Source: Dehalococcoidia bacterium (GTDB taxonomy: Bacteria; Chloroflexota; Dehalococcoidia; Lucifugimonadales; Lucifugimonadaceae). From it: a DNA stretch of 64,000 nucleotides. The notes below the pieces were generated by a model. That model was not told where the DNA came from. It searched no databases and saw nothing but the letters and a program-made list of their open reading frames with translations. The translations under genes were made by a program, and so were the position numbers. Position 1 is the stretch's first letter. Each line of letters opens with the position of its first letter. This document shows, in pieces, positions 1 to 64,000 of the stretch. Location of the stretch: the NCBI GenBank assembly GCA_965220275.1, contig CBDCPN010000019.1:89036-153035 (forward strand), in the 5' to 3' direction.

Positions 1-106
1 ACACGCCGTCGAACCCTGCCTCCTCGGCGAGCCGGGCATGTTCTACAAGGACTTCGGGCTGGAATTGCTCGTGCCCGCAAAAGTAATGGAAGTCAACTTC
101 GCTCAT
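1..106 (-). CDS. Luciferase-like (LLM class, F420/flavin-dependent) oxidoreductase, N-terminal 35 codons only; gene runs off the window start
   Basis: Reverse complement of 1-106 reads MSEVDFHYFCGHEQFQPEVLVEHARLAEEAGFDGV. This matches the usual N-terminus of LLM/F420-dependent G6PDH-family oxidoreductases (EqF.P..L...A..AE.aGFD). It is too short to appear in the ORF track. Confidence 0.5.
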   Translation of the reverse strand, partial: MSEVDFHYFCGHEQFQPEVLVEHARLAEEAGFDGV

Positions 107-244
107 GGCCGACCCATCATCGCATATGGAGAGCGTAGAACGGCGTCAGCATGTTGCGTCCTCAATCGACGAACTGTTACGCTGGCGCGCGTTTTATTGC
201 TTGGGGTCGTAACATTCCCGGCTCTATTTTGCGGGATTCATATC

Positions 245-260
245 CGTGAATTTGTTCACG
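245..260. promoter_or_regulatory. Candidate operator: inverted repeat CGTGAA-N4-TTCACG in the divergent promoter region between the LLM gene and the ABC substrate-binding gene
   Basis: Perfect 6+6 bp inverted repeat read directly from the sequence. It lies about 70 nt upstream of the ATG at 331. No regulator gene is visible. Confidence 0.25.
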
Positions 261-330
261 AGACGAATTCTGTAGTTGCCCTTCCCCAACGGCTCTGGCC
301 ATCGGCCGGTGATCCTGAAAGGGGATCCTT

Positions 331-2226
331 ATGAATCGCAAATGGCAGTTAATCGTCCTCACACTAATTGGTGCGATGGCGTTGGTGATAGCGGCGTGCG
401 ACGGTGAAGACGAACCCGCGCAACCTACCTCTGCGCCTGCGCCTACTACAGCGCCCGCTCCCACTACGGCGCCTGCGCCAACGGAAAAGCCGGCGCCCAC
501 CGCGACCACGGCCGCGCCGACCGCGATGCCCGATAAAACGGACGAACCGGTCGCAAGGAACCGCACGCTGGTCCTGCCCATGGGCGGTTCGGTGATCGCC
601 AACAACGAAAACTTCAATCCGTACGCCCTCGGCAACCAGTTACAACGGTTTGTGCTGTCAAAGGGCTTCAACGAGATGATGTTCTACGGGAACCTCAATA
701 CGGGAGACCAGATCCCGTGGCAGGCTGAATCGTGGTCGCTGGCGTCGGACAGCAAGACCGTAACGATCAAGATTCGCGACGGCGTGGAGTGGAGCGACGG
801 GACGCCGTTTTCGGCGGATGACGTCGTCTTCACGATCACCGAGATCAACGGCGGCGGCTCCAGCCAGGGGAACCTCGTAAACGTGCCGTTCGAGACAGGG
901 GCCGTCGAGTCGATCACGGCGATTGATGCGTCGACGGTAGAACTGGTCCAGGTGAAACCCAACCCAAGGTGGTTCTGGAAGAACTTCGGCATAGCGCACG
1001 AAAACCACGTGCCGATGATGCCGAAGCACATCTGGGAAGGAAAGAACCTGGAAGAGTTCACGTTCTACGACCCGGACCAGGGCTGGCCGGTCAACACAGG
1101 CGCATTCAAGCTGTTCAGCACGAGTCCCCAGCAGATAATCTTCGACCGGAACGATGACTGGTGGGGCGAGGAATCCGGCTTCTGGACCGCAGCACGCGAG
1201 GTGGAACGGATGATCTTCGTTCCCAGCGGCGATGGTCAGGCGACCGCGCAGATGATCATCAACAACGAGGCTGAAACGAGCATCCTCAACGTGGGTGACT
1301 TCCTGGCGGCAAAGGCCCGAAACCCGAATCTCAGGTCATGGTTCCAGGAAGGCCCGATCTGGGGTCCGCCGGACGGATGCGTCTTCCGCTACACGCCGAA
1401 CAACCAGAAAGAGCCGTGGAACGATCCGGACATTCGGCGGGCATTGCAGTACGCCACCAACCGCGACCAGATAGTGGAACTGGCCATGGAAGGTTCGGTT
1501 AACACGGCTGTCCTGCCCTTCGCCGAGTACGGTGGCGTTCAGCAATACATCGAGCACGTGCAGGACCTGGTCGACGAGTACAACCCTGGTGAGTACAACC
1601 CTGAGAAGACTGCGGAAATCATGGAGTCCAAGGGGTATGAGAAAGACTCCGATGGGTTCTGGTCCAAGGACGGCGAACGCCTGACGTTTACGGTCAACTC
1701 GGCAGCCTGGCGCGATCACCACCTGCCGCCTGCCGTGCAGCAGTGGAGAGACGCTGGTTTCGACGTAGCGTCGAAGTCCTGGGACGGGGATAGCGCGATG
1801 GAGTCGCTGCTGTCGGGCGAATGGGACATCTACAACGAGGTCCACTGCGGCAGCCTGACCGACCCGTTCGAGACCCTGAACGACTTCCACTCGAAATGGT
1901 CCCGGCCGGAAGGCGAACCGCAGCCGTACAGGCACGCGACAAGCCGATACTCGAATCCTGAGTACGATGCCATCATCGACGAGATGGAAGCGATGGCGCC
2001 GTCTCCGGACGACCCTGCGTACATAGAACTGGTGCGGGCCGCGGTGGAGATCTTCCTCAGGGACGTGCCGGAAATCGTCTGGGGTGAAGAGCGACACGCC
2101 GTGACGTTCAATGAGACGTACTGGACCGGTTGGGCGACTGAGGAGAACCCGATCGCAGGCCCGTTCTTCTGCTGTTGGTCGTCTCCATACCTGATCATCC
2201 TGGAGTTGGAGGCAGCCCAGCCCTGA
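331..2226 (+). CDS. ABC transporter substrate-binding lipoprotein, family 5 (peptide/nickel, Opp/Dpp type)
   Basis: Signal peptide with lipobox (LVIAAC) followed by a Pro/Thr-rich linker (APAPTT repeats). The size (631 aa) and sequence are typical of family-5 SBPs. It is first in an operon with two permeases and two ATPases. Confidence 0.9.
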   Translation: MNRKWQLIVLTLIGAMALVIAACDGEDEPAQPTSAPAPTTAPAPTTAPAPTEKPAPTATTAAPTAMPDKTDEPVARNRTLVLPMGGSVIANNENFNPYALGNQLQRFVLSKGFNEMMFYGNLNTGDQIPWQAESWSLASDSKTVTIKIRDGVEWSDGTPFSADDVVFTITEINGGGSSQGNLVNVPFETGAVESITAIDASTVELVQVKPNPRWFWKNFGIAHENHVPMMPKHIWEGKNLEEFTFYDPDQGWPVNTGAFKLFSTSPQQIIFDRNDDWWGEESGFWTAAREVERMIFVPSGDGQATAQMIINNEAETSILNVGDFLAAKARNPNLRSWFQEGPIWGPPDGCVFRYTPNNQKEPWNDPDIRRALQYATNRDQIVELAMEGSVNTAVLPFAEYGGVQQYIEHVQDLVDEYNPGEYNPEKTAEIMESKGYEKDSDGFWSKDGERLTFTVNSAAWRDHHLPPAVQQWRDAGFDVASKSWDGDSAMESLLSGEWDIYNEVHCGSLTDPFETLNDFHSKWSRPEGEPQPYRHATSRYSNPEYDAIIDEMEAMAPSPDDPAYIELVRAAVEIFLRDVPEIVWGEERHAVTFNETYWTGWATEENPIAGPFFCCWSSPYLIILELEAAQP

Positions 2227-2272
2227 CGGAGCGTCTGAGGACGCGTAGTCAACGGCTCTGGGCAAACTGGGC

Positions 2273-2295
2273 GGCGCGGGGTTCGCCCCCGCGCC
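2273..2295 (+). terminator. GC-rich stem-loop after the SBP gene (possible intra-operon attenuator or mRNA stabiliser)
   Basis: GGCGCGGGG-TTCG(C)-CCCCGCGCC, a 9-bp stem about 45 nt after the stop codon, inside a 290-bp gap before the permease gene. There is no clear T-tract, so this is not a canonical intrinsic terminator. Confidence 0.35.
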
Positions 2296-2518
2296 GTCCC
2301 CCCTTGACCGCACATTGCCGAACGACCCGGCCGGCCGGCGCGGCGGGCTAGTAAACGTCGATTGGAATCGCCGGCGAGGCAAGTACCTGGCCGGACGCCC
2401 GTTCGAATAGGGCGCACTAGAATCCGGTCGGCGCGCGTCACCGGGCACGGGGGCAATACAATGAGCCCGGTTACCGGCGCCTTCACAGCGCCGAAGTCCG
2501 AATAACGCAAAATCTGCA

Positions 2519-3535
2519 ATGACTTTCGGCTACATAGGAAGACGCCTGGGGCTGTTCTGCATCATTGCCGTTGCAGCATTCAGCCTCAACTTCATGATCC
2601 CCCACATGTTGCCCGGGGACCCCATCCGGGAGCGGTTTACCACTCTCCAGGGTCATGGCGGCCAGTACAAGGCGGATGTTGACGAGCTGATAGCCATCTA
2701 CGAAAAGAAGTTCGGGTTCGACCAGCCGCTTTGGAAACAGTATCTGCGGTACTGGGGCGACGTGCTGCGCGGAGACCTCGGCAAGTCGGCATCGCACTTC
2801 CCGGCTGAAGTGACGACCATGCTCAGGATCACCCTGCCCTGGTCTGTGGGGCTCCTCGTCACTGCGACCGCCATATCCTTCGCGATCGGCACATTGTTGG
2901 GGGCGTTGCTGGCGTGGCCCGCCCTGCCCAGGGCGTTTCGCGGGAGTCTGACGAGCACGGTGCCGCTGATGATGGTCGCCGCGGCCATCCCATCATTCCT
3001 CATCGGTATAGTCCTCGTTTTCTTCTTCGTGATCATCTGGAACTTCTTCCCACCGGGCAGAGGCATCGCGGTCGGAGTCGAGGTGGGATTCAACTGGACC
3101 TCCATTGCCAGCATGATCGATCACGCCTTTTTGCCGGCCATGTCGATGGTGCTGGCAACGGCCGGACTCTATGCCCTGACCATGCGGGGGATGATGGTGA
3201 CAGTAATGGGCGAGGACTACATCACCCTTGCCAAGGCCAAGGGGTTGAAAGGCGCCCGCATATTCCTTTGGTACGCGCTGCGGACCGCCCTGCTACCCCA
3301 GGCAACGGCCCTGGCGTTGTCGATCGGCCACGTCGTCACCGGCTCGATCCTTGTCGAAACCGTGTTCGCCTACCCCGGCGTCGGGAATCTGTTGTTCGAG
3401 TCCATCCGCACTAACGACTTCTTCATGATCCAGGGCATCGCCGTAATTCTGATTCTCGCTACTGCGGTCTCCCTGCTACTGATGGACTTGCTCTACCCAC
3501 TGATAGATCCGCGAATCCGGGCGGGCCAAACGTAA
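2519..3535 (+). CDS. ABC transporter permease (DppB/OppB-like)
   Basis: 338-aa polytopic membrane protein with an N-terminus typical of the OppB family (GRRLGLF.. then LPGDP). Operon context. Confidence 0.9.
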   Translation: MTFGYIGRRLGLFCIIAVAAFSLNFMIPHMLPGDPIRERFTTLQGHGGQYKADVDELIAIYEKKFGFDQPLWKQYLRYWGDVLRGDLGKSASHFPAEVTTMLRITLPWSVGLLVTATAISFAIGTLLGALLAWPALPRAFRGSLTSTVPLMMVAAAIPSFLIGIVLVFFFVIIWNFFPPGRGIAVGVEVGFNWTSIASMIDHAFLPAMSMVLATAGLYALTMRGMMVTVMGEDYITLAKAKGLKGARIFLWYALRTALLPQATALALSIGHVVTGSILVETVFAYPGVGNLLFESIRTNDFFMIQGIAVILILATAVSLLLMDLLYPLIDPRIRAGQT

Positions 3536-3543
3536 ATCACGCA

Positions 3544-4437
3544 ATGCTCGAACAGGTCTCATATCTTTCATCCCAAATTCAGACTGGGTCGACGATCCGG
3601 GCCACCGCAGGCTGGGTCAACTCGAACCGCGTGCTCGCCGCTGGGCTCCTCATGGCGGCGGTCCTCTTGTTCATCGGTTACGTGGGCCCGTTTCTGGTCG
3701 ATCACGACAATGCACGCCTAGGAGCTGCAACTCCGCGGCAGCCACCCAGCGCAGCACACTTCTTCGGGACGGACGTGCAGGGCAGGGACCTGTGGACGTG
3801 GTGGGTCCTGGGAATGGGCCAGACCCTCAAAGTGGCGTTCATCGCCGGATTCCTGGGCACGGGCGCGGGGCTGATGCTTGGCCTCGCGGCCGGTTATTTC
3901 AGCGGACTGCTGGACTCATTCATCCGGACAATCAGCGATGTCGCGATCACCATCCCGGCCATCGCGATCCTTGTGCTCGTGGGCGCCGCGGTCCGGGAGA
4001 TGACAGTCGAGTTGATGGCCCTCATCGTGGCGTTTCTCACCTGGACACAGCCGACCAGGACCATACGCTCGCAGGTGCTCACGCTCAAAGAGCGGGCGTA
4101 CGTTCACGTCGCCAGGCTGAACGGGATGGAAGGGCTTGAGTTGGTCTTTCGGGAGATCATGCCGAATTTGCTTCCATTCCTCGCGACTCAGTTCGTTTGG
4201 GCATTCTCAGTCGCGGTCCTCGCCACGGTTGGGCTCGAAGCGCTTGGGCTCGGCCCCAAGAACGACGTCACGCTTGGTATGACCGTCTATTGGGCCAGGG
4301 CGTCCTCCGCTGTCTTGCGCAACATGTGGTGGTGGTGGGGACCTCCCATAGCCTCGATCGCAGTGATCTTCATAACCCTCTACATGTTGTCGATAGGCCT
4401 GGACCGATTCGCCAATCCAAGGCTGAGGCGCAACTGA
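3544..4437 (+). CDS. ABC transporter permease (DppC/OppC-like)
   Basis: 297-aa membrane protein. Contains the FGTD..GRD motif typical of OppC and a BPD-type transmembrane domain. Operon context. Confidence 0.9.
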   Translation: MLEQVSYLSSQIQTGSTIRATAGWVNSNRVLAAGLLMAAVLLFIGYVGPFLVDHDNARLGAATPRQPPSAAHFFGTDVQGRDLWTWWVLGMGQTLKVAFIAGFLGTGAGLMLGLAAGYFSGLLDSFIRTISDVAITIPAIAILVLVGAAVREMTVELMALIVAFLTWTQPTRTIRSQVLTLKERAYVHVARLNGMEGLELVFREIMPNLLPFLATQFVWAFSVAVLATVGLEALGLGPKNDVTLGMTVYWARASSAVLRNMWWWWGPPIASIAVIFITLYMLSIGLDRFANPRLRRN

Positions 4438-4441
4438 TTCC

Positions 4442-5491
4442 ATGACCACCCAAACGCAGGACAACAGGTCACCCACCGCCGGTTCCACCGCTTCGCCGGA
4501 AGACGGGATTGCGGGTGCGGCTGGTGACTGCGCCGTCCTCCAAGTCGAGGGCTTGCGCGTGCAGTACGGAACGCCCAGCGGGCCGGTCAAGGCCGTCGAC
4601 GGTGTCACCTTTGCCCTAAGGCCAGGGGAGCGATTCGGACTCGTAGGGGAATCGGGATCGGGCAAGACCACGACGGCATTCGCGCTCATGCGGCTGATCG
4701 AGCCCCCAGGCGAAATCACTGGAGGACGGGCCATCCTGGGGGGCGTAGATTTGCTGAAACTGTCCGACGAAAAGATGCGCCAAGCGCGCTTCGCTCAGAT
4801 CGCACTAATTCCGCAGGGGGCGATGAACTCGCTCAACCCGGTCATGCGCATAGGGCAGCAGGTGGCAGACACGATCAAGGCGCATGAATCCGGCTCGCGT
4901 GAACGGGGGCTCGAAGAACGCATCGGTGGGCTTCTGGAGTCGGTTGGACTATCGGTGGACGTCGGCCGAATGTACCCGCACGAGTTGAGCGGGGGAATGA
5001 AGCAGAGGGCCTGCATCGCGATGGCCATCTCACTTCGCCCTAGCGTAATTCTCGCTGACGAACCGACCAGCGCCCTGGACGTAGTCGTCCAACGCCAGGT
5101 TTTGCAGACTCTCAGACGCGTTCAGGAAGACTTGGGCGCATCGATCATCTTCGTGGGCCATGACATGGGACTGATGGCCCAATTCGTGGACCGCATCGGC
5201 GTGATGTACGCAGGCAAACTCGTGGAAATCGGCCCGGTAGAGGAGTTATTCACTCGTCCAAAGCACCCCTACACGCAATTGCTCATAGGAAGCCTCCCCA
5301 ACCTGGACTCCAAGGGCAGCCTCAGGGGAATCCCCGGCATGCCCCCATCGCTGCTGCGACCTCCCGGAGGATGCGCATTCCATCCCCGGTGCCCAAAGGT
5401 GTTGGACCACTGTCCCAATGTGACGCCAGAACTGCGCCAGGATGAGCCCGAACACTGGGTTTCGTGTCACCTCTTCGGAAGCGACCAATGA
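4442..5491 (+). CDS. ABC transporter ATP-binding protein (OppD/DppD-like)
   Basis: Walker A GESGSGKT, signature LSGGMKQR, Walker B ILADEPTSALD. The C-terminal oligopeptide-type extension carries a CX5CX6C...C motif. Confidence 0.92.
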   Translation: MTTQTQDNRSPTAGSTASPEDGIAGAAGDCAVLQVEGLRVQYGTPSGPVKAVDGVTFALRPGERFGLVGESGSGKTTTAFALMRLIEPPGEITGGRAILGGVDLLKLSDEKMRQARFAQIALIPQGAMNSLNPVMRIGQQVADTIKAHESGSRERGLEERIGGLLESVGLSVDVGRMYPHELSGGMKQRACIAMAISLRPSVILADEPTSALDVVVQRQVLQTLRRVQEDLGASIIFVGHDMGLMAQFVDRIGVMYAGKLVEIGPVEELFTRPKHPYTQLLIGSLPNLDSKGSLRGIPGMPPSLLRPPGGCAFHPRCPKVLDHCPNVTPELRQDEPEHWVSCHLFGSDQ

Positions 5492-6528
5492 CCGCGTTAC
5501 TGGAAGCTCGAAACGTGACGAAGGTCTTCGGCGGCGGGATGTTCCGGCGCAACCAGACCGTGGCGGTTGACAACATCTCGCTTGAATTGTCCGGAGACGA
5601 GCCGTCGGTCACCGTTGTGGCTGGTGAAAGCGGGAGCGGCAAGACCACGCTAGCCCGCCTGCTGCTGGGCATCATTCGACCCACCTCTGGCGAAGTGCTC
5701 TACAACGGGCAGGACATCGGAAAGTTGCGACGCGCGGAGCGAAAGAACTTCCGGCGGGAAATTCAGGCGGTCTTCCAGGACCCGTTCGAGTCTTATAACC
5801 CCTTCTACAAGGTCGACCACGTGATGACGGCGCCGGCTGCAAAATTTAATCTGGCCAGGACAAGCGCGGGTCGACGCAAACTTGTGGAAGAGGCGTTGGA
5901 AATGGTTGGGCTACGGCCCGACGAAACCTTGGGGCGATACCCGCACCAACTGAGCGGAGGCCAACGACAGCGGGTAATGGTGGCGCGCGCCCTGCTTTTG
6001 AGGCCGCGGATCATAGTGGCAGATGAAGCGGTCTCGATGGTGGACGCGTCGTTGCGGGCCACGATCCTGGAAAATCTGCTCACGCTCAATACGGAGTTCG
6101 GGATTTCTATCATCTACATCACGCATGACCTCACCACCGCTTACCAGGTGGGACAAAACATCGTCGTCCTCTACCAAGGGGCAATGGTCGAGGCGGGCGA
6201 CGTGGAGCTAGTCATAAAGGACCCCAAGCACCCCTACACGCAGCTTCTCGTAAGTTCGATTCCGCACCCGGACCCGAGCAGGACGTGGGACGAGGAGGAA
6301 GTGTCCGCGACGACCGGGCATTCCGACGGGGGTCGAGGGCAATGCCTGTTCGTGGACCGTTGTCTCCACGCCATGGACGTTTGCCGGGACCTGTCACCAC
6401 CCAAGTTCCAATTGGACGAGCGCAGAGCGGCGGCGTGCTTTCTGTACTCGGAACAGCCCACGCTCGAAGAAGGTAGTTTGAACAGACTTCTCAAGCCTAC
6501 TTCCGAAGCTGCAAGCCCCCATCCGTAG
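5488..6528 (+). CDS. ABC transporter ATP-binding protein (OppF/DppF-like)
   Basis: Walker A GESGSGKTT, signature LSGGQRQR, Walker B IVADEAVS. I chose the start at the ATG that overlaps the upstream stop (ATGA coupling) rather than the 5464 start in the ORF track. Confidence 0.9.
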   Translation: MTALLEARNVTKVFGGGMFRRNQTVAVDNISLELSGDEPSVTVVAGESGSGKTTLARLLLGIIRPTSGEVLYNGQDIGKLRRAERKNFRREIQAVFQDPFESYNPFYKVDHVMTAPAAKFNLARTSAGRRKLVEEALEMVGLRPDETLGRYPHQLSGGQRQRVMVARALLLRPRIIVADEAVSMVDASLRATILENLLTLNTEFGISIIYITHDLTTAYQVGQNIVVLYQGAMVEAGDVELVIKDPKHPYTQLLVSSIPHPDPSRTWDEEEVSATTGHSDGGRGQCLFVDRCLHAMDVCRDLSPPKFQLDERRAAACFLYSEQPTLEEGSLNRLLKPTSEAASPHP

Positions 6529-6611
6529 GAAAGTCGGCAAGGTGGCCATCGGCATTGGCGCCGCGTGTGAAGCCAAGGGCGAGTTGACGTACCTCTGTCC
6601 TGCCGACCGAA

Positions 6612-7463
6612 CTATTCGGGAATGAACCGGGCTCCCCTGATACCCAGGTCGAGACGCTCGATGCTGTGGCGGGAGCGCACGGTCACGTACAGGCTGGTGT
6701 CCCACCAGCACAGGTTGGTGACGTCCGTGCCTCCCATAGCGTAGCTGGCGAGCAGTTCGCCGCGGTCTACGTCCAACACGTCCACGGTGCCGTTCGAGAA
6801 TCGTGCGACCCAGAGCCGGGCGTGTTCGTCGAACGCAATGCCGTCGACCGTCGGACTGTCGAAATCGAACGCAACCCGCCGGTTCGACACGGCGCCGTCC
6901 TGGAGGTCGTAGGCAAGTACGTTGTTGTCGCGGGATACGGCAATGTACAGCCGGTCGCCGTCCGGGTGGACGGCTATCCCGTTCGGAAAGTCGAGACCCT
7001 CGTCCAGCAAGGTGACCTGGCCGGTGACACCGTTCGAACCTATCTCTACCCTGTAGATCTCGCCGCGAATTCCCATCGCCATCGGGCCCGGATCGGTGAA
7101 ATAGACGTTCCCGTCACGGTCAAGACACAGATCGTTGGGGCCCTTGAATGGGCGGCCCAGAAAGTTGTCCGCCAGTACCTCCTTCGCACGCGTCCTCGTG
7201 TCGAATCGGAGAATGCGGCGTCCGCCATTGTCGGTGACCACAATGTGCCCGCGCCCATCGTACTTGATACCGCCGGCGCTGCCGCCCGTGTGGACCCACA
7301 GGCTCACAGTGCCGTCTGGGGTAAGGCGTCCTATCGAGCCGTCCACTAGATAGTTGACGAAATAGAGATTCCCGCGATCGTCGAAGCCGGGACCTTCCGG
7401 AAAGACGATGTTGGCCACGACCGGGTGTGGCTTGATGTCCTGCGGATTTGGTATGTCGATCAT
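6612..7463 (-). CDS. SMP-30/gluconolactonase/LRE-family beta-propeller hydrolase
   Basis: Repeated propeller motifs (EGPGFDDRGNLYFV, PNDLCLDRDGNVYFTD, FPNGIAVHPDGDRLY) typical of the SMP-30/gluconolactonase family. Confidence 0.85.
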   Translation of the reverse strand: MIDIPNPQDIKPHPVVANIVFPEGPGFDDRGNLYFVNYLVDGSIGRLTPDGTVSLWVHTGGSAGGIKYDGRGHIVVTDNGGRRILRFDTRTRAKEVLADNFLGRPFKGPNDLCLDRDGNVYFTDPGPMAMGIRGEIYRVEIGSNGVTGQVTLLDEGLDFPNGIAVHPDGDRLYIAVSRDNNVLAYDLQDGAVSNRRVAFDFDSPTVDGIAFDEHARLWVARFSNGTVDVLDVDRGELLASYAMGGTDVTNLCWWDTSLYVTVRSRHSIERLDLGIRGARFIPE

Positions 7464-7515
7464 GTCGTGCGCTCCAGATGATCCCAGATTGATTGGAAGT
7501 TGCCGGGGTTACCGC

Positions 7516-8736
7516 CTACGCCGCCCTTTCAGGCAACCAGCCCCACGGGCGTGGTCCGGCGTCAGGCGCGATTACGCGCCCCTCTCGCACCGTCAGGCGC
7601 GGCGCAAGGGCCGCGTGGCGGATGCGCAGGACCCCTTCGAAATTGTCGCGGTAAATCCAGTCCCCCTCGACGTAATCCAGTACCGATATGTCAGCTTGCC
7701 GGCCCAGTGATATCGATCCTATACGGTCGGGCAAACCCAGAACTTCGGCCGGCCGTGCGGTGGTGCGCAGGACTACGTCTTCCAATGACATACCAAGCGC
7801 CATGAATTTATTCATGCACTCCGTGAGGCTGTGAATCGGCGACTGGCGGCCCGGTACGGTGAGATCAGAACTGATGGTGTCCGGCGCAAAGCCCTGGTCC
7901 AAGACTTTCCTTGCGCTGTCGAACGTGAAGTTCCGAATGCCCACGCCGGCATCGAAGACTACGCCGCGATCGCGGGCTCGCCTGGCCGACTCCAGGACAA
8001 TTCCGTCTTCGTCCAGCAAGGCGCCGACCTGGTGGCTGGTGGCGTGTGTAACGATGTCGCCGGACTCAAGCACTTGGTCGATCAGGAATGACGCCAACTC
8101 CCTAGCCGACTCGTCGTACGTAATGTAGTCGCCGACGTGGACCATTAGCGGCACGCCGCCGCCATCAGCGATCTTCTTGGCCAGTCGAGGCAATTCCGCG
8201 CCAAGGGTCGACACGGCCGGGCCAACCATGCGCACCTTGACGCCGCGTACGAGTCCATTGCTGCCGAGAACCGCCTGGATTCCTGCTTCGACATCGATGT
8301 CTTCCCGGCTGACGATTTCCGGAGCGTGAAAGATGCCCATCGTGGCCGCATGGAGAAATGAGATGACTCGGGTCTCGCAGGCCGGAACGACGAAACGGGC
8401 AAACCCTCCCAGGTTGTAAGCGCCAACCGAACCCGCATCCACAACGGTGGTCACGCCTCCCAGCACTCCCGCAATGTCCGGTTCCAAATAGAGATCGTCA
8501 TCGCCGATCTTGCGAAGCGGCCCGGCGACGTGCGTGTGAAGATCGATCAACCCCGGCACCACCAACGCCCCGGACGCATCAACCACGTTTGCAGCGCGCC
8601 GGCGGTCGATGCCGCGGCTGACTTCTGCTATTACGCCGTCGTTAACGGCGACGTCGGCCGCAGTGTCCAGGTTTCGGCCGGGGTCGAACACCCGGCCGCC
8701 GACGATAAGTAGGTCAAACATTTCTGATTCGCTCAA
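7516..8736 (-). CDS. Amidohydrolase-superfamily metallohydrolase (deacylase/dihydroorotase-like)
   Basis: N-terminus DLLIVGGRVFDP...VVPGLIDLHTHV carries the HxH metal motif of the amidohydrolase fold. 406 aa. Confidence 0.8.
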   Translation of the reverse strand: MSESEMFDLLIVGGRVFDPGRNLDTAADVAVNDGVIAEVSRGIDRRRAANVVDASGALVVPGLIDLHTHVAGPLRKIGDDDLYLEPDIAGVLGGVTTVVDAGSVGAYNLGGFARFVVPACETRVISFLHAATMGIFHAPEIVSREDIDVEAGIQAVLGSNGLVRGVKVRMVGPAVSTLGAELPRLAKKIADGGGVPLMVHVGDYITYDESARELASFLIDQVLESGDIVTHATSHQVGALLDEDGIVLESARRARDRGVVFDAGVGIRNFTFDSARKVLDQGFAPDTISSDLTVPGRQSPIHSLTECMNKFMALGMSLEDVVLRTTARPAEVLGLPDRIGSISLGRQADISVLDYVEGDWIYRDNFEGVLRIRHAALAPRLTVREGRVIAPDAGPRPWGWLPERAA

Positions 8737-8827
8737 GCTTCCGCTCCGCGGTCGACATTGGAGTAACTATGCAAGGGCATTTTCACGCATAATGCCACGG
8801 TCGGGCGCAGCCAATATTGATAAAGGA

Positions 8828-9919
8828 ATGTCGGTGAGCACAAAACAGGTCACCACCGTGTTGGGAGCGGTGGATGCCGATGCCCTCGGCGTGACCCTCA
8901 CGCACGAACATCTCCTGTACGACCACATAAGGTACGTGCGCGGGCCGGAGGATGTCGAAGCGGGAAAGGACGCCGGTGAAGTCGTCCGCATTGACCAGTT
9001 GGGCGCGCTCCATAGACGGGCGTCCATGATCGCCGACAACGGCCGCAATTACGACCCATACCTGGCCGCGAGAGAGGTTGAACGGTTCAAGGCTTCCGGT
9101 GGCGGCACGGTTGTAGACGTATCGTCACGGGGACTTGGGCGCGACGCCGCCGGGCTCAAAAAAGTCGCCGAGATGACCAATGTGAACATCGTAACTTGCT
9201 GCGGTTATTACAAAGTGGCGGGCCACCCGCCCGACATGGCAGAGCGGACCGTCGACGATATCGCAGCGGAATTCGTGCGGGAGTTGGAGGTGGGTATCGA
9301 CGACACGGGAGTACGCGCGGGAGTGATTGGCGAAATCGCAACCGGCGCGCCCTTGTACCACGTCCCGATGGATGTGTGGGACCTTCGAGATCACGAAGAT
9401 ATGGTGCCCAACGAGGTTAAGGTGCTGCGCGCGTCCGCACGTGCCAGCAATGAGACCGGCGCACCCATTTCCGTCCACATTTACAACTACCGTCCAAACA
9501 GGATGGCCCATCACGCCCTGGACATACTGGAGTCGGACGGCGCCAATCTAGAACGCGTAACAATTTGCCACCTGGACACCCGGCCCGACGCCGACTACGT
9601 CGCTTCGGTGGCTGACCGCGGCGCGTTCGTGGAATTCGACACGTTCGGCATGGAACAATACAGCGACGGAGGTTTCAGCCAAATGCCGCGCGACCTCGAG
9701 CGTATCGAGTTGATCATCGACACCATCGAGGGGGGGTACATCGACCACATTCTCGTATCTCAGGACATCTGCTGGAAGATGCTGCTGGTGGAGTACGGCG
9801 GATGGGGATTCGCACACATTTCGAATCACATTGAACCCCGGCTTCGACACCTGGGAGTCACGGATGAACAGATTCACAAGATCCGGGTAGCTAACCCTGC
9901 CCGCTGGCTGGCTCATTGA
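8828..9919 (+). CDS. Phosphotriesterase-family protein (PTE/PHP-like lactonase/hydrolase)
   Basis: GVTLTHEHLL metal-binding motif near the N-terminus and a TIM-barrel-sized protein. I moved the start to the ATG at 8828 (MSVSTKQ). The longer ORF from 8609 overlaps the divergent upstream gene. Confidence 0.85.
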   Translation: MSVSTKQVTTVLGAVDADALGVTLTHEHLLYDHIRYVRGPEDVEAGKDAGEVVRIDQLGALHRRASMIADNGRNYDPYLAAREVERFKASGGGTVVDVSSRGLGRDAAGLKKVAEMTNVNIVTCCGYYKVAGHPPDMAERTVDDIAAEFVRELEVGIDDTGVRAGVIGEIATGAPLYHVPMDVWDLRDHEDMVPNEVKVLRASARASNETGAPISVHIYNYRPNRMAHHALDILESDGANLERVTICHLDTRPDADYVASVADRGAFVEFDTFGMEQYSDGGFSQMPRDLERIELIIDTIEGGYIDHILVSQDICWKMLLVEYGGWGFAHISNHIEPRLRHLGVTDEQIHKIRVANPARWLAH

Positions 9920-10032
9920 CTTACCCGCAGGACTCGCCCTCAAGGCTTACCAATCGGACGAATTGATCCAACATCGAATTAACAGTTTTGGCCCCTCGGG
10001 AGGGAACCGGCTCAGGCAATTGGAGGCAACTG

Positions 10033-10959
10033 ATGAACAAGGCAGACAGCGAATACACGGCATACTTCAACGGCGAATGGATGCCGCTGAGCGAGGTCAA
10101 AATCCATCCGTTGGACTCAGGATTCACGGTTGGTGACGTGGTCTTCGACCTGGGTCGGACCTTCAGTGGCAAGAGCTTCCGCCTGAGGGAACACGTTGAA
10201 AGGCTCTACCGTTCGCTCAAGTTCGTCCGCATTGATCCCGGCATGTCGTTGGATGACATGATCGATCTGAGCGAGGAAGCCCTCCAGCGCAATGAACACC
10301 TCCGGGGTGAGGCTGAAGACCTGACTGTCAGGCAGTTCGTTACACGCGGGTTGGGCGCCGGCCGCCGGCGCCACCAGACATCAACGCCGACCGTCGGCGT
10401 GATCATCCAGCACGTCCAGTTCGGCGGGTTCGCGCACCTGTACGAGACCGGAGCGCACGGGGTCATAGCCCGAACCAGGAGCCACCCCGCCGAGACTATC
10501 GACCCCAAGATGAAGCACTACAGCCGGCTGAATTTCAACCTGGCGGAAATGGAAGCGGCTGACGTGGACCCAGACGGCTGGCCGATTCTCATGGATATGG
10601 ACGGGTACCTGACCGAGGGCACGGGGTACAACATGTTCCTCGTCTCGAACGGCGTGGTCAAAACTCCACAGGACAAGGCCATACTCCAGGGGGTGTCCCG
10701 AGGCATGGTGCTCGATCTTGCGGACCAACTCGAACTCGAAGCAGTCGAGGAGGACCTCCAGCCTTACGATCTCTACAACGCGGACGAGGCGTTCTTCACG
10801 GGCACCTCGCCTTGCGTGATGCCGGTCACGAAAGTGGACCACAGGCAAGTCGGCGACGGCCGCCCAGGCCCGATTACCAGCCAGCTGCTTGCGGCATGGG
10901 GCGAGTCGGTTGGTGTTGACATCGTCGGACAGGCGTTAGCCGGAGCAAAATCCGGTTAG
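10033..10959 (+). CDS. Class IV aminotransferase (branched-chain/D-amino-acid aminotransferase family)
   Basis: Motifs GFTVGDVVFD, EGTGYNMFLV and ILQGVSR are typical of fold-type IV PLP enzymes. GGAGG lies 5 nt upstream of the ATG at 10033. Confidence 0.85.
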   Translation: MNKADSEYTAYFNGEWMPLSEVKIHPLDSGFTVGDVVFDLGRTFSGKSFRLREHVERLYRSLKFVRIDPGMSLDDMIDLSEEALQRNEHLRGEAEDLTVRQFVTRGLGAGRRRHQTSTPTVGVIIQHVQFGGFAHLYETGAHGVIARTRSHPAETIDPKMKHYSRLNFNLAEMEAADVDPDGWPILMDMDGYLTEGTGYNMFLVSNGVVKTPQDKAILQGVSRGMVLDLADQLELEAVEEDLQPYDLYNADEAFFTGTSPCVMPVTKVDHRQVGDGRPGPITSQLLAAWGESVGVDIVGQALAGAKSG

Positions 10960-11001
10960 CCCACTTCGGACATGGACGCATAGAGACCGGGGACTTTGGT
11001 C

Positions 11002-11077
11002 TGGAGCGGCGGACGGGATTCGAACCCGCGACCCCCTGCTTGGAAGGCAGGCGCTCTGCCAGCTGAGCTACCACCGC
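11002..11077 (-). tRNA. tRNA-Gly (anticodon UCC), CCA encoded
   Basis: The reverse complement folds by hand into a 76-nt cloverleaf. Acceptor GCGGTGG/CCGCCGC, D arm GCTC/GAGC, anticodon stem CCTGC/GCAGG with loop CTTCCAA, T arm GCGGG-TTCGAAT-CCCGT. Confidence 0.93.
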
Positions 11078-11338
11078 GCCGTAGAAAGGTCTCTCGCACA
11101 TGCGTCGCCTGCGCAAGAATTGAGCCCGGATGAACCGGGCCTGAGTTCCAGCATAGTTGCGGGCGAAACCCAGGTCAACGCAAACGGTCCGCGGCCAGAC
11201 ACCCGTTTCGTATATGCCGCGTTGTCGACGACCTGACCCGCGCGAGTTCCACGCCTTAGACTCTATCCAATTGATGTCTGTTCCGCCTCGCGCCAGTGCG
11301 GGACTCCAATTCGAGGCCAGGATAATCCGGAGGTGAAC

Positions 11339-12112
11339 ATGCAACTCGCAGGACGTACAGCGCTGGTCACCGGCGCCAGTTCGGGAATCGGCCGGGCTAT
11401 TGCGATCGAGTTCGCCCGCGAGGGTGCGAACGTTGCGGTCGTAGATATTCGGGAAGCGCCCAAGCGCGGCATTTACCACGAACAAGACGTGACGACTACG
11501 ACCGCGCACGAGGTCGAACAACTCGGCGGCGAAGCGCAATTCCACGAAGTAGATGTGGCAGACGCCGGGCAACTTGGTCGCGCCATAGAAGCCACCGCGG
11601 ATGCGTTTGGTTCGTTAGACATCATCGTCAACAACGCCGGAATTCACGTACCCGCAGGCTTCGAGGAACTTCCGATCGAAGAGTGGGACAGGATCATCGC
11701 TGTCAACCTGCGTGCGGCGTACATTGGAATCAGGTCCGCCATTCCCCATCTCAAACGGTCCACACACGGCCGGATAATCCAGATCGGCTCGATCCATGGA
11801 TACGGCGGCGGACTCGGCCCTGCGTACCCGGCCACTAAGGCAGGCGTGACCAACATGGTCCGCGACGCGGCCGTCGAACTCGGGGCGCATGGCATCACCG
11901 CCAACACGATTTGGCCCGGCTATATCGAAACGGCAATCCAGGACTATCTCACCCCGGAAGACATCGCCGCGTACGAAGCTTCGGTCCCGCTCCCGCGACT
12001 AGGGTTACCGAAAGACATAGCCCGCGCGGCGGTCTTCCTGGCATCCGACGACGCAGAGTGGATTACAGGCGCCACTCTCGTCGTAGATGGCGGACACCTG
12101 GCCCGTACCTGA
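11339..12112 (+). CDS. SDR-family oxidoreductase (classical short-chain dehydrogenase)
   Basis: TGASSGIGRAIA Rossmann motif, NNAG motif, and YPATK for the catalytic Y-x3-K. GGAGG lies 5 nt upstream of the ATG at 11339. Confidence 0.9.
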   Translation: MQLAGRTALVTGASSGIGRAIAIEFAREGANVAVVDIREAPKRGIYHEQDVTTTTAHEVEQLGGEAQFHEVDVADAGQLGRAIEATADAFGSLDIIVNNAGIHVPAGFEELPIEEWDRIIAVNLRAAYIGIRSAIPHLKRSTHGRIIQIGSIHGYGGGLGPAYPATKAGVTNMVRDAAVELGAHGITANTIWPGYIETAIQDYLTPEDIAAYEASVPLPRLGLPKDIARAAVFLASDDAEWITGATLVVDGGHLART

Positions 12113-12267
12113 CCGAATCACCCGAATACGGGGTACGCGTGAGGTTGGCCCAACGAACCGGCGGGGATCCGACCGACAGCGCTTAACCGGTCCACCGTAC
12201 CTGAGCGGGGTTGTAAAATCCGGTGCGGCATCTTGACATCAATGCAATTAGGCATCATGATGTCTAC

Positions 12268-12525
12268 ATGAGAACTACACTAACGCTCGACGACGACATA
12301 GCGCGCTCCCTCAAAGAGCAGGCCAGGCTTCTCAACAAGCCGTTCAAGCAGGTGGTGAACGACACGCTGCGCCGCGGAATTTCGCCAGCAGTGGGGGAAA
12401 CGCGCGCCACGTACCGAGTTAAACCACTTAACGGCGGATTCGCCCCGGGCGTCGATCCGGAAAAGCTGAACCAGCTTAACGACGAGTTGGAGGTCGAGGA
12501 CTTTCTCCGGACCGACGCCGGGTGA
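12268..12525 (+). CDS. vapB: Type II antitoxin, VapB-like (ribbon-helix-helix type)
   Basis: 85 aa. MRTTLTLDDDIARSLKEQARL is a typical antitoxin N-terminus. Its stop overlaps the start of the downstream PIN-domain gene. Confidence 0.75.
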   Translation: MRTTLTLDDDIARSLKEQARLLNKPFKQVVNDTLRRGISPAVGETRATYRVKPLNGGFAPGVDPEKLNQLNDELEVEDFLRTDAG

Positions 12526-12947
12526 TAGTCCCCGACATCAACCTGCTGCTTTTCGCCCATAACGCCGGCGCCGAACAACACGACTCCGCAAGGCGGTGGT
12601 GGGAGGACCAGGTCAACGGCCCAATCAGCATCGGGCTACCGTGGGTCGTGACGACCGGCTTCATAAGGCTGCTCACCCACCCGAGGGTGCTCGACCGTCC
12701 CGCAACGCCCTCTCAGGCGATCGACTTTGTTGAAGAGTGGTTCCAGTTCCCCCACGTGACACCCATCAACCCAGGCGTCGACCACCTGTCCCGCGTCCGG
12801 CAATTCCTGGTCGCCGCAGGCGTCGGCGGTAATTTGACGACCGACGCCCACATCGCGGCGCTCGCCATTGAGTACCAGGCAGAAGTCCACTCCAACGACC
12901 GCGACTTCGGCCGGTTCCCCGGCCTGCGTTGGCGCAACCCCCTCTGA
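12522..12947 (+). CDS. vapC: Type II toxin, PIN-domain ribonuclease VapC
   Basis: 141 aa with PIN acidic residues in the expected places (VPDINLL, TDAHIAALA, SNDRDF). There is a 4-nt overlap with the antitoxin gene. Confidence 0.85.
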   Translation: MIVPDINLLLFAHNAGAEQHDSARRWWEDQVNGPISIGLPWVVTTGFIRLLTHPRVLDRPATPSQAIDFVEEWFQFPHVTPINPGVDHLSRVRQFLVAAGVGGNLTTDAHIAALAIEYQAEVHSNDRDFGRFPGLRWRNPL

Positions 12948-13009
12948 CAGTCGAAGACGCAACGCCCCTGCTTTCGCTACGCCTTTCCGGTGCGGGGCTG
13001 CCGGGTCAA

Positions 13010-14032
13010 CTAGACAGAAATGCCGGGGAAGAGCACCCACATCGGCTGTTGGCCGACGTACGCCGTCGTCAAGTGTGTGAGGCGCCCGGACGACGGGTCG
13101 ATTCGGTACGAAGCCAGTTCGCCGGATACTTGCCCGCCAACGAGCATGCACGAGCCTGAAGGATCAATGCCAAATGCGCGCGGTGTCTGAAGTGTGGGCT
13201 CTGCGCCCAGGTAGGTCAACGAACCACCATCGCCATCCACCGCGTACATCGCGATGCTGTCATGTCCGCGGTTGGACGCGTACAAGTTGCGGCCCGACGG
13301 GGTCATCCAGATCTGAGCGCACGAATTTTGGCCGTCAAAGCCACCTGGAAGGGTGGAAACGGTCTGGAAGGGCGTCAAAGTCCCCGCAGCGAGATCGAAG
13401 TGGTAGGCCGTGACGCTCGAGCCCTGCTCATTGTCGAAGTAAACGAATCTCCCATTGGGATGATACGCGTAATGGCGGGGACCGAGACCGTCCGGCTGAT
13501 CGACACGGGGCGGTTCGTTGTCGGACAGGAGTCCGGATTCGGGATCAAACAGGTACTGGAATATGGTATTTGACTCACCCACGTGAGGCAGAAATGTGTA
13601 CCTGTTCGTCGCGTCCAGGTTTATGCAGTGGGCCTTGGGGAGGGTATTCCTCCACAAGACGGGGTCGGGCAGTAGTTTCCCGGCTTCGTCGATAGCGTGC
13701 ACTGAAACAGCGCCTGCCGTGTAGTAGGCGGCCAGAAGGAACCGCCCTGCCCTGTCCGTGGAAATGAAACAGGGGTCCGAGACCAGATCGATCGACCCCA
13801 GGTGTTCGAGTTGGCCGTCGGTGGGATCGACGGCAAAAGTCGACATCTCGTTTACGGTTCGCCTGGCCGCATACAGCCGGCGACCATCCGGCGAAAGGGC
13901 GAGGGGGCCGGGGCCGCCGGGCGCTTGGGTTTCGCGAACTACTTCAAACTCGCCGCTGCTGCAATCAAGCGCGAGCGTTGCTATTTTGTCGTCGCCCGAC
14001 AGTGAGACATACGTGATCAGCCGGGATTCCAT
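13010..14032 (-). CDS. Lactonase-family 7-bladed beta-propeller protein (6-phosphogluconolactonase/YbhE-like)
   Basis: 340 aa with repeated blade motifs (GPRHYAYHPNGRFVY, RAFGIDPSGSCMLV) characteristic of the lactonase/muconate-cycloisomerase propeller family. Confidence 0.8.
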   Translation of the reverse strand: MESRLITYVSLSGDDKIATLALDCSSGEFEVVRETQAPGGPGPLALSPDGRRLYAARRTVNEMSTFAVDPTDGQLEHLGSIDLVSDPCFISTDRAGRFLLAAYYTAGAVSVHAIDEAGKLLPDPVLWRNTLPKAHCINLDATNRYTFLPHVGESNTIFQYLFDPESGLLSDNEPPRVDQPDGLGPRHYAYHPNGRFVYFDNEQGSSVTAYHFDLAAGTLTPFQTVSTLPGGFDGQNSCAQIWMTPSGRNLYASNRGHDSIAMYAVDGDGGSLTYLGAEPTLQTPRAFGIDPSGSCMLVGGQVSGELASYRIDPSSGRLTHLTTAYVGQQPMWVLFPGISV

Positions 14033-14073
14033 GGGTGTCCGCCTCTAACGGTTAAAACGTCGCGCGGGCCGCG

Positions 14074-15804
14074 TTACTCTGCGACTAACTGGTACTGATC
14101 GGCCGCCTTCCCGCCGGCGGGCAGTCCGAGAGGCATCTTGACGTCCAGCAATAGCGGCCTGCCCTCTTTTTCGACGGTTTCAAGGCCGTCGGCCACTGCG
14201 GCGCCAATCTTCGCTTCGTCATCCACTCGAATTCCCTCCACGCCGAAGGACTCCGCCAGCCCTACAACGTCGATTCCGTCCAGCACGACGCCTTCATAAC
14301 GGCCGCGCTTGTTCATCTCCCCTCCGGCCCCGTCGAACGCGCCCGCCACGATGCCGTAAGACCCGTTGTTGGGGACTACGTACAAGACCGGAATCCGGTG
14401 ATGGGCCGCCGACCAAAACGCCGAATCTGCGTAGTACACGGAACCGTCCCCAACGAGCCCTATCACGGGCAAGTCGGGAGCCGCCAGCTTCGCGCCGAGT
14501 GGGGCTCCCATACCGTAGCCCTCCGATCCTCCTGCGGGACGTATGTAGGTGACCGAACCGCCGTCCTCTTTGGCGTTGACGCACTCCAACGGTACTGCGA
14601 ACTGCTCAGTCGTTATCAGGCCGCCACCCGCTTGCTCAAGCGCGGAATCGATCGCGTCAAGAAGTGCAATGGGGCCGACCTGCCCGGAATCGAGGGCCTT
14701 GGGCTGCAACCGACTCCTGTGGGCCGCCTTTAGCGACGCTGCCTGTTCACGCGCCCATTCGCGCCTATCGTCGTAGCGGTCCGGTTCGAACTCGCTGCGT
14801 ACCAATTCGTTGAGCCGTTCAACCGTTCGCTTCTCATCCGCGTATACCGCCAGGTCCAGTTGAGGGATGTTTTTGAAGACGTCTACGTCCGACCCTATTG
14901 CAACAACGCTCTTGGCGCTGTCGAAAACATCGAAGTCACCTGCACTGCCGCTGCCACCGTGTCTCACGCCTATGCAGACAATGTGATCGGGGTTGAGATC
15001 AGCCACGGGTCCGCGGAAATATCCGCAGTGGAGCGGATGTGCGGGCGAGACACCTCTCAGGTCACCCCACATGGTTGCCACCGACGCACCAAAGTGTTCC
15101 GCCAGGGCGGTCACTGCCTTTTCACCGCCACTCTTCCATACACCGTCGCTGACGTAAATGAGCGGCCGCTCTGCTTCATGTAGGCCGCGCGCCAGCGCCT
15201 CCAGGTCGTCGTCCGACGGGTACCCCGCCCTTACGTCTCTGTCTGCGCCGTCGACAAGCCGGGTTGTCACCTCTTCGGTGCCAAGCATCCGATCGTAGAC
15301 GGCAAGGTGCACCGGCCCCATCGGCGGCGTGGTAGCGACCAGAATTGCGCGTTCTATCGCCGACGGCAGCCCCTCCGGCTCGATGACCGTCCAGTTGGCC
15401 TTCGTGAACGGCGCCGATATTAACGTGGGTCCGGCGTTGTGGCTTATGTCCAGCGCGACGCGGTCTGCAAAGCTGCCGGTATCTCCATGAAACGTCAGCA
15501 CCACCATGGGCAGGCCGCCGTTCCATACGTTGATCAACTGCCCCAGGCACTGGGCGAGGCCGGAGCCAAGGTGGACGGAAATTACTGACGGCTCTCCCCA
15601 TGCCTGGGAATATCCGCCAGCCATGGCCGTGACGGAACCTTCGTGCAACGCCAGGATGCCGTGGACCCTGTCATTCGCGTAAAGGGCGTCGAAAAACAGT
15701 GCTTCGCGGGAACCGGAGTTGTAGAAGAGGTGCTTGATTCCTGAGCGGGCAAGCTGCTCGACGATGATCTGCGACGGGTTACCGGTAAAGGTTTCGACGG
15801 CCAT
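14074..15804 (-). CDS. Thiamine-pyrophosphate-dependent enzyme (acetolactate synthase/benzoylformate decarboxylase-like)
   Basis: 576 aa with a three-domain ThDP layout. The C-terminal ThDP motif is GDGSVYY...VVPNNGSYG. Confidence 0.85.
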   Translation of the reverse strand: MAVETFTGNPSQIIVEQLARSGIKHLFYNSGSREALFFDALYANDRVHGILALHEGSVTAMAGGYSQAWGEPSVISVHLGSGLAQCLGQLINVWNGGLPMVVLTFHGDTGSFADRVALDISHNAGPTLISAPFTKANWTVIEPEGLPSAIERAILVATTPPMGPVHLAVYDRMLGTEEVTTRLVDGADRDVRAGYPSDDDLEALARGLHEAERPLIYVSDGVWKSGGEKAVTALAEHFGASVATMWGDLRGVSPAHPLHCGYFRGPVADLNPDHIVCIGVRHGGSGSAGDFDVFDSAKSVVAIGSDVDVFKNIPQLDLAVYADEKRTVERLNELVRSEFEPDRYDDRREWAREQAASLKAAHRSRLQPKALDSGQVGPIALLDAIDSALEQAGGGLITTEQFAVPLECVNAKEDGGSVTYIRPAGGSEGYGMGAPLGAKLAAPDLPVIGLVGDGSVYYADSAFWSAAHHRIPVLYVVPNNGSYGIVAGAFDGAGGEMNKRGRYEGVVLDGIDVVGLAESFGVEGIRVDDEAKIGAAVADGLETVEKEGRPLLLDVKMPLGLPAGGKAADQYQLVAE

Positions 15805-15985
15805 TTGGCGATGTTCCTCCGCCCGGTGGTGCAGGTTGATTCACCGGACGCACGACTGGTTATGTAATTCGCAGTCTGACGACCGCGAAAGTTTATACGG
15901 GCCAACCAATACGCGGGCGGCGCACATCGCCTCTATATCCCTTGGCAGGCATCGTGCCCAGGTTGCTTCGGATGACGATACGCGG

Positions 15986-16669
15986 CTATTCGGCGCGTTC
16001 GGCAGACAGCCCGGGGTATTCGCGGACCGCGGTCTCGTAGGAGTCCGGTGTATTGATGTCGAGACGCACGACCCGGCTGTCGAACTCGACTTGGTTCATC
16101 CGGTCTGCGTGGCGCCTCACGACCTCCCGAATTCCCTGGTTGGCTTCCGTTATGTCCAGCAGTTCCTGCCTAAGTCCGGCGTCGAAAACCAGTGGGTGCC
16201 CTCCTCTGCCCTGGAACCGCGGCGACGTGACCCTGGCGCCCGCATCGAGGTGGCTCTCGACTACCCGCTTTATCACCCAAGCCGGGCGCGGCTGATCCAC
16301 GGCCAGTATGACGATCGCTGCGGCTGTCACGCTGACCGCCCTGACCCCGGCACGGACCGATGTAGTCTTGCCCGATCTGAATTCCGGATTTGGAACGACG
16401 CGGACACCGGACGCCTCCAGGAAGAGCCGCGCCACGGCGTCACCTCCAGCTCCGCTTACCACGCACACCTCGTCTATGCCGCCGCTTAGCAACGACGTCA
16501 CCTGGTACTGGACCAGGGTCGTCCCCTCCCAGGCCAAAAGTGGTTTGGGCCGTCCCATGCGGGTCGACTCACCGGCGGCCAACAGGACGGCCGCGACGCA
16601 GGGTCGCGCATCCGAATCGCCGGATGCGAAGGACGGACCGGTTTCGGGCACAGAACCCGGCGTGGGCAA
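15986..16669 (-). CDS. MocA-like nucleotidyltransferase (molybdenum cofactor cytidylyltransferase family)
   Basis: LLAAGESTRMGRPKPLL motif typical of MobA/MocA. Located adjacent to xdhC. The start codon is uncertain. Confidence 0.75.
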   Translation of the reverse strand: MPTPGSVPETGPSFASGDSDARPCVAAVLLAAGESTRMGRPKPLLAWEGTTLVQYQVTSLLSGGIDEVCVVSGAGGDAVARLFLEASGVRVVPNPEFRSGKTTSVRAGVRAVSVTAAAIVILAVDQPRPAWVIKRVVESHLDAGARVTSPRFQGRGGHPLVFDAGLRQELLDITEANQGIREVVRRHADRMNQVEFDSRVVRLDINTPDSYETAVREYPGLSAERAE

Positions 16670-16679
16670 CCGCCCGCTC

Positions 16680-17840
16680 CTAGTCGCCTACCGCTGCAGG
16701 GACCCGCTGCTCTTTACCGGAACGGCGTTCAAGGTTTTGCTGAATCCGCTCCAAGTACCTGTCCTCGAGCTTCATCGAGCCGCCGTCGCCGCCAAGACGA
16801 AATGCCAGTATTTCGGCCATGATGCTGATCGCAATCTCTTCCGGCGTGCGGCCGCCGATGTCGAGGCCGATTGGAGCGTGGACCGCCTTGACCCTTTCGA
16901 CGGGCCACCCGCGCTGGAGTAACTCTTCGTAAATCAGGATGGTCTTGCGACGGCTGCCCAGCAGACCTACGTAGCTTGCCGGAGTTTCCATGGCCGCGGC
17001 CAGCGCCGCGTCGTCGTAACGGTGCCCGCGGGTTGCAACCACGATGAAGGTGTTGGCGTTGATCGGCAGGCCGCGAATGGTCTCAGCGTACTCGCCCGAC
17101 CTGACGATCTCCGCCTCCGGAAACCGTTCGACGTTGGCGAACTCTTCTCGGTCATCTACGACGTACAGGCGAAAGCCCACGCTCTTTGCAACCGTCGAAA
17201 TGGCCTTGCTGACGTGGCCGCCACCCACCAGGACAAGGGTCGGGGGCGTGGTGAACGCCTCGATGAAGTACTCGACACCGTCGTCTGCCACGACGTAGTC
17301 GTTCTTGCCCATGGCCATCAGTTCCCGGGCGCGCCTGGCGGCCTGCCGGTCGAACTGATCGTCTCCCAACGTTCCGACGGTCTCACCATCCTCCCGCACA
17401 AGCATCTTGTCGCCCACACGGAACGACGATCCTTCGGGCGCGGCCATCATGTTGGCGATGGCAACCGGTTTCCCGCCTTCGTATGCCGCGACAACCTCTT
17501 CGGCAAAGTCAAGATAGTCCGCGGACCTTCGAATCGGATCAATCAGGAAGTACATGGTCCCGCCGCAGACAAGACCGTCCTGTGCCGCCAGGTCCTCGTT
17601 TAGTTGGTAGTCCCGCATCTCGGCGGCGCCGCCCCGCTTCATGAGTTCTTGCGCGGCAAACCAGATGTCGCCCTCGACGCAACCGCCACCAAGGGTACCG
17701 ACACCGGACCCGTCAGACCTCACCAGCAGCTTGGCGCCCGGTTTCTGCGGCGTGGACCCCGAAGTGCGGACGACCGTTGCAACGGCGACGGTGCGCTCCT
17801 GCTTGAGTTCTTCGACTGCTGCCCGGAATACTGGTTCCAT
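16680..17840 (-). CDS. XdhC/CoxI-family molybdoenzyme maturation factor
   Basis: N-terminal XdhC domain (VATVVRTSGSTPQKPGAKLLV, GGGCVE) and a C-terminal Rossmann part (LVLVGGGHVSKA). Confidence 0.85.
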   Translation of the reverse strand: MEPVFRAAVEELKQERTVAVATVVRTSGSTPQKPGAKLLVRSDGSGVGTLGGGCVEGDIWFAAQELMKRGGAAEMRDYQLNEDLAAQDGLVCGGTMYFLIDPIRRSADYLDFAEEVVAAYEGGKPVAIANMMAAPEGSSFRVGDKMLVREDGETVGTLGDDQFDRQAARRARELMAMGKNDYVVADDGVEYFIEAFTTPPTLVLVGGGHVSKAISTVAKSVGFRLYVVDDREEFANVERFPEAEIVRSGEYAETIRGLPINANTFIVVATRGHRYDDAALAAAMETPASYVGLLGSRRKTILIYEELLQRGWPVERVKAVHAPIGLDIGGRTPEEIAISIMAEILAFRLGGDGGSMKLEDRYLERIQQNLERRSGKEQRVPAAVGD

Positions 17841-18033
17841 GGAGCGGTTGCCCCTTCCTGGTCAATTCGTGGGCCGAAAGGCCGGAGCGTCACGGCATCG
17901 GGCAACGCTGACGCGGCGTCAATCCCGATCCATTCCGTACTGAAATGAGAATAGCACAGCGACGCCAAACCTCAGTTGAGGCAGCAAATAGCAAACCGTC
18001 AGGCCGATGAATGGACCGGCGGGTCCGGGAGCC

Positions 18034-19131
18034 TTATATCAAGCGGTGCGGCTCCAACGCCTCGTAGTTCAACTCGATGCCCAGGCCCGGCCGGTCGGGC
18101 GCGTACACGTACCCGTCCTCGATGGTGAGCGTTTCCGTGTACATGTTCCCGTGCATCGGGTCGACGGAGTCGCGGTAGTACTCGAGGATCAACCCGTTCG
18201 AGATCGCCGTCACCAAGTGGATGTGTACCTCCTGGGCGCCGTGGGGCGCGATGTCGAGATCGTTGGCCTGCGCCAAGGCGGCAACCTTCATGAATTCCGT
18301 TACACCGCCCATGATAAGCGCGTCGGGCTGCAGGATGTCCACGGCGCGGTGGTTGATCATGTCCCGGAAGCCGTACCGCGTGTACTCGTTTTCGCCAGCC
18401 GCTACGGGTACGGAAGTCGACTGCGTTATCTCTCGTTGGCCGATGTAGTCATCCGGCTCCACCGGCTCCTCGAACCAGAAGAGGTCGTACTTTTCTGCCT
18501 TGCGGGCAAACTCGATCGCCTGGTAGTGGCGATAGGCGTTGTTGGCGTCGACCATCACCTTGACGTCGGGCCCGACGGTCTCGCGCACGACGCGCACCCG
18601 TTCGACATCGTCGTTTATCGGGACCGCGCCGATTTTCATCTTCACTGCGCGGGCGCCGAGTTCCATGTTTATTTCCATCTCCTCGGCGAGTTCCTTCAGC
18701 CCTTTCCCTTCCTCGTAGTAACCGCCCGCGATGTAGGTGTCGATCTTGTTCGAAAACCCGCCGAGCAGCTTGTACACCGGTAGCCCGGCGATCTTGCCCT
18801 TGAGGTCCCACAAAGCGATGTCGATGCCCGATATGACTCGGGTCGAGATCCCGCGTCTGCCCACCAGCTTTGGACGCCACATTTCGTACCAATGGCGTTC
18901 GTTGTCCAGCGGGTCGCGGCCGATGAGCACCTGTTTCAGGTGGTCGAGCATGGCCACACCGACGTCCGGCGCGTCCTGGATGGAGGCGCCAATGCCAAGG
19001 CCGGACACGCCTTCGTCGGTCTCAATGTGAATAACGTTCAGCCCACTGTGGGTGTATGTGTACAGGCCGTTGGTAATCGGCACTGCCCTCGGCCATCGGA
19101 AAACCTCGGACCGGACATCGGTAATCTTCAA
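18034..19131 (-). CDS. Enolase-superfamily enzyme (mandelate racemase/muconate lactonizing/sugar-acid dehydratase-like)
   Basis: 365 aa. MKITDV... capping domain, then barrel motifs VMVDANNAY, FEEP and AAGE for the metal ligands. Confidence 0.85.
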   Translation of the reverse strand: MKITDVRSEVFRWPRAVPITNGLYTYTHSGLNVIHIETDEGVSGLGIGASIQDAPDVGVAMLDHLKQVLIGRDPLDNERHWYEMWRPKLVGRRGISTRVISGIDIALWDLKGKIAGLPVYKLLGGFSNKIDTYIAGGYYEEGKGLKELAEEMEINMELGARAVKMKIGAVPINDDVERVRVVRETVGPDVKVMVDANNAYRHYQAIEFARKAEKYDLFWFEEPVEPDDYIGQREITQSTSVPVAAGENEYTRYGFRDMINHRAVDILQPDALIMGGVTEFMKVAALAQANDLDIAPHGAQEVHIHLVTAISNGLILEYYRDSVDPMHGNMYTETLTIEDGYVYAPDRPGLGIELNYEALEPHRLI

Positions 19132-19408
19132 GACGCTTGCTCCATCCTTGCGTCGCGGGCAGGTTCACAGGCCCGCGGTGGTTAAGATGAGAGAATACTA
19201 CCGGCGTACTGGCGGCAATGAAATCGTCCGGCGCCCAACGTCGCGTGGCGGTTTGCTGGACGTCGGCCTTCGCGGCGAAGGAACGCTCCCAGGCAATAAC
19301 CCCCGGCGAGCAAACAGCGCCGAGATCCGACTGACTTTCGGATCAGGAGTCTCACGGTACGTGAATTCGGACCCGATTCATTGCATACTGTAATCAGTTG
19401 CCTTGCGC

Positions 19409-19484
<76 letters not shown>

Positions 19485-19630
19485 AAGTGTACGGTTGACA
19501 GAACAGTCTTCGAACTCTGGCTCGGGGGTCTGTAATACCCGGCACCGCAGCTCCCGCGGCCCACGCCGGTTCTGTACGTTGGTAAGCTCTCTAGCGTGAG
19601 GGCCCGGCGCCACCAGGAGGAGGTCCAGCC

Positions 19631-20779
19631 ATGGTCGAGTGGCTTGGGATTGAGCACCTGTTCGAGCTTTCCACGGGAGATAAGGTCGCCGCCCTATTCA
19701 CCCCCCTCATAATCTTCATCGCCCTCTCGATCGCGACGGTGCTCCTGCCCGGCAAGTGGGTCCCCGGATACGCCACCGACGAAAGAACCGGCGAGCCCCG
19801 CAGGTACCGGCTCAACGGCCTCCTCGTCTTCGTCATCGCCAATCTCATCTGGGGCTTCGAGGTCATCCCAGGTCTGGGGCGCGATTGGTTCTACCGCACT
19901 TCGCTCTACGCAGTCGCCGGCGGCACCGGCTTCGCAGTGCTCTTCACGGCCATCGCCGTCTACACCCAGCCGAAGACCAGGGACCGCAACCCCTTTGTCG
20001 ACTTCTACGTGGGCCGCGTCCAGGAGATCCGCTTCTTCAACGACCGCCTCGACCTCAAGATGACCTTTTACGTTGTGGGCAGCACGATGCTCGGCATCAA
20101 TGCCATGTCGGGCGCGGCCTGGCACTACGAGCAGTTCAGCCCCACCAACGAAGTCAACCCCGGCGTCTTCGTCTACGCCGCCATTTTCACCTTCTACGTG
20201 TTCGACGACCACATCTTCGAGCGCGTCCGGCTCTACACCTATGACCTCATCCACGAGCGGATGGGCTTCAAGATGTTCTGGGGCGACAACATCGCCTACG
20301 GCTGGCTCTACATCCTCCCCCTGTACGGCATGGCCGCCTACCCCGACCCCGGCTTCTCGACCGCCTGGACCTACGTCTGGATCATCGGCGCCTCCGCCCT
20401 GTTCCTTGTCGGATGGGGCATAGCCCGGGGCGCCAACATCCAGAAGTACACCTTCAAGCGCTGGCCTGAACGCAAGTTCCTCGGGATCATCGAGCCCCGC
20501 TACATCCAGGCCGGCGACCGCAAGATCCTGACCAGCGGTTTCTGGGGCGTCGCCCGCCACTTCAACTACATGGGCGAGTTCCTCTTCGCCGTGGCGGTGG
20601 GCCTCTCCTTCGGATATTTTGGCGTCGCCTGGTCGTGGGCCTACCTGGCCTTCGCCGTCTGGTTGTTCACCTCGCGCCAGCGGCAGGACGACGTGGCCTG
20701 CGCCGAGAAGTACGGCCAGGAGAAGTGGGCCGAGTACCAGGAGAAGGTGCCGTACCGCATCATCCCCGGCATCTATTGA
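19631..20779 (+). CDS. ERG4/ERG24-family sterol reductase homologue (polytopic membrane NADPH reductase)
   Basis: 382-aa multi-TM protein. The C-terminus SGFWGVARHFNYMGEFLF ... SRQRQDDVACAEKYGQEKWAEYQEKVPYRIIPGIY matches the sterol reductase signature (..R..RD...C..KYG..W..Y...VPYR..P.IY), with a one-residue insertion. Confidence 0.8.
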   Translation: MVEWLGIEHLFELSTGDKVAALFTPLIIFIALSIATVLLPGKWVPGYATDERTGEPRRYRLNGLLVFVIANLIWGFEVIPGLGRDWFYRTSLYAVAGGTGFAVLFTAIAVYTQPKTRDRNPFVDFYVGRVQEIRFFNDRLDLKMTFYVVGSTMLGINAMSGAAWHYEQFSPTNEVNPGVFVYAAIFTFYVFDDHIFERVRLYTYDLIHERMGFKMFWGDNIAYGWLYILPLYGMAAYPDPGFSTAWTYVWIIGASALFLVGWGIARGANIQKYTFKRWPERKFLGIIEPRYIQAGDRKILTSGFWGVARHFNYMGEFLFAVAVGLSFGYFGVAWSWAYLAFAVWLFTSRQRQDDVACAEKYGQEKWAEYQEKVPYRIIPGIY

Positions 20780-21204
20780 TGCTGGCGGAGCCTGCGCCTG
20801 CGTTCGGGGCTAGTCCGTTTCCGCGCACGTCAGCAGGGGCTGGAGGTCGCCGACGACGAGGCGCGAGCGATGCTCGCCGAGCGTCGGGTGTTGCTGGACC
20901 GCGCGTAGACTGTCGCTGCCTTCGCCAAGGAGATGAGCGAGTTCCGGCAAACGAGCGCGACCACCGAGACGCGGGCGTTCGTGCGCTACTTCGTGAAGAA
21001 GATCATGGTCATCCCCGGCGCCGCTTCTATTCGCAACACGGCGCCTTTGCCGGACGACAGTCTTTTGGCCGGCCGGGCCAGCAAGATGTTAACCCTTGAA
21101 ACCTCGGTCCTGTCTACTGTCCACGTCGGTCCACGATCACTCCTCGCACTGCTATGTCTAAGGTCAGGCGTCCAGACGAAAATTTGAGCCTCTGCCTGGA
21201 ACTA

Positions 21205-22191
21205 CTACGCGCAAGCCGGGTCGTCGGCAGACCAGCGGTTGTAAGCGGGATCGTTTTCGCGGGCTAATCGCTCACGGGCCTGCCTCCAATCCTCTGCCCA
21301 CGCTTCGGCGTTGTGAAGCTCCGACTCCGGGTGTTCCCTGCTACGCGCAACGAACCCGGGGAATGCCGCTCTGCCTGTGTGTTGGCCAACGGGGTTGTAT
21401 CGCAGGTCCAGGCTCCACCTGATCCGGTTGCTGTTGTTCGGCAGCGAACCGTGACAGGTCAGCCGGTGCATAAATAGCGCGCTCCCTCGTCGCATCGGCA
21501 CTGGAATTGCGTCTCGGATTCGGAAGAGTTCATCCGGTATTTGCAGTCCGGACGGGGAGGTCGCCGTCCCTCCCGGGCAATGCTGGAACAGCCCTTCGGC
21601 GTGGCTTCGCGGCACCAGGTGGAGGCAACCGGCTTCCTCGTCAGCATCCCAGACGGGAATCCAGACCGTCAGTATGTCGGTATCGTCCGCCTCCTCAGTC
21701 ACGACTCCCCCGTCCTGGTGCCACGGCGTCGCGCCCAACTGGACTCCGCCTGTCTCAGGATTCACTGGGGTGAGCGCCTCGGGCGGCTTGAGACGTACGT
21801 GTTGCGTCGGGTTCGAGTAGATCTCAGGCCCGATGATCGACTCCACCGCGTCCAACAATGGCGAGGCGGTCAGGACGTCGAACACCGCCGGCCCATGCCA
21901 CATCGGGGTGTTGTACATGACGTTCCTTTGAGGCAAAGAAAAGTCGAAGTACTGGGCGTGCACCTTGCCGCTTTCCTGGTAGATCCTGGTCAGGCGCTCT
22001 CCGAACTCCATCCCATCGTACGTCGATGCGATCGCACCTTCTTCGAGTAACTCACAGGCAAGGTTATCCAGTACTTTTCCGTATTCCGCCTCAAGCGGAT
22101 CGAGAACCTCGTCAGGGTCGATCACGTCTTCGACCACCACGTAACCTTCCCGCTGAAAATGGTTCAGTTGTTCATCATTGAGCCGTGTCAT
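21205..22191 (-). CDS. Phytanoyl-CoA dioxygenase (PhyH)-family Fe(II)/2-oxoglutarate oxygenase
   Basis: N-terminal LNDEQLNHFQREGYVVVEDV, the WHQDG facial-triad HxD, and a distal His in CHGSLPN. Transcribed divergently from the PKS. Confidence 0.85.
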   Translation of the reverse strand: MTRLNDEQLNHFQREGYVVVEDVIDPDEVLDPLEAEYGKVLDNLACELLEEGAIASTYDGMEFGERLTRIYQESGKVHAQYFDFSLPQRNVMYNTPMWHGPAVFDVLTASPLLDAVESIIGPEIYSNPTQHVRLKPPEALTPVNPETGGVQLGATPWHQDGGVVTEEADDTDILTVWIPVWDADEEAGCLHLVPRSHAEGLFQHCPGGTATSPSGLQIPDELFRIRDAIPVPMRRGSALFMHRLTCHGSLPNNSNRIRWSLDLRYNPVGQHTGRAAFPGFVARSREHPESELHNAEAWAEDWRQARERLARENDPAYNRWSADDPACA

Positions 22192-22506
22192 GCAACTACG
22201 TCCTCAGTCAAAAATCCGTGATGTCGGGTCAGCATAGACCACGTTCGAAATCCTAGTAATACAACTCGGCCGATGTCAACGACATGTACTTGCCCGCTGC
22301 GTTGGCCCCAGCCAAACGAATAGTCGCCTCGGCTGCCTGGATGCGGAGCCGGGACCGGTGAGCCCCTCGCCTAATACGCCATAGGCGATGGCGTACACAT
22401 CCCAATTGGGCGAACCAACGAAAAACCCGAATGAGAACATCGTAATGACGGAATACAATTGAGAAGGTGTTGCTGAGAAGATGTCGCATCCGAAGAGAAG
22501 GACGTT

Positions 22507-25500
22507 ATGAAGATGGATGAACGGCTCGGTTCGCAGTCCGGCGAGCCCATCGCAATCGTGGGCATGGCGTGCAGGTTCCCGGGTGCGCCCGATGTAGACG
22601 CCTTCTGGCGCCTGCTTGAACGGGGTGAAAACGCGATTACCGAAGGCGTTCCCGGCTCAGGCGTCGGACGAATAGGTGAGTTTTACTCGGAGTCGGATAT
22701 TCAAAACGACGCCTCGCGGTTCGGGGCGTTCATCGATGGGATCGACCAATTTGATGCGGAGTTCTTCCGCATTTCGCCTGTCGAGGCTCAATTGCTGGAT
22801 CCTCAGCAGCGGCTGATGTTGGAAACGAGCTGGCAGGCCCTTGAGGACGCCGGTATTGACCCGGAGCGGCTGAAGGGTAGCCGCTCCGGGGTCTACATCG
22901 GCATCAGCAACATGGATTACCGCTTCATAAACATGGAATCCAGCCAGACCTCCGAGCCCGCCGCCAACCTCTACACGGTGAGCGGGACCTCCCTTAACAC
23001 CGCCGCCGGTCGGGTCGCCTTCGCCCTCGGACTTGAGGGTCCTGCAATGGCGGTGGACACCGCCTGTTCGTCCTCGCTGGTTGCGATCCACCAGTCCGTT
23101 TCGGCCCTGCAGCGGGGCGAGGCGAATCTGATCCTGGCCGGTGGGGTACAGGTAATTCTCTCCGGCCGGCTGACGGAGTTCCGCGCCAACGCCCGAATGT
23201 TATCGCCGGATGGCCAATGCAAGGCGTTCGACGCTTCAGCCAACGGTTTTGTTCGAGGCGAGGGCTGCGGCTTAGTGGTATTGAAGAGGCTCAGCGACGC
23301 GGAGGCTGACGGCGACCGAATCTGGAGCGTGATCCTTGGCTCCGCGCTCAACCAGGACGGGACCAGCACCGGACTCACGGTACCCAATGAACGGGCCCAG
23401 GCCGGCGTGATCGCCGACGCATTGGATCGCGCCGGTGTCGCTCCGTCTGAAGTGGACTACCTGGAAGCCCACGGCACGGGCACGGAGGTAGGCGACCCTA
23501 TCGAACTGAATGCCGCCGCGGCAGTGTACGGCGAAGGCAGGAATCCTGACCGCCCCCTGTTGGTCGGCTCCGTAAAAACGAATATCGGACACCTCGAGCC
23601 AACGGCCGGAGTCGCCGGTCTGATGAAGACTGTACTGTCGATTCAGAACCGGCAGATTCCCAAGCACCTGCACTTCCGGGACCCGAACCCGCGCCTGGAC
23701 TGGGACCGGCTGCCGGTAAAAATAGCCTCGGAACTGACCGAGTGGCCAGCCAGACCGGATCGTCCTCCGCGGGCGGGCATAAGCGCCTACGGGTGGTCGG
23801 GTACGAACGCCCACGTCATCGTCGAAGGTTACGGAGAGCCTGCCAACGGCTCCAACGCCGGTCGGGTTCCGTCGCGTCCCGTGGGCATCGCCCGAGCCGT
23901 TTCAGCCCCCCTGCAGGATTCGCCCAGCCGGGGAGAGTCGAATGGAGTCTGCATAGGAAGGCCTGCGAGGCTTCTACCTCTCTCGGCCAAGTCGAACGAA
24001 GCGCTGCAAGAGTTGTCGGGCCACTACCTTTCCTGGTTGGATGGGGGAACCGGAGAGTTCTCCCAAAACGGGTCTGTTGCGGGCCCGGACCTGGCAGACA
24101 TGGCCTGGACCGCAGGCGAAGGACGCAGCCACTTCGATTTCCGGGCCGGCGTGGTGTTCCGGGACATCGGTTCCCTGCGCGCCAACCTTGCTGAACTGGC
24201 GGCGTCGGATGATCCGCCGGAGATTCGCAAGGCATCGAAGGTGGCCTTTGCGTACACCGGCCAGGGCGTCCAGTGGCTGGGTATGGGAGAAGCCTTGTAC
24301 CAGTCCGAACCGGTGGCCCGCGCCGTGTTGGACCGTTGCGACCAGTTGATGCGTGAGGAGCGGGGAGCATCCCTGCTGGACGTGATGTTCGGCCGGCCCG
24401 AAGCGGCTGGCGATCTGGACGAACCGGCTTGGACACAACCGGCCGTATATGCCTTGGAATGTGCCCTTACCGCCCTATGGGCCAGCGTCGGAATCCGGCC
24501 GGACGTGGTGGTAGGCCACAGCCTTGGTGAAATCGCTGCGGCGCACACGGCAGGCGTGTTCTCCCTCGAAGACGGTCTACGGTTTGCCTGCACCCGTGGC
24601 GAATTGTTGGGATCTCTGCCGAGGGCCGGCGCCATGGCTGCGGTTTTCGCCCCGGCGAGCCGCGTATCTGAGGCAGTCGACGAATGGAATGAAGCCCACG
24701 CCGGCGCAGACATTTGTGTAGCCGTCGACAACGGTATGCACCAGGTGGTCAGTGGTCCCAAAGAGGAAGTCCACGCCTTTTCGGAGCATCTGGAGGCGTC
24801 CGCCGTAAACGTGACCCGCTTGCGGCCCAGCCCCGCCTACCACAGCCCGCTGGTAGAACCGGCTCTGGACGATTTGGAATCGTTTTTCTCTCACATCACG
24901 ATCAACCCCCCTGCCCTATCCCTGATCAGCAACATGACCGGCGGCGTCATGGGACCCGACGAAGCCCAGGATGGCCCCTACTGGCGACGCCACGCGCGTG
25001 AACCCGTGGCATTCCGCGATTGCGTGGCGACCCTGGCCGAATTGGGAGTGGACGCGGTAGTCGAGCTTGGCCCCCATCGCGTACTCGGCCCGCTTGTGTC
25101 CATGAACTGGCCGGAGGACGCAGGAAACGCCCAGCCCCCCGTCGTACTGCAAAGCCTTTTGCGCCCCTCCTTCGATGGGTCAGAACCCGAACGGGCCGAC
25201 GCCTTCGTACAGGCAGTGGCGGGCGCCTACGAAGCGGGCCTGCCCGTCTCCTTTGCCGGCCTGTTCGCCGGGGAGACCCGGCGACGGGTTGGTTTGCCGG
25301 GCTACCCGTTCCAGAGACGGCGGCACTGGGTAAAGCTGTCCGGGCGACGCCATCGCGCCGACGCCCATCCCCTGCTGGGTGTCCGGCACGAGTCACCGCG
25401 CGGTGAGATGATGTTCGAAACGGAGATGTCTCCTTTCGACCCGGACTGGCTTGACGATCATCGGGTTTACGGCCGGGTTGTCATGCCCGGCGCAGTCTAC

Positions 25501-28500
25501 GGCGCCATGGCAGCCTCGGTGTCCCTGGCCGACGGGACTGGTCCGGCGGTCGTCGAAGACTTGCAGTTGCACAACCCGCTGGTCTTCCCTGAGCAGGACG
25601 AAGAGAGCGAGTCTGACCCCCCAACACGACGGATGCAGTTAGTGCTGGATCCCTCCGAAAACAACCGACCACGCCATTTCGAAGTTTTCAGCAAAGGGGA
25701 GACTGAAGAGGCCTGGACCCTCCATGCGGAGGGAAGTTTGGCATCGAACGCGGCTAGATCGGGCAGTCAACAAGAGACTGACCTGGAAGCCTTGAAGGCA
25801 GGATTGCAACGGCAAGACCTGCGCGCCTACTACCAGGCCAAGGCGTCGACCGGTATCGACTTTGGCCCGCGTTTGCTTTCCCTGGAAGCCCTGTGGGGAC
25901 GCTCCGGCGAGGCGGTCGGCGATGTCGTCCTGCAGGACACCGGGGAAGGAATCGGGTCGTGGGTACACCCGTTGCTATTGGACGGCTGTTTCCAGGTACT
26001 TTCGGCGGCACGAGACCTGGCCGGCATGGGGTCAGGCGCAACCTACTTGCCTTTCGCCTGGGAGCGCCTGTCAGTGAACGGCCCGCTACCTGAGCGGTTG
26101 GTGTGCCATGCCCGAATGAGGGAAGTCGGTGGGGCAGCAGGCTCTGAACCCGCATCTTCTGAACAGCCGGAAACCCTGACCGGTGACCTGTGGTTCTACG
26201 ATTCAGAGGGAACTGCGCTTGGCGAATTGTCGGGGTTCATCGTAAAACGGGCGACGCGTGCTGCACTCCTATCCGCATCAGCGGGGTTGCAGGACATGCT
26301 CTACGAGACAGTCTGGCGGGAAAGCCCACTGCTAGACCGGTTGCAACCCGCCGACGCTCTTGCCGCACCGTCCACTGTCGCCACAGCCACCGGCACGTTT
26401 GGCGATTACCTTGCCCGCGAGGGAGTATCCCCGGAAGAGAGATCTGCTCTACTGGACGACCTCGAGCGGTTGTCTCGCGCCTACGCGCTCGCAGCCATGG
26501 ACCGGCTTGGCTGGGAGCGCCGACCGGGAGCGACTGTAGACCCTGAGTCACTGCGAGAACAGTTGAAGGTCCTCCCCGAACATTCAATATTGCTGGAGAG
26601 AATTCTGCGCCTGATGGCCGACGCGGGAATCCTGGACAGGGTCGGCGGAAATTACCTGGTCAAGATAGGCTCTGGAGACCCCCTGCCCGACAACACGCTG
26701 GCCGACCCCGATGCATTCAACGACCAGTTGACCGTGCAGCACCCCCACGGCTCCGTAGAGCTAGGGCTGTTGCGCAGAAGCGGAGGCGCGCTGGCCCCGG
26801 TGCTCCAGGGAGATACAGACCCCCTGTCCATCCTGTTCCCAAGGGAGGGGCCCGGCATTGCGGACTACTACTTCACCGCCCCAGCGTCTCGGGCTACAAA
26901 CCAGTTGCTGGGTGATGCCGTGGCTTCGGCCGTGGCCAACTGGCCGGAAGACCGGCCGTTGCGAATTCTGGAGGTGGGCGCCGGCACCGGGTCTGGTACT
27001 TCCGTAGTTTTGCCTGAACTGCAGCCCGGTAACTTCACTTACATGTTCACCGATATTTCGGCAGGGTTTTTCGCTGAAGCCGAGAACAGGTTTGGCGATT
27101 CGGAAGCCCCGCTGGAATACCGTGCCCTGGACATCGAGCGAAACCCCTGTGACCAGGGCTTTGATCTGCATGCCTATGACCTGGTTATCGCCGTCAATGT
27201 GCTGCATGCCACCCGAAACCTTGGAGAGACGCTGGCCAACTGCCGTGAGTTGATGGCGCCTTCGGGAAAGCTGATCGCGGTGGAAAACTTGCGGGGCCGG
27301 GGCTGGCAGGACATGGTGTTCGGGCAACTGGACGGCTGGTGGAGGTTCTCGGACGAATATCGCCCAGATCACGCACTCGCGTCGCCGCAGGTATGGCGGC
27401 GAGCCCTGGCCGATACCGGATTCGTGGAGTCGGCCGTCCTGGGAGGGGAGGCAGGGACAGACGAGAGGCCGATGGGGTCCGGAGTCGTCCTGGCCGAAGG
27501 GCCGCCTGAAGTCACGTGGCCGGCAGGGGCATGGGTGGTGGCCGGCGGCGGGGACAACGTTCCTGGAGAACTGGCGTCAGCCTTGGCGGACAAAAACCAG
27601 GCCGTAGTGCTGGCCGTCGCCGCAGCAGAAACCGGTAGAACTGCTGCCCCGGCGGGAATTCAGTGCGTGACAGTGGACCCGGACGACAGAAATTCCTGGC
27701 TCGACTTGTTGAATGGGCTGCCGGAGGACCTCCCACTGCGGGGCGTGGTGCATTGCTTCGCCACGGGAGGGCACGGAGTACAGGCTACTACGCAGGAAAT
27801 GGCGGAAGATGTCCGAACGGCCGGGCAGTCCGCCTTGACCCTTGCCCAGGCTTTGCAGGATGCAGACGTTTCGCTGGACAGTGGGTTTTGGTTGGTCACG
27901 GAAGGAGCGCAGGCACTGGAGCGGGACTACTTGCGCGAGAGTGCCGGCAATTTGGCCGGAGCCTCCCTGTGGGGACTGGGGAGGGTTGTGGCGCGGGAAG
28001 CAGCACATCTTTGTCCGCGGATGCTGGACCTGGACCCCGCGGATAAAACCCAGACAGATCACCTGGTCAATGAGCTGATGTTCCCCGACCCGGAAACTCA
28101 GGTAGCTTACCGGGACGGTCACCGCCTGGCAGCGCGCCTGGTCCGGAGTGGGTCGGCGAGAACAAGACTGGATTTGCCGGAAGAGCAAACCTGGCGCCTC
28201 ATGCCCGATGCAGAGGGAGCGTTGGAAGGACTGCACGCCGAACCAACGCAGCAACCGGACCTGCAGCCCGGGCAGGTGCGAGTGGAAGTGGAAGCAGCAG
28301 GCGTGAACTTCCTGGACGTGCTGCTCAGCCTCGGTGTCGTTGAATCGGCAGACCCTCGTCTGGGCGAAGAATTCTGCGGGCGGGTAGTGGAGGCGGCCCC
28401 GGACGTAACCGAGTTCGCCGCAGGCGACCGGGTGATCGGACTGGCCTTCGGCACATTTGGTCCAGAGGTCGTAACGCAGGCCGACCTGGTCGCGCCTGCC

Positions 28501-31500
28501 CCGGAGGGGATGTCGTCGGCAGCGCTGGCGACCATACCTTCGGCCTTCGTAAGCGCCGGGCTGAGTTTCGAAGAGGCTGACTTGAAACCCGGTGACCGCG
28601 TACTCATCCACACCGCCTCAGGCGGCGTGGGACTGGCTGCGGTCCAGTTGGCGCAGGCGGCAGGCCTCGAGGTATTCGCAACCGCAAGCGCCCCCAAGCG
28701 GCCATATCTCCGGTCATTGGGCATCGAGCACGTCTTCGATAGTCGAACAACCGGGTTCGGGCGGGAAATCCTGGAGGCCACCGGCGGCGTTGGCGTGAAC
28801 ATGGTGTTGAACAGCCTCACCGGTCCCGGGTTCATCGAGGACAGTCTGTCCTGCCTGGCTGACGGAGGCAGTTTCGTAGAGATGGGCAGGCGGGACATCT
28901 GGAACGCCGAGGAGATGGCAGCAGCGCGCCCCGATGTTTTCTATTACGTGCTGGAGTTGGATTGGCTAAAGAAAAATGACCCCGCCAGACCGGGATCCGT
29001 GCTGCGTGACGTGATGCAGATGATGACGTCAAGCGCATTGAAGCCGCTGGCACACACGCGATGGCCAATAGCCGAAGCCGGAGCCGCCATGGGGTTTATG
29101 CAATCGGCGAGGCACATCGGAAAGAACGTGCTCGTAATGCCGCCCGTCACCGGCGGTCAGTTGCGGCCTGATCGTACTTACCTGGTCACCGGAGGCATGG
29201 GGGGCATCGGCATCGAAGTGGCCAAGTGGCTCGCAGACCTCGGGGCCGGCGTGATAGTCCTGAATGGGCGCAGACCCCCGGACGATGAGGCCGAACAGGC
29301 CATAGAAGCCCTCAGGCAGCGCGGCGCCGACGTTCGGGTGGAGTTGGCCGACATGACCGACCCTGAAGCGGTTGATGCCATGTTGGCCCGCATTGATGCC
29401 GAAATGCCCGACATTGCCGGTGTCATCCACAGCGTGGGAGTGTTGTCAGACGCCGCGCTGGGCAACCAGACCTGGGAACGATTCGAACAGGTGTTGTGGC
29501 CCAAAATCCTGGGAGCGTGGCATCTGCACCGGGCCACCCTGGACCGCGATCTTGACCTGTTCGTCCTCTTCAGCAGCATTACCGGGGTTTTGGGTAACTC
29601 CGGTCAGGGCAACCACGCCGCGGCCAATACCTTCCTGGACCAACTTGCCGAGTACCGCAGATCTCTGGGACTTCCCGGCCAGGCGATAGCGTGGGGAGCC
29701 TGGTCAGGATTGGGTGAGGCCGAAGAACAGAGAGAAAGGATCGAACGGCAACTCGAATCATCGGGGACTGGCTGGATTAGTCCAAACCAGGGCCTCGACG
29801 CATTCGACCAGGTGGTCCGACGCGATCTGACCTCCTGCATGGTGGCGGCGGTGGATTGGCCGGTCTTCACCGAGAAATTTGAAGACGCCCCAAAATTCCT
29901 GGAAGACTTGATCACCAGCGGGTCGGAGTCTGAGGAGGACGACGCCGAGTCGTCCGGTCCGGTCGATCTGATGTCGGAGTTCAGGCAAAGCGCACCCGCG
30001 GACCGGCAAGGCGTGGTCGTTGCCTTCGTACAGCAGGAATTGCAGGCGGTGATGAGGATGCCGTCAGTACCTGCCCCGACGGTTGGTTTCTTCGAGTTGG
30101 GAATGGACTCATTGGTGGCGGTCGAGTTCCGCAACCGGTTGAACAGGTCCCTGGCGGGTGACTACGTAGTATCCAATACCGCTGTATTCGATTACCCGAC
30201 AGTCGACGACCTCGCACGCCATCTGTCGGAGGAACTCAACCAGGTGGCAGGGGACGAATCGCCTGAAGCAATCCAGGACAGTCCTGCCCGGGCGACCGTC
30301 CCGCCGGTAAGCCGCGATCCCCAGGAGGACGCCATAGCCATTGTGGGAATGGCCTGCCGCTTCCCCGGCGCGCCGGACCTTTCGGCTTATTGGGACCTGT
30401 TGGAAGCCGGGAGATCCGCAATAACGGACGGTAGACAGGACCGGGGGACCTGGGATGGCCTGACCGGAGACCCGGCCGCCAAGGACGCGGCTTACCGCAG
30501 GGGCGGTTTTGTCGAAGGGCTTGACCAATTTGACGCCAGGTTCTTCCGTATTGCGCCGATTGAAGCTCGAATGATGGACCCCCAGCAGCGGATGTTGCTG
30601 GAGACTAGTTGGCAAGCCCTGGAAGATGCCGCGATCAACCCGGACAGGCTTAGAGGCAGTCGCACCGGGGTCTATGCCGGGGTAGGCAGCGCCGAATACA
30701 GGGACCTCATTGCAGCAGGGGGACAGGAAGACAGTTACCTGGGAACGGCTGCAAGCGTGGCAGTGGGTCGAGTTGCCTTCGCCCTTGGCCTCGAGGGACC
30801 GGCTATGCCGGTGGATCTGGCATGCGCGTCATCCCTGGCCGCAGTGCACCAGGCGGCCGAGGCGCTTCGCCGGAGTGAAGTGGACCTGGCCATTGCCGGC
30901 GGCGTCAACGCGACTTTGTCGCAGGGGTTCACGAGGTTCCACAAGGACATAGGCATGTTGTCCGCCTCCGGACATTGCAACGCCTTCGACGCCGCTGCCG
31001 ACGGTTACATCCGGGGCGAAGGCTGTGGGGTAGTGGTCCTGAAACGGCTTGGCGATGCGGAAGCCGACGGCGACCGCATCTGGGGACTGATTAGAGGCTC
31101 AGCGGTCAACCAGAACGGCGCCAGCGCCGCGTTGACGGTGCCCAACGGCCCGGCCCAGGAACGGGTGATGGAGGCGGCCCGCACGCAGGCGGGCGTCAAC
31201 CCGTCCGATGTCGACTACCTGGAGGCGCACGCGGTGGGCTCGCAGTTGGGAGACCCTATTGAGCTTAATGCTGTCGCATCGGTTTACGGCAGAGAGCGCG
31301 ACAGTCAACGTCCACTTTTGATTGGAACGGTCAAGTCGAACATCGGACACGTTGAATGGGCGGCAGGAATAGCCGGTTTCATCAAGACCGTCCTCTCCAT
31401 GAAAAAGGGAGTGATTCCCGAGAGTCTGCACTTCAAAACCCCGAACCCAAACGTCAACTGGGAACAAGTACCGGTGAAAGTGACGTCCGGTCGAACAGTC

Positions 31501-32805
31501 TGGCCGACCGTCTCAGGTCGAGCGCCACTGGCTGGTGTAAACGCGTTTGGTCTTTCCGGAGCAAACGCGCACGTACTGGTCGAAGGCTATGGACCACCTG
31601 AGGCTGAGGCCGAAATGAGTAACGGCGCCCGTTTACCAATTGGTAGTCCACTGGCAATTCCGGCTTCACTCGCGGAATCGGTTAACGATGATTCCAGGTC
31701 CGCGGAAGGAATGGCGGCTCGTGCCACCCGTCTGTTGCCGCTATCGGGCAAGTCAGAAGGCGCGCTTCGTGATCTCGCGGGTAGGTACTTGTCATGGCTA
31801 GGAGGAAATTCAGAGGAATTGCGTCTTGAAGGCGCTGCTGCCGACTCGGCCCTTGCAGACATGGCCTGGACAGCCGGAGAGGGACGGAGTCATTTCGAAT
31901 TCCGGTCGGGCCTCGTGTTCCGTGATGCTGCCCATTTGCAAGCAAAACTGGAAGCCCTCGCTGAAGCCGTCAAACCCTCGCAGACGACGATTCAAACGGC
32001 CGCGAAAGTGGCTTTTCTCTACGGAGGCCAGGGCGGCCGGTGGAAGGAAACTGCAGAGACCCTGTACTTGGCGGAACCTGTGGTGCGCGAAGTATTGGAT
32101 CGTTGCGATCGACTGTCACGCGACGAGATGGACTTTTCCCTGCTGGAGGCAATGTTCGGCCAACCCGACGACTCCGGGATTCCTGCCGACCTGGCCTGGC
32201 AGGCGCCGGCCGTCTATGCGTTCGAATGCGCGCTCACTGAACTTTGGGCAGGAGTGGGGGTACGGCCCACAGTGGTTTTGGGCCGCGGTACCGGTGAGAT
32301 CGCGGCGGCACAGGCGGCCGGAGTCCTAACTCTGGAAGATGGGCTGCGGGTCGCGTTGCAAGTGGGCAGGCCCGAATCGTCACTACCGACGATAGACGCG
32401 TTGCCGCCGGCCCTCACGTGGGTCAGCAGCGCAACCGGGCGCGTATTGCAACCGGACGAAAAGCTGGACCAGGACCACTGGAGAAACCTAGCTCAGCCGA
32501 CACAGCACTTCAGCCAGTGCATCCAGACGTTGTCTGAGTTGCACGTGGACGCGATCGTGGAGGTCGGAACCCAGGGTCTCCGTTCAGACGTAACGCCCCC
32601 TCGACCGGAGTCTCGCGAAAACGGGCGAAAACCGGTCTTGATTGAATCCACGTTTGGCAACGGCTACGGAGGTTTCGTGAAAGCCGTGGGGGCAGCATAT
32701 GAAGCCGGACTGTCGATTTCTTTCAAGGGGTTATTCGCCGGTGAGACGCGGCGGCGAGTTTCGTTGCCTGCATATCCGTTCCAGCGAAAGCGGTTCTGGA
32801 TCTAG
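22507..32805 (+). CDS. Type I polyketide synthase, 3432 aa: KS-AT-DH-cMT-(psiKR)-ER-KR-ACP-KS-AT0. It has no C-terminal ACP or TE.
   Basis: All domain motifs were read from the translation. KS1: DTACSSS(C187), EAHGTGT(H322), NIGHLE(H362). AT1: GHSLGE(S672), AYHS. DH: HRVYGRVVMP(H985), DFGP, LLDGCFQ. cMT: ILEVGAGTGSGT. ER: HTASGGVGLAAVQLA. KR: TGGMGGIG, WPK, FSS, but NHAAAN. ACP: LGMDSL(S2535). KS2: DLACASS(C2773), EAHAVGS(H2908), NIGHVE(H2948). AT2 has GRGTGE in place of GHSxGE. Confidence 0.95.
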   Translation: MKMDERLGSQSGEPIAIVGMACRFPGAPDVDAFWRLLERGENAITEGVPGSGVGRIGEFYSESDIQNDASRFGAFIDGIDQFDAEFFRISPVEAQLLDPQQRLMLETSWQALEDAGIDPERLKGSRSGVYIGISNMDYRFINMESSQTSEPAANLYTVSGTSLNTAAGRVAFALGLEGPAMAVDTACSSSLVAIHQSVSALQRGEANLILAGGVQVILSGRLTEFRANARMLSPDGQCKAFDASANGFVRGEGCGLVVLKRLSDAEADGDRIWSVILGSALNQDGTSTGLTVPNERAQAGVIADALDRAGVAPSEVDYLEAHGTGTEVGDPIELNAAAAVYGEGRNPDRPLLVGSVKTNIGHLEPTAGVAGLMKTVLSIQNRQIPKHLHFRDPNPRLDWDRLPVKIASELTEWPARPDRPPRAGISAYGWSGTNAHVIVEGYGEPANGSNAGRVPSRPVGIARAVSAPLQDSPSRGESNGVCIGRPARLLPLSAKSNEALQELSGHYLSWLDGGTGEFSQNGSVAGPDLADMAWTAGEGRSHFDFRAGVVFRDIGSLRANLAELAASDDPPEIRKASKVAFAYTGQGVQWLGMGEALYQSEPVARAVLDRCDQLMREERGASLLDVMFGRPEAAGDLDEPAWTQPAVYALECALTALWASVGIRPDVVVGHSLGEIAAAHTAGVFSLEDGLRFACTRGELLGSLPRAGAMAAVFAPASRVSEAVDEWNEAHAGADICVAVDNGMHQVVSGPKEEVHAFSEHLEASAVNVTRLRPSPAYHSPLVEPALDDLESFFSHITINPPALSLISNMTGGVMGPDEAQDGPYWRRHAREPVAFRDCVATLAELGVDAVVELGPHRVLGPLVSMNWPEDAGNAQPPVVLQSLLRPSFDGSEPERADAFVQAVAGAYEAGLPVSFAGLFAGETRRRVGLPGYPFQRRRHWVKLSGRRHRADAHPLLGVRHESPRGEMMFETEMSPFDPDWLDDHRVYGRVVMPGAVYGAMAASVSLADGTGPAVVEDLQLHNPLVFPEQDEESESDPPTRRMQLVLDPSENNRPRHFEVFSKGETEEAWTLHAEGSLASNAARSGSQQETDLEALKAGLQRQDLRAYYQAKASTGIDFGPRLLSLEALWGRSGEAVGDVVLQDTGEGIGSWVHPLLLDGCFQVLSAARDLAGMGSGATYLPFAWERLSVNGPLPERLVCHARMREVGGAAGSEPASSEQPETLTGDLWFYDSEGTALGELSGFIVKRATRAALLSASAGLQDMLYETVWRESPLLDRLQPADALAAPSTVATATGTFGDYLAREGVSPEERSALLDDLERLSRAYALAAMDRLGWERRPGATVDPESLREQLKVLPEHSILLERILRLMADAGILDRVGGNYLVKIGSGDPLPDNTLADPDAFNDQLTVQHPHGSVELGLLRRSGGALAPVLQGDTDPLSILFPREGPGIADYYFTAPASRATNQLLGDAVASAVANWPEDRPLRILEVGAGTGSGTSVVLPELQPGNFTYMFTDISAGFFAEAENRFGDSEAPLEYRALDIERNPCDQGFDLHAYDLVIAVNVLHATRNLGETLANCRELMAPSGKLIAVENLRGRGWQDMVFGQLDGWWRFSDEYRPDHALASPQVWRRALADTGFVESAVLGGEAGTDERPMGSGVVLAEGPPEVTWPAGAWVVAGGGDNVPGELASALADKNQAVVLAVAAAETGRTAAPAGIQCVTVDPDDRNSWLDLLNGLPEDLPLRGVVHCFATGGHGVQATTQEMAEDVRTAGQSALTLAQALQDADVSLDSGFWLVTEGAQALERDYLRESAGNLAGASLWGLGRVVAREAAHLCPRMLDLDPADKTQTDHLVNELMFPDPETQVAYRDGHRLAARLVRSGSARTRLDLPEEQTWRLMPDAEGALEGLHAEPTQQPDLQPGQVRVEVEAAGVNFLDVLLSLGVVESADPRLGEEFCGRVVEAAPDVTEFAAGDRVIGLAFGTFGPEVVTQADLVAPAPEGMSSAALATIPSAFVSAGLSFEEADLKPGDRVLIHTASGGVGLAAVQLAQAAGLEVFATASAPKRPYLRSLGIEHVFDSRTTGFGREILEATGGVGVNMVLNSLTGPGFIEDSLSCLADGGSFVEMGRRDIWNAEEMAAARPDVFYYVLELDWLKKNDPARPGSVLRDVMQMMTSSALKPLAHTRWPIAEAGAAMGFMQSARHIGKNVLVMPPVTGGQLRPDRTYLVTGGMGGIGIEVAKWLADLGAGVIVLNGRRPPDDEAEQAIEALRQRGADVRVELADMTDPEAVDAMLARIDAEMPDIAGVIHSVGVLSDAALGNQTWERFEQVLWPKILGAWHLHRATLDRDLDLFVLFSSITGVLGNSGQGNHAAANTFLDQLAEYRRSLGLPGQAIAWGAWSGLGEAEEQRERIERQLESSGTGWISPNQGLDAFDQVVRRDLTSCMVAAVDWPVFTEKFEDAPKFLEDLITSGSESEEDDAESSGPVDLMSEFRQSAPADRQGVVVAFVQQELQAVMRMPSVPAPTVGFFELGMDSLVAVEFRNRLNRSLAGDYVVSNTAVFDYPTVDDLARHLSEELNQVAGDESPEAIQDSPARATVPPVSRDPQEDAIAIVGMACRFPGAPDLSAYWDLLEAGRSAITDGRQDRGTWDGLTGDPAAKDAAYRRGGFVEGLDQFDARFFRIAPIEARMMDPQQRMLLETSWQALEDAAINPDRLRGSRTGVYAGVGSAEYRDLIAAGGQEDSYLGTAASVAVGRVAFALGLEGPAMPVDLACASSLAAVHQAAEALRRSEVDLAIAGGVNATLSQGFTRFHKDIGMLSASGHCNAFDAAADGYIRGEGCGVVVLKRLGDAEADGDRIWGLIRGSAVNQNGASAALTVPNGPAQERVMEAARTQAGVNPSDVDYLEAHAVGSQLGDPIELNAVASVYGRERDSQRPLLIGTVKSNIGHVEWAAGIAGFIKTVLSMKKGVIPESLHFKTPNPNVNWEQVPVKVTSGRTVWPTVSGRAPLAGVNAFGLSGANAHVLVEGYGPPEAEAEMSNGARLPIGSPLAIPASLAESVNDDSRSAEGMAARATRLLPLSGKSEGALRDLAGRYLSWLGGNSEELRLEGAAADSALADMAWTAGEGRSHFEFRSGLVFRDAAHLQAKLEALAEAVKPSQTTIQTAAKVAFLYGGQGGRWKETAETLYLAEPVVREVLDRCDRLSRDEMDFSLLEAMFGQPDDSGIPADLAWQAPAVYAFECALTELWAGVGVRPTVVLGRGTGEIAAAQAAGVLTLEDGLRVALQVGRPESSLPTIDALPPALTWVSSATGRVLQPDEKLDQDHWRNLAQPTQHFSQCIQTLSELHVDAIVEVGTQGLRSDVTPPRPESRENGRKPVLIESTFGNGYGGFVKAVGAAYEAGLSISFKGLFAGETRRRVSLPAYPFQRKRFWI
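22543..23832 (+). other. PKS domain: ketosynthase 1 (Cys-His-His triad intact)
   Basis: Runs from EPIAIVGMACRFPG to NAHVIVEGY. The Cys codon is at 23065-23067. Confidence 0.9.
24238..25095 (+). other. PKS domain: acyltransferase 1 (active; GHSLGE suggests malonyl-type, but the specificity motif is the atypical AYHS)
   Basis: FAYTGQG, GHSLGE (Ser codon 24520-24522), AYHS and VELGPH. The post-AT linker YPFQRRRHW follows. Confidence 0.85.
25366..26275 (+). other. PKS domain: dehydratase (motifs intact)
   Basis: HPLLG, HxxxGxxxxP (His codon 25459-25461), a G.DFGP motif and LLDGCFQ. Confidence 0.85.
26848..27430 (+). other. PKS domain: C-methyltransferase (SAM-dependent)
   Basis: LRILEVGAGTGSGT (motif I), followed by DLVIAVNVLHAT and GKLIAVE. 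It sits between DH and ER, as in methylating highly reducing PKSs. Confidence 0.85.
28190..29141 (+). other. PKS domain: enoylreductase (MDR type, NADPH motif intact)
   Basis: GQVRVEVEAAGVNFLD and HTASGGVGLAAVQLAQAAG. Confidence 0.85.
29172..29715 (+). other. PKS domain: ketoreductase catalytic subdomain. Lys and Ser are present, but the catalytic Tyr position is His.
   Basis: TYLVTGGMGGIGIEVAKWL, LSD (B-type-like), WPK and FSS. GQGNHAAAN has codon CAC at 29614-29616, where canonical KRs have Y in the YAAAN motif. Confidence 0.8.
30004..30237 (+). other. PKS domain: integrated ACP
   Basis: FFELGMDSLVAVEFRNRL. The phosphopantetheine Ser codon is at 30109-30111. Confidence 0.88.
30328..31590 (+). 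other. PKS domain: ketosynthase 2 (Cys-His-His retained)
   Basis: Runs from DAIAIVGMACRFPG to NAHVLVEGYG. The Cys codon is at 30823-30825. Flanking linkers are near-duplicates of those around KS1. Confidence 0.88.
32005..32580 (+). other. PKS domain: degenerate, truncated acyltransferase (AT0)
   Basis: GRGTGE (32281-32298) aligns to GHSxGE, so the nucleophile Ser is replaced by Gly and the His by Arg. There is no xAxHS motif. The domain is about 95 aa shorter than AT1. The post-AT linker YPFQRKRFWI is retained as the protein C-terminus. Confidence 0.75.
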
Positions 32806-32911
32806 GTACGAGCCCCAACGTGAAGGCGTCGGCCGGTTACTTACCTGCACAATCGTTTGCTATGCTAGTCTTCGTTTACCAAAGCCAATCATAATCGGAG
32901 GATTTGCGCAC

Positions 32912-33142
32912 ATGGCCTCGACCGAAGAAAGAGTCCGAAAGCTCGTTAGTGACAACCTGGAAGTAGACTTGCCGTCGGATCTGAACGTCTCCCTTGGTGA
33001 CCTCGGTGTGTCATCCATGGACATCGTCTCATTCGGGAGAGTCGTAGCTAAAGATTTCGACATCTCATTCACTGCCGAGGACTGTGCCAACGTGAATACC
33101 GTTCAGGGTTTGGTAGAGCACATCGACGGTCAGGCTGCCTGA
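32912..33142 (+). CDS. Discrete acyl carrier protein (ACP-A)
   Basis: 76 aa with an LGVSSMD phosphopantetheine attachment motif. GGAGGA lies 9 nt upstream of the ATG at 32912. The ORF-track extension back to 32699 overlaps the end of the PKS gene and was discarded. Confidence 0.85.
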   Translation: MASTEERVRKLVSDNLEVDLPSDLNVSLGDLGVSSMDIVSFGRVVAKDFDISFTAEDCANVNTVQGLVEHIDGQAA

Positions 33143-33172
33143 CTCAGCCCTCCACCGGGCGCCCGACATACA

Positions 33173-33883
33173 GTGTCCGCAGACACCGCCGGGTGCTGGT
33201 GGAGCCCGTTCAGGACGGTTGGCAACGCCACCGTCATACATGTTGATCTGAACCGTCACGCCGCCCGTGAATCACAGGGCGTGGCGTGGTTGGACGACGA
33301 AGAAGTCTCCCGGTCGCGGCTTTTCAGGCATGCTGGCGCGCGGCGCCAGTTCGTGTTGTGCCGCGCCGCGCTGCGCGCCATACTCTGCGGCAAACTCGGC
33401 TGCAAAAACGACCGGCTCTCGTTCGGCCTAACCGGCCACGGCAAGCCTTTCGCCGTGGTCCGGGGGAGCAAGGCGCCGGTCAGTTTCAGTGTGAGTCACA
33501 GCGGCAAGCACGGGCTGATCGCTATTGCGCCGGGAGGGCGACTCGGCGTGGATGTCGAAGAGCCCGTCGCCCGTCGCGATTTGGACGGGCTGATTGCAAC
33601 TCTGTTTGGGCCCGATGAACGTGCGGAACTGGATGCGTTAAGCGGAGAAAGTAAACTCCGCCTGTTTTTGGATTACTGGACAATCAAAGAGGCTCTGATC
33701 AAGGCGCTGGGTACCGGCCACAGAGTGGACGTGTCCAAGTTCCAGGTACCTGCAAAAATGCGGGATCGGGACCCGATCGGCATTTTCCGGTTCTCGCACT
33801 TACCAGACGTTCCCTGGCGAGTAGAGAATCTCGGCAATGAAGACTTCGCCGCTGCACTTGCCGTTGAAGTAAAACCTGTATGA
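33173..33883 (+). CDS. Sfp-type 4'-phosphopantetheinyl transferase
   Basis: Motifs GKPF, FSVSHSG, GVDVE and WTIKEALIKALG. The start codon (GTG at 33173) is uncertain. Confidence 0.85.
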   Translation: MSADTAGCWWSPFRTVGNATVIHVDLNRHAARESQGVAWLDDEEVSRSRLFRHAGARRQFVLCRAALRAILCGKLGCKNDRLSFGLTGHGKPFAVVRGSKAPVSFSVSHSGKHGLIAIAPGGRLGVDVEEPVARRDLDGLIATLFGPDERAELDALSGESKLRLFLDYWTIKEALIKALGTGHRVDVSKFQVPAKMRDRDPIGIFRFSHLPDVPWRVENLGNEDFAAALAVEVKPV

Positions 33884-33899
33884 TCGTCTTCTGCATTAG

Positions 33900-34856
33900 A
33901 TGAGTCGGCAGTCTCCTTCCCGCGTCGCAAGGAAGATCAGCAAATTCTCCATGTCTCTAGACCCCGCTTGGGAACTGCCCAAGCCTCTTTCCACGCATGA
34001 CGTTCAGGTGGACGACGACACCGTCATCGTCCTGAGGCGCCACGGCAATCCGGACGGCCCGCGACTCGTCATGAGCCACGGAAACGGCCTTGCGATCGAC
34101 CTCTATTACCCCTTCTGGTCCAGGTTGACCGGCGAATTCGACCTGATTGTCTACGACCAACGAAACCATGGCTGGAACGAACTGAGCATGCTCGAAAACC
34201 ACAACGTCCCCACCCTGGTCGCCGATCATGACGCCGTTCTCGAAGCAATAGACGACAAATACGGCCTGAAGCCTCAAGTTGGGGTTTTCCACTCTGTATC
34301 CGCCCTGGTGTCGCTCCTGTCGCCTGTTCGGGGAGTTCACTACTCTGCCCTCGTACTGTTCGACCCCCCTCTTTGCAAGCCCGGAAGAAGCCACAAGGAG
34401 TTCGAGGCCGCGGCCGTTCGCGCCGCGGGGTTCGCTCGCAACAGGACCGAGAAATTCCGAAGCAGGGAGCAGTTTTCTGACTTTCTTCCGTTCCTGCCTC
34501 CCTTCCAACGCTTTGCGCCCGGCGTCTTTGAACTCATGGCCGGTACGACGCTTCGTGAGCGCAACGGCGAACAAGGCTACGAACTGCGTTGCCCCGCCGC
34601 GTACGAAGCTCAGATGATCGACTACGCCAGCGTCTTCGGAGTGGCGGTGAACTTCGACACGCTGACGTGCCCGGTGAAGGTAATCGGAGCCGATCCCACC
34701 CTGCCCTATTCGTATCTACCTACGCTGGATATGACTGACATCCTGAGCGTGAACTACGATTTTCTGCCCGAAGCGACTCACTTTCTCCAACTCGAGAGGC
34801 CGGAAGCGTGCGCGGAGGTTATGCGGGAGTTCCTCAACCGGATCGAGTTCGGTTGA
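33900..34856 (+). CDS. Alpha/beta-fold hydrolase (candidate chain-release or acyl-transfer enzyme)
   Basis: An HGNG oxyanion-type motif early in the protein. The nucleophile-elbow region is VFHSVSA (atypical: Ser retained, flanking Gly residues not). The C-terminal EATHFLQLERPE is typical of the fold. Confidence 0.7.
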   Translation: MSRQSPSRVARKISKFSMSLDPAWELPKPLSTHDVQVDDDTVIVLRRHGNPDGPRLVMSHGNGLAIDLYYPFWSRLTGEFDLIVYDQRNHGWNELSMLENHNVPTLVADHDAVLEAIDDKYGLKPQVGVFHSVSALVSLLSPVRGVHYSALVLFDPPLCKPGRSHKEFEAAAVRAAGFARNRTEKFRSREQFSDFLPFLPPFQRFAPGVFELMAGTTLRERNGEQGYELRCPAAYEAQMIDYASVFGVAVNFDTLTCPVKVIGADPTLPYSYLPTLDMTDILSVNYDFLPEATHFLQLERPEACAEVMREFLNRIEFG

Positions 34857-34916
34857 GCGACCACTACCCGGACTGACGCCCGGGACCGACAGCGTCTCCG
34901 GGCCGCTTCGGCTGGG

Positions 34917-36344
34917 GTGAATAACGCCAGCGAATTTTTTGGGGATTCGTGGTCAATGGCAACCGGCCGGAAAAAGACGAAGTTGCGCCGCATAGCCATA
35001 GTTGGAGGCGGCATTTCCGGGTTGGGGGCGGCATGGGCTATGAACCGGCACCCGGACCGTTTTGACTTCCGCCTGTATGAGGCCCAGTCTCGAATCGGCG
35101 GGAACGCAGTAACGGCGGATATGCCGCAAGATGACGGCTCTTCAATCCCGTTCGACATTTCCGTCACCGCCTGCATCCCATCCGTATATCACCACATCCT
35201 CCTCCTGATGCAGCGGTACGGCATCGATCTGGTCGACACCAGGTTCAGCTACAGCGTGAAGTACCGCGGCCAGGTATACGCCCACGACTTCGACTCTGAG
35301 ATCAGGGAACAGCTACAACCAGAGATCGCAAAGTTCCAGCGGATCTTGAAACGCCTGCACTGGTTCGGCGCTCTGAGCCGGTCCCGGTCAAAGTGCGTGA
35401 ACGCCCTCAACCCGCTCAACTACGTGAGCATGGGCACCGTCCTGAACCTCGCAGGACTATCCGGGGATTTTCGCTACAAGGTGCTGAAGCCCATGTTCGT
35501 CAATTTCCTGATGGCGACCAATGTGTTCGACATGCCGGCCGCCCTTTTCGCCAGGTATCTCGAATTCTTCGACATTGAGACCGCCACGACGATGCACACC
35601 TGGGACAGGGGAACACGGAACATCTACGAACACTTGTCCGCCGACTTCAGGGACAAGATATACCTCAACCGTCCTGTACGAAAAGTGTATCGACGGCCTT
35701 TCGGGGTTGAGATCGAAGACGAAAATGGCGTTAAGGAAACCTATGACGACGTGATATTTGCGTGTAACGCAAATCAGACCTTGATGATCCTGGACAAGCC
35801 CACGTTATTGGAGCGATACACACTCTCCTCGGTCCGTTATGAAAGTGAACTACACAACCACACGCTTGTTCACTGGGACTCGTCAGTACTGCCGGATAAC
35901 GAAGTGAGGCCGTTGGAAACGCGTAGCAATCACATAGAACAATACGGCGTGAGACCAGACAACTATGAAATCACCTACATCATGCACAACCAGCAGCCAT
36001 GGGTCAGCCGGTCAGACAAGCCGTGCCTGGTAACTTACAACCCCATAAGTGAGATAGATCGCGGAAAAGTCGTCGGGAGGTGGTGGTTCCAACACATCGT
36101 GCATGACGTTCGCCATGTCGCACTGCTGATTCCTATGTTCCGGTTCATCCAGGGCAAGCGCCGGACCTGGCACTGCGGCGCTCACACGCTGGTCAACAGC
36201 CAGGAGACATGTTTCGTAAGCGGGCTCGCAGCAGCGAAGCAGATCGGCGCTGATTATCCGTTCGAAGACCCCGAGGCGAGGCGGTCCTTCAACTACTACG
36301 GGGGCATCATGTTTGGGTGGCGCTTCAAAAAGGCCAAGGGCTGA
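34917..36344 (+). CDS. FAD/NAD(P)-binding oxidoreductase, amine-oxidase/phytoene-desaturase-like (COG2907 type)
   Basis: RIAIVGGGISGLGAAWAM...YEAQSRIGGN dinucleotide-binding motif. 475 aa. The start may instead be the ATG at 34956. Confidence 0.75.
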   Translation: MNNASEFFGDSWSMATGRKKTKLRRIAIVGGGISGLGAAWAMNRHPDRFDFRLYEAQSRIGGNAVTADMPQDDGSSIPFDISVTACIPSVYHHILLLMQRYGIDLVDTRFSYSVKYRGQVYAHDFDSEIREQLQPEIAKFQRILKRLHWFGALSRSRSKCVNALNPLNYVSMGTVLNLAGLSGDFRYKVLKPMFVNFLMATNVFDMPAALFARYLEFFDIETATTMHTWDRGTRNIYEHLSADFRDKIYLNRPVRKVYRRPFGVEIEDENGVKETYDDVIFACNANQTLMILDKPTLLERYTLSSVRYESELHNHTLVHWDSSVLPDNEVRPLETRSNHIEQYGVRPDNYEITYIMHNQQPWVSRSDKPCLVTYNPISEIDRGKVVGRWWFQHIVHDVRHVALLIPMFRFIQGKRRTWHCGAHTLVNSQETCFVSGLAAAKQIGADYPFEDPEARRSFNYYGGIMFGWRFKKAKG

Positions 36345-36613
36345 ATACAGCGGCCCACCCTGCGGCCCGTGGTGAACCTCAGACCGCATCTTTGTATCGC
36401 GGAATACGTGCAGTCGTGCCGCCTTGCATCGCGAATGAACGAACACTCACACTCCCGTATACGCGGTGAAGCGGACGCGACGTTGACGCGCGACGACGGC
36501 GAACAGGCATACCCTGCGCGTTTCCCGAAATTCATCCACCCGTCAGTCAAAACTCCATAAGTTACAATTAATTCAGTTACGGCACGCGGGCTCGTTCCAC
36601 GCATTGAGACCGA

Positions 36614-38668
36614 TTGGCCAGGCGCGGAGAGATGGCACTTTCAACACTTCCAACAACCGATGCGCCAGATGAGTCAACCCATCAGCTGAGCCTGCCAGAA
36701 GAACTCATCCTTTCGCTCCTCAACGAGGAGAGCGGCTACTTCCACCAGGTGCCTGGCTGGAATTTGAACTGCGCCGTCATCGGCGCCGTCCTTGCGGAAC
36801 TCTCGCTTAGGTCGCACATAGACACGGACATGGAGGCCCTTTTCCTCCTGAACCGGACGGAAACGGGTGATCCAGCACTGGATCCTATCCTCGCCGAAAT
36901 CACGAGCGGTCCTGCTCGGCGTAACGCCCAATTCTGGATCGAAAAGCTTGCCCCCCATGCTGAGTCGATCATTGATTTGACTTTGCAGCGGTTAGTAGAC
37001 CTTAACGTTCTGGAATATCACGACGGCGATTTCTACACGCTGGCACGCGGCGCCGGGCAGTTGGGACCGCCAGACGGCTCCCAACCGGGCGCCGGCGCAG
37101 AGTTTGTCAAGACGCGGATCAGCAGGGCCATTTTCGAGAACGAGATCCCTCACCCTCGCGACGTAATCATCATCTGCCTGATCAACACATGCGATGTGTT
37201 TCGGTTTATGTTCCAACTGGACGAAGAATCTGAGGAACGCATCGAGTTCATTTGCAAGATGGACCTGATCGGCCGGTCGATCGCCGCCGCTGTCGCCGAA
37301 AACCTCGCCGGTCCGTTGCTTCGACATTCGGCATTGTCTAAAGAAATTCCGGCTGTCTCCCTGCGCAAGTTGGCGCTCCATCCACATATACGCAGCGGCA
37401 ACGTTCCCGCGCTGTTCGCGGACCTCGCGCATGAGTACGGACCGGTGTTCCAGGTCCGTCCACCTTTTGCCAAGCCCATGATCATCCTGGCCGGGTTGGA
37501 GACCAATCGCTGGGTGCACCGGCGAGGGCGCATGTACCTGAGAACCAGGGACTATTTTGCTGACTTCGAAGCTGTCTACGGTGCGTCGGGGGTTTTGCCA
37601 TCCCTGGACGGCGCCGATCACTTCCGCCTCCGTAAGTCTCTGGGACCGGCCTACTCGCGGGGGCGGCTCGAAGGGCAATTGGACCAACTCTACGCCCAAT
37701 TCCGCGGACATGTCGCCGACTGGAAGGTTGGCGACAACTTAAATGCGACCAGCATGTGCAGGCAGATTGTCAATGCTCAGCTTTCGCCGCTCTTCATCAG
37801 CGTGGATTCTCAGGACATCTTCGAAGACCTGACGAAGTACAAGGAACGGGCGCTCAGCACGCACGTATTGAAGATCCTGCCCAAATTCATGCTCAAGACC
37901 CCGGGCATGAGACGCCGCGCGAAGTCGATCGATACATTGCTTGAACGCGTCCAGAACGTCCACACGTCCGCCCAACGTTCCGAAACAAGTCGTGACCTGG
38001 CGGACGACTTGCTGAGCCTGCACGCGAGCGATCCGCAATTCGTTCCCGAGTCGAATTTGCGATTCGCGCTTTCGGCCGCGCTGATCGCCAGCGTGTACCT
38101 CGGCGACGCCCTCAGCTTCGCGGTGTACGCGATGGCGGCGCAGCCTGAGATCTACCGCAAGATCCAGGATGAAGCTGACGCCCTGTTCGACAACGGAGAT
38201 CCGGCCGGCAATGACTTCAAACCTGCCAATATTGACGTCACGCACCGCTTTCTCATAGAGACCTTGCGGATGTACCCGATCGTCCCGATGTCCGTCCGGA
38301 ACGTGATGAATTCTTGCGTGGTTGAGGGCTACGAAATACCCGTCGGATCGCGGATCTTCATCGCCCAATCCGCTTCACATTACATGGACGATATCTTCCC
38401 TGACCCCCACACGTTTGATATCGACCGCTATCTGCCGCCGCGCAATGAGCACCTCAGCCCGGGATATGCGCCGTACGGGCTTGGCACCCACATGTGCCTC
38501 GGCTCCCGGTGGATGCAACTGCAAATGGCCATCAACGTACTCATGCTCGCCCACTATTTCAATGTCGAAGTCAGCCCTTCAAACTACAAGCTCAAGATCA
38601 ATCCAATACCGTCCATGAAACCGAGCAAGAAGCTGAGGTTCCGCATCGCGGAGCGGAGACGGAATTAG
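36614..38668 (+). CDS. Fusion protein: N-terminal GPP34/GOLPH3-like domain plus C-terminal cytochrome P450
   Basis: N-terminal part: LSLPEELILSLLNEESG, AVIGAVLAELSLRS and TGDPALDP match the bacterial GPP34 family pattern. C-terminal part: ExxR (ETLR), PDPHTFDIDRY, and heme loop PYGLGTHMCLG (Cys codon 38495-38497). The start is uncertain (TTG at 36614 or ATG at 36632). Confidence 0.85.
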   Translation: MARRGEMALSTLPTTDAPDESTHQLSLPEELILSLLNEESGYFHQVPGWNLNCAVIGAVLAELSLRSHIDTDMEALFLLNRTETGDPALDPILAEITSGPARRNAQFWIEKLAPHAESIIDLTLQRLVDLNVLEYHDGDFYTLARGAGQLGPPDGSQPGAGAEFVKTRISRAIFENEIPHPRDVIIICLINTCDVFRFMFQLDEESEERIEFICKMDLIGRSIAAAVAENLAGPLLRHSALSKEIPAVSLRKLALHPHIRSGNVPALFADLAHEYGPVFQVRPPFAKPMIILAGLETNRWVHRRGRMYLRTRDYFADFEAVYGASGVLPSLDGADHFRLRKSLGPAYSRGRLEGQLDQLYAQFRGHVADWKVGDNLNATSMCRQIVNAQLSPLFISVDSQDIFEDLTKYKERALSTHVLKILPKFMLKTPGMRRRAKSIDTLLERVQNVHTSAQRSETSRDLADDLLSLHASDPQFVPESNLRFALSAALIASVYLGDALSFAVYAMAAQPEIYRKIQDEADALFDNGDPAGNDFKPANIDVTHRFLIETLRMYPIVPMSVRNVMNSCVVEGYEIPVGSRIFIAQSASHYMDDIFPDPHTFDIDRYLPPRNEHLSPGYAPYGLGTHMCLGSRWMQLQMAINVLMLAHYFNVEVSPSNYKLKINPIPSMKPSKKLRFRIAERRRN
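36686..37300 (+). other. GPP34/GOLPH3-like domain of the P450 fusion (approximate borders)
   Basis: See the parent CDS. The pattern LPEEL.L..L.eesG ... GAVLAELsLr ... TGDP.LD ... W is the hallmark of GPP34-family proteins. Confidence 0.7.
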
Positions 38669-38711
38669 TGTGCTGAGGGCAGCCCGTCAGGCCGGGCAAT
38701 AAGCAGACTGC

Positions 38712-39749
38712 CTAATGGGGCTTGCGGGCCAGGAAACAATATAACGGCGTGAAGACCCCGGCCCTGCCGCCCGCAACATAGGCGTTGGCGGTACGGTCCA
38801 GCAATCTGACAACGTCTGCGGAGCCATTAGGGAACACCCCCAGTTTTTCGGCCAGCCTGGTCGCGCCAATGATCGCCTTGCGGCCCAGCGGAATCCTGCG
38901 AAGTGCGTTGCCCAGCGTTCCGTGCCTGGTCTCCATGGGCTGGTACCACGGCGTGGTCGGGCCGTTCTCCCCTATCGCCCGGTCAATCCCCTCGATCACC
39001 TCAAATCCCACCGATTCGAGCGCCCGGTTCACCTCGCCCGTTGTCGCAATGTCCTTGAGGGCGATGCCTTGCATCAGATCACGCTTGATGACGCGGTGCC
39101 GGTTATCGTCGGGATCGAACTTGTCCGTCATGCACATTTCCTGACCCCAGAAGAGGGCTCCCGGTTTCAGCACGCGGTAGATTTCGGCAAACGCTGCCAT
39201 CTTGTCCGGTGCATGGCAAGTCGATTCGATCGCGTAACCCCTGTCGAACGTGTCGTCCGTGACGGCGTCCATGTCCGTGAAGCTGCACGCGAGGTAATCG
39301 ATCATGTGGTCGAGCCCCGCTTCGGCATTCAACGATTTCGCCTTTTCCAGCTGGACTTCACTGTTGTTTACCCCGACGACCCTGACACCGGACTCTCGGG
39401 CCACACGACGCATCGGGCCACCGATCCCGCATCCGACGTCCACTACTGTCATGCCCTTCCGCAACTCCAGCTTGCCGATCATCAGCCGCTGATGCCGAAT
39501 CTTGGATTCTGCCAGGGTCTCCCCGGGCGATAACGGCGCAAAGTGCAGGGACTCGCCCCAACCGAACACCATGAAATCGCTGCAGAGGTCGTAATACTCC
39601 TTGACGGTTTCGGTGTGGTCATAGCCTCTCGCACCACCATCTTCCGCGGACGCTCTCTCTATCCAACCGTCGTATCGTTGGACTCGACCGGAAACGTCCG
39701 ACCCGCGGTATGCGGCCTTCAGGCCGTTGTACAGTTCACGAATTTGCAT
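38712..39749 (-). CDS. Sterol 24-C-methyltransferase (ERG6/SMT)-like SAM-dependent methyltransferase
   Basis: Aligns by eye along its whole length with yeast ERG6. EYYDLCSDFMVFGWGESLHF matches FYEYGWGSSFHF. VVDVGCGIGGP matches LDVGCGVGGP. YAIESTCHAP matches YAIEATCHAP. The C-terminal tail is VAGGRAGVFTPLYCFLARKP. Confidence 0.85.
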   Translation of the reverse strand: MQIRELYNGLKAAYRGSDVSGRVQRYDGWIERASAEDGGARGYDHTETVKEYYDLCSDFMVFGWGESLHFAPLSPGETLAESKIRHQRLMIGKLELRKGMTVVDVGCGIGGPMRRVARESGVRVVGVNNSEVQLEKAKSLNAEAGLDHMIDYLACSFTDMDAVTDDTFDRGYAIESTCHAPDKMAAFAEIYRVLKPGALFWGQEMCMTDKFDPDDNRHRVIKRDLMQGIALKDIATTGEVNRALESVGFEVIEGIDRAIGENGPTTPWYQPMETRHGTLGNALRRIPLGRKAIIGATRLAEKLGVFPNGSADVVRLLDRTANAYVAGGRAGVFTPLYCFLARKPH

Positions 39750-39989
39750 GAGCGCCCTTCAATTAGACAGAGGCAAGTGGTTTGTTCGCCCGAGCAATGC
39801 ATAGATGAAACCGGACAGAATGCGGAAATCCGTCATCGCGGGCAAAGACATAGTTTGCTCCTCTTATGCCCGGTCTCACGTTTCGCGCCAGGATCGCCGA
39901 CTTGCAGCGACTCTTGCTGTAGCCGATCGACGGAGTTGAGAATATTACTGTCGGCATCACCGGCGATAGCGCACCCAAGTACCGGTTCA

Positions 39990-41063
39990 TCACGCCGTCC
40001 CGTTGGCGTCGCTACGGCCTGGACCATCCCCAATCCGGGGGTCAGGATAAAACTGCGTGCAATAGGCGCGGAAGGGCATGATCTCGCCATCGGAACGGCA
40101 CAGACGCGGACGGGACTCGTAGCGCTTGCTGCGCCAGATAATCTCATCCTGCAGGACATCTGCCTTTTGCATGATTGAGATGAACTTGTTCATCACGGGC
40201 GCGCGTAGCCCGACTGGCAGAAACCCCAACCCTGCTACCCACCGTCTGGGTCCCCGTATCTCCTTGACCTGCGAGACCAGGTTCATGTCGATGAGTGTGC
40301 CATCGACGGGCGTCGCCAGGACCCATAGGCGCATGTCCATCCCGATGGACCGCTCCCTGATCTCTACGAACGAGTAGCCAAGGCCATGGATATGGGCGGT
40401 GGCTGCGACGTCAAAAGTGAGCGACGCAATTTTAGCGATCTTCTGCGTTCTTCTGAAATTGAAGCTGCTCAGGAGGTAGGCGCCGTCCACCGACACTTCA
40501 CTATCCCGGTCCACGCTGTCGTAGCCGTGGACGTAGCGCAAATGGCCCACGTCCACCGAGTTTTCTGTCGTCTCCTGGGGATGTCCCGGAAAGCGGAGAG
40601 TTTTGATCTCGATGTCGCACCACCCCTCCTGGTCGGGAGGGTCTTCCGGCAGGTCCCACTGCGGCTCCCTGCCGTCCATCCCCCACCAGGCAAAGATGAG
40701 ACCGCCAATTTCCCGCGTCGGGAAAACCCTCAACCTCGCTGTCCTGGGCGGTTCGGAGTAAGGCGTGGCGACGCACTGGCCAACCGTGTCGAACTCGTAG
40801 CCGTGGAAGGGACAGACGAGCCGGCCCTGGCATACCTTGCCGCCCGCGTCCGGCCCCATGTCGGCGCCCAGGTGCGGGCAATAGGCCCCGGCCACGCAGA
40901 CTTTTCCGCCATCGTCGATCCAGATGACGGTGTTTTCGCCCATCCAGGTCTTCTGCATGAGCTTGGCCTTCAACAAAGCCTTTCGGCTTTCGACGAAGAA
41001 CCAGCCCTCTGGAAACGGGGATAACGTCTTTGCGTACGTAAATGTCCTACGTCCCGTGGACAT
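39990..41063 (-). CDS. Rieske [2Fe-2S] non-heme-iron oxygenase, KshA/Neverland-like
   Basis: Rieske motif CPHLGADM-x-CPFHGYEF and mononuclear iron motif ENSVDVGHLRYVH (EN..D..H....H). 357 aa. No partner reductase or ferredoxin is adjacent. Confidence 0.85.
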   Translation of the reverse strand: MSTGRRTFTYAKTLSPFPEGWFFVESRKALLKAKLMQKTWMGENTVIWIDDGGKVCVAGAYCPHLGADMGPDAGGKVCQGRLVCPFHGYEFDTVGQCVATPYSEPPRTARLRVFPTREIGGLIFAWWGMDGREPQWDLPEDPPDQEGWCDIEIKTLRFPGHPQETTENSVDVGHLRYVHGYDSVDRDSEVSVDGAYLLSSFNFRRTQKIAKIASLTFDVAATAHIHGLGYSFVEIRERSIGMDMRLWVLATPVDGTLIDMNLVSQVKEIRGPRRWVAGLGFLPVGLRAPVMNKFISIMQKADVLQDEIIWRSKRYESRPRLCRSDGEIMPFRAYCTQFYPDPRIGDGPGRSDANGTA

Positions 41064-41428
41064 TGATCAAGATTCCTTACTTGGGTCTGCAGGCAGCGAC
41101 CGTGCCAGGCAACGCCCGCAAATCACGTGCCTCCCCAACGACTACGATTTCGCGGCGTCAGCGCCTGCAACACAGCCACTGGCTAACATTTTAACTACGG
41201 CTGCGCCCGGCGACCCTCGAAAGGGTCGACCACTTCTCGGTCGAATCGCGATTCTTCCGTAGTACAGTATGCCTCCGGCCTGACCAACTTCTGCATTGCC
41301 CGGTTGGCCGGGGTCAATCTGTGCCGGTCCACCGGTGTTCGTCCCGGGGCATGACGCCCACAACCTCTCCGGCGGGCTGACCAGGTTGTCATGATCGGCC
41401 CGCAAACTCTCATAGAAAGGAATCCGGC

Positions 41429-42271
41429 ATGAATTCGTCGCGAAGACCCGTCGCCGTTGTGGTGGGAGCAACGTCGAAGTGGCAGTCAGACGGGCGTAAC
41501 ACGCACATGATCCACGGCAAGACGCTCGACGATAGCGAACTGCCCGTCGGGGTGCGTTGGGGCGTTGGAGGCGCCGTCGCCCTGAAGTTTGCGTCACAGG
41601 GCTTCTTCACGGTTCTAACCACCCGCAAGGCGTCAAACGCCTCCGCGCTGGCCGAGGGCATACGGCAACAGGGCGGCGAAAGCATGATCGTCGAGATGGA
41701 CCTGGCGTCACGGGACTCCATATCAAATGCGTTCGCCGGGATACGGGAACAGGTCGGCGATCCGCACGCGCTGGTCTACAACGCCGGCTATCTGGAGGGG
41801 CGGGACCTCCCGCCGGAGAAGGAACTGCTGGAGCACATCCCGTACGAAATGTTTGAAACCGCGCACCACATCTCCAGCAGCGGACCGTTCCTGGTAGCCA
41901 AGGAAGTCTTGCCCGCGATGCGGGAGCGGGGAGAAGGCTCCTTCCTGATTTCGAACAACGCGTGGTCTTTGCGTGGCAAGAAGCGGTACACCGGCGAGTC
42001 GTTCTATTACCCGCGGGTGATGATGCGGACGTTGGCACAAGTGTTGACGGAGGAGTACTCCGAGCACGGCGTGCACGTTGCAAATGTGGTTATAGACGGC
42101 ACCATCGATTCACCGGGGACACGAGCCCTCCCGCGATTCCAGGAGCGCCCCGAGTTGCTCATTAATCCCGCCCAAATAGCCGAAGCCTTCTACTATCTCC
42201 ACACGCAGGACAAGTCCTGCTGGACGCACGAAATCCAGTTGACCCCATATTCCACGAAACCCAGTGTCTAG
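41429..42271 (+). CDS. Atypical SDR-like NAD(P)-dependent oxidoreductase
   Basis: Rossmann start VAVVVGATSKW, then an insertion of about 27 aa before GVGGAVALKFA. The region aligned to the catalytic Y-x3-K reads FYYPRVMMR, with no Lys. Transcribed divergently from the Rieske oxygenase gene. Confidence 0.65.
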   Translation: MNSSRRPVAVVVGATSKWQSDGRNTHMIHGKTLDDSELPVGVRWGVGGAVALKFASQGFFTVLTTRKASNASALAEGIRQQGGESMIVEMDLASRDSISNAFAGIREQVGDPHALVYNAGYLEGRDLPPEKELLEHIPYEMFETAHHISSSGPFLVAKEVLPAMRERGEGSFLISNNAWSLRGKKRYTGESFYYPRVMMRTLAQVLTEEYSEHGVHVANVVIDGTIDSPGTRALPRFQERPELLINPAQIAEAFYYLHTQDKSCWTHEIQLTPYSTKPSV

Positions 42272-42397
42272 CTTTCGACGTTCTTTAGCGGCACCGCCCC
42301 TTTTGGTTGTCCTGCGGCCAGCCATGGAACGTGATGTGACTGACGTAGAATGCCGTGACCCCGGACGAATTCTGAGATCGTCCCAGGGTCATCGAAC

Positions 42398-44125
42398 ATG
42401 AACGAGTCAATTCGTTACGAGGCCGAAGAGGCGTGCCCGCCCATGGTGGCCCTGGGAGTCGGACTCCAGGGCGCAATATTCGGGCTCGCGCCACTCGTGC
42501 TCATCGTGGCGATTACCGCCCGGGCCGGAGGTCAAGACGAAAGTTACCTGTCGTGGGCGGTGTTCGCGGCGCTCATCATCGCCGGGTGCCTGACAGCGCT
42601 CCAGGCCAGCCGGATCTGGCGACTTGGAGCCGGGCACATCCTCATCATGGGGGCCACGCCCAATTTCGTCGCGATCTCCGTTCTGGCGTTGACGGCTGGG
42701 GGCCCTGCTTTGCTGTCGAGCCTCATAGTCGTGTCCTCGTTGGCGTATCTCGCGCTCGCATTATGGCTCCCGCTTCTGCGCCGAATCATCACCCCAGTTG
42801 TTTCCGGCACGGTGTTGATGCTGATCGCCGTTTCAGTCCTGCCGGTTGCGCTGGACAGAGTCCAGGAGACTGCCGAAGGCGCGCCCGCCGCCGCCGGCCC
42901 GGTTGTCGCTGCAGTAACGCTGGCGATGATCGTTGGTCTTGCGATGCGTGTCTCCGGGGCCTGGCGGCTCTGGTCGCCGATCATCGGGATTGGAGTCGGC
43001 TGCGTAGTGGCGGCGTTGTTCGGAGCGTATGAGATTCAACGGGTGATCGATGCGCCCTGGTTCGGGACGTCCGGAGCCGGGTTTGCCGGATTCGACCTTA
43101 CGCCCGACGCAAGTTTCTGGGCGCTCCTGCCGGTGTTCGTAGTTGTGATGCTTGTGGGAGGCATCAAGAACATCGGGGACAGCGTCGCGATCCAGCAGGC
43201 CTCGAGGCGCGCACCGAGGGTCACCGACTTTCGCCTGGTACAGAGTTCGCTCAAGACGAATTGGCTGGGCATACTGACGTCCGGCATTGCAGGGACTCCA
43301 CCTACAACCGTCTATTCCTCGTCCAGCGTGTCCCTCGCCAACCTGACCGGAGTCGCAGCGCGTAACGTCGGGTACGTCATCGGCGGCGTATTCATCCTGC
43401 TGGCGTTGTTCCCGAAACTGCCGGCGGTATTGTTGACCATACCCGCCCCCGTCATGGGAGCGTACATACTGATGGCGATCGGCCTGATCTTCGTTGAAGG
43501 CATACGGACGGTCGTCCAGGCCGGACTGGACGCCCAGAAGGTAATGGTGGTCGCTATTGCGTTCTCGTTGGGCGCAGGCATCGAGAATCAGACCATTTTT
43601 GCCGACCTTGTGGGAGGTACGTGGGGCGGACTGCTCGACAACGGCATGCTGGTTGGCGCCCTGGCCGCCATACTGATGACCGTCTTCCTGGACCTGACGA
43701 ACCCCCGCAAAGGAGGTCGCCTGCAGGTCAAGCTGGACGCGACCGCGCTACCCCAGATCGACAAATTCGTCCGTGATCATGCGGCCAGGCTCGGCTGGAA
43801 CCCGGCAGCCACCGAGCGGCTCAGTTCGGCCGCGGAGGAGACGCTCTTGACGCTGGTCCAGGCGGGAGAGGACCGCCCCGGCGATGATGCGCCAAGCCTG
43901 ATAGTCGTCACACGGCCCGACGCGGGACAGGTCGAGATGGAGTTCCTGGCCGTCTTTGACGAAGAAAACCTAGAGGACCGGCTGGCGTACTTGAGCGAAG
44001 AGACGGAGGGGGTGGAGGAGGGCGAAATTTCCCTCCGCCTGCTGCGGCACCACGCATCGTCCGTCCAACACCAGAAGTATTACGGCCTGGACATCGTCAC
44101 CGTGCAGGTCAAGGGCTCGCGTTAA
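42398..44125 (+). CDS. NCS2/SLC23-like (xanthine/uracil/vitamin C permease family) transporter with a soluble C-terminal extension of about 140 aa
   Basis: About 430 aa of polytopic membrane domain with NCS2-like organisation, followed by the hydrophilic tail RLQVKLDATALPQIDKFVRDHAARLGW...VTVQVKGSR. Confidence 0.65.
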   Translation: MNESIRYEAEEACPPMVALGVGLQGAIFGLAPLVLIVAITARAGGQDESYLSWAVFAALIIAGCLTALQASRIWRLGAGHILIMGATPNFVAISVLALTAGGPALLSSLIVVSSLAYLALALWLPLLRRIITPVVSGTVLMLIAVSVLPVALDRVQETAEGAPAAAGPVVAAVTLAMIVGLAMRVSGAWRLWSPIIGIGVGCVVAALFGAYEIQRVIDAPWFGTSGAGFAGFDLTPDASFWALLPVFVVVMLVGGIKNIGDSVAIQQASRRAPRVTDFRLVQSSLKTNWLGILTSGIAGTPPTTVYSSSSVSLANLTGVAARNVGYVIGGVFILLALFPKLPAVLLTIPAPVMGAYILMAIGLIFVEGIRTVVQAGLDAQKVMVVAIAFSLGAGIENQTIFADLVGGTWGGLLDNGMLVGALAAILMTVFLDLTNPRKGGRLQVKLDATALPQIDKFVRDHAARLGWNPAATERLSSAAEETLLTLVQAGEDRPGDDAPSLIVVTRPDAGQVEMEFLAVFDEENLEDRLAYLSEETEGVEEGEISLRLLRHHASSVQHQKYYGLDIVTVQVKGSR

Positions 44126-44364
44126 CCCGGCTCAACGTCAAGGCGGGTTCAAGCAACCGGACCCCACTCGAGGATGTCTCGAACCCGGGGCCGGTCTACC
44201 AATACCCTTACGACACTGCCCATAAAAGTAGTCGCGTCGGTGAATTCTCTTTCCATTTCCTGATGTCTGGTACCAGAATGCCGATCACAATGAATTGACC
44301 CGACTGTTTACTTTGGTATGCTTTCGTTTTGATACTGCAAATCTTTATTGAAGGACTTGCCCAC

Positions 44365-44610
44365 ATGGCATCGAACGCAGACCGAATCCGACAGCTCGTA
44401 GCTGACAACCTTGAAGTGGATGGCCAGCCGGTTAAACTGCCCCCGGACATGGATGTCCCACTGACTGACCTTGGCGTTTCATCCATGGATGTCGTCTCAT
44501 TCGCGAAAGTCGTCTCTAAAGAGTTCGACGTGACGTTCGCTCCCGAAGACTGCGTGAACTTGAAGACCCTCAAGGCCCTGCTCGAACACCTCGATTCCCA
44601 GGCTGCCTGA
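44365..44610 (+). CDS. Discrete acyl carrier protein (ACP-B), paralogue of ACP-A
   Basis: 81 aa with an LGVSSMD motif. Roughly 60% identical by eye to the ACP at 32912-33142. The last ~20 nt before the ATG and a TATGCT...TTCGTTT box are also shared. Confidence 0.8.
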   Translation: MASNADRIRQLVADNLEVDGQPVKLPPDMDVPLTDLGVSSMDVVSFAKVVSKEFDVTFAPEDCVNLKTLKALLEHLDSQAA

Positions 44611-44796
44611 TCCCCTCCGCTCAGCAGCGCCCGTCCGACTCCGCCCACACGAGCAGGCGGAGTCGTTTCATGTGATCACGCGCTGCAGCACACTTTCACG
44701 ACAAACTCATTTTGGGCGTGACCTGCTGGGGTGCAGGCAGGCGCGCGACTCTGACGTGAGCAACGCTGTGGTGCCCCGAGCCATTTGAACGACGGG

Positions 44797-46113
44797 CTAA
44801 ACGACGCCCTCTGCGCGCAGGGCGTGCAATGCCCTCTCGAAGCCGTCGATAGTGTCGTCGATGTCCTGTTCTTCGTGGGCTGCGGACACAATGAAGCCTA
44901 TGCCGCCCATCATGTCTATCCCCTCGTTGAGCATGGCGAGTTTCAGAGGCCCTGACTGTGCCGCGGTCCGCTCGGCCAATACCGAGTGGGGCACAGTGCT
45001 GTTTTCGCCCGGGCCCTCGCTTTCCGCTCCGAGGACGACGTGAATTATTGAAGCGATGCCGTGGACGTGCCCGGTCACCTCGGTCCGCCCCAGCGCGTCA
45101 CGCATGCCTGCCTTCAGCCGTTCGGCCATTGCGTCGGCGCGTTCGTTGACCGGTTCGTTCGCCACCATCTCCAGGCAGGCAATCCCGGCGGTAGCGGACA
45201 ACGGATTCGCAATGAATGTCCCAGGATGCGACATGTAGTTGGAATGATTGCCGGGCGCCAACAGGTCCATGATCTCGGACTTGCCCGCCACCGCTCCGCC
45301 GGGCAAACCGCCCGCCACGATCTTCGCCATAGTGGTCAGGTCAGGCATGATGCCAAATCTGCCCTGGGCCCCTCCCCTTGACAGCCGGAAAGCCGTGATT
45401 ACCTCGTCCATGATCATCACTACGCCGCGGCTGGCGGTGATTTCCCGGACGCTTTCGAGGAATGTGGGGTTGTCGACCGGGAACTGGCCCCAGTGTGCGC
45501 CCGTAGGTTCCATGATCACGGCGGCAATGTCCGGGTCTTCGTCCAGCGCCCGCGCCAGTTCGTCAATGTCCGGCTCGACGACAACAACGGTTGAAAGGGC
45601 TTCTCTAGGGATTCCCACCTGCGTGTTTATGCCCGAGTCCGACGAAACGTAGTCGTGCCAGCCATGGAAGTGCTCACGGAATTTCACTATCTTGTTCTTC
45701 CCGGTAAAGGCGCGGGAAAGGCGGATCGCCAGGAGAGTGGATTCCGTACCCGAAGACGTAAACCGGACTTTTTCGGCAGAAGGGATCAGGCCGCTGACGA
45801 GTTCAGCCCACTGTAGTTCCTGCGGGGTTGCCGCTCCCATGTGGGTACCCTTCGCCAGGCGTTCGCCAAGGGCCTCGTTGATCCTGGGATGTGAATGCCC
45901 CAGGATGAGAGCGCCGTAACCCATCATGAAGTCCACGATCTCGTTTCCGTCCACGTCCCACTTGCGGCCGCCCTCAGCGTGTTCGACATAGACGGGATGC
46001 GGGCGCAGCGGGCGCGACAGGTGCGCTCCGTTGGGGATTACCGAGTAACCCCTTTCGCTCAGCTGTCCAGACGTTCGGAATTTTTCCGCATACCGCTCGA
46101 CTATCGTTGACAT
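44797..46113 (-). CDS. Class III (fold-type I) PLP aminotransferase, glutamate-1-semialdehyde aminomutase-like
   Basis: MDEVITAFRLSRGG and TTMAKIVAGG (PLP Lys) motifs. I set the start at the ATG at 46113 (MSTIVERY), which has GGGAGGG upstream. Confidence 0.88.
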   Translation of the reverse strand: MSTIVERYAEKFRTSGQLSERGYSVIPNGAHLSRPLRPHPVYVEHAEGGRKWDVDGNEIVDFMMGYGALILGHSHPRINEALGERLAKGTHMGAATPQELQWAELVSGLIPSAEKVRFTSSGTESTLLAIRLSRAFTGKNKIVKFREHFHGWHDYVSSDSGINTQVGIPREALSTVVVVEPDIDELARALDEDPDIAAVIMEPTGAHWGQFPVDNPTFLESVREITASRGVVMIMDEVITAFRLSRGGAQGRFGIMPDLTTMAKIVAGGLPGGAVAGKSEIMDLLAPGNHSNYMSHPGTFIANPLSATAGIACLEMVANEPVNERADAMAERLKAGMRDALGRTEVTGHVHGIASIIHVVLGAESEGPGENSTVPHSVLAERTAAQSGPLKLAMLNEGIDMMGGIGFIVSAAHEEQDIDDTIDGFERALHALRAEGVV

Positions 46114-46342
46114 CTTCTTGCCCTCCCGATTGGTCCAGGCGCCAGCATCAAATTGGCGACGGGACTTGGCCACCGGTTATTCGAATGTGCGGCCGGGTTT
46201 GGACCTGGGCCCGAAGCCCTGGTTCGCCCCGGAGTCCCGCCAACTTTAACAGGGGCTGGCCAATCATCGATATCCGCGTGAGTTCAGTCGGACTACACTG
46301 AAGTCGCCTTGGAATATCCATGCCGGTTCGCAACCCACCGGA

Positions 46343-47413
46343 TTGAGGGAGACGCATATGCGAGGCAAGTTGACGGTCGCCGCGATAATGCCGGACGGCA
46401 GGATCGGGTTGGTTGAGGAGGACATTCCCGAGACGACTGACGGTTGCGTACTGCTCGAGGTCAAGAGCTCTCTCGTAAGCCCGGGCACGGAAGTGTCGGG
46501 ATGGCGCGGCCTCGCAAGGAATTACTCCACCGGCGGGTCCGGTGGCCGCCCGACGCCTTTCGGCTACTCGAACGCGGGAGTCGTGGTGGAGACCGGCGCG
46601 GGGGTGAAGGGGTTGAGGTCGGGCGACCGGGTTGCGGCCATCGGAGGTGGTTACGCCAGGCACGCCACCCACGCCCTCGTGCCGCAGAACCTGTGCGTGG
46701 CCTTGCCGGACGGCGTTACCTTCGACCAGGGCGCCTACGCGATGCTCGCAACGACGGCTGTACACGCCCTGCGGCGCGGCGATCCCGGCTTCGGCGAGTT
46801 CTCCTGCGTCGTCGGGCTTGGTCTGCTGGGCCAACTGACGGCCAGGATGTACCAACTCGCCGGAAATTTCGTCATCGGCTGGGATACGATCCCGCAGCGT
46901 AGACGCATAGCTGCCGAATGGGGAATCGACGCCGTGGTTGACCCCGGCCGTGAGGACGAAGCGGATGCGACCCTGGCCTTCACAAGAGGCGGCGGCCTGG
47001 ACTCGGCCGTCGTGGCATTCGGGGGTGACGCGACCGGTGCGGTGGCCCAGTTGACCCGGTGCATGAAGGTCGCGCCGGACGGCCACCAGATGGGCCAGAT
47101 CACGGTGGTCGGCGGCGCGAAGATAGACCTGCCCGCTACTCTTTGGAACGTGGATATTCGGCGGGCGTCGAGGACCGGCCCCGGCTACCATGACGAGGCT
47201 TGGGAGCGCGGCAAAGATTACCCCCCGGTATTCACGCGCTGGACCACGCAGACCAACCTGGAACTGTGCATGAGGCTCATCGGCGAAGGTAAGTTGGATG
47301 TCGACTGCCTCACCACACACCGGGTCCCGCTGGAAAGTGCCGAAGAAGAGATTGCCGCCGTCATCGACGACCCCGACGAAATACTGGGCCTGGTCTTCCA
47401 GATGAACCGTTGA
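46343..47413 (+). CDS. Medium-chain (zinc-type) alcohol dehydrogenase/reductase family protein
   Basis: GroES-like N-terminal domain, then the Rossmann motif VVGLGLLGQL. 356 aa. Confidence 0.7.
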   Translation: MRETHMRGKLTVAAIMPDGRIGLVEEDIPETTDGCVLLEVKSSLVSPGTEVSGWRGLARNYSTGGSGGRPTPFGYSNAGVVVETGAGVKGLRSGDRVAAIGGGYARHATHALVPQNLCVALPDGVTFDQGAYAMLATTAVHALRRGDPGFGEFSCVVGLGLLGQLTARMYQLAGNFVIGWDTIPQRRRIAAEWGIDAVVDPGREDEADATLAFTRGGGLDSAVVAFGGDATGAVAQLTRCMKVAPDGHQMGQITVVGGAKIDLPATLWNVDIRRASRTGPGYHDEAWERGKDYPPVFTRWTTQTNLELCMRLIGEGKLDVDCLTTHRVPLESAEEEIAAVIDDPDEILGLVFQMNR

Positions 47414-47464
47414 CTTCTGGGCCACCCAACGACCCTGCAATCACGAACCTATGGAAACGAACGC

Positions 47465-48115
47465 ATGAACCAAGGACCACTGAAACTGTGCATGTTGTCC
47501 GGCTCATTCGAGTACGACTCCGAGAGCTCGCTGGCCTTATTCCGCGACTACATCGAGAGGGAGTGCCTGGTGAGCGCGGAACTCGTCGTCTACCGTTCCG
47601 AAGACGACCGTCAATCCCTGTCCGTCATCGAAGATACCGATGTCCTGCTGGTGTTCACCCGTCGGTTGAATGTCGACGGCGAGGAGTTGGAACGGTTCAT
47701 GGCCTACTGCCGCGCGGGAAGGCCCATCGTGGGAGTGAGGACCGCAAGCCACGCGTTCCAGAACTGGCTCGATTTCGACCGTGAAGTGCTGGGCGGTAAC
47801 TACAACATGCACTGGGACCACGGTCCAATCGCCCACGTCAGGTTCGAGCCAGCCGCGGAAGGCCACCCAATCGTGGAAGGCGTTTCCGAGTTCAGTTCCG
47901 CGGGTGGTCTCTACCGCAACACGGGTATCTCGGCCGATGCCACGCTGCTCATGAGCGCCAGCACGGACGATCACGATGAGCCCGTTACCTGGACCCGTAC
48001 ACACGCAGGCGGCCGTGTCTTCTACACGTCGTTGGGCCACCAGGCGGAGTTCCTGGACACCAATTTCCTCCGCATGCTGGCGAACGCTGTCATGTGGTGT
48101 GGGGGAAGGATTTAG
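47465..48115 (+). CDS. ThuA-domain (trehalose-utilisation/class I glutamine-amidotransferase-like) protein
   Basis: 216 aa. GGRVFYTSLGHQAEF and ANAVMWCGG are typical ThuA C-terminal motifs. Confidence 0.75.
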   Translation: MNQGPLKLCMLSGSFEYDSESSLALFRDYIERECLVSAELVVYRSEDDRQSLSVIEDTDVLLVFTRRLNVDGEELERFMAYCRAGRPIVGVRTASHAFQNWLDFDREVLGGNYNMHWDHGPIAHVRFEPAAEGHPIVEGVSEFSSAGGLYRNTGISADATLLMSASTDDHDEPVTWTRTHAGGRVFYTSLGHQAEFLDTNFLRMLANAVMWCGGRI

Positions 48116-48119
48116 AGAG

Positions 48120-48718
48120 GCGGGAGGTTGTAGCCGCGCAGCGCACCAGGGCCGTTCGCGAACGGCCCCTACGGGGGTGTTTGGTGAACGGGCGGTGTGT
48201 GATTGTGTGGATGGGGCTGAAGGGGGTAGCCGCGCCCGTCCTGCGCCCCACCGTGGTCCCCGATCGGAGTCGGGGAAGACGGGTTGGGAGAATGCCGGAT
48301 GTGGGTAAGGTTCGGCAGGTTGGTGGGGTAGCCGCGCCCACCTGGGTCCCCGATCGGAGTCGGGGAAGACGGGGTACGGGGGTCAGGGAAGACGATGGAG
48401 GGTGATGGTGAGATAGCCACGCACAGCCCCAGGGCCGTTCGCGAACGGTCCCTACGGGGGAGTTGTTGGCCGGCGTGGGTGTATGGCTGTGGCAAGTTGG
48501 TGGGGGTAGCCGCGTCGCCAATCTGCCCCGGCGGGTGCCCACAAGAGGCACACCTACAGGGGAAGATTAGGCCAGCGTTGGGGTGTGAATGTGTGACAGG
48601 TTGGAGGGGATAGCCGCGCCCCCCGGGGTCCCCGATCGGAGTCGGGGAAGACGAGGTGTGGGGGTCCGGCACGACCCGAGAGGGATGTGTGATGGACTGG
48701 ATGGGGGGATGAATTCAG
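48120..48718. repeat. Tandem array of six ~85-104 bp degenerate units, each with a TAGCCGCGC core, a hairpin and a G/T-rich tail
   Basis: Cores are at 48131, 48227, 48329, 48414, 48507 and 48611. Hairpin type A is TCCCCGA-TCGGAG-TCGGGGA (48257-76, 48347-66, 48629-48). Type B is the 20-nt palindrome GGGCCGTTCGCGAACGGCCC (48149-68; one mismatch at 48432-51). Type C is GTGCC-CACAAGA-GGCAC (48535-51). Confidence 0.8.
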
Positions 48719-48877
48719 GCGCCTCTTGAACGTTCCTTATTCTGATTGGAGCCGAAAATACCGAAATTCCATTCCACCGCCACCCGTATACGCCCCATTT
48801 GAATTAGCCTGTGCACCCTGACCAGGACCTGACGAAGTGTTCGGCGATAATGGCTGCCTATCTGGGGAGGAAATGAG

Positions 48878-49717
48878 ATGCTTGCAGATCTTTCAGGCAG
48901 GACGGCGCTCGTTACTGGCGGAGGCCAGGGAATTGGTCGAGGCATCGTCCTCAAGCTGGCCGAACAGGGTGCGGACATCGCCATCGCGGACATCAACGAT
49001 GAGGGCGCAGTCGCGGTCGCGGATGAGGTCAAGGCGTTCGACCGCCAGGGCATGGCCGTCCACATGGACGTGACCGACAGCGCCTCAGTGGACCAGTGCG
49101 TCGAGGACGTGATCGCCGGGTTCGGGCATCTCGACATCCTCGTTAATAACGCCGGCGTAGGCCGGTTGCCGGGCAATTCGGGGTCAGGCCTCGATGACGA
49201 TTGGGAAGCGAACTGGAACGCTGTGATGGACATAAACGTGCAGGGCATCATGCGCTGCACGAAGGCCGTCCTGGGTCACTTCATGGAGAGGAAATACGGG
49301 AAGATCATCAACACGGCGTCCGGGGCGGGTCGAGGGCCGATATGGTGGGGGCCGCCAAAGGGCCTGGCAGGGATGGGTAATCCATACGGGCCGTCGAAAG
49401 CAGCGGTCATCAACTACACCCAGTACGTGGCGGCCAGCGTCGCTGAGCACAACATCAACGTGAACGCCATTTGCCCCGGTCAGGTCTGGACCGCCTTCCA
49501 CGAACCGTCCATCACGGCGATGAAAAGTCAGGACAAGTCGCTCTCCGAAAAGGACTCCCACGAACTATTCGCAGAGAATGCCCTGGACCTCGTTCCTCTT
49601 GGGAGGGAACAGACCCCTGAGGAGATAGGCAACCTCGTAGCGTTTCTCGTATCGGACGACGCCAGTTCCATCACGGGCCAATCGATCCACATAGACGGCG
49701 GCCAGAGGATGATCTGA
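48878..49717 (+). CDS. SDR-family oxidoreductase
   Basis: TGGGQGIGRGI, NNAG and YGPSK motifs. Confidence 0.88.
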   Translation: MLADLSGRTALVTGGGQGIGRGIVLKLAEQGADIAIADINDEGAVAVADEVKAFDRQGMAVHMDVTDSASVDQCVEDVIAGFGHLDILVNNAGVGRLPGNSGSGLDDDWEANWNAVMDINVQGIMRCTKAVLGHFMERKYGKIINTASGAGRGPIWWGPPKGLAGMGNPYGPSKAAVINYTQYVAASVAEHNINVNAICPGQVWTAFHEPSITAMKSQDKSLSEKDSHELFAENALDLVPLGREQTPEEIGNLVAFLVSDDASSITGQSIHIDGGQRMI

Positions 49718-49766
49718 CGGCCGATCAATCGACCGACTCCCGGGTTGCACCGGCCATCAAAGGTAT

Positions 49767-50885
49767 ATGCGCATGAAGATCAAAGACCTGACCCTCACCA
49801 TGTTCAAGTGGGAGGACATCCCCAGGCAACTCCCCAAGCGGCACACGGGTCAGACGGGCACTGCCAGCCAGATCGCGCTCGTCACCATCACCACCGACCA
49901 AGGGATCCAGGGCCACGGGTTCCTCGGTACTTCCGGGCACAGCGCCGAGATGGACGCCGGTACCCTCATCCGCTACCTGAAGCCGGTTGTCATGGAACAA
50001 AACCCGCTCGACCGGGAACGGCTGCACGAGGTGATGTCCGACCTGTACCGCAATACGTCTATGCGGGCCATCGGCGCTGTCGACGTCGCCCTTTGGGACA
50101 TCGCCGGCAAGGCCGCCGGCCTTCCCATTTACCAGTTGCTTGGCTCCTACCGTGACTCCATTCCGGCATACGCCAGTTCGCCGCGCCTCGGCTCGGTGGA
50201 AGAGTACGTGGAAGAAGCGACGGGGATTCAGGCAGCCGGGTGGGCGGCGTACAAGATCCATCCACCGGCCGTAGACATCGAAGAGGACATAGAGATATGC
50301 CGGGCCGTGCGGGAAGCCGTCGGAGATGAATACCGCCTAATGTTGGACTCGATCTGGGCTTACGCCTACCCGCAGGCGCTGAGGGTCGGCAAGGCGATAC
50401 AGGACCTCGACTACTACTGGTACGAAGACCCCCTGGCCGGGGACGACATCTACAACTACATAAAACTAAAGTCCAGCCTCGATATTCCCATAATGGCCAC
50501 CGAGCACTCGCCGGGCGGGTTCACGGCGTATGGTCCGTGGCTGATGTCGCAGGCGACCGACTACTTGCGCGGCGACGTGGCGGTGAAGGGCGGCATCACT
50601 CCGGTGATGAAGACCGCGCATTTGGCGGAAGCCTTCCACATGAACTACGAGATTCACCACGGCGGCAACTCCCTGAACAACGTGGCGAACCTCCACGCCA
50701 CCATGGCCATCAAGAACACCGAGTTCTTCGAAGTCATTCTGCCCGCGGGCGCACAAAAATACGGCCTGGTGGAGGACATCGAGCCTGATGAAAACGGCAT
50801 GGTCCATGCGATCAACGGACCCGGCCTGGGCGCGCAGATTGACTTCGGCCTGATCGAATACAACAAAGTGGCGGTGCTGACCTGA
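49767..50885 (+). CDS. Enolase-superfamily enzyme (mandelate racemase/muconate lactonizing family)
   Basis: MKIKDLTL capping domain, ALWDIAGKAAGLPIYQLLG, and barrel acidic ligands (MLDSIWAY, YEDP, ATEH). Confidence 0.85.
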   Translation: MRMKIKDLTLTMFKWEDIPRQLPKRHTGQTGTASQIALVTITTDQGIQGHGFLGTSGHSAEMDAGTLIRYLKPVVMEQNPLDRERLHEVMSDLYRNTSMRAIGAVDVALWDIAGKAAGLPIYQLLGSYRDSIPAYASSPRLGSVEEYVEEATGIQAAGWAAYKIHPPAVDIEEDIEICRAVREAVGDEYRLMLDSIWAYAYPQALRVGKAIQDLDYYWYEDPLAGDDIYNYIKLKSSLDIPIMATEHSPGGFTAYGPWLMSQATDYLRGDVAVKGGITPVMKTAHLAEAFHMNYEIHHGGNSLNNVANLHATMAIKNTEFFEVILPAGAQKYGLVEDIEPDENGMVHAINGPGLGAQIDFGLIEYNKVAVLT

Positions 50886-50925
50886 TCTCACGCATCCCGC
50901 CTGACTTATAAAGGGGCGAACAAAG

Positions 50926-52857
50926 GTGGAAAAACCCAAACCTCCCTGCATCGCCGTGATGCGGGACGTGATGATCCCGATGCGTGACGGCGTGCGCCTC
51001 GCAGCAGATGTCCACCTGCCCGCGGCGGACGACGGCGGCCCGGCCGGTGGCCCCTTCCCCGCCCTCCTGATACGCACGTCCTGGGACAAGTCGAACGAGG
51101 AATGGGACGAGGTGCGGGACTATTACCCGCGCCGGGGGTATGCGCTCGTCATCCAGGACCTGCGCTCACGGTTCAAGTCAGAGGGCGACGGGCGCTACTA
51201 CCACACGGCGAACCCGTGGGAAGGCGAAGACGGCTACGACACGGTCGAGTGGACCGCCGCGCAACCGTGGTGCAGCGGTCCGGTCGGCACGCTCGGCAGT
51301 TCGCACCGCGGCATCGTCCAGACCGTGATGGCGTTACACCGGCCTCCCCACCTCGGCGCGCAGTGGGTCGAGCAGGCGCCCACCAACATCTACGCGCACG
51401 AGGCGCGCGAGGGCGGCGCGATGGCCCTCCACATGGCGGCCGCGATCCACAACCACGCGCTCGACGCACAGGAGTTGCGGGACAACCCCGAGGGCGTGCG
51501 GCGGGTGATCGAGACGTTTCGCAACATGGGCGAGTGGCTCGCCAGCACGCCGTGGAAGCGCGGCGAGACCGGACTGGCCGAAGCCCCCTGCCTGGAAGAG
51601 ACTCTCTTCAATTACTACCAGCGCGGCGAATACGACGAGTGGTGGGCCAACGAAAACAACGACCAGGAACCCTACCTTGACCGCCACGCCGACCTGCCCG
51701 TGGCCATATCAGGCGGTTGGTGGGACCCGTTCTCCGATGCTTCGACCAGGCTCTTCGCCGAGTTGAAACGGCGAAACGAGAATCCGGTCCGCCTGGTGAT
51801 GGGGCCGTGGGCGCACGGCGGGATGCGCAGCGACGCCTCGCACGAAGGAGACGCCGACTATGGCGCCGACGCACCTTGGGGGATGGCGGAGTTCAACCGC
51901 GTTCGGGGTCGCTGGTACGACCGCTGGCTGAAGGGGGAGGACAACGGTGTCGAAGACGAACCGCCGGTGCTGATCTTCGTGATGGGAGGCGGCGACGGGA
52001 CGAAGAATGCCGATGGCCGCCTGAACCACGGCGGCGTATGGCGGGCCGAGCCGGACTGGCCGATCGCGAGGACCCGGCAGTTACAGCTTTACTTGAGCCG
52101 GGACGGCGCGCTCACGAAAGTGTCTCCGGATACGAACGAACCGCCACTCACCTACACCTATGACCCCGAAAACCCGGTCCCGTCGTTGGGCGGCAACATG
52201 GCGTCCTTCAGCGCGCTGCCGAAGCCGGAGGACGGCGGCCCTGTATTCGACGAGATCCCGCCGTTCGGCGAACGCGCCGCGGCCGTGTTGCCGCACGTGA
52301 TTTCAACCGTGCCGACGGGGCCGATGCACCAGCGGGAACGGCCGGACCTGGTCGGCTGTCGCCCGCCGTGGCCGTTGCTCGCCGACAGGCCGGAAGTCCT
52401 GGCGTTCGAGACGCCGCCCCTCGAGGAGGACGTAGAGGTGACCGGGCCGATCACGGTCCGCCTGTGGGTCTCGTCGTCGGCCCCCGATACCGATTTCACG
52501 GCCAAGCTGCTTGACATATACCCGCCCAACGCCGACTACCCAGACGGGTATCACCTGAACCTGGTGGACTCCATCCTGCGCTGTCGCTACAGGGAGTCGT
52601 GGACCGGACCGGTCATGATGGAACCAGGCGAGGTCTACCCGATAACCCTTGCCCTGCCCCCGACATGCAACCTGTTCAAGGCCGGCCACCGCATTCGCCT
52701 GGACATCTCCAGCAGCAATTTCCCCCGCTTCGACGTGAACCCCAACACCGGCGAGGCCATGGGCCGCCACACTCGTCTCCAGATCGCTCAAAACTCGGTC
52801 TTCGTCGATCAGCGACACCCGTCCCACGTCATTTTGCCGGTCATTCCTCCGGCCTGA
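50926..52857 (+). CDS. CocE/NonD-family (S15 X-Pro dipeptidyl-peptidase-like) hydrolase
   Basis: MRDGVRLAADVHLP at the N-terminus, GYALVIQDLRSRFKSEG, nucleophile region GTLGSSHRG, and a C-terminal beta-sandwich domain with IRLDISSSNFPRFD. Confidence 0.85.
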   Translation: MEKPKPPCIAVMRDVMIPMRDGVRLAADVHLPAADDGGPAGGPFPALLIRTSWDKSNEEWDEVRDYYPRRGYALVIQDLRSRFKSEGDGRYYHTANPWEGEDGYDTVEWTAAQPWCSGPVGTLGSSHRGIVQTVMALHRPPHLGAQWVEQAPTNIYAHEAREGGAMALHMAAAIHNHALDAQELRDNPEGVRRVIETFRNMGEWLASTPWKRGETGLAEAPCLEETLFNYYQRGEYDEWWANENNDQEPYLDRHADLPVAISGGWWDPFSDASTRLFAELKRRNENPVRLVMGPWAHGGMRSDASHEGDADYGADAPWGMAEFNRVRGRWYDRWLKGEDNGVEDEPPVLIFVMGGGDGTKNADGRLNHGGVWRAEPDWPIARTRQLQLYLSRDGALTKVSPDTNEPPLTYTYDPENPVPSLGGNMASFSALPKPEDGGPVFDEIPPFGERAAAVLPHVISTVPTGPMHQRERPDLVGCRPPWPLLADRPEVLAFETPPLEEDVEVTGPITVRLWVSSSAPDTDFTAKLLDIYPPNADYPDGYHLNLVDSILRCRYRESWTGPVMMEPGEVYPITLALPPTCNLFKAGHRIRLDISSSNFPRFDVNPNTGEAMGRHTRLQIAQNSVFVDQRHPSHVILPVIPPA

Positions 52858-52940
52858 TCCGCGCCCGGAGAATTTTGCGTAACTTCAGTGTGTCTCACTA
52901 CAACACCCCGCCCCTCTTACCCAGACCCTTCGCTTCGCTC

Positions 52941-53006
52941 GAGGGTGACGTGAGTGGGTGCTTAGCGTGACGTGTGAGAGTGCTCAGGGTGACGTGAAGT
53001 GAAGGA
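52941..53006. repeat. Three tandem 22-bp direct repeats with core GTGACGTG (iteron-like or transcription-factor array)
   Basis: GTGACGTG occurs at 52945, 52967 and 52989, with exactly 22-bp spacing. The unit consensus is roughly AGGGTGACGTGAGTGAGTGCTC. Located in the intergenic region upstream of the scramblase-like gene. Confidence 0.7.
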
Positions 53007-53253
53007 TCACTGTACGCGGAGACAGTTCCGCAAAGGTCTCTGGGGGAGAGGGGGTTTTGCAAGGGTCTCACCCGGGAGAGGGCATTCCTGGGAATACCCG
53101 GCCGACCGGGTCCGACCTTCCTGTGCTGTTTCCCTGTTTCATCACCATTGATATGGACAGGGTGTTCTACCATGGAAGGCCACATCCGACGCCACGATGA
53201 GCCCACAGGGCGGGGAATCCAAGACGGCCCCCGACCAGGCATTGGAGAAGAAC

Positions 53254-53850
53254 ATGCAGATCGATTTGGCCAATCACTCAGAGTTGATGATCAGGCAGAG
53301 GGTCGAGCGACTGGAGGCGTTCACCGGTTTCGAGACGGCAAATCGATACACGGTCATGACGCCCGAGGGCGAGGAGTTGTTCTACGCCCAGGAAGAGTCG
53401 GGCACGATTGGCCGCCTATTCCTGAAGAGCCACCGGCCCCTGACACTCCGCATCACCGACCGCAGCGGAAACGACGTGCTGGTCTCCAACAGGAGTTTCT
53501 TCTGGTTCTTCTCACACCTGCACGTCAAGGATGCGGAAGGGCGACACCTGGGTTCCCTCAGGCGACGGTTCTCTTTCCCGACGCGCAAGGTCACAGTCGA
53601 AGGGCCCAGCGGACAACCGATTGCGGAGATACGCGGACCGCTACTGAAACCCAAGACCTTCATGGTCTACCGTCAGGAACGGGAGATCGGCCGGGTCACG
53701 AAGCAGTGGAGCGGCCTGATGAAGGAGGCGTTCACGGACGCTGACACCTTCAAGCTCGAGTTAAACAGCCCAGGACTGGACAGGGACCTGGCTCCAATGA
53801 TGCTGGCGGCGGCTTTCGCGATCGACCTGGACTTCTTCGAGTCCGGCTAA
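53254..53850 (+). CDS. Phospholipid scramblase (PLSCR)-family protein homologue
   Basis: LEAFTGFETANRYTVMTPEGEELFYAQEES....R......RPLTLRITD..GNDVL matches the scramblase family core, and the C-terminus is a hydrophobic helix. I chose the start at the ATG at 53254 with GGAGAAG upstream. Confidence 0.7.
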   Translation: MQIDLANHSELMIRQRVERLEAFTGFETANRYTVMTPEGEELFYAQEESGTIGRLFLKSHRPLTLRITDRSGNDVLVSNRSFFWFFSHLHVKDAEGRHLGSLRRRFSFPTRKVTVEGPSGQPIAEIRGPLLKPKTFMVYRQEREIGRVTKQWSGLMKEAFTDADTFKLELNSPGLDRDLAPMMLAAAFAIDLDFFESG

Positions 53851-54037
53851 CGGACGCCTGAAGAGGGCAACAGGTAAGACTGGCCAGAGGGTGTTTCAAT
53901 AATCCCTTCGCCGGTGACCGGGAGAGGGTTAGAGCCTGCCCCGTACTTGATGCGGGAGTGAGGCCATAGCGTGAAATCGTAGGTCCTTCATTTGATACAA
54001 CGATTCCGGTTGCCCGGCGTTTCGCCCTCACCTTAAT

Positions 54038-54055
54038 CCTCTCCCCCAGGAGAGG
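54038..54055. terminator. Stem-loop CCTCTCC-CCCA-GGAGAGG between convergent genes (possible bidirectional terminator, or a REP-like element)
   Basis: 7-bp perfect stem read from the sequence. It lies between the stop of the scramblase-like gene (53850) and the stop of the minus-strand PTE gene (54141). It belongs to the same GGGAGAGG motif family seen at 53044, 53074 and 53920. Confidence 0.3.
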
Positions 54056-54140
54056 AAGTGGTTTAGCCGAGTGACTTTTGAAGCAGGCTCTTCCTGGGTA
54101 TCCCCGGCTGGTACTGGTCGGGCGCGTCGAACGCCGGTGG

Positions 54141-55193
54141 TCAGACCAGGGTGAGCACGTTGGCGGGATTGTCCACCGTGATTGCCCGGATCTCGTCCTC
54201 GGAAAACCCTTTTCGCCGCATCACGGGGACTATGTTCTCCAGGATGTGGCCGTAGCCGTGTCCGCCGTATTGCACGAGCCGGTGCTTCACGGCGATGTCC
54301 TGCCCGATTACGACCCTGTCCACATAGCCGGCGTCGGCGATGTGCCTGATGAATTCCAGTCTTTGTGCGTCGCTGGGCATGTCGAAATCGGCGAGTGGGT
54401 AGTACGACCCTTCATTTCCGAACAGGTCCCACTCGAGGTAGCAGCCTGATGCTGCGATGCTTCGTAGCAGGTCGAAGTCAAACACAGTCCTGTCCAGGTG
54501 CCCCATGATCACGCGGGATATGTCCGCGCCGCCGTCCGACAGGATTTCCAGTATTTGAGCGGGCGCGTCAGGATGGCGCCCCGGGTGGATCAGTATGGCC
54601 GCGCCGGTCTCCTTCTGCGCGATGGCTGACGCGAGCAGGGACTTTCGTTCGTTGGCCGTCAGCGGCCACGTGCATCCCACCTCGCCGATGATTCCGGCCT
54701 TGACGCCGGTGTCGCCGGCGCCGTCCGTGAAGTCGGCGACAATCTCGTGGGCCAGGTTCTCCACGCTCCGCTCATCCATACCGTCGGGATGGACCACGTC
54801 CACGTAGAAGCCCGCGCCCATCACGATATGCACCCCTGATTCACGGGAAATTCGGGCCAGGGCGTCGGGATTCCGCCCGAAACAGGACGTGGTCGTCTCC
54901 ACGATTCCGCCGCCGCCGGCATCCCGGTAGAACTTGAGTTCGCTGACGGTGGTTTCGGGGTCCATCAGGGTCAAATTAGGGCGGTTGCTGTAGTAGTTGC
55001 GCCTTATCCATCCCAGGTTCTCCAGCGATATCGGGGCATCTTCGAGTTCTGCAGACGGCACGTCCCTGGCAGGCCGAAACATGAACGAGAAGTCGATGTA
55101 GAGGTGCTCGTGGGTCGTTGTTGGGCCGAGCTCCGACGGCGGGATCGGTCCCAGGACGGTCTGTATGAGACCCCGATTTTGTGTTGCTGGCAT
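54141..55193 (-). CDS. Phosphotriesterase-family protein (second PTE/PHP paralogue)
   Basis: TTTHEHLYIDF metal motif and a 350-aa TIM-barrel-sized protein, with later GIIGEVG and ILIHPG motifs. Confidence 0.85.
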   Translation of the reverse strand: MPATQNRGLIQTVLGPIPPSELGPTTTHEHLYIDFSFMFRPARDVPSAELEDAPISLENLGWIRRNYYSNRPNLTLMDPETTVSELKFYRDAGGGGIVETTTSCFGRNPDALARISRESGVHIVMGAGFYVDVVHPDGMDERSVENLAHEIVADFTDGAGDTGVKAGIIGEVGCTWPLTANERKSLLASAIAQKETGAAILIHPGRHPDAPAQILEILSDGGADISRVIMGHLDRTVFDFDLLRSIAASGCYLEWDLFGNEGSYYPLADFDMPSDAQRLEFIRHIADAGYVDRVVIGQDIAVKHRLVQYGGHGYGHILENIVPVMRRKGFSEDEIRAITVDNPANVLTLV

Positions 55194-55369
55194 CGAGCCG
55201 TTCCTCGTAGTAGGGTGGGCCGCAAGCGTAGCACGAAGAATTCAGGCGACAGTCATGGCCTCGACCGTTCGCCGTTCATGTTTAGACGCTGTCCGGAAGG
55301 CCCGAATCTGTATCCGCCGCTTAGGCGTCGCGGAATGCGAACCGACCCGATAAGCAAGAGATCCAAACG

Positions 55370-56503
55370 TTGAAATTCGCTGCATTTACCACGGTCGCAG
55401 CCTCGGCCGGAGAAGCCACCGACGCCGTCGGTCTGCTGGACAACCTCAGGCGTCAAACGGTCCTTGCCGAGGAACTGGGCTTCGAGGCCATGTGGCTTGG
55501 GGAGCACCACTTCGGGCCCTACGGAGCCGGTGACATTCCGAACCCGATCCTGCTCGGGGCGGACCTGGCGGCCCGGACATCCCGGATTCGCATCGGGCAG
55601 ATGGCGAACATCGCTCCGTGGTGGCATCCGATACGGCTTGCCGAGGATCTGGCGATCCTGGACAACATGACCGGGGGTCGCGTGGACGTCGGCTTCGGCA
55701 GAGGGGTCTGGCCTTATGAGGGGCCGCAGTTCCATGCGAATGCGGACCCGCGAAAGGACAAGGAGAACCGGGAACTGTTCCGGGAGACGGTGGAGATCGT
55801 GCGGGAGATATGGACCAACGAGTACTTTTCGTACCGCGGGACCAACTACACCTTCCCGGCGGACGACACCGTTTTTTCGCATCCCCTGTACCCGTCGAAT
55901 CCCGCATGGCAGGACGGGGACCGGGTGACGAAGCTGCGCGTTACTCCCAGGCCGTTCCAGAAGCCACACCCTCCGATGTGGATGACCGTCTCCACAGACC
56001 GTTCCGTGACGACCGCGGCTGAAATGGGACTGAAGGCGTGCTACTGGCAGCCCCCGGCCCTCAGGATCAGGCGCCGCATGGAACTCTACGCACGGGTCAG
56101 GACCGAATTGGAGGGAAGGCCGTTCGCCGTGGGGGAAGAACAGGCGGTCATGCGCTCGACGTACGTCTCGTCTTCGATGGAACAGGCGCGGCGCGAGGCG
56201 GAAGAGGCCATCATGTCTGCCTTCATCTTCAACGACCCATTCCGCGGCAGACAGGTCTTCACCAACCCTGACGAGGCATTGGCCCCCGACGTCAAGCTGG
56301 ACTGGGATTTCCTGGAGCCGCGCACGCTGTTGGTGGGTTCCCCGGAGAACGTGGTTGAGAAGGTCCAGGAGTTGCAGGAGGTCTGCAACCTCAACTACCT
56401 GTTAGTCGATTTCTCGCACATGGGCCTGTCGTTGAGCCAGTCGCTGACGAACCTTGAGACCTTTGCAACTAAGGTAATGCCAAGATTTGCAGGCGATGGC
56501 TGA
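55370..56503 (+). CDS. Luciferase-like (LLM class) flavin/F420-dependent monooxygenase/oxidoreductase
   Basis: MKFAAF...AEELGFEAMWLGEHHF is a typical LLM N-terminus. 377 aa with a TTG start. Confidence 0.85.
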   Translation: MKFAAFTTVAASAGEATDAVGLLDNLRRQTVLAEELGFEAMWLGEHHFGPYGAGDIPNPILLGADLAARTSRIRIGQMANIAPWWHPIRLAEDLAILDNMTGGRVDVGFGRGVWPYEGPQFHANADPRKDKENRELFRETVEIVREIWTNEYFSYRGTNYTFPADDTVFSHPLYPSNPAWQDGDRVTKLRVTPRPFQKPHPPMWMTVSTDRSVTTAAEMGLKACYWQPPALRIRRRMELYARVRTELEGRPFAVGEEQAVMRSTYVSSSMEQARREAEEAIMSAFIFNDPFRGRQVFTNPDEALAPDVKLDWDFLEPRTLLVGSPENVVEKVQELQEVCNLNYLLVDFSHMGLSLSQSLTNLETFATKVMPRFAGDG

Positions 56504-56602
56504 AGTAGGGAGGGCGCGTTCACGGGCCTTGCACGATCTCTCGCGATAGAGTTCATTGGCGTCTCCACTATCCACAGTCAGCGCCATGTCCAAGGAACCG
56601 AA

Positions 56603-57355
56603 GTGACTGATCAAACCAGCCTGAAAGACGAACTTAAGGCCCAGTGGGAGGCGATGGCGGAGGACTGGATAAAACAGGCCCAGGATTCCGAGTCGTCGCA
56701 CCGCGAAGCCATGCTTGATGGATGGATGCTCGATGCCGTGGGGAACGTGTCTGGCCGAAAGGTGATCGACCTCGGATGCGGCGAGGGTCGGTTCAGCCGG
56801 ATGCTCGCCGAGAGAGGCGCGGTGGTGACCGGTGTGGACCTATGCCGGCCATTCATCGAGTTCGCCAGGGAGCATCGCGTCTCCGACGAGTCCTACCTGA
56901 TCGGAGACATGGAGGACCTCCACGGGGTGTCCAGCGGCGAGTTCGATCTCGCTGTCTCATACGTGACCCTCGTCGACGTACCTGACATGGACAGCGCTGT
57001 GCGAGAGGCCTTTCGGGTCCTGCGCCGCGGCGGGCGATTCGTCGTCTGCAATCTTCACCCGATGGTATCGGCGAGTCCCGGCTGGATCAGGCAGGGAAAC
57101 CGGCAGATGCACTATCCGGTCGATCGCTACTTCGACGAGGGAGAGCGTGATATCTCGCGACGGGAAGACATGCCTTGGACCAACTTCCACCGGACGTTGT
57201 CAACGCAGTTTCACACGTTTCTTGGCGCTGGCTTCACGGTCGAAGACATACGGGAGCCCACGCCGACTGCCGAGCAAGCCGCGCGGTACCCGATCGTCAG
57301 CGATAACCTCCGGGTACCGGAGTTCATCATCTTCATCCTTCGCAAACCCGAATAA
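56603..57355 (+). CDS. Class I SAM-dependent methyltransferase
   Basis: VIDLGCGEGRFS motif I, followed by GGRFVVCNLHP. Confidence 0.85.
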   Translation: MTDQTSLKDELKAQWEAMAEDWIKQAQDSESSHREAMLDGWMLDAVGNVSGRKVIDLGCGEGRFSRMLAERGAVVTGVDLCRPFIEFAREHRVSDESYLIGDMEDLHGVSSGEFDLAVSYVTLVDVPDMDSAVREAFRVLRRGGRFVVCNLHPMVSASPGWIRQGNRQMHYPVDRYFDEGERDISRREDMPWTNFHRTLSTQFHTFLGAGFTVEDIREPTPTAEQAARYPIVSDNLRVPEFIIFILRKPE

Positions 57356-57385
57356 CCTCCAAGTGTCTGAAATGAGGAGACTTTG

Positions 57386-58138
57386 ATGCCAATCGACGGC
57401 GAATTGTCCGGCAAAGTTGCCCTAATCACCGGCGCGAGCAGGGGAATCGGCAAGGCCATTGCCGTCGGCTACGCTGCCGCAGGCGCGAGCGTTTGCTGCG
57501 TTGCCAGGACTGAGTCCGTTCTGGCTCGCACGGCGGCCGAAATTCAACGAACCGGCGGCTCTGCGGTAGCCGTCCCAGCCGACGTCATGGACTACGATTC
57601 AGTCGTCCGCGCGTTCGAAGTTGCCGCCCGCGAGTTAGGCGGAGTCGACATCGTCGTCATCAACGCCGGGGGCAATTCTGACGATAGCGATGACATTGAA
57701 AGCGGCAGTCCGGACCAGTGGATAGGCACCATCGAGTTGAACCTGTCAGGCGCCTACTATACGGCGAAGGCGGCGATACCCCATCTGAAACAGCGAGGAG
57801 CCGGGAAGATCATCACGGTCGGATCAGGCCTTGGCCGTCGCGGCAGGCCGGGCATGTCGGCATACGCGTCGTCGAAGGCCGGACTCTCCATGCTCACACG
57901 TGTACTCGCGCTGGAACTGTGGCAGCACAAGATCAGCGTCAACGAGCTGATTCCGGGCCCTGTCCTCACTGATCTCGTCGCCCAATCGTATGCCCAGGAC
58001 CCCAGGTCCGTCTTCCAGGACGACAGCGAGTGGGTCAAGACCCCCGAAGACGTCGTACCCCTCGCCCTGTACATGGCCACCCAGCCGGTAAAAGGCCCCA
58101 CCGGCCAGACCTTCAGCCTGATGCGGCGGGATATGTGA
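57386..58138 (+). CDS. SDR-family oxidoreductase. Its last 52 codons are duplicated 1.7 kb downstream.
   Basis: TGASRGIGKAIA, NAGG and YASSK motifs. GAGGAG lies 6 nt upstream of the ATG at 57386. Confidence 0.88.
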   Translation: MPIDGELSGKVALITGASRGIGKAIAVGYAAAGASVCCVARTESVLARTAAEIQRTGGSAVAVPADVMDYDSVVRAFEVAARELGGVDIVVINAGGNSDDSDDIESGSPDQWIGTIELNLSGAYYTAKAAIPHLKQRGAGKIITVGSGLGRRGRPGMSAYASSKAGLSMLTRVLALELWQHKISVNELIPGPVLTDLVAQSYAQDPRSVFQDDSEWVKTPEDVVPLALYMATQPVKGPTGQTFSLMRRDM

Positions 58139-58140
58139 GG
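57980..58140 (+). repeat. Direct repeat copy 1 (3' end of the SDR gene, including the stop codon and 2 more nt)
   Basis: 161 bp, about 90% identical to 59658-59818 by manual alignment (16 differences). Confidence 0.9.
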
Positions 58141-58335
58141 GGGGATCGCTGATAGGAACACGACAATTCGGCTGCATCGTCCCAAGACGGCCAGCCCACG
58201 TCGTCCTGCCCGTGATACCCCGGCCTGGGGCAAGTGTCTGCATACCGGCACGGGTTGCCTGTAGGAAGCGCTTCAAGCGGCATCGCCCCCCAGTCAGGCC
58301 CTGATGGACTCGCGTATTTAGTGCCCTTAATGCAG

Positions 58336-58364
58336 TTGACTAAATTTAGCTCTGGGAGTAAATT
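58336..58364 (+). promoter_or_regulatory. Sigma-70-like promoter candidate, TTGACT-17 nt-TAAATT, upstream of the ATPase gene
   Basis: Read from the sequence in an AT-rich stretch about 35 nt upstream of the ATG at 58398. A GAGG is present 11 nt before the ATG. Confidence 0.4.
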
Positions 58365-58397
58365 TACATTATTGAATAAGCAGAGGTAAATATCGAC

Positions 58398-59600
58398 ATG
58401 GCCGACTTTTCAAACCCCTTTCGTCCAGGCGCCGGCCACAGGCCGCCCTATCTGGCTGGGCGGGGGGCGGAACGCGAAGAATTCGTCCGGCTGCTCCAGC
58501 AAAGTACGATTCTGGAAAACATGGTGCTAACCGGGCTTCGAGGAGTAGGTAAGACGGTGCTCCTCGACTCATTCAAGCCCTTGGCCACACAACACGGGTG
58601 GCTGTGGGTCGGGACCGACCTTTCGGAATCTACAAGCATCAGCGAGGACAGTTTGGCAATTCGACTCTTCACGGATCTGTCGCCTGTCACATCGGACGTG
58701 GTCGTGGCTACCGAGGAGGTACGCCACATCGGATTCGCTTCCGGCTCAGAGCGCGTCCAACACAGGCTCAGCTACGAGGCCCTCATAGATGCCTACGACC
58801 GCATACCGGGCCTATCGCTGGACAAGGTCAAAGGGGTACTGGAATCCGCATGGAGCGGTCTGTCGAAGTCGGGGCACATACGCGGCGTCATATTCGCGTA
58901 CGACGAGGCGCAAAATCTCACAGATCAGGCGGCCAAAGAGCATTATCCGCTGTCCATGCTGCTCGACTGTTTCCAGTCTCTGCAAAGACAGGGTCTCCCC
59001 TTGATGCTCGTCTTGACCGGTCTTCCGACGTTGTTCCCCAAGCTCGTTGAGGCGAGGACCTACTCGGAGCGAATGTTCAGGGTTGTTTTTCTACAAAGCC
59101 TTGACCGACAGGAAAGTGAAGAGGCAATTCGCAAGCCTGTTCAAGACACTGCGTGTCCGGTACGCCTAAGCGACAGTTCAGTCGAAACGATCATCGCAAT
59201 GTCGGGAGGCTATCCATACTTCATACAGTTCATATGCAGGGAGGTTTATGACGTTTTCATTCAAAGAATCGACAAGGGTGAACGTGCGTCAGTTCCCGCC
59301 GCGGAGATCGAACAGAAACTAGACACCGATTTCTTTTCCGGGCGATGGGCGCGCGCAACCGACCGCCAAAGGGAGTTGATGATAGTGATTTCCCGCCTCG
59401 ACAGTAGCGACAGTGAGTTCACGGTCCAGGAAGTGGTCCAGGAATCCAGGCGAGTGCTGGACAAACCGTTCGGCAGCAGCCATGTCAGTCAAATGCTCGC
59501 GGCGCTCGCGTCACAGGGACTGGTGTACAAGAATCGACATGGCAAATACTCATTCGCAGTGCCGCTGCTGGGTCGATTCATAAGACGGCAGGCACAGTGA
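58398..59600 (+). CDS. AAA+/ORC-like P-loop ATPase with a C-terminal winged-helix-like domain (function unknown)
   Basis: NPFRPGAGHRPPYLAGRGAEREEF, then Walker A GLRGVGKT and Walker B-like VIFAYDEAQ. The C-terminal region (TDRQRELMIVISRL...LASQGLVYKNRHGKYSF) looks like a wHTH. G+C is lower than in the neighbouring genes by eye. Confidence 0.7.
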   Translation: MADFSNPFRPGAGHRPPYLAGRGAEREEFVRLLQQSTILENMVLTGLRGVGKTVLLDSFKPLATQHGWLWVGTDLSESTSISEDSLAIRLFTDLSPVTSDVVVATEEVRHIGFASGSERVQHRLSYEALIDAYDRIPGLSLDKVKGVLESAWSGLSKSGHIRGVIFAYDEAQNLTDQAAKEHYPLSMLLDCFQSLQRQGLPLMLVLTGLPTLFPKLVEARTYSERMFRVVFLQSLDRQESEEAIRKPVQDTACPVRLSDSSVETIIAMSGGYPYFIQFICREVYDVFIQRIDKGERASVPAAEIEQKLDTDFFSGRWARATDRQRELMIVISRLDSSDSEFTVQEVVQESRRVLDKPFGSSHVSQMLAALASQGLVYKNRHGKYSFAVPLLGRFIRRQAQ

Positions 59601-59657
59601 CTATCGAATCTTCGTGAGCCCCCGTACCTGTCTGCTTCGGTCCGCTTTAAACCACTC

Positions 59658-59818
59658 GCTCAGTCGTACGCCCAGGACCCCAGGTCCGTCTTTCAGGACG
59701 ACAGCGAGTGGGTCAAGACCCCTGAAGACTTCGTACCCCTCGCTCTGTATATGGCCACTCAGCCCGAGAAGGGCCCTACCGGCCAGACCTTCAGCCTGAT
59801 GAGACGGGATATGTGAGG
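59658..59818 (+). pseudogene. Detached 3' fragment (52 codons plus stop) of an SDR gene; direct repeat copy 2
   Basis: Translates in frame to AQSYAQDPRSVFQDDSEWVKTPEDFVPLALYMATQPEKGPTGQTFSLMRRDM*. It differs from the intact gene's C-terminus at 2 residues only, and no start codon or N-terminal part precedes it. Confidence 0.85.
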
Positions 59819-59840
59819 TGGATTCCAACCAGGACGGGCC

Positions 59841-60656
59841 TTACATCGGCGCCTGGCCGATTACCGCGTAGATTCGGTGAGGTACCTGCAGTATGTCGCC
59901 GGGGAATCGGTCAGCCAGCATGGTCGCGTGGGCGCGGTCGAACTTCTCCACCTCATCAGGAGTGAGAGACGCCCCTATGCCGGCGCTTGCCCGGATGCGG
60001 CCCCTCCAGGCGACTGTCGTATAGGGGATCTGGAGGTCGTACTCGAAGCTATTGACCTCCACGAATCCTCCCTGATTGACCTCGTCGATCCACACTGGGT
60101 GTCGTCCGGCGCCTCCGTAGAGTGTCCAACGTGGATTGGCGCTTCGTATGAGTTCCTCGGTTGCCTCTGGAACGCTGCCCGGCAATGGAAGCCAGTCCAG
60201 CGACGCAATTACGAGGTGTCCTCCCGGCGTCAGGACTCGCAAGGCCTCTTTGATGGCCGACGTCGAGTCGAACCACCACCAGCACTGCCCGGCGATCACC
60301 AGGTCAACGGACTGCGAAGGCAACCCGGTGGATTCGGCCGTTGTGTTTACGTAGTCCACGTAAACACCAGCTGCTTTGTCTAAATTCTGGGCCTCCCGCG
60401 TAATTGCTTCAGAGGGGTCGATTCCGATTACCTTGCTTGCGCCTCGGATCGCGAGTTCCCGGGCCACAGTCCCGGTACCCGTGCCAAAATCAACTGCCCG
60501 TGCGCCTTGGATGGCAACACCGTGTCGCTCCAGTTTGGTGAAGAAACTGTCTGGGAAGCCCGCCCGATACTGCGCGTAGTCGGCAGCCGTCTTGCCGAAG
60601 TCGACTCCTTCCATCTGACGGGCTCGCGGAGTGGGGTCGTAGTTACTAAGGTCCAT
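59841..60656 (-). CDS. Class I SAM-dependent methyltransferase
   Basis: AVDFGTGTGTVAREL motif I, followed by GGHLVIASLDW. Confidence 0.85.
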   Translation of the reverse strand: MDLSNYDPTPRARQMEGVDFGKTAADYAQYRAGFPDSFFTKLERHGVAIQGARAVDFGTGTGTVARELAIRGASKVIGIDPSEAITREAQNLDKAAGVYVDYVNTTAESTGLPSQSVDLVIAGQCWWWFDSTSAIKEALRVLTPGGHLVIASLDWLPLPGSVPEATEELIRSANPRWTLYGGAGRHPVWIDEVNQGGFVEVNSFEYDLQIPYTTVAWRGRIRASAGIGASLTPDEVEKFDRAHATMLADRFPGDILQVPHRIYAVIGQAPM

Positions 60657-60763
60657 CCGGCTTACTCGCAGCCGTGTATCGTCTAGGTTCGTTCACCAAC
60701 TATGTTCGCGTCCGGCAAGGCAAACGCAACCAGGAATTCGAATTCGGTTCTCATCATGCTCCC

Positions 60764-61504
60764 ATGCTAGACCCTTTCGACTTCCTGTTTACGGCCCTTG
60801 TGCTAGGCGTTGCTGCGTTCATCATCGGCGCCATCGGGTTCGGCTTCGGCCTGACGACCACGCCGTTTCTGCTTCTCTACCTCGACCCCCAGACTGTCGT
60901 GATCGTGGTCAACGCAGTCGCGATCCTGGCATTCGGCCTCATGCTGTTCGAGACCCGACGGGAGGTGCGCTATCGGGAACTAACGCCCGTGGCGGTCGCC
61001 GGCGTTCTGGGCGTGCCGGTCGGGGTTTACGCCCTCAGCGAGCTGGACCCGCACGCGCTTCGTATCGGCATCGCGGCGCTCGTACTGGCGCTCACGGTCC
61101 TCGTAATCGTCAATAGAAACTGGCGGGTCCCGAAGCCACGGGTCACCGGCCCCGTGACCGGTTTCTGCGCCTCAGCCCTCGTCGCCGGCCTTGCGATCGG
61201 TGGCCCTCTACTCGTCCTCTACCTGCTTGGGCGCGGGATGGGGCGGCAGGGCGTGCGGGCGTCGATGTCGTTCCTCTTCGTCATCATGTACAGCACCGCC
61301 CTTGCGGGCTACGCAATCCAGGGCCTGGTAACCACCGACCGCCTGCTCCTCACGGCCGCAGCCATTCCCGCGGTCGCCGCCGGTTACTGGCTTTCGGTTC
61401 GCCTCACGGGAAGAATGAACGCCACCGTCTTTCGACGGGTCGTAGTCACCGTCATCGCAGGGACGAGCATTCTCGTCCTGGCGCGGGAAGTGCTGGCGCT
61501 GTAG
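60764..61504 (+). CDS. TauE/SafE (TSUP, DUF81) family anion exporter/permease
   Basis: 246-aa polytopic membrane protein with the GFGFG..TTPFLL motif typical of the TSUP family. I chose the start at the ATG at 60764. Confidence 0.8.
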   Translation: MLDPFDFLFTALVLGVAAFIIGAIGFGFGLTTTPFLLLYLDPQTVVIVVNAVAILAFGLMLFETRREVRYRELTPVAVAGVLGVPVGVYALSELDPHALRIGIAALVLALTVLVIVNRNWRVPKPRVTGPVTGFCASALVAGLAIGGPLLVLYLLGRGMGRQGVRASMSFLFVIMYSTALAGYAIQGLVTTDRLLLTAAAIPAVAAGYWLSVRLTGRMNATVFRRVVVTVIAGTSILVLAREVLAL

Positions 61505-61566
61505 CCGAGCCGATCTGCCGTCAACAGACCGCCATCATGCTATCGTTCGGCGCGGGAGGCATACTC

Positions 61567-62439
61567 ATGACCAAGCTGGAGTTCGTCGACACACACATCC
61601 ACCTGTACGACATGCAGCACCCGGAGTTGCAGTACGGCCACTGGCACCCGACCGAGCCGCATCCGGTCATGGGGTGGCAGATTCGGAAACTCGCCGAGAA
61701 CAACTACGTCGCCGAGGACTACATCGCCGAGACCCGCGACGCCAACGTCACCAAGGCGGTCCACGTGCAGGCCGCCTTCGGCAACCCCGACCCGGTGACG
61801 GAGACCGAGTGGTTGCAGGAAGCGGCCGACCGTACAGGGTTCCCGCACGGAATCGTGGCGCACGCCGACCTGCGCGACCCCGGCGTTGAAGCCGTACTCG
61901 AACGCCACTGCGAGGATCCCAACATGCGCGGCATCCGCGACTTCTCATACGGCGACTACCTGGTCGAGCCGGACTACCACCGCGGCTTCGCCCTACTCGA
62001 AAAGTTCAACCTGGTGTCCAGCATGCCCGCCGAGTGGCAACACATGGAGGACCTGCGGAACCTGGCGAACAAGTTCCCGAACATCCTCATCGTCGTCGAT
62101 CACACCGCCTTTCCGACGGAGCGCACGGACGAGTACTTCGAGAACTGGAAGAAGGGCATCGCCATCGCGGCCACATGCGACAACATCCGCTGGAAGATTT
62201 CCGGCCTCGGCATGGCCGACCACACCTGGACGATCGACAGCATCAGGCCCTACGTGCTCACGTCCATCGAAACGATGGGCATAGACCGTTGCTTCTTCGC
62301 CACCAACTGGCCGGTCGACAAGATTTTCAGCACCTACGACGAACTCATAGACGCCTACACGGAACTAATCTCGGGCTTCAGCCAGGACGAACAGACCGCC
62401 CTATTCTCCAAAACGGCCGAGGAGATTTACCGCATCTGA
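61567..62439 (+). CDS. Amidohydrolase-2-family metal-dependent hydrolase/decarboxylase
   Basis: FVDTHIHLYD HxH motif at the N-terminus, a later VVDH motif, and FFATNWPVD near the C-terminus. Confidence 0.8.
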   Translation: MTKLEFVDTHIHLYDMQHPELQYGHWHPTEPHPVMGWQIRKLAENNYVAEDYIAETRDANVTKAVHVQAAFGNPDPVTETEWLQEAADRTGFPHGIVAHADLRDPGVEAVLERHCEDPNMRGIRDFSYGDYLVEPDYHRGFALLEKFNLVSSMPAEWQHMEDLRNLANKFPNILIVVDHTAFPTERTDEYFENWKKGIAIAATCDNIRWKISGLGMADHTWTIDSIRPYVLTSIETMGIDRCFFATNWPVDKIFSTYDELIDAYTELISGFSQDEQTALFSKTAEEIYRI

Positions 62440-62458
62440 CGGGCACCCTACACCTGCA

Positions 62459-63145
62459 TTACTGCGTGCCGTCGTAAGGGCGCCTCGCGGCTCTTGCAAT
62501 AACGACAAGTGCGACGACGGTCGTCGCGGCAATGCAAATGCTACGGATGTCGGACGAGTGAGCGGTGATCTGAGAATCGGCCCGCTCCTGCGGCTCAACC
62601 GAAGTGAATTCATGAGACTTGCCTGGCACTGCAGCAATTGTGGGCCTGTATCCGGCAACCAATTGGTACGTCGAACGGAAAGCCTTGTACAAGATGAATA
62701 GGGACATCACCAGGCCGCTCCACGCCAGAGGCTCCCACCACCATCGGCCGTCGGGAAGTTCACCAATTGAAGATGCCCAACTTACGGTGAATCCGAACCA
62801 TACGAAAAACCACAGGAGTGGCGAAAGAATTGGGAAAGTTTGTAGAGGCCACGTACTAAGCATCGGAACAATGGAACTGAGAACGAGCATAAACGCTAGT
62901 ACAAATAGTGCACCGGCAATCACCATGACTACGATATCTGGGATGGCTGGAATCGGCACAATAAGAAAATTGGAATTTTGCCTTTCGTCCTCTGGCAGTT
63001 GCAGAGCCCGTGCCAGCAAGAAAACACCTCCAAGTGCGACCACAGCACTGCTAGCGAGCCAATCTTCTCTTAATACTGAATTTTCTTTTGACTCCAATTT
63101 CCCAAGATCCCTCACTGTGTCGGGTTTGTCAACATTCTCACCCAT
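62459..63145 (-). CDS. Hypothetical integral membrane protein (no recognisable family)
   Basis: 228-aa ORF with 4-5 hydrophobic segments and clearly lower G+C than its neighbours. No motif was recognised. Its coding status rests on ORF length and hydrophobicity periodicity only. Confidence 0.5.
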   Translation of the reverse strand: MGENVDKPDTVRDLGKLESKENSVLREDWLASSAVVALGGVFLLARALQLPEDERQNSNFLIVPIPAIPDIVVMVIAGALFVLAFMLVLSSIVPMLSTWPLQTFPILSPLLWFFVWFGFTVSWASSIGELPDGRWWWEPLAWSGLVMSLFILYKAFRSTYQLVAGYRPTIAAVPGKSHEFTSVEPQERADSQITAHSSDIRSICIAATTVVALVVIARAARRPYDGTQ

Positions 63146-63188
63146 TGAGGTTCCAATTGAGGAGGGTTTGTCACTGCTGTTCGAAACC

Positions 63189-64000
63189 CTAGTAGTCCCG
63201 CAACGCCCCGTCGCTGGTGATGATCGGGTGCCGGTAATTTATTTGCGGCGGGTGGTGCTTCAGCGCCTCTTCGTTTAACTCGATGCCGATGCCCGGGGTG
63301 TCCGGCACTACCAGGTGCCCGTCCTCGAGCTTCAGTGGTTCTTTGACCAGGTCGCGTTTGGGCGCCTCGTACTCGGTACCCGTGTACTCCTGTATCGCCA
63401 CGTTGTGGATCGCGGCGTCCAGTTGCACGCACGAAGCCGTCATCACCGGTGAACACGGGTTGTGCGGGACCATGCCCACGTAGCTCGCCTCCGCAAGCGC
63501 GGCGATCTTCTTCAGGTTCGTGAAGCCGCCCGCAACGCTGATGTCCGGCCGCACGTACGCCGACCCGTTTTTGTTCAGCAGGTCTCGGAACTGGTAGATC
63601 GTGTACAGCCGCTCGCCGGAGGCCACCGGTATCGGGATGTTGTTGGCGACGTGGGCCATGGCGTCGATGTTGTCCGGCTCAATCGGGTCCTCGAAGAAGA
63701 ACAGCCCGTACGGCTCCAGCGCCCTGCCCGCCCCTATCGCCTCGGCCGGCGTCAACCGGTTCACGACGTCGATCATCAGGTCCAGTTCCGGCCCGACCGC
63801 GTTTCGAACGGCCTCGGTGTACGCCACCATCTTCCGGATGACTCCCTGGAACGAATTCGGCAGCCCCCGCTCAAACGGGTCGAGCGGATAGAACCGCAAC
63901 GCCGTGTACCCCTCTTCGGCCAGCCGCACCGCATTGTCGGCCATCTCCTCCGGCGAATCGCCAACCACGTGAACGTAAACGCGCACGCGCTCCCGCGTCG
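63189..64000 (-). CDS. Enolase-superfamily sugar-acid dehydratase-like protein (galactonate dehydratase family), N-terminus outside the window
   Basis: RERVRVYVHV...PEEMADNAVRLAEEGYTALRF, FFEDP, ASGERLYT, and the C-terminal DGHLVVPDTPGIGIELNEEAL. The reading frame stays open to the window edge. Confidence 0.85.
   Translation of the reverse strand, partial: TRERVRVYVHVVGDSPEEMADNAVRLAEEGYTALRFYPLDPFERGLPNSFQGVIRKMVAYTEAVRNAVGPELDLMIDVVNRLTPAEAIGAGRALEPYGLFFFEDPIEPDNIDAMAHVANNIPIPVASGERLYTIYQFRDLLNKNGSAYVRPDISVAGGFTNLKKIAALAEASYVGMVPHNPCSPVMTASCVQLDAAIHNVAIQEYTGTEYEAPKRDLVKEPLKLEDGHLVVPDTPGIGIELNEEALKHHPPQINYRHPIITSDGALRDY

What the first reader, a model, noticed from the sequence alone, without database searches (positions are those of the whole stretch)
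57980..59818. AAA+ ATPase cassette bracketed by a 161-bp duplication of an SDR gene's 3' end, with differences that are almost all synonymous
The last 52 codons, the stop and 2 further nt of the SDR gene (57980-58140) recur at 59658-59818. Between the copies lies a 1.5-kb segment of lower G+C. It carries its own sigma-70-like promoter (TTGACT-17-TAAATT) and one gene, a 400-aa ORC/AAA+-like ATPase with a wHTH tail.

The two copies differ at 16 of 161 nt. Only 2 of 52 codons change the amino acid (V to F and V to E). The other changed codons are all synonymous, including a CGG/AGA arginine pair. So the copies diverged while each was under coding selection. The downstream fragment is therefore not a recent local duplication. 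It is the 3' end of a different allele or orthologue.

That pattern is expected when an integrative element targets the 3' end of a gene and brings a replacement end with it (attL/attR-like), or when a cassette is swapped in by homologous recombination. No integrase is present. Solitary ATPases of this type are common in defence or mobile islands, but I cannot assign a function.
Basis: seen in the sequence. Interest (0 to 1): 0.62.

Follow-up and report, generated by a model that had tools for sequence, protein, structure and literature searches.

The report
Recombination scar beside a roving ATPase gene
A self-contained, self-regulated ATPase gene of unknown function sits in an insertion hotspot behind a dehydrogenase gene, and the duplicated gene end next to it is most likely a scar of recombination between related strains, not the attachment sites of an integrating element.

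Summary
57980-58140 recurs at 59658-59818 with 16/161 differences (14 synonymous and 2 non-synonymous changes; dN/dS 0.03). Contigs from three runs of one sample span both junctions.

The attL/attR reading is not supported:
- Four related genomes carry the same ATPase cassette at the same place behind the SDR gene.
- Two of them have no SDR fragment. One has a shorter, decayed 87-bp fragment joined at different points. A fifth genome keeps only a relic of the cassette.
- There is no integrase, and the cassette has no fixed ends.
- The SDR-TauE gap is a hotspot holding different accessory genes in different relatives, and the SDR gene is a recombination mosaic.

The fragment was part of a working SDR allele of a close lineage until recently. 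It most likely became a fragment, or was refreshed, through homologous recombination between hotspot variants. That recombination was either one-sided, with an illegitimate join, or two-sided using an older fragment as an arm.

The ATPase has an Orc1/Cdc6-like, PF01637-type AAA+ fold with a winged helix. Relatives at 60-79% identity occur across many phyla and in prophages. It always carries its own promoter with two TAAATTTA boxes 18 bp apart. Its function is unknown.

The parts
57383..58138 (+). SDR (short-chain dehydrogenase) gene, intact. It is a recombination mosaic when compared with relatives.
   Evidence: Pfam adh_short, E 2e-54. Identity to relatives switches between 0.63 and 1.00 in 60-nt bins, and the best-matching lineage changes from bin to bin.
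57980..58140 (+). Repeat copy A: the last 52 codons, the stop and 2 nt of the working SDR gene.
   Evidence: It is closest to L005 (11 differences) and L001 (16).
58141..58335 (+). Cassette leader, shared with the ATPase-bearing relatives L094, L095 and L096 and with the relic in L004.
   Evidence: MAFFT alignment. L004 aligns up to window position 58418.
58336..58366 (+). Promoter with a putative operator. The -35 is TTGACT (58336-58341). TAAATTTA box 1 is at 58341-58348. TAAATTTA box 2 is at 58359-58366 and contains the -10 TAAATT.
   Evidence: These are the only two exact TAAATTTA in the 64-kb window. The same box pair, exactly 18 bp apart, lies upstream of 104 of 153 homologous genes and in 0 of 153 control regions (sequences shown).
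58398..59600 (+). ATPase gene (400 aa): AAA+ with Walker A GLRGVGKT and Walker B FAYDEAQ, a helical lid with GGYPYF, and a C-terminal winged helix.
   Evidence: Pfam AAA_16 37.2 bits, cut-off 32.6. PHROG 6841, E 4e-66. AF2 pLDDT 83.7. Foldseek top hits are 2qen, 2fna and Orc1/Cdc6. The invariant motifs appear in alignment A1.
59601..59657 (+). Right flank of the cassette. It is partly collinear with the flank in L094-L096 and ends at the junction with the SDR fragment.
   Evidence: The junction lies about +56 nt after the stop here and about +41 nt in L096.
59658..59818 (+). Repeat copy B: a promoterless 3' fragment of an SDR allele (52 codons, stop, 2 nt), followed by SDR-type post-stop sequence. 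It is in frame with the ATPase ORF across a single TGA.
59841..60656 (-). Class I SAM methyltransferase (MT2), an accessory hotspot gene that follows the fragment.
   Evidence: Pfam Methyltransf_11, E 3e-19. Present in L004 and L007, absent in L001, L005 and L094-L096. GC3 0.68.
60764..61504 (+). TauE/SafE-family gene, the conserved right border of the hotspot.
   Evidence: Pfam TauE. Syntenic in all relatives.

Best explanation
The gap between the SDR gene and the TauE gene is an insertion and recombination hotspot in a clade of sponge-associated Dehalococcoidia-like bacteria.

An ancestor of part of this clade acquired a single-gene cassette there. The cassette consists of a leader, a promoter with two TAAATTTA boxes, and one Orc1/Cdc6-like AAA+/wHTH ATPase gene. 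It has no recombinase and no defined ends. It is a passively transferred accessory gene that also travels as a self-transcribed cargo gene in prophages.

The 161-bp SDR fragment downstream of it is a recombination scar. A genome variant 'SDR-ATPase' and a variant 'SDR-methyltransferase-TauE' from related lineages were joined. Homologous recombination acted on one side, in SDR or in TauE. On the other side there was either an illegitimate join between the cassette's right flank and codon 199 of an SDR gene, or a crossover within an older fragment. The illegitimate-join route is homology-facilitated illegitimate recombination, or the equivalent single-crossover integration of a circularised fragment.

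Because the fragment belonged to a working SDR gene of a close lineage until that event, it differs from the resident gene end almost only at synonymous sites.

Shown here:
- the repeat and its selection signature;
- the shared insertion site with variable fragments in relatives;
- the hotspot;
- the mosaic SDR gene;
- the absence of an integrase and of fixed cassette ends;
- the conserved operator architecture.

Inferred:
- the recombination route and its direction (which copy is incoming);
- autoregulation of the ATPase through its wHTH;
- any function of the ATPase. My guess is a DNA-binding NTPase switch with an exclusion or defence-type role.
For: (1) dN/dS between the copies is 0.03, P 5e-8. 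The fragment's own branch has 11 changes with 1 non-synonymous, P 3e-4 given the spectrum.

(2) Same site, variable scar. L094 and L095 have SDR-leader-ATPase-TauE with no fragment. L096 has an 87-bp fragment with 5 amino-acid changes, followed by an Exo_endo_phos gene. The window has a 161-bp fragment followed by MT2. The junction positions differ in both partners.

(3) L004 keeps the leader, the boxes and the first codons only, followed by MT2.

(4) Hotspot. L001 has nothing in the gap. L005 and L003 have a different low-GC gene. L007 has another gene.

(5) The SDR gene is mosaic in all lineages.

(6) A and B share a unique AGG codon and several states found only in the window/L001/L005 subclade. 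The exchange was therefore between close lineages.

(7) No integrase within about 4 kb on either side. In three tightly bracketed insertions the cassette boundaries lie 12, 25 or 193 nt before the -35 and 15, 41 or 56 nt after the stop. There are therefore no defined termini.

(8) The same signature occurs in another phylum. In L077 the cassette is bracketed by 135 bp of the lepA 3' end, with 6 synonymous changes, a stop-to-stop change and 0 non-synonymous changes.

(9) The mechanism has precedent. [quoted passage not shown]
Against: - The direction of the event is unresolved. Copy A is nearer to the closest relatives (11-16 differences) than copy B is (19-24). Yet B's post-stop sequence resembles that of the cassette-free relative L005.
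- No donor allele matching B was found.
- Microhomology at the junction is only about 4 nt (CTCG) and cannot be verified without the parental sequences.
- Tight long duplications around this particular cassette recur in unrelated genomes: L024 has 95 bp at 100% identity, L077 has 135 bp, and notes by other agents report further cases. That recurrence may point to a cassette-linked insertion route rather than a generic scar. The perfect repeat in L024 is explained more simply by a one-step insertion with target duplication.
- All close relatives are metagenome assemblies.
Confidence: 0.62

Rival explanations
1. Integrative element with attL/attR, of the e14 or phage 21 icd type. The cassette is a mobilisable element that targets the SDR 3' end by site-specific recombination and brings a replacement gene end. 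The integrase acts in trans or has been lost.
For: The architecture (intact gene, insert, displaced 3' end with synonymous differences) is the one known, from my own knowledge, for prophages that integrate into protein-coding genes. The repeat ends just past the stop codon in the window, in L077 and in L024. L001 has a truly empty gap.
Against: There is no integrase in the window region or in any of roughly 140 other loci as a conserved neighbour. L094 and L095 have the cassette at the same site without any repeat. L096 has a different crossover point. Target genes differ completely between lineages: SDR, lepA, an AAA gene and an oxidoreductase. Cassette ends are not fixed.
Confidence: 0.08
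2. One-step insertion with a long target duplication. The cassette entered once, by a break-repair or template-switch route, and copied about 160 bp of the target on both sides. Later, allelic homologous recombination overwrote one copy with another functional allele. Relatives have since eroded their fragments by deletion.
For: L024 has a perfect 95-bp duplication bracketing only the cassette. The left junction and leader are shared by all four occupants, which fits a single ancestral insertion. L096's shorter, decayed fragment and L004's relic fit progressive erosion. The SDR gene is demonstrably overwritten in blocks by recombination. Other agents' notes describe similar duplications around the same cassette elsewhere (not checked here).
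Against: This route needs a second event to explain why the window's fragment shows no neutral decay although the insertion is old (ATPase 87% nt identity between occupants). Fragments occur only where an extra gene (MT2 or Exo_endo_phos) follows, which suggests that the fragment arrived or was refreshed together with that gene.
Confidence: 0.2
3. The fragment is functional. It is kept under purifying selection because it is translated, for example as a C-terminal extension of the ATPase through read-through of the single in-frame TGA at 59598-59600.
For: The ATPase ORF and copy B are in the same frame, with no other stop between them. The fragment's branch is almost free of non-synonymous change.
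Against: Sharing a frame has a one-in-three prior. The fragments in L096 and L077 are not in frame with the ATPase. L094 and L095 lack the fragment. L096's fragment is decaying. No role is known for an isolated SDR C-terminal peptide.
Confidence: 0.03
4. Assembly artefact: a chimeric join of two strains in a metagenome assembly.
For: The window comes from a metagenome-derived genome with co-occurring relatives, and depth is low.
Against: Independent contigs from three runs span copy A, the ATPase and copy B without differences. The copies are 10% diverged, unlike collapse or expansion artefacts. Analogous structures occur in unrelated assemblies.
Confidence: 0.02

Closest known systems
Homology-facilitated illegitimate recombination (de Vries & Wackernagel 2002; Prudhomme et al. 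2002; Meier & Wackernagel 2003, as cited in PMC5361080) and the 'displaced gene end / orphan module' arrays of T6SS, Rhs and CDI loci
   Same: A conserved gene serves as the homologous anchor. New DNA is added behind it. The former 3' end is pushed downstream and survives as a fragment of a once-functional allele. No dedicated recombinase is involved.
   Different: Here the anchor is an ordinary metabolic SDR gene and the cargo is a single regulatory-type ATPase gene, not a toxin-immunity pair. The route is inferred from comparative anatomy only. Two-sided recombination using an older fragment as an arm gives the same end product.
Prophage e14 / phage 21 integration into icd, where the element carries an alternative 3' end of the target gene (from my own knowledge, not looked up here)
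   Same: The layout is an intact gene, an insert, and then a displaced 3' end of about 160 bp that differs mainly at synonymous sites.
   Different: Those elements encode an integrase and recombine at a fixed core. Here there is no integrase, relatives occupy the same site without a repeat, and the junctions vary.
PF01637-type 'archaeal ATPases' PABY2304 (PDB 2qen) and SSO1545 (2fna), and archaeal Orc1/Cdc6 (2v1u, 2qby)
   Same: The fold order is the same: AAA+ core, helical lid and C-terminal winged helix. Foldseek E-values are 3e-11 to 5e-10, with TM 0.53-0.62 to 2qen and 2fna. The N-terminal P..L.GR..E motif precedes Walker A.
   Different: Sequence identity is 13-18%. The Pfam ATPase_2 score is below its cut-off (16.8 against 33.2). 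The gene is bacterial, solitary and horizontally spread, with its own two-box promoter. No origin or replication role has been shown.
PHROG 6841 (phage protein family of unknown function) and prophage 'morons'
   Same: The match is full length, E 4e-66. In prophage locus L178 the gene sits between the replication/resolvase module and the terminase genes as an independent unit.
   Different: In the window it lies in a chromosomal metabolic neighbourhood with no phage genes nearby.

Membership tests
Site-specific integrative element (attL/attR, tyrosine or serine recombinase) | Encodes, or is consistently linked to, an integrase. | tested here: not met
   No recombinase family among the eight ORFs at 54141-62439. 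No conserved neighbour of the ATPase in 80 loci.
Site-specific integrative element (attL/attR, tyrosine or serine recombinase) | Independent occupants of the same target show the same crossover point and the same repeat. | tested here: not met
   L094 and L095 have no repeat. L096 has 87 bp and the window has 161 bp, with different junctions in both the flank and the SDR gene.
Site-specific integrative element (attL/attR, tyrosine or serine recombinase) | Empty target sites exist in relatives. | tested here: met
   In L001 the SDR stop is followed after about 70 nt by TauE. L004 is not empty; it is a relic.
Transposon / insertion sequence | A transposase, defined termini and a fixed-length target duplication. 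| tested here: not met
   The protein has only AAA+ and wHTH domains. Boundaries lie 12, 25 or 193 nt before the -35 and 15, 41 or 56 nt after the stop. Duplications measure 95, 135 and 161 bp.
Homology-facilitated illegitimate recombination product | Homologous anchor on one side and a non-homologous join on the other. | tested here: inconclusive
   Anchors are available (SDR on the left, TauE on the right). The flank-to-codon-199 junction at about 59650-59658 has only about 4 nt of possible microhomology.
Homology-facilitated illegitimate recombination product | A plausible donor arrangement exists, with the cargo directly behind the same anchor gene and no duplication. | tested here: met
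   L094 and L095 have SDR-leader-ATPase-TauE.
Pfam AAA_16 (PF13191) | Score above the gathering threshold. | tested here: met
   37.2 bits against 32.6.
Pfam ATPase_2 / 'archaeal ATPase' (PF01637) | Score above the gathering threshold. | tested here: not met
   16.8 bits against 33.2. Only the fold is similar, to 2qen and 2fna.
Orc1/Cdc6 replication initiators | AAA+ plus wHTH fold. | tested here: met
   Foldseek hits 2v1u, 2qby and 1fnn, E 1e-8 to 3e-10, but with TM only 0.42-0.48.
Orc1/Cdc6 replication initiators | Binds repeated boxes at an origin and initiates replication. | not testable with these tools
   Two conserved TAAATTTA boxes lie upstream. They overlap the -35 and -10, which fits an operator at least as well as an origin.
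Known anti-phage defence systems (PADLOC-DB 2.0.0) | Match to a defence-protein model. | tested here: not met
   No family matched, even at E up to 1.
PHROG 6841 | Full-length profile match. | tested here: met
   E 3.8e-66, residues 4-399.

The most novel reading that the evidence does not exclude
The promoter-plus-ATPase unit may be a minimal selfish module that spreads with host RecA alone. On this reading it excises as a small circle by recombination between the long direct repeats and carries a captured host-gene end. It then re-enters related genomes by a single crossover in that gene, which would explain the recurrent 95-185-bp gene-end duplications around it in unrelated phyla. The Orc1/Cdc6-like ATPase and its two 18-bp-spaced boxes might stabilise or replicate the circle, or exclude rivals.
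Probability: 0.08. Interest if true: 0.8.

Novelty: new member of a known kind. Interest (0 to 1): 0.38.

Why it matters
For the locus itself, the result is a clean natural example of how accessory genes are shuffled in a chromosomal hotspot without any dedicated recombinase. It also shows that a 'replacement gene end with synonymous differences' does not by itself prove an integrating element. That is a useful caution for island and att-site prediction.

The more interesting object is the cargo. It is an uncharacterised ATPase family that is very conserved (60-79% identity across phyla). It carries a portable promoter-operator, is found in thousands of genomes and some prophages, and matches no described defence or mobility system. 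If this family had an exclusion, defence or replicon function, it would be a one-gene system. That is testable in laboratory strains.

Tried and rejected
I could therefore not count copies of the cassette, or search for integrases, in the window's own genome.
- Exact look-ups of the window's ATPase and SDR proteins found nothing.
- The single metagenome scan, run with the SDR protein, gave no close relatives.
- Sequence searches of the PDB gave nothing significant.
- Rfam gave nothing in 56500-61000, and no terminator-like site was found.
- Literature searches for the ATPase family (PF01637, DUF234, PABY2304, SSO1545; AAA_16 plus defence) gave nothing relevant.
- I tried to decide which repeat copy is foreign from distances to ten alleles. 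The signals conflict because the gene is mosaic.
- I tried to show that L004 retains the flank-fragment junction. Two short matches are individually marginal and lie in the wrong order, so I claim only the leader, the boxes and the first codons.
- I checked whether a C>T mutation bias alone explains the third-position changes. It does not (P 3e-4).
- I looked for a conserved partner gene of the ATPase and found none.
- I looked for conserved sequence downstream of the stop codon and found none.
Full report
OBSERVATION

The repeat finder gives 57978-58143 and 59656-59821 at 90% identity. Over 57980-58140 and 59658-59818, 16 of 161 nt differ. Fourteen codons are changed: 12 synonymously and 2 not (V/F and V/E). 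The CGG/AGA pair is included.

Nei-Gojobori counting gives Sd 14, Nd 2, dS 0.58, dN 0.017 and dN/dS 0.03. The binomial P against neutrality is 5e-8.

The 1517 bp between the copies have G+C 0.559, against about 0.61 on both sides. They contain:
- a sigma-70-like promoter, TTGACT-17-TAAATT, at 58336-58364;
- one 400-aa ORF at 58398-59600.

Logan contigs from three runs of one sample span both junctions with no differences. An assembly artefact is therefore unlikely. No contig shows an ATPase-free form.

NEIGHBOURHOOD AND RELATIVES

The surrounding genes are metabolic:
- phosphotriesterase;
- luciferase-like monooxygenase;
- methyltransferase MT1;
- SDR;
- ATPase;
- SDR fragment;
- methyltransferase MT2, on the reverse strand;
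- TauE;
- amidohydrolase.

The ORF at 63189-63986 was not scanned with Pfam here. Its syntenic counterpart in the relatives carries MR_MLE, that is, enolase-superfamily domains.

The closest genomes are uncultured Dehalococcoidia, about 88-92% identical in nucleotides in the flanks.

The SDR-TauE gap is a hotspot, and relatives differ in what it holds:
- L001 has nothing there.
- L005 and L003 have a different low-GC gene.
- L007 has yet another gene.
- L004 has MT2.

However, it retains about 300 bp of the cassette leader, both TAAATTTA boxes and the remains of the first ATPase codons. It is therefore a deletion relic.

The nearest ATPase homologues (90-91% amino-acid identity) lie on three metagenome contigs of the same clade, L094, L095 and L096. 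In each, the gene sits directly behind the SDR gene and has a homologous leader. ATPase divergence (87% nt) is like that of the flanks (82-90%). The three contigs differ downstream:
- L094 and L095 have no SDR fragment.
- L096 has an 87-bp fragment with five amino-acid changes, followed by an Exo_endo_phos gene.

The join between the cassette flank and the SDR fragment is about 41 nt after the ATPase stop and about 28 codons from the SDR end in L096. In the window it is 56 nt after the stop and 52 codons from the SDR end.

WHAT THE FRAGMENT IS

Polarising the 16 differences with eight other alleles puts 11 changes on the fragment's branch. Seven of them are C>T at third positions, and only one changes the protein. 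Placing the same mutation spectrum at random sites gives one or fewer non-synonymous changes with P = 3e-4. Copy B was therefore part of a working SDR gene for nearly all of its divergence.

Both copies share an AGG arginine codon (58004-58006) that none of the eight other alleles has. They also share several states restricted to the window/L001/L005 subclade. B therefore comes from a close lineage, not from a distant orthologue.

The SDR gene is a recombination mosaic in every lineage. Identity per 60-nt bin ranges from 0.63 to 1.00, and the best-matching genome changes from bin to bin. Because of this I could not decide which copy is incoming:
- Copy A is closer to the nearest relatives (11-16 differences, against 19-24 for B).
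- B's post-stop sequence resembles that of the cassette-free genome L005.

MECHANISM

Four results argue against attL/attR sites:
- There is no integrase nearby and no conserved partner gene.
- Repeat-free occupants exist at the same site.
- The junctions differ between L096 and the window.
- The cassette has no fixed ends.

On the last point, in the three tightly bracketed cases the duplication ends 12, 25 or 193 nt before the -35 and resumes 15, 41 or 56 nt after the stop.

The anatomy fits recombination between hotspot variants, 'SDR-ATPase...' and 'SDR-MT2-TauE'. Homology acted on one side. On the other side there was an illegitimate join, or a crossover within an older fragment. Homology-facilitated illegitimate recombination, the integration of a circularised fragment by one crossover, and two-sided recombination using an old fragment as an arm all give this product. 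The first of these has been proposed for displaced gene ends in T6SS and Rhs arrays (PMC5361080).

Fragments occur in this clade only where an extra gene follows (MT2 or Exo_endo_phos). That fits the view that fragment and extra gene belong to one recombining segment.

An alternative I cannot exclude is a single ancestral insertion that duplicated about 160 bp of the target, followed by allelic overwriting of one copy and erosion of the fragment in relatives.

THE SAME PATTERN ELSEWHERE

Among 79 other loci with this ATPase, two more have the cassette alone bracketed by a duplicated gene end:
- L077 (Planctomycetaceae) has 135 bp of the lepA 3' end, with six synonymous changes, a TGA/TAA stop change and no amino-acid change.
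- L024 (Vicinamibacterales) has 95 bp, 100% identical, of the 3' end of the convergent downstream gene.

L042 has 275 bp of an oxidoreductase 3' end around a 4.4-kb island that also holds an exonuclease and a ParA-like gene.

A second set of 58 loci gave further, heterogeneous flanking repeats, for example a hicB 5' part.

Notes by other agents of this scan describe the same cassette in other genomes. One reports a 150-185-bp duplication of a fic/hsdR junction. I did not check these notes. This recurrence is the main reason to keep a cassette-linked insertion route open.

THE ATPase

The protein matches Pfam AAA_16 just above its threshold. It matches ATPase_2 below threshold, matches nothing in PADLOC, and matches PHROG 6841 at full length.

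An AlphaFold2 model built from 38 homologues (pLDDT 83.7) is most similar to three groups:
- the PF01637-type archaeal ATPases 2qen and 2fna;
- archaeal and eukaryotic Orc1/Cdc6;
- NB-ARC modules.

Walker A, Walker B, a GGYPYF lid motif and an N-terminal NPFRPGAGH..PPYLAGR..E motif are invariant.

Distribution:
- More than 7,900 homologues were scored.
- Relatives at 60-79% identity occur in Acidobacteriota, Binatia, Spirochaetia, Gammaproteobacteria, Planctomycetota, Gemmatimonadota, Nitrospinota, Omnitrophota and others.
- It occurs in about 20 viral contigs. In prophage L178 it lies between the replication/resolvase module and the terminase.
- Distant homologues (about 30% identity) lie on actinobacterial plasmids, in one case next to parA.

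There is no conserved neighbour gene and no conserved downstream sequence.

There is, however, a strikingly conserved upstream architecture. Two TAAATTTA boxes, each with at most one mismatch, lie exactly 18 bp apart and overlap the -35 and -10. This arrangement is found in 104 of 153 loci and in none of 153 control regions. The window's only two exact TAAATTTA are these boxes. I infer autoregulation through the winged helix. The function of the protein remains unknown.

VERDICT

However, the integrative-element model fails its own refutation test.

The locus is a recombination scar in a hotspot, next to a member of a widespread, uncharacterised, self-contained ATPase cassette family. The scar itself is of modest interest. 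The cassette family deserves an experimental look.

Noticed in passing
window 59598-59818: The ATPase ORF and the SDR fragment are in the same reading frame. A single TGA and 19 sense codons separate them, so read-through would give an ATPase fused to the SDR C-terminus. This is probably coincidence: the fragments in L096 and L077 are not in frame.
   Followed up: partly
window 58341-58366, and upstream of the homologues in L014-L189: Two palindrome-like TAAATTTA boxes lie exactly 18 bp apart and overlap the -35 and -10 of the ATPase promoter. They are conserved across phyla in 104 of 153 loci and are absent from control regions.
   Followed up: yes
L004 8754-9116: A relative keeps the cassette leader, both boxes and the first few ATPase codons but has lost the ORF. 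This is a natural deletion relic showing that the cassette can be lost as well as gained.
   Followed up: yes
L005 8790-9700 and L003 8790-9690: A different low-GC gene of about 0.9 kb and unknown function occupies the same SDR-TauE gap in two relatives.
   Followed up: no
L042 6116-11100: A 4.4-kb island is bracketed by a 275-bp duplication of an oxidoreductase 3' end. It holds a DEDD-type exonuclease, the ATPase and a ParA-like ATPase, which gives it a plasmid-like flavour.
   Followed up: partly
L141 4464-8623: At least two, possibly three, copies of the 5' part of a hicB antitoxin gene and its upstream region are scattered around the ATPase and a neighbouring hydrolase gene, next to an intact hicA/hicB pair.
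   Followed up: partly
L051 8001-9182 and 12651-13697; L146 and L149: One Rhodothermales locus has two copies of the ATPase gene within 5 kb. One Thermoleophilia MAG has two copies on different contigs. The gene can therefore be multi-copy.
   Followed up: no
window 62459-63145: A 228-aa membrane-protein ORF has much lower G+C (0.52; GC3 0.53) than its neighbours. It is wedged between the amidohydrolase gene and the enolase-superfamily-like ORF (63189-63986), and tblastn found no match to it in any of the compared relatives. It may be another single-gene insertion.
   Followed up: no
window 57386-58138: The SDR protein is only 76-84% identical to its orthologues, while neighbouring proteins are 94-97% identical. 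Its first 198 codons evolve fast and are mosaic in all lineages, whereas the last 52 codons are conserved.
   Followed up: partly
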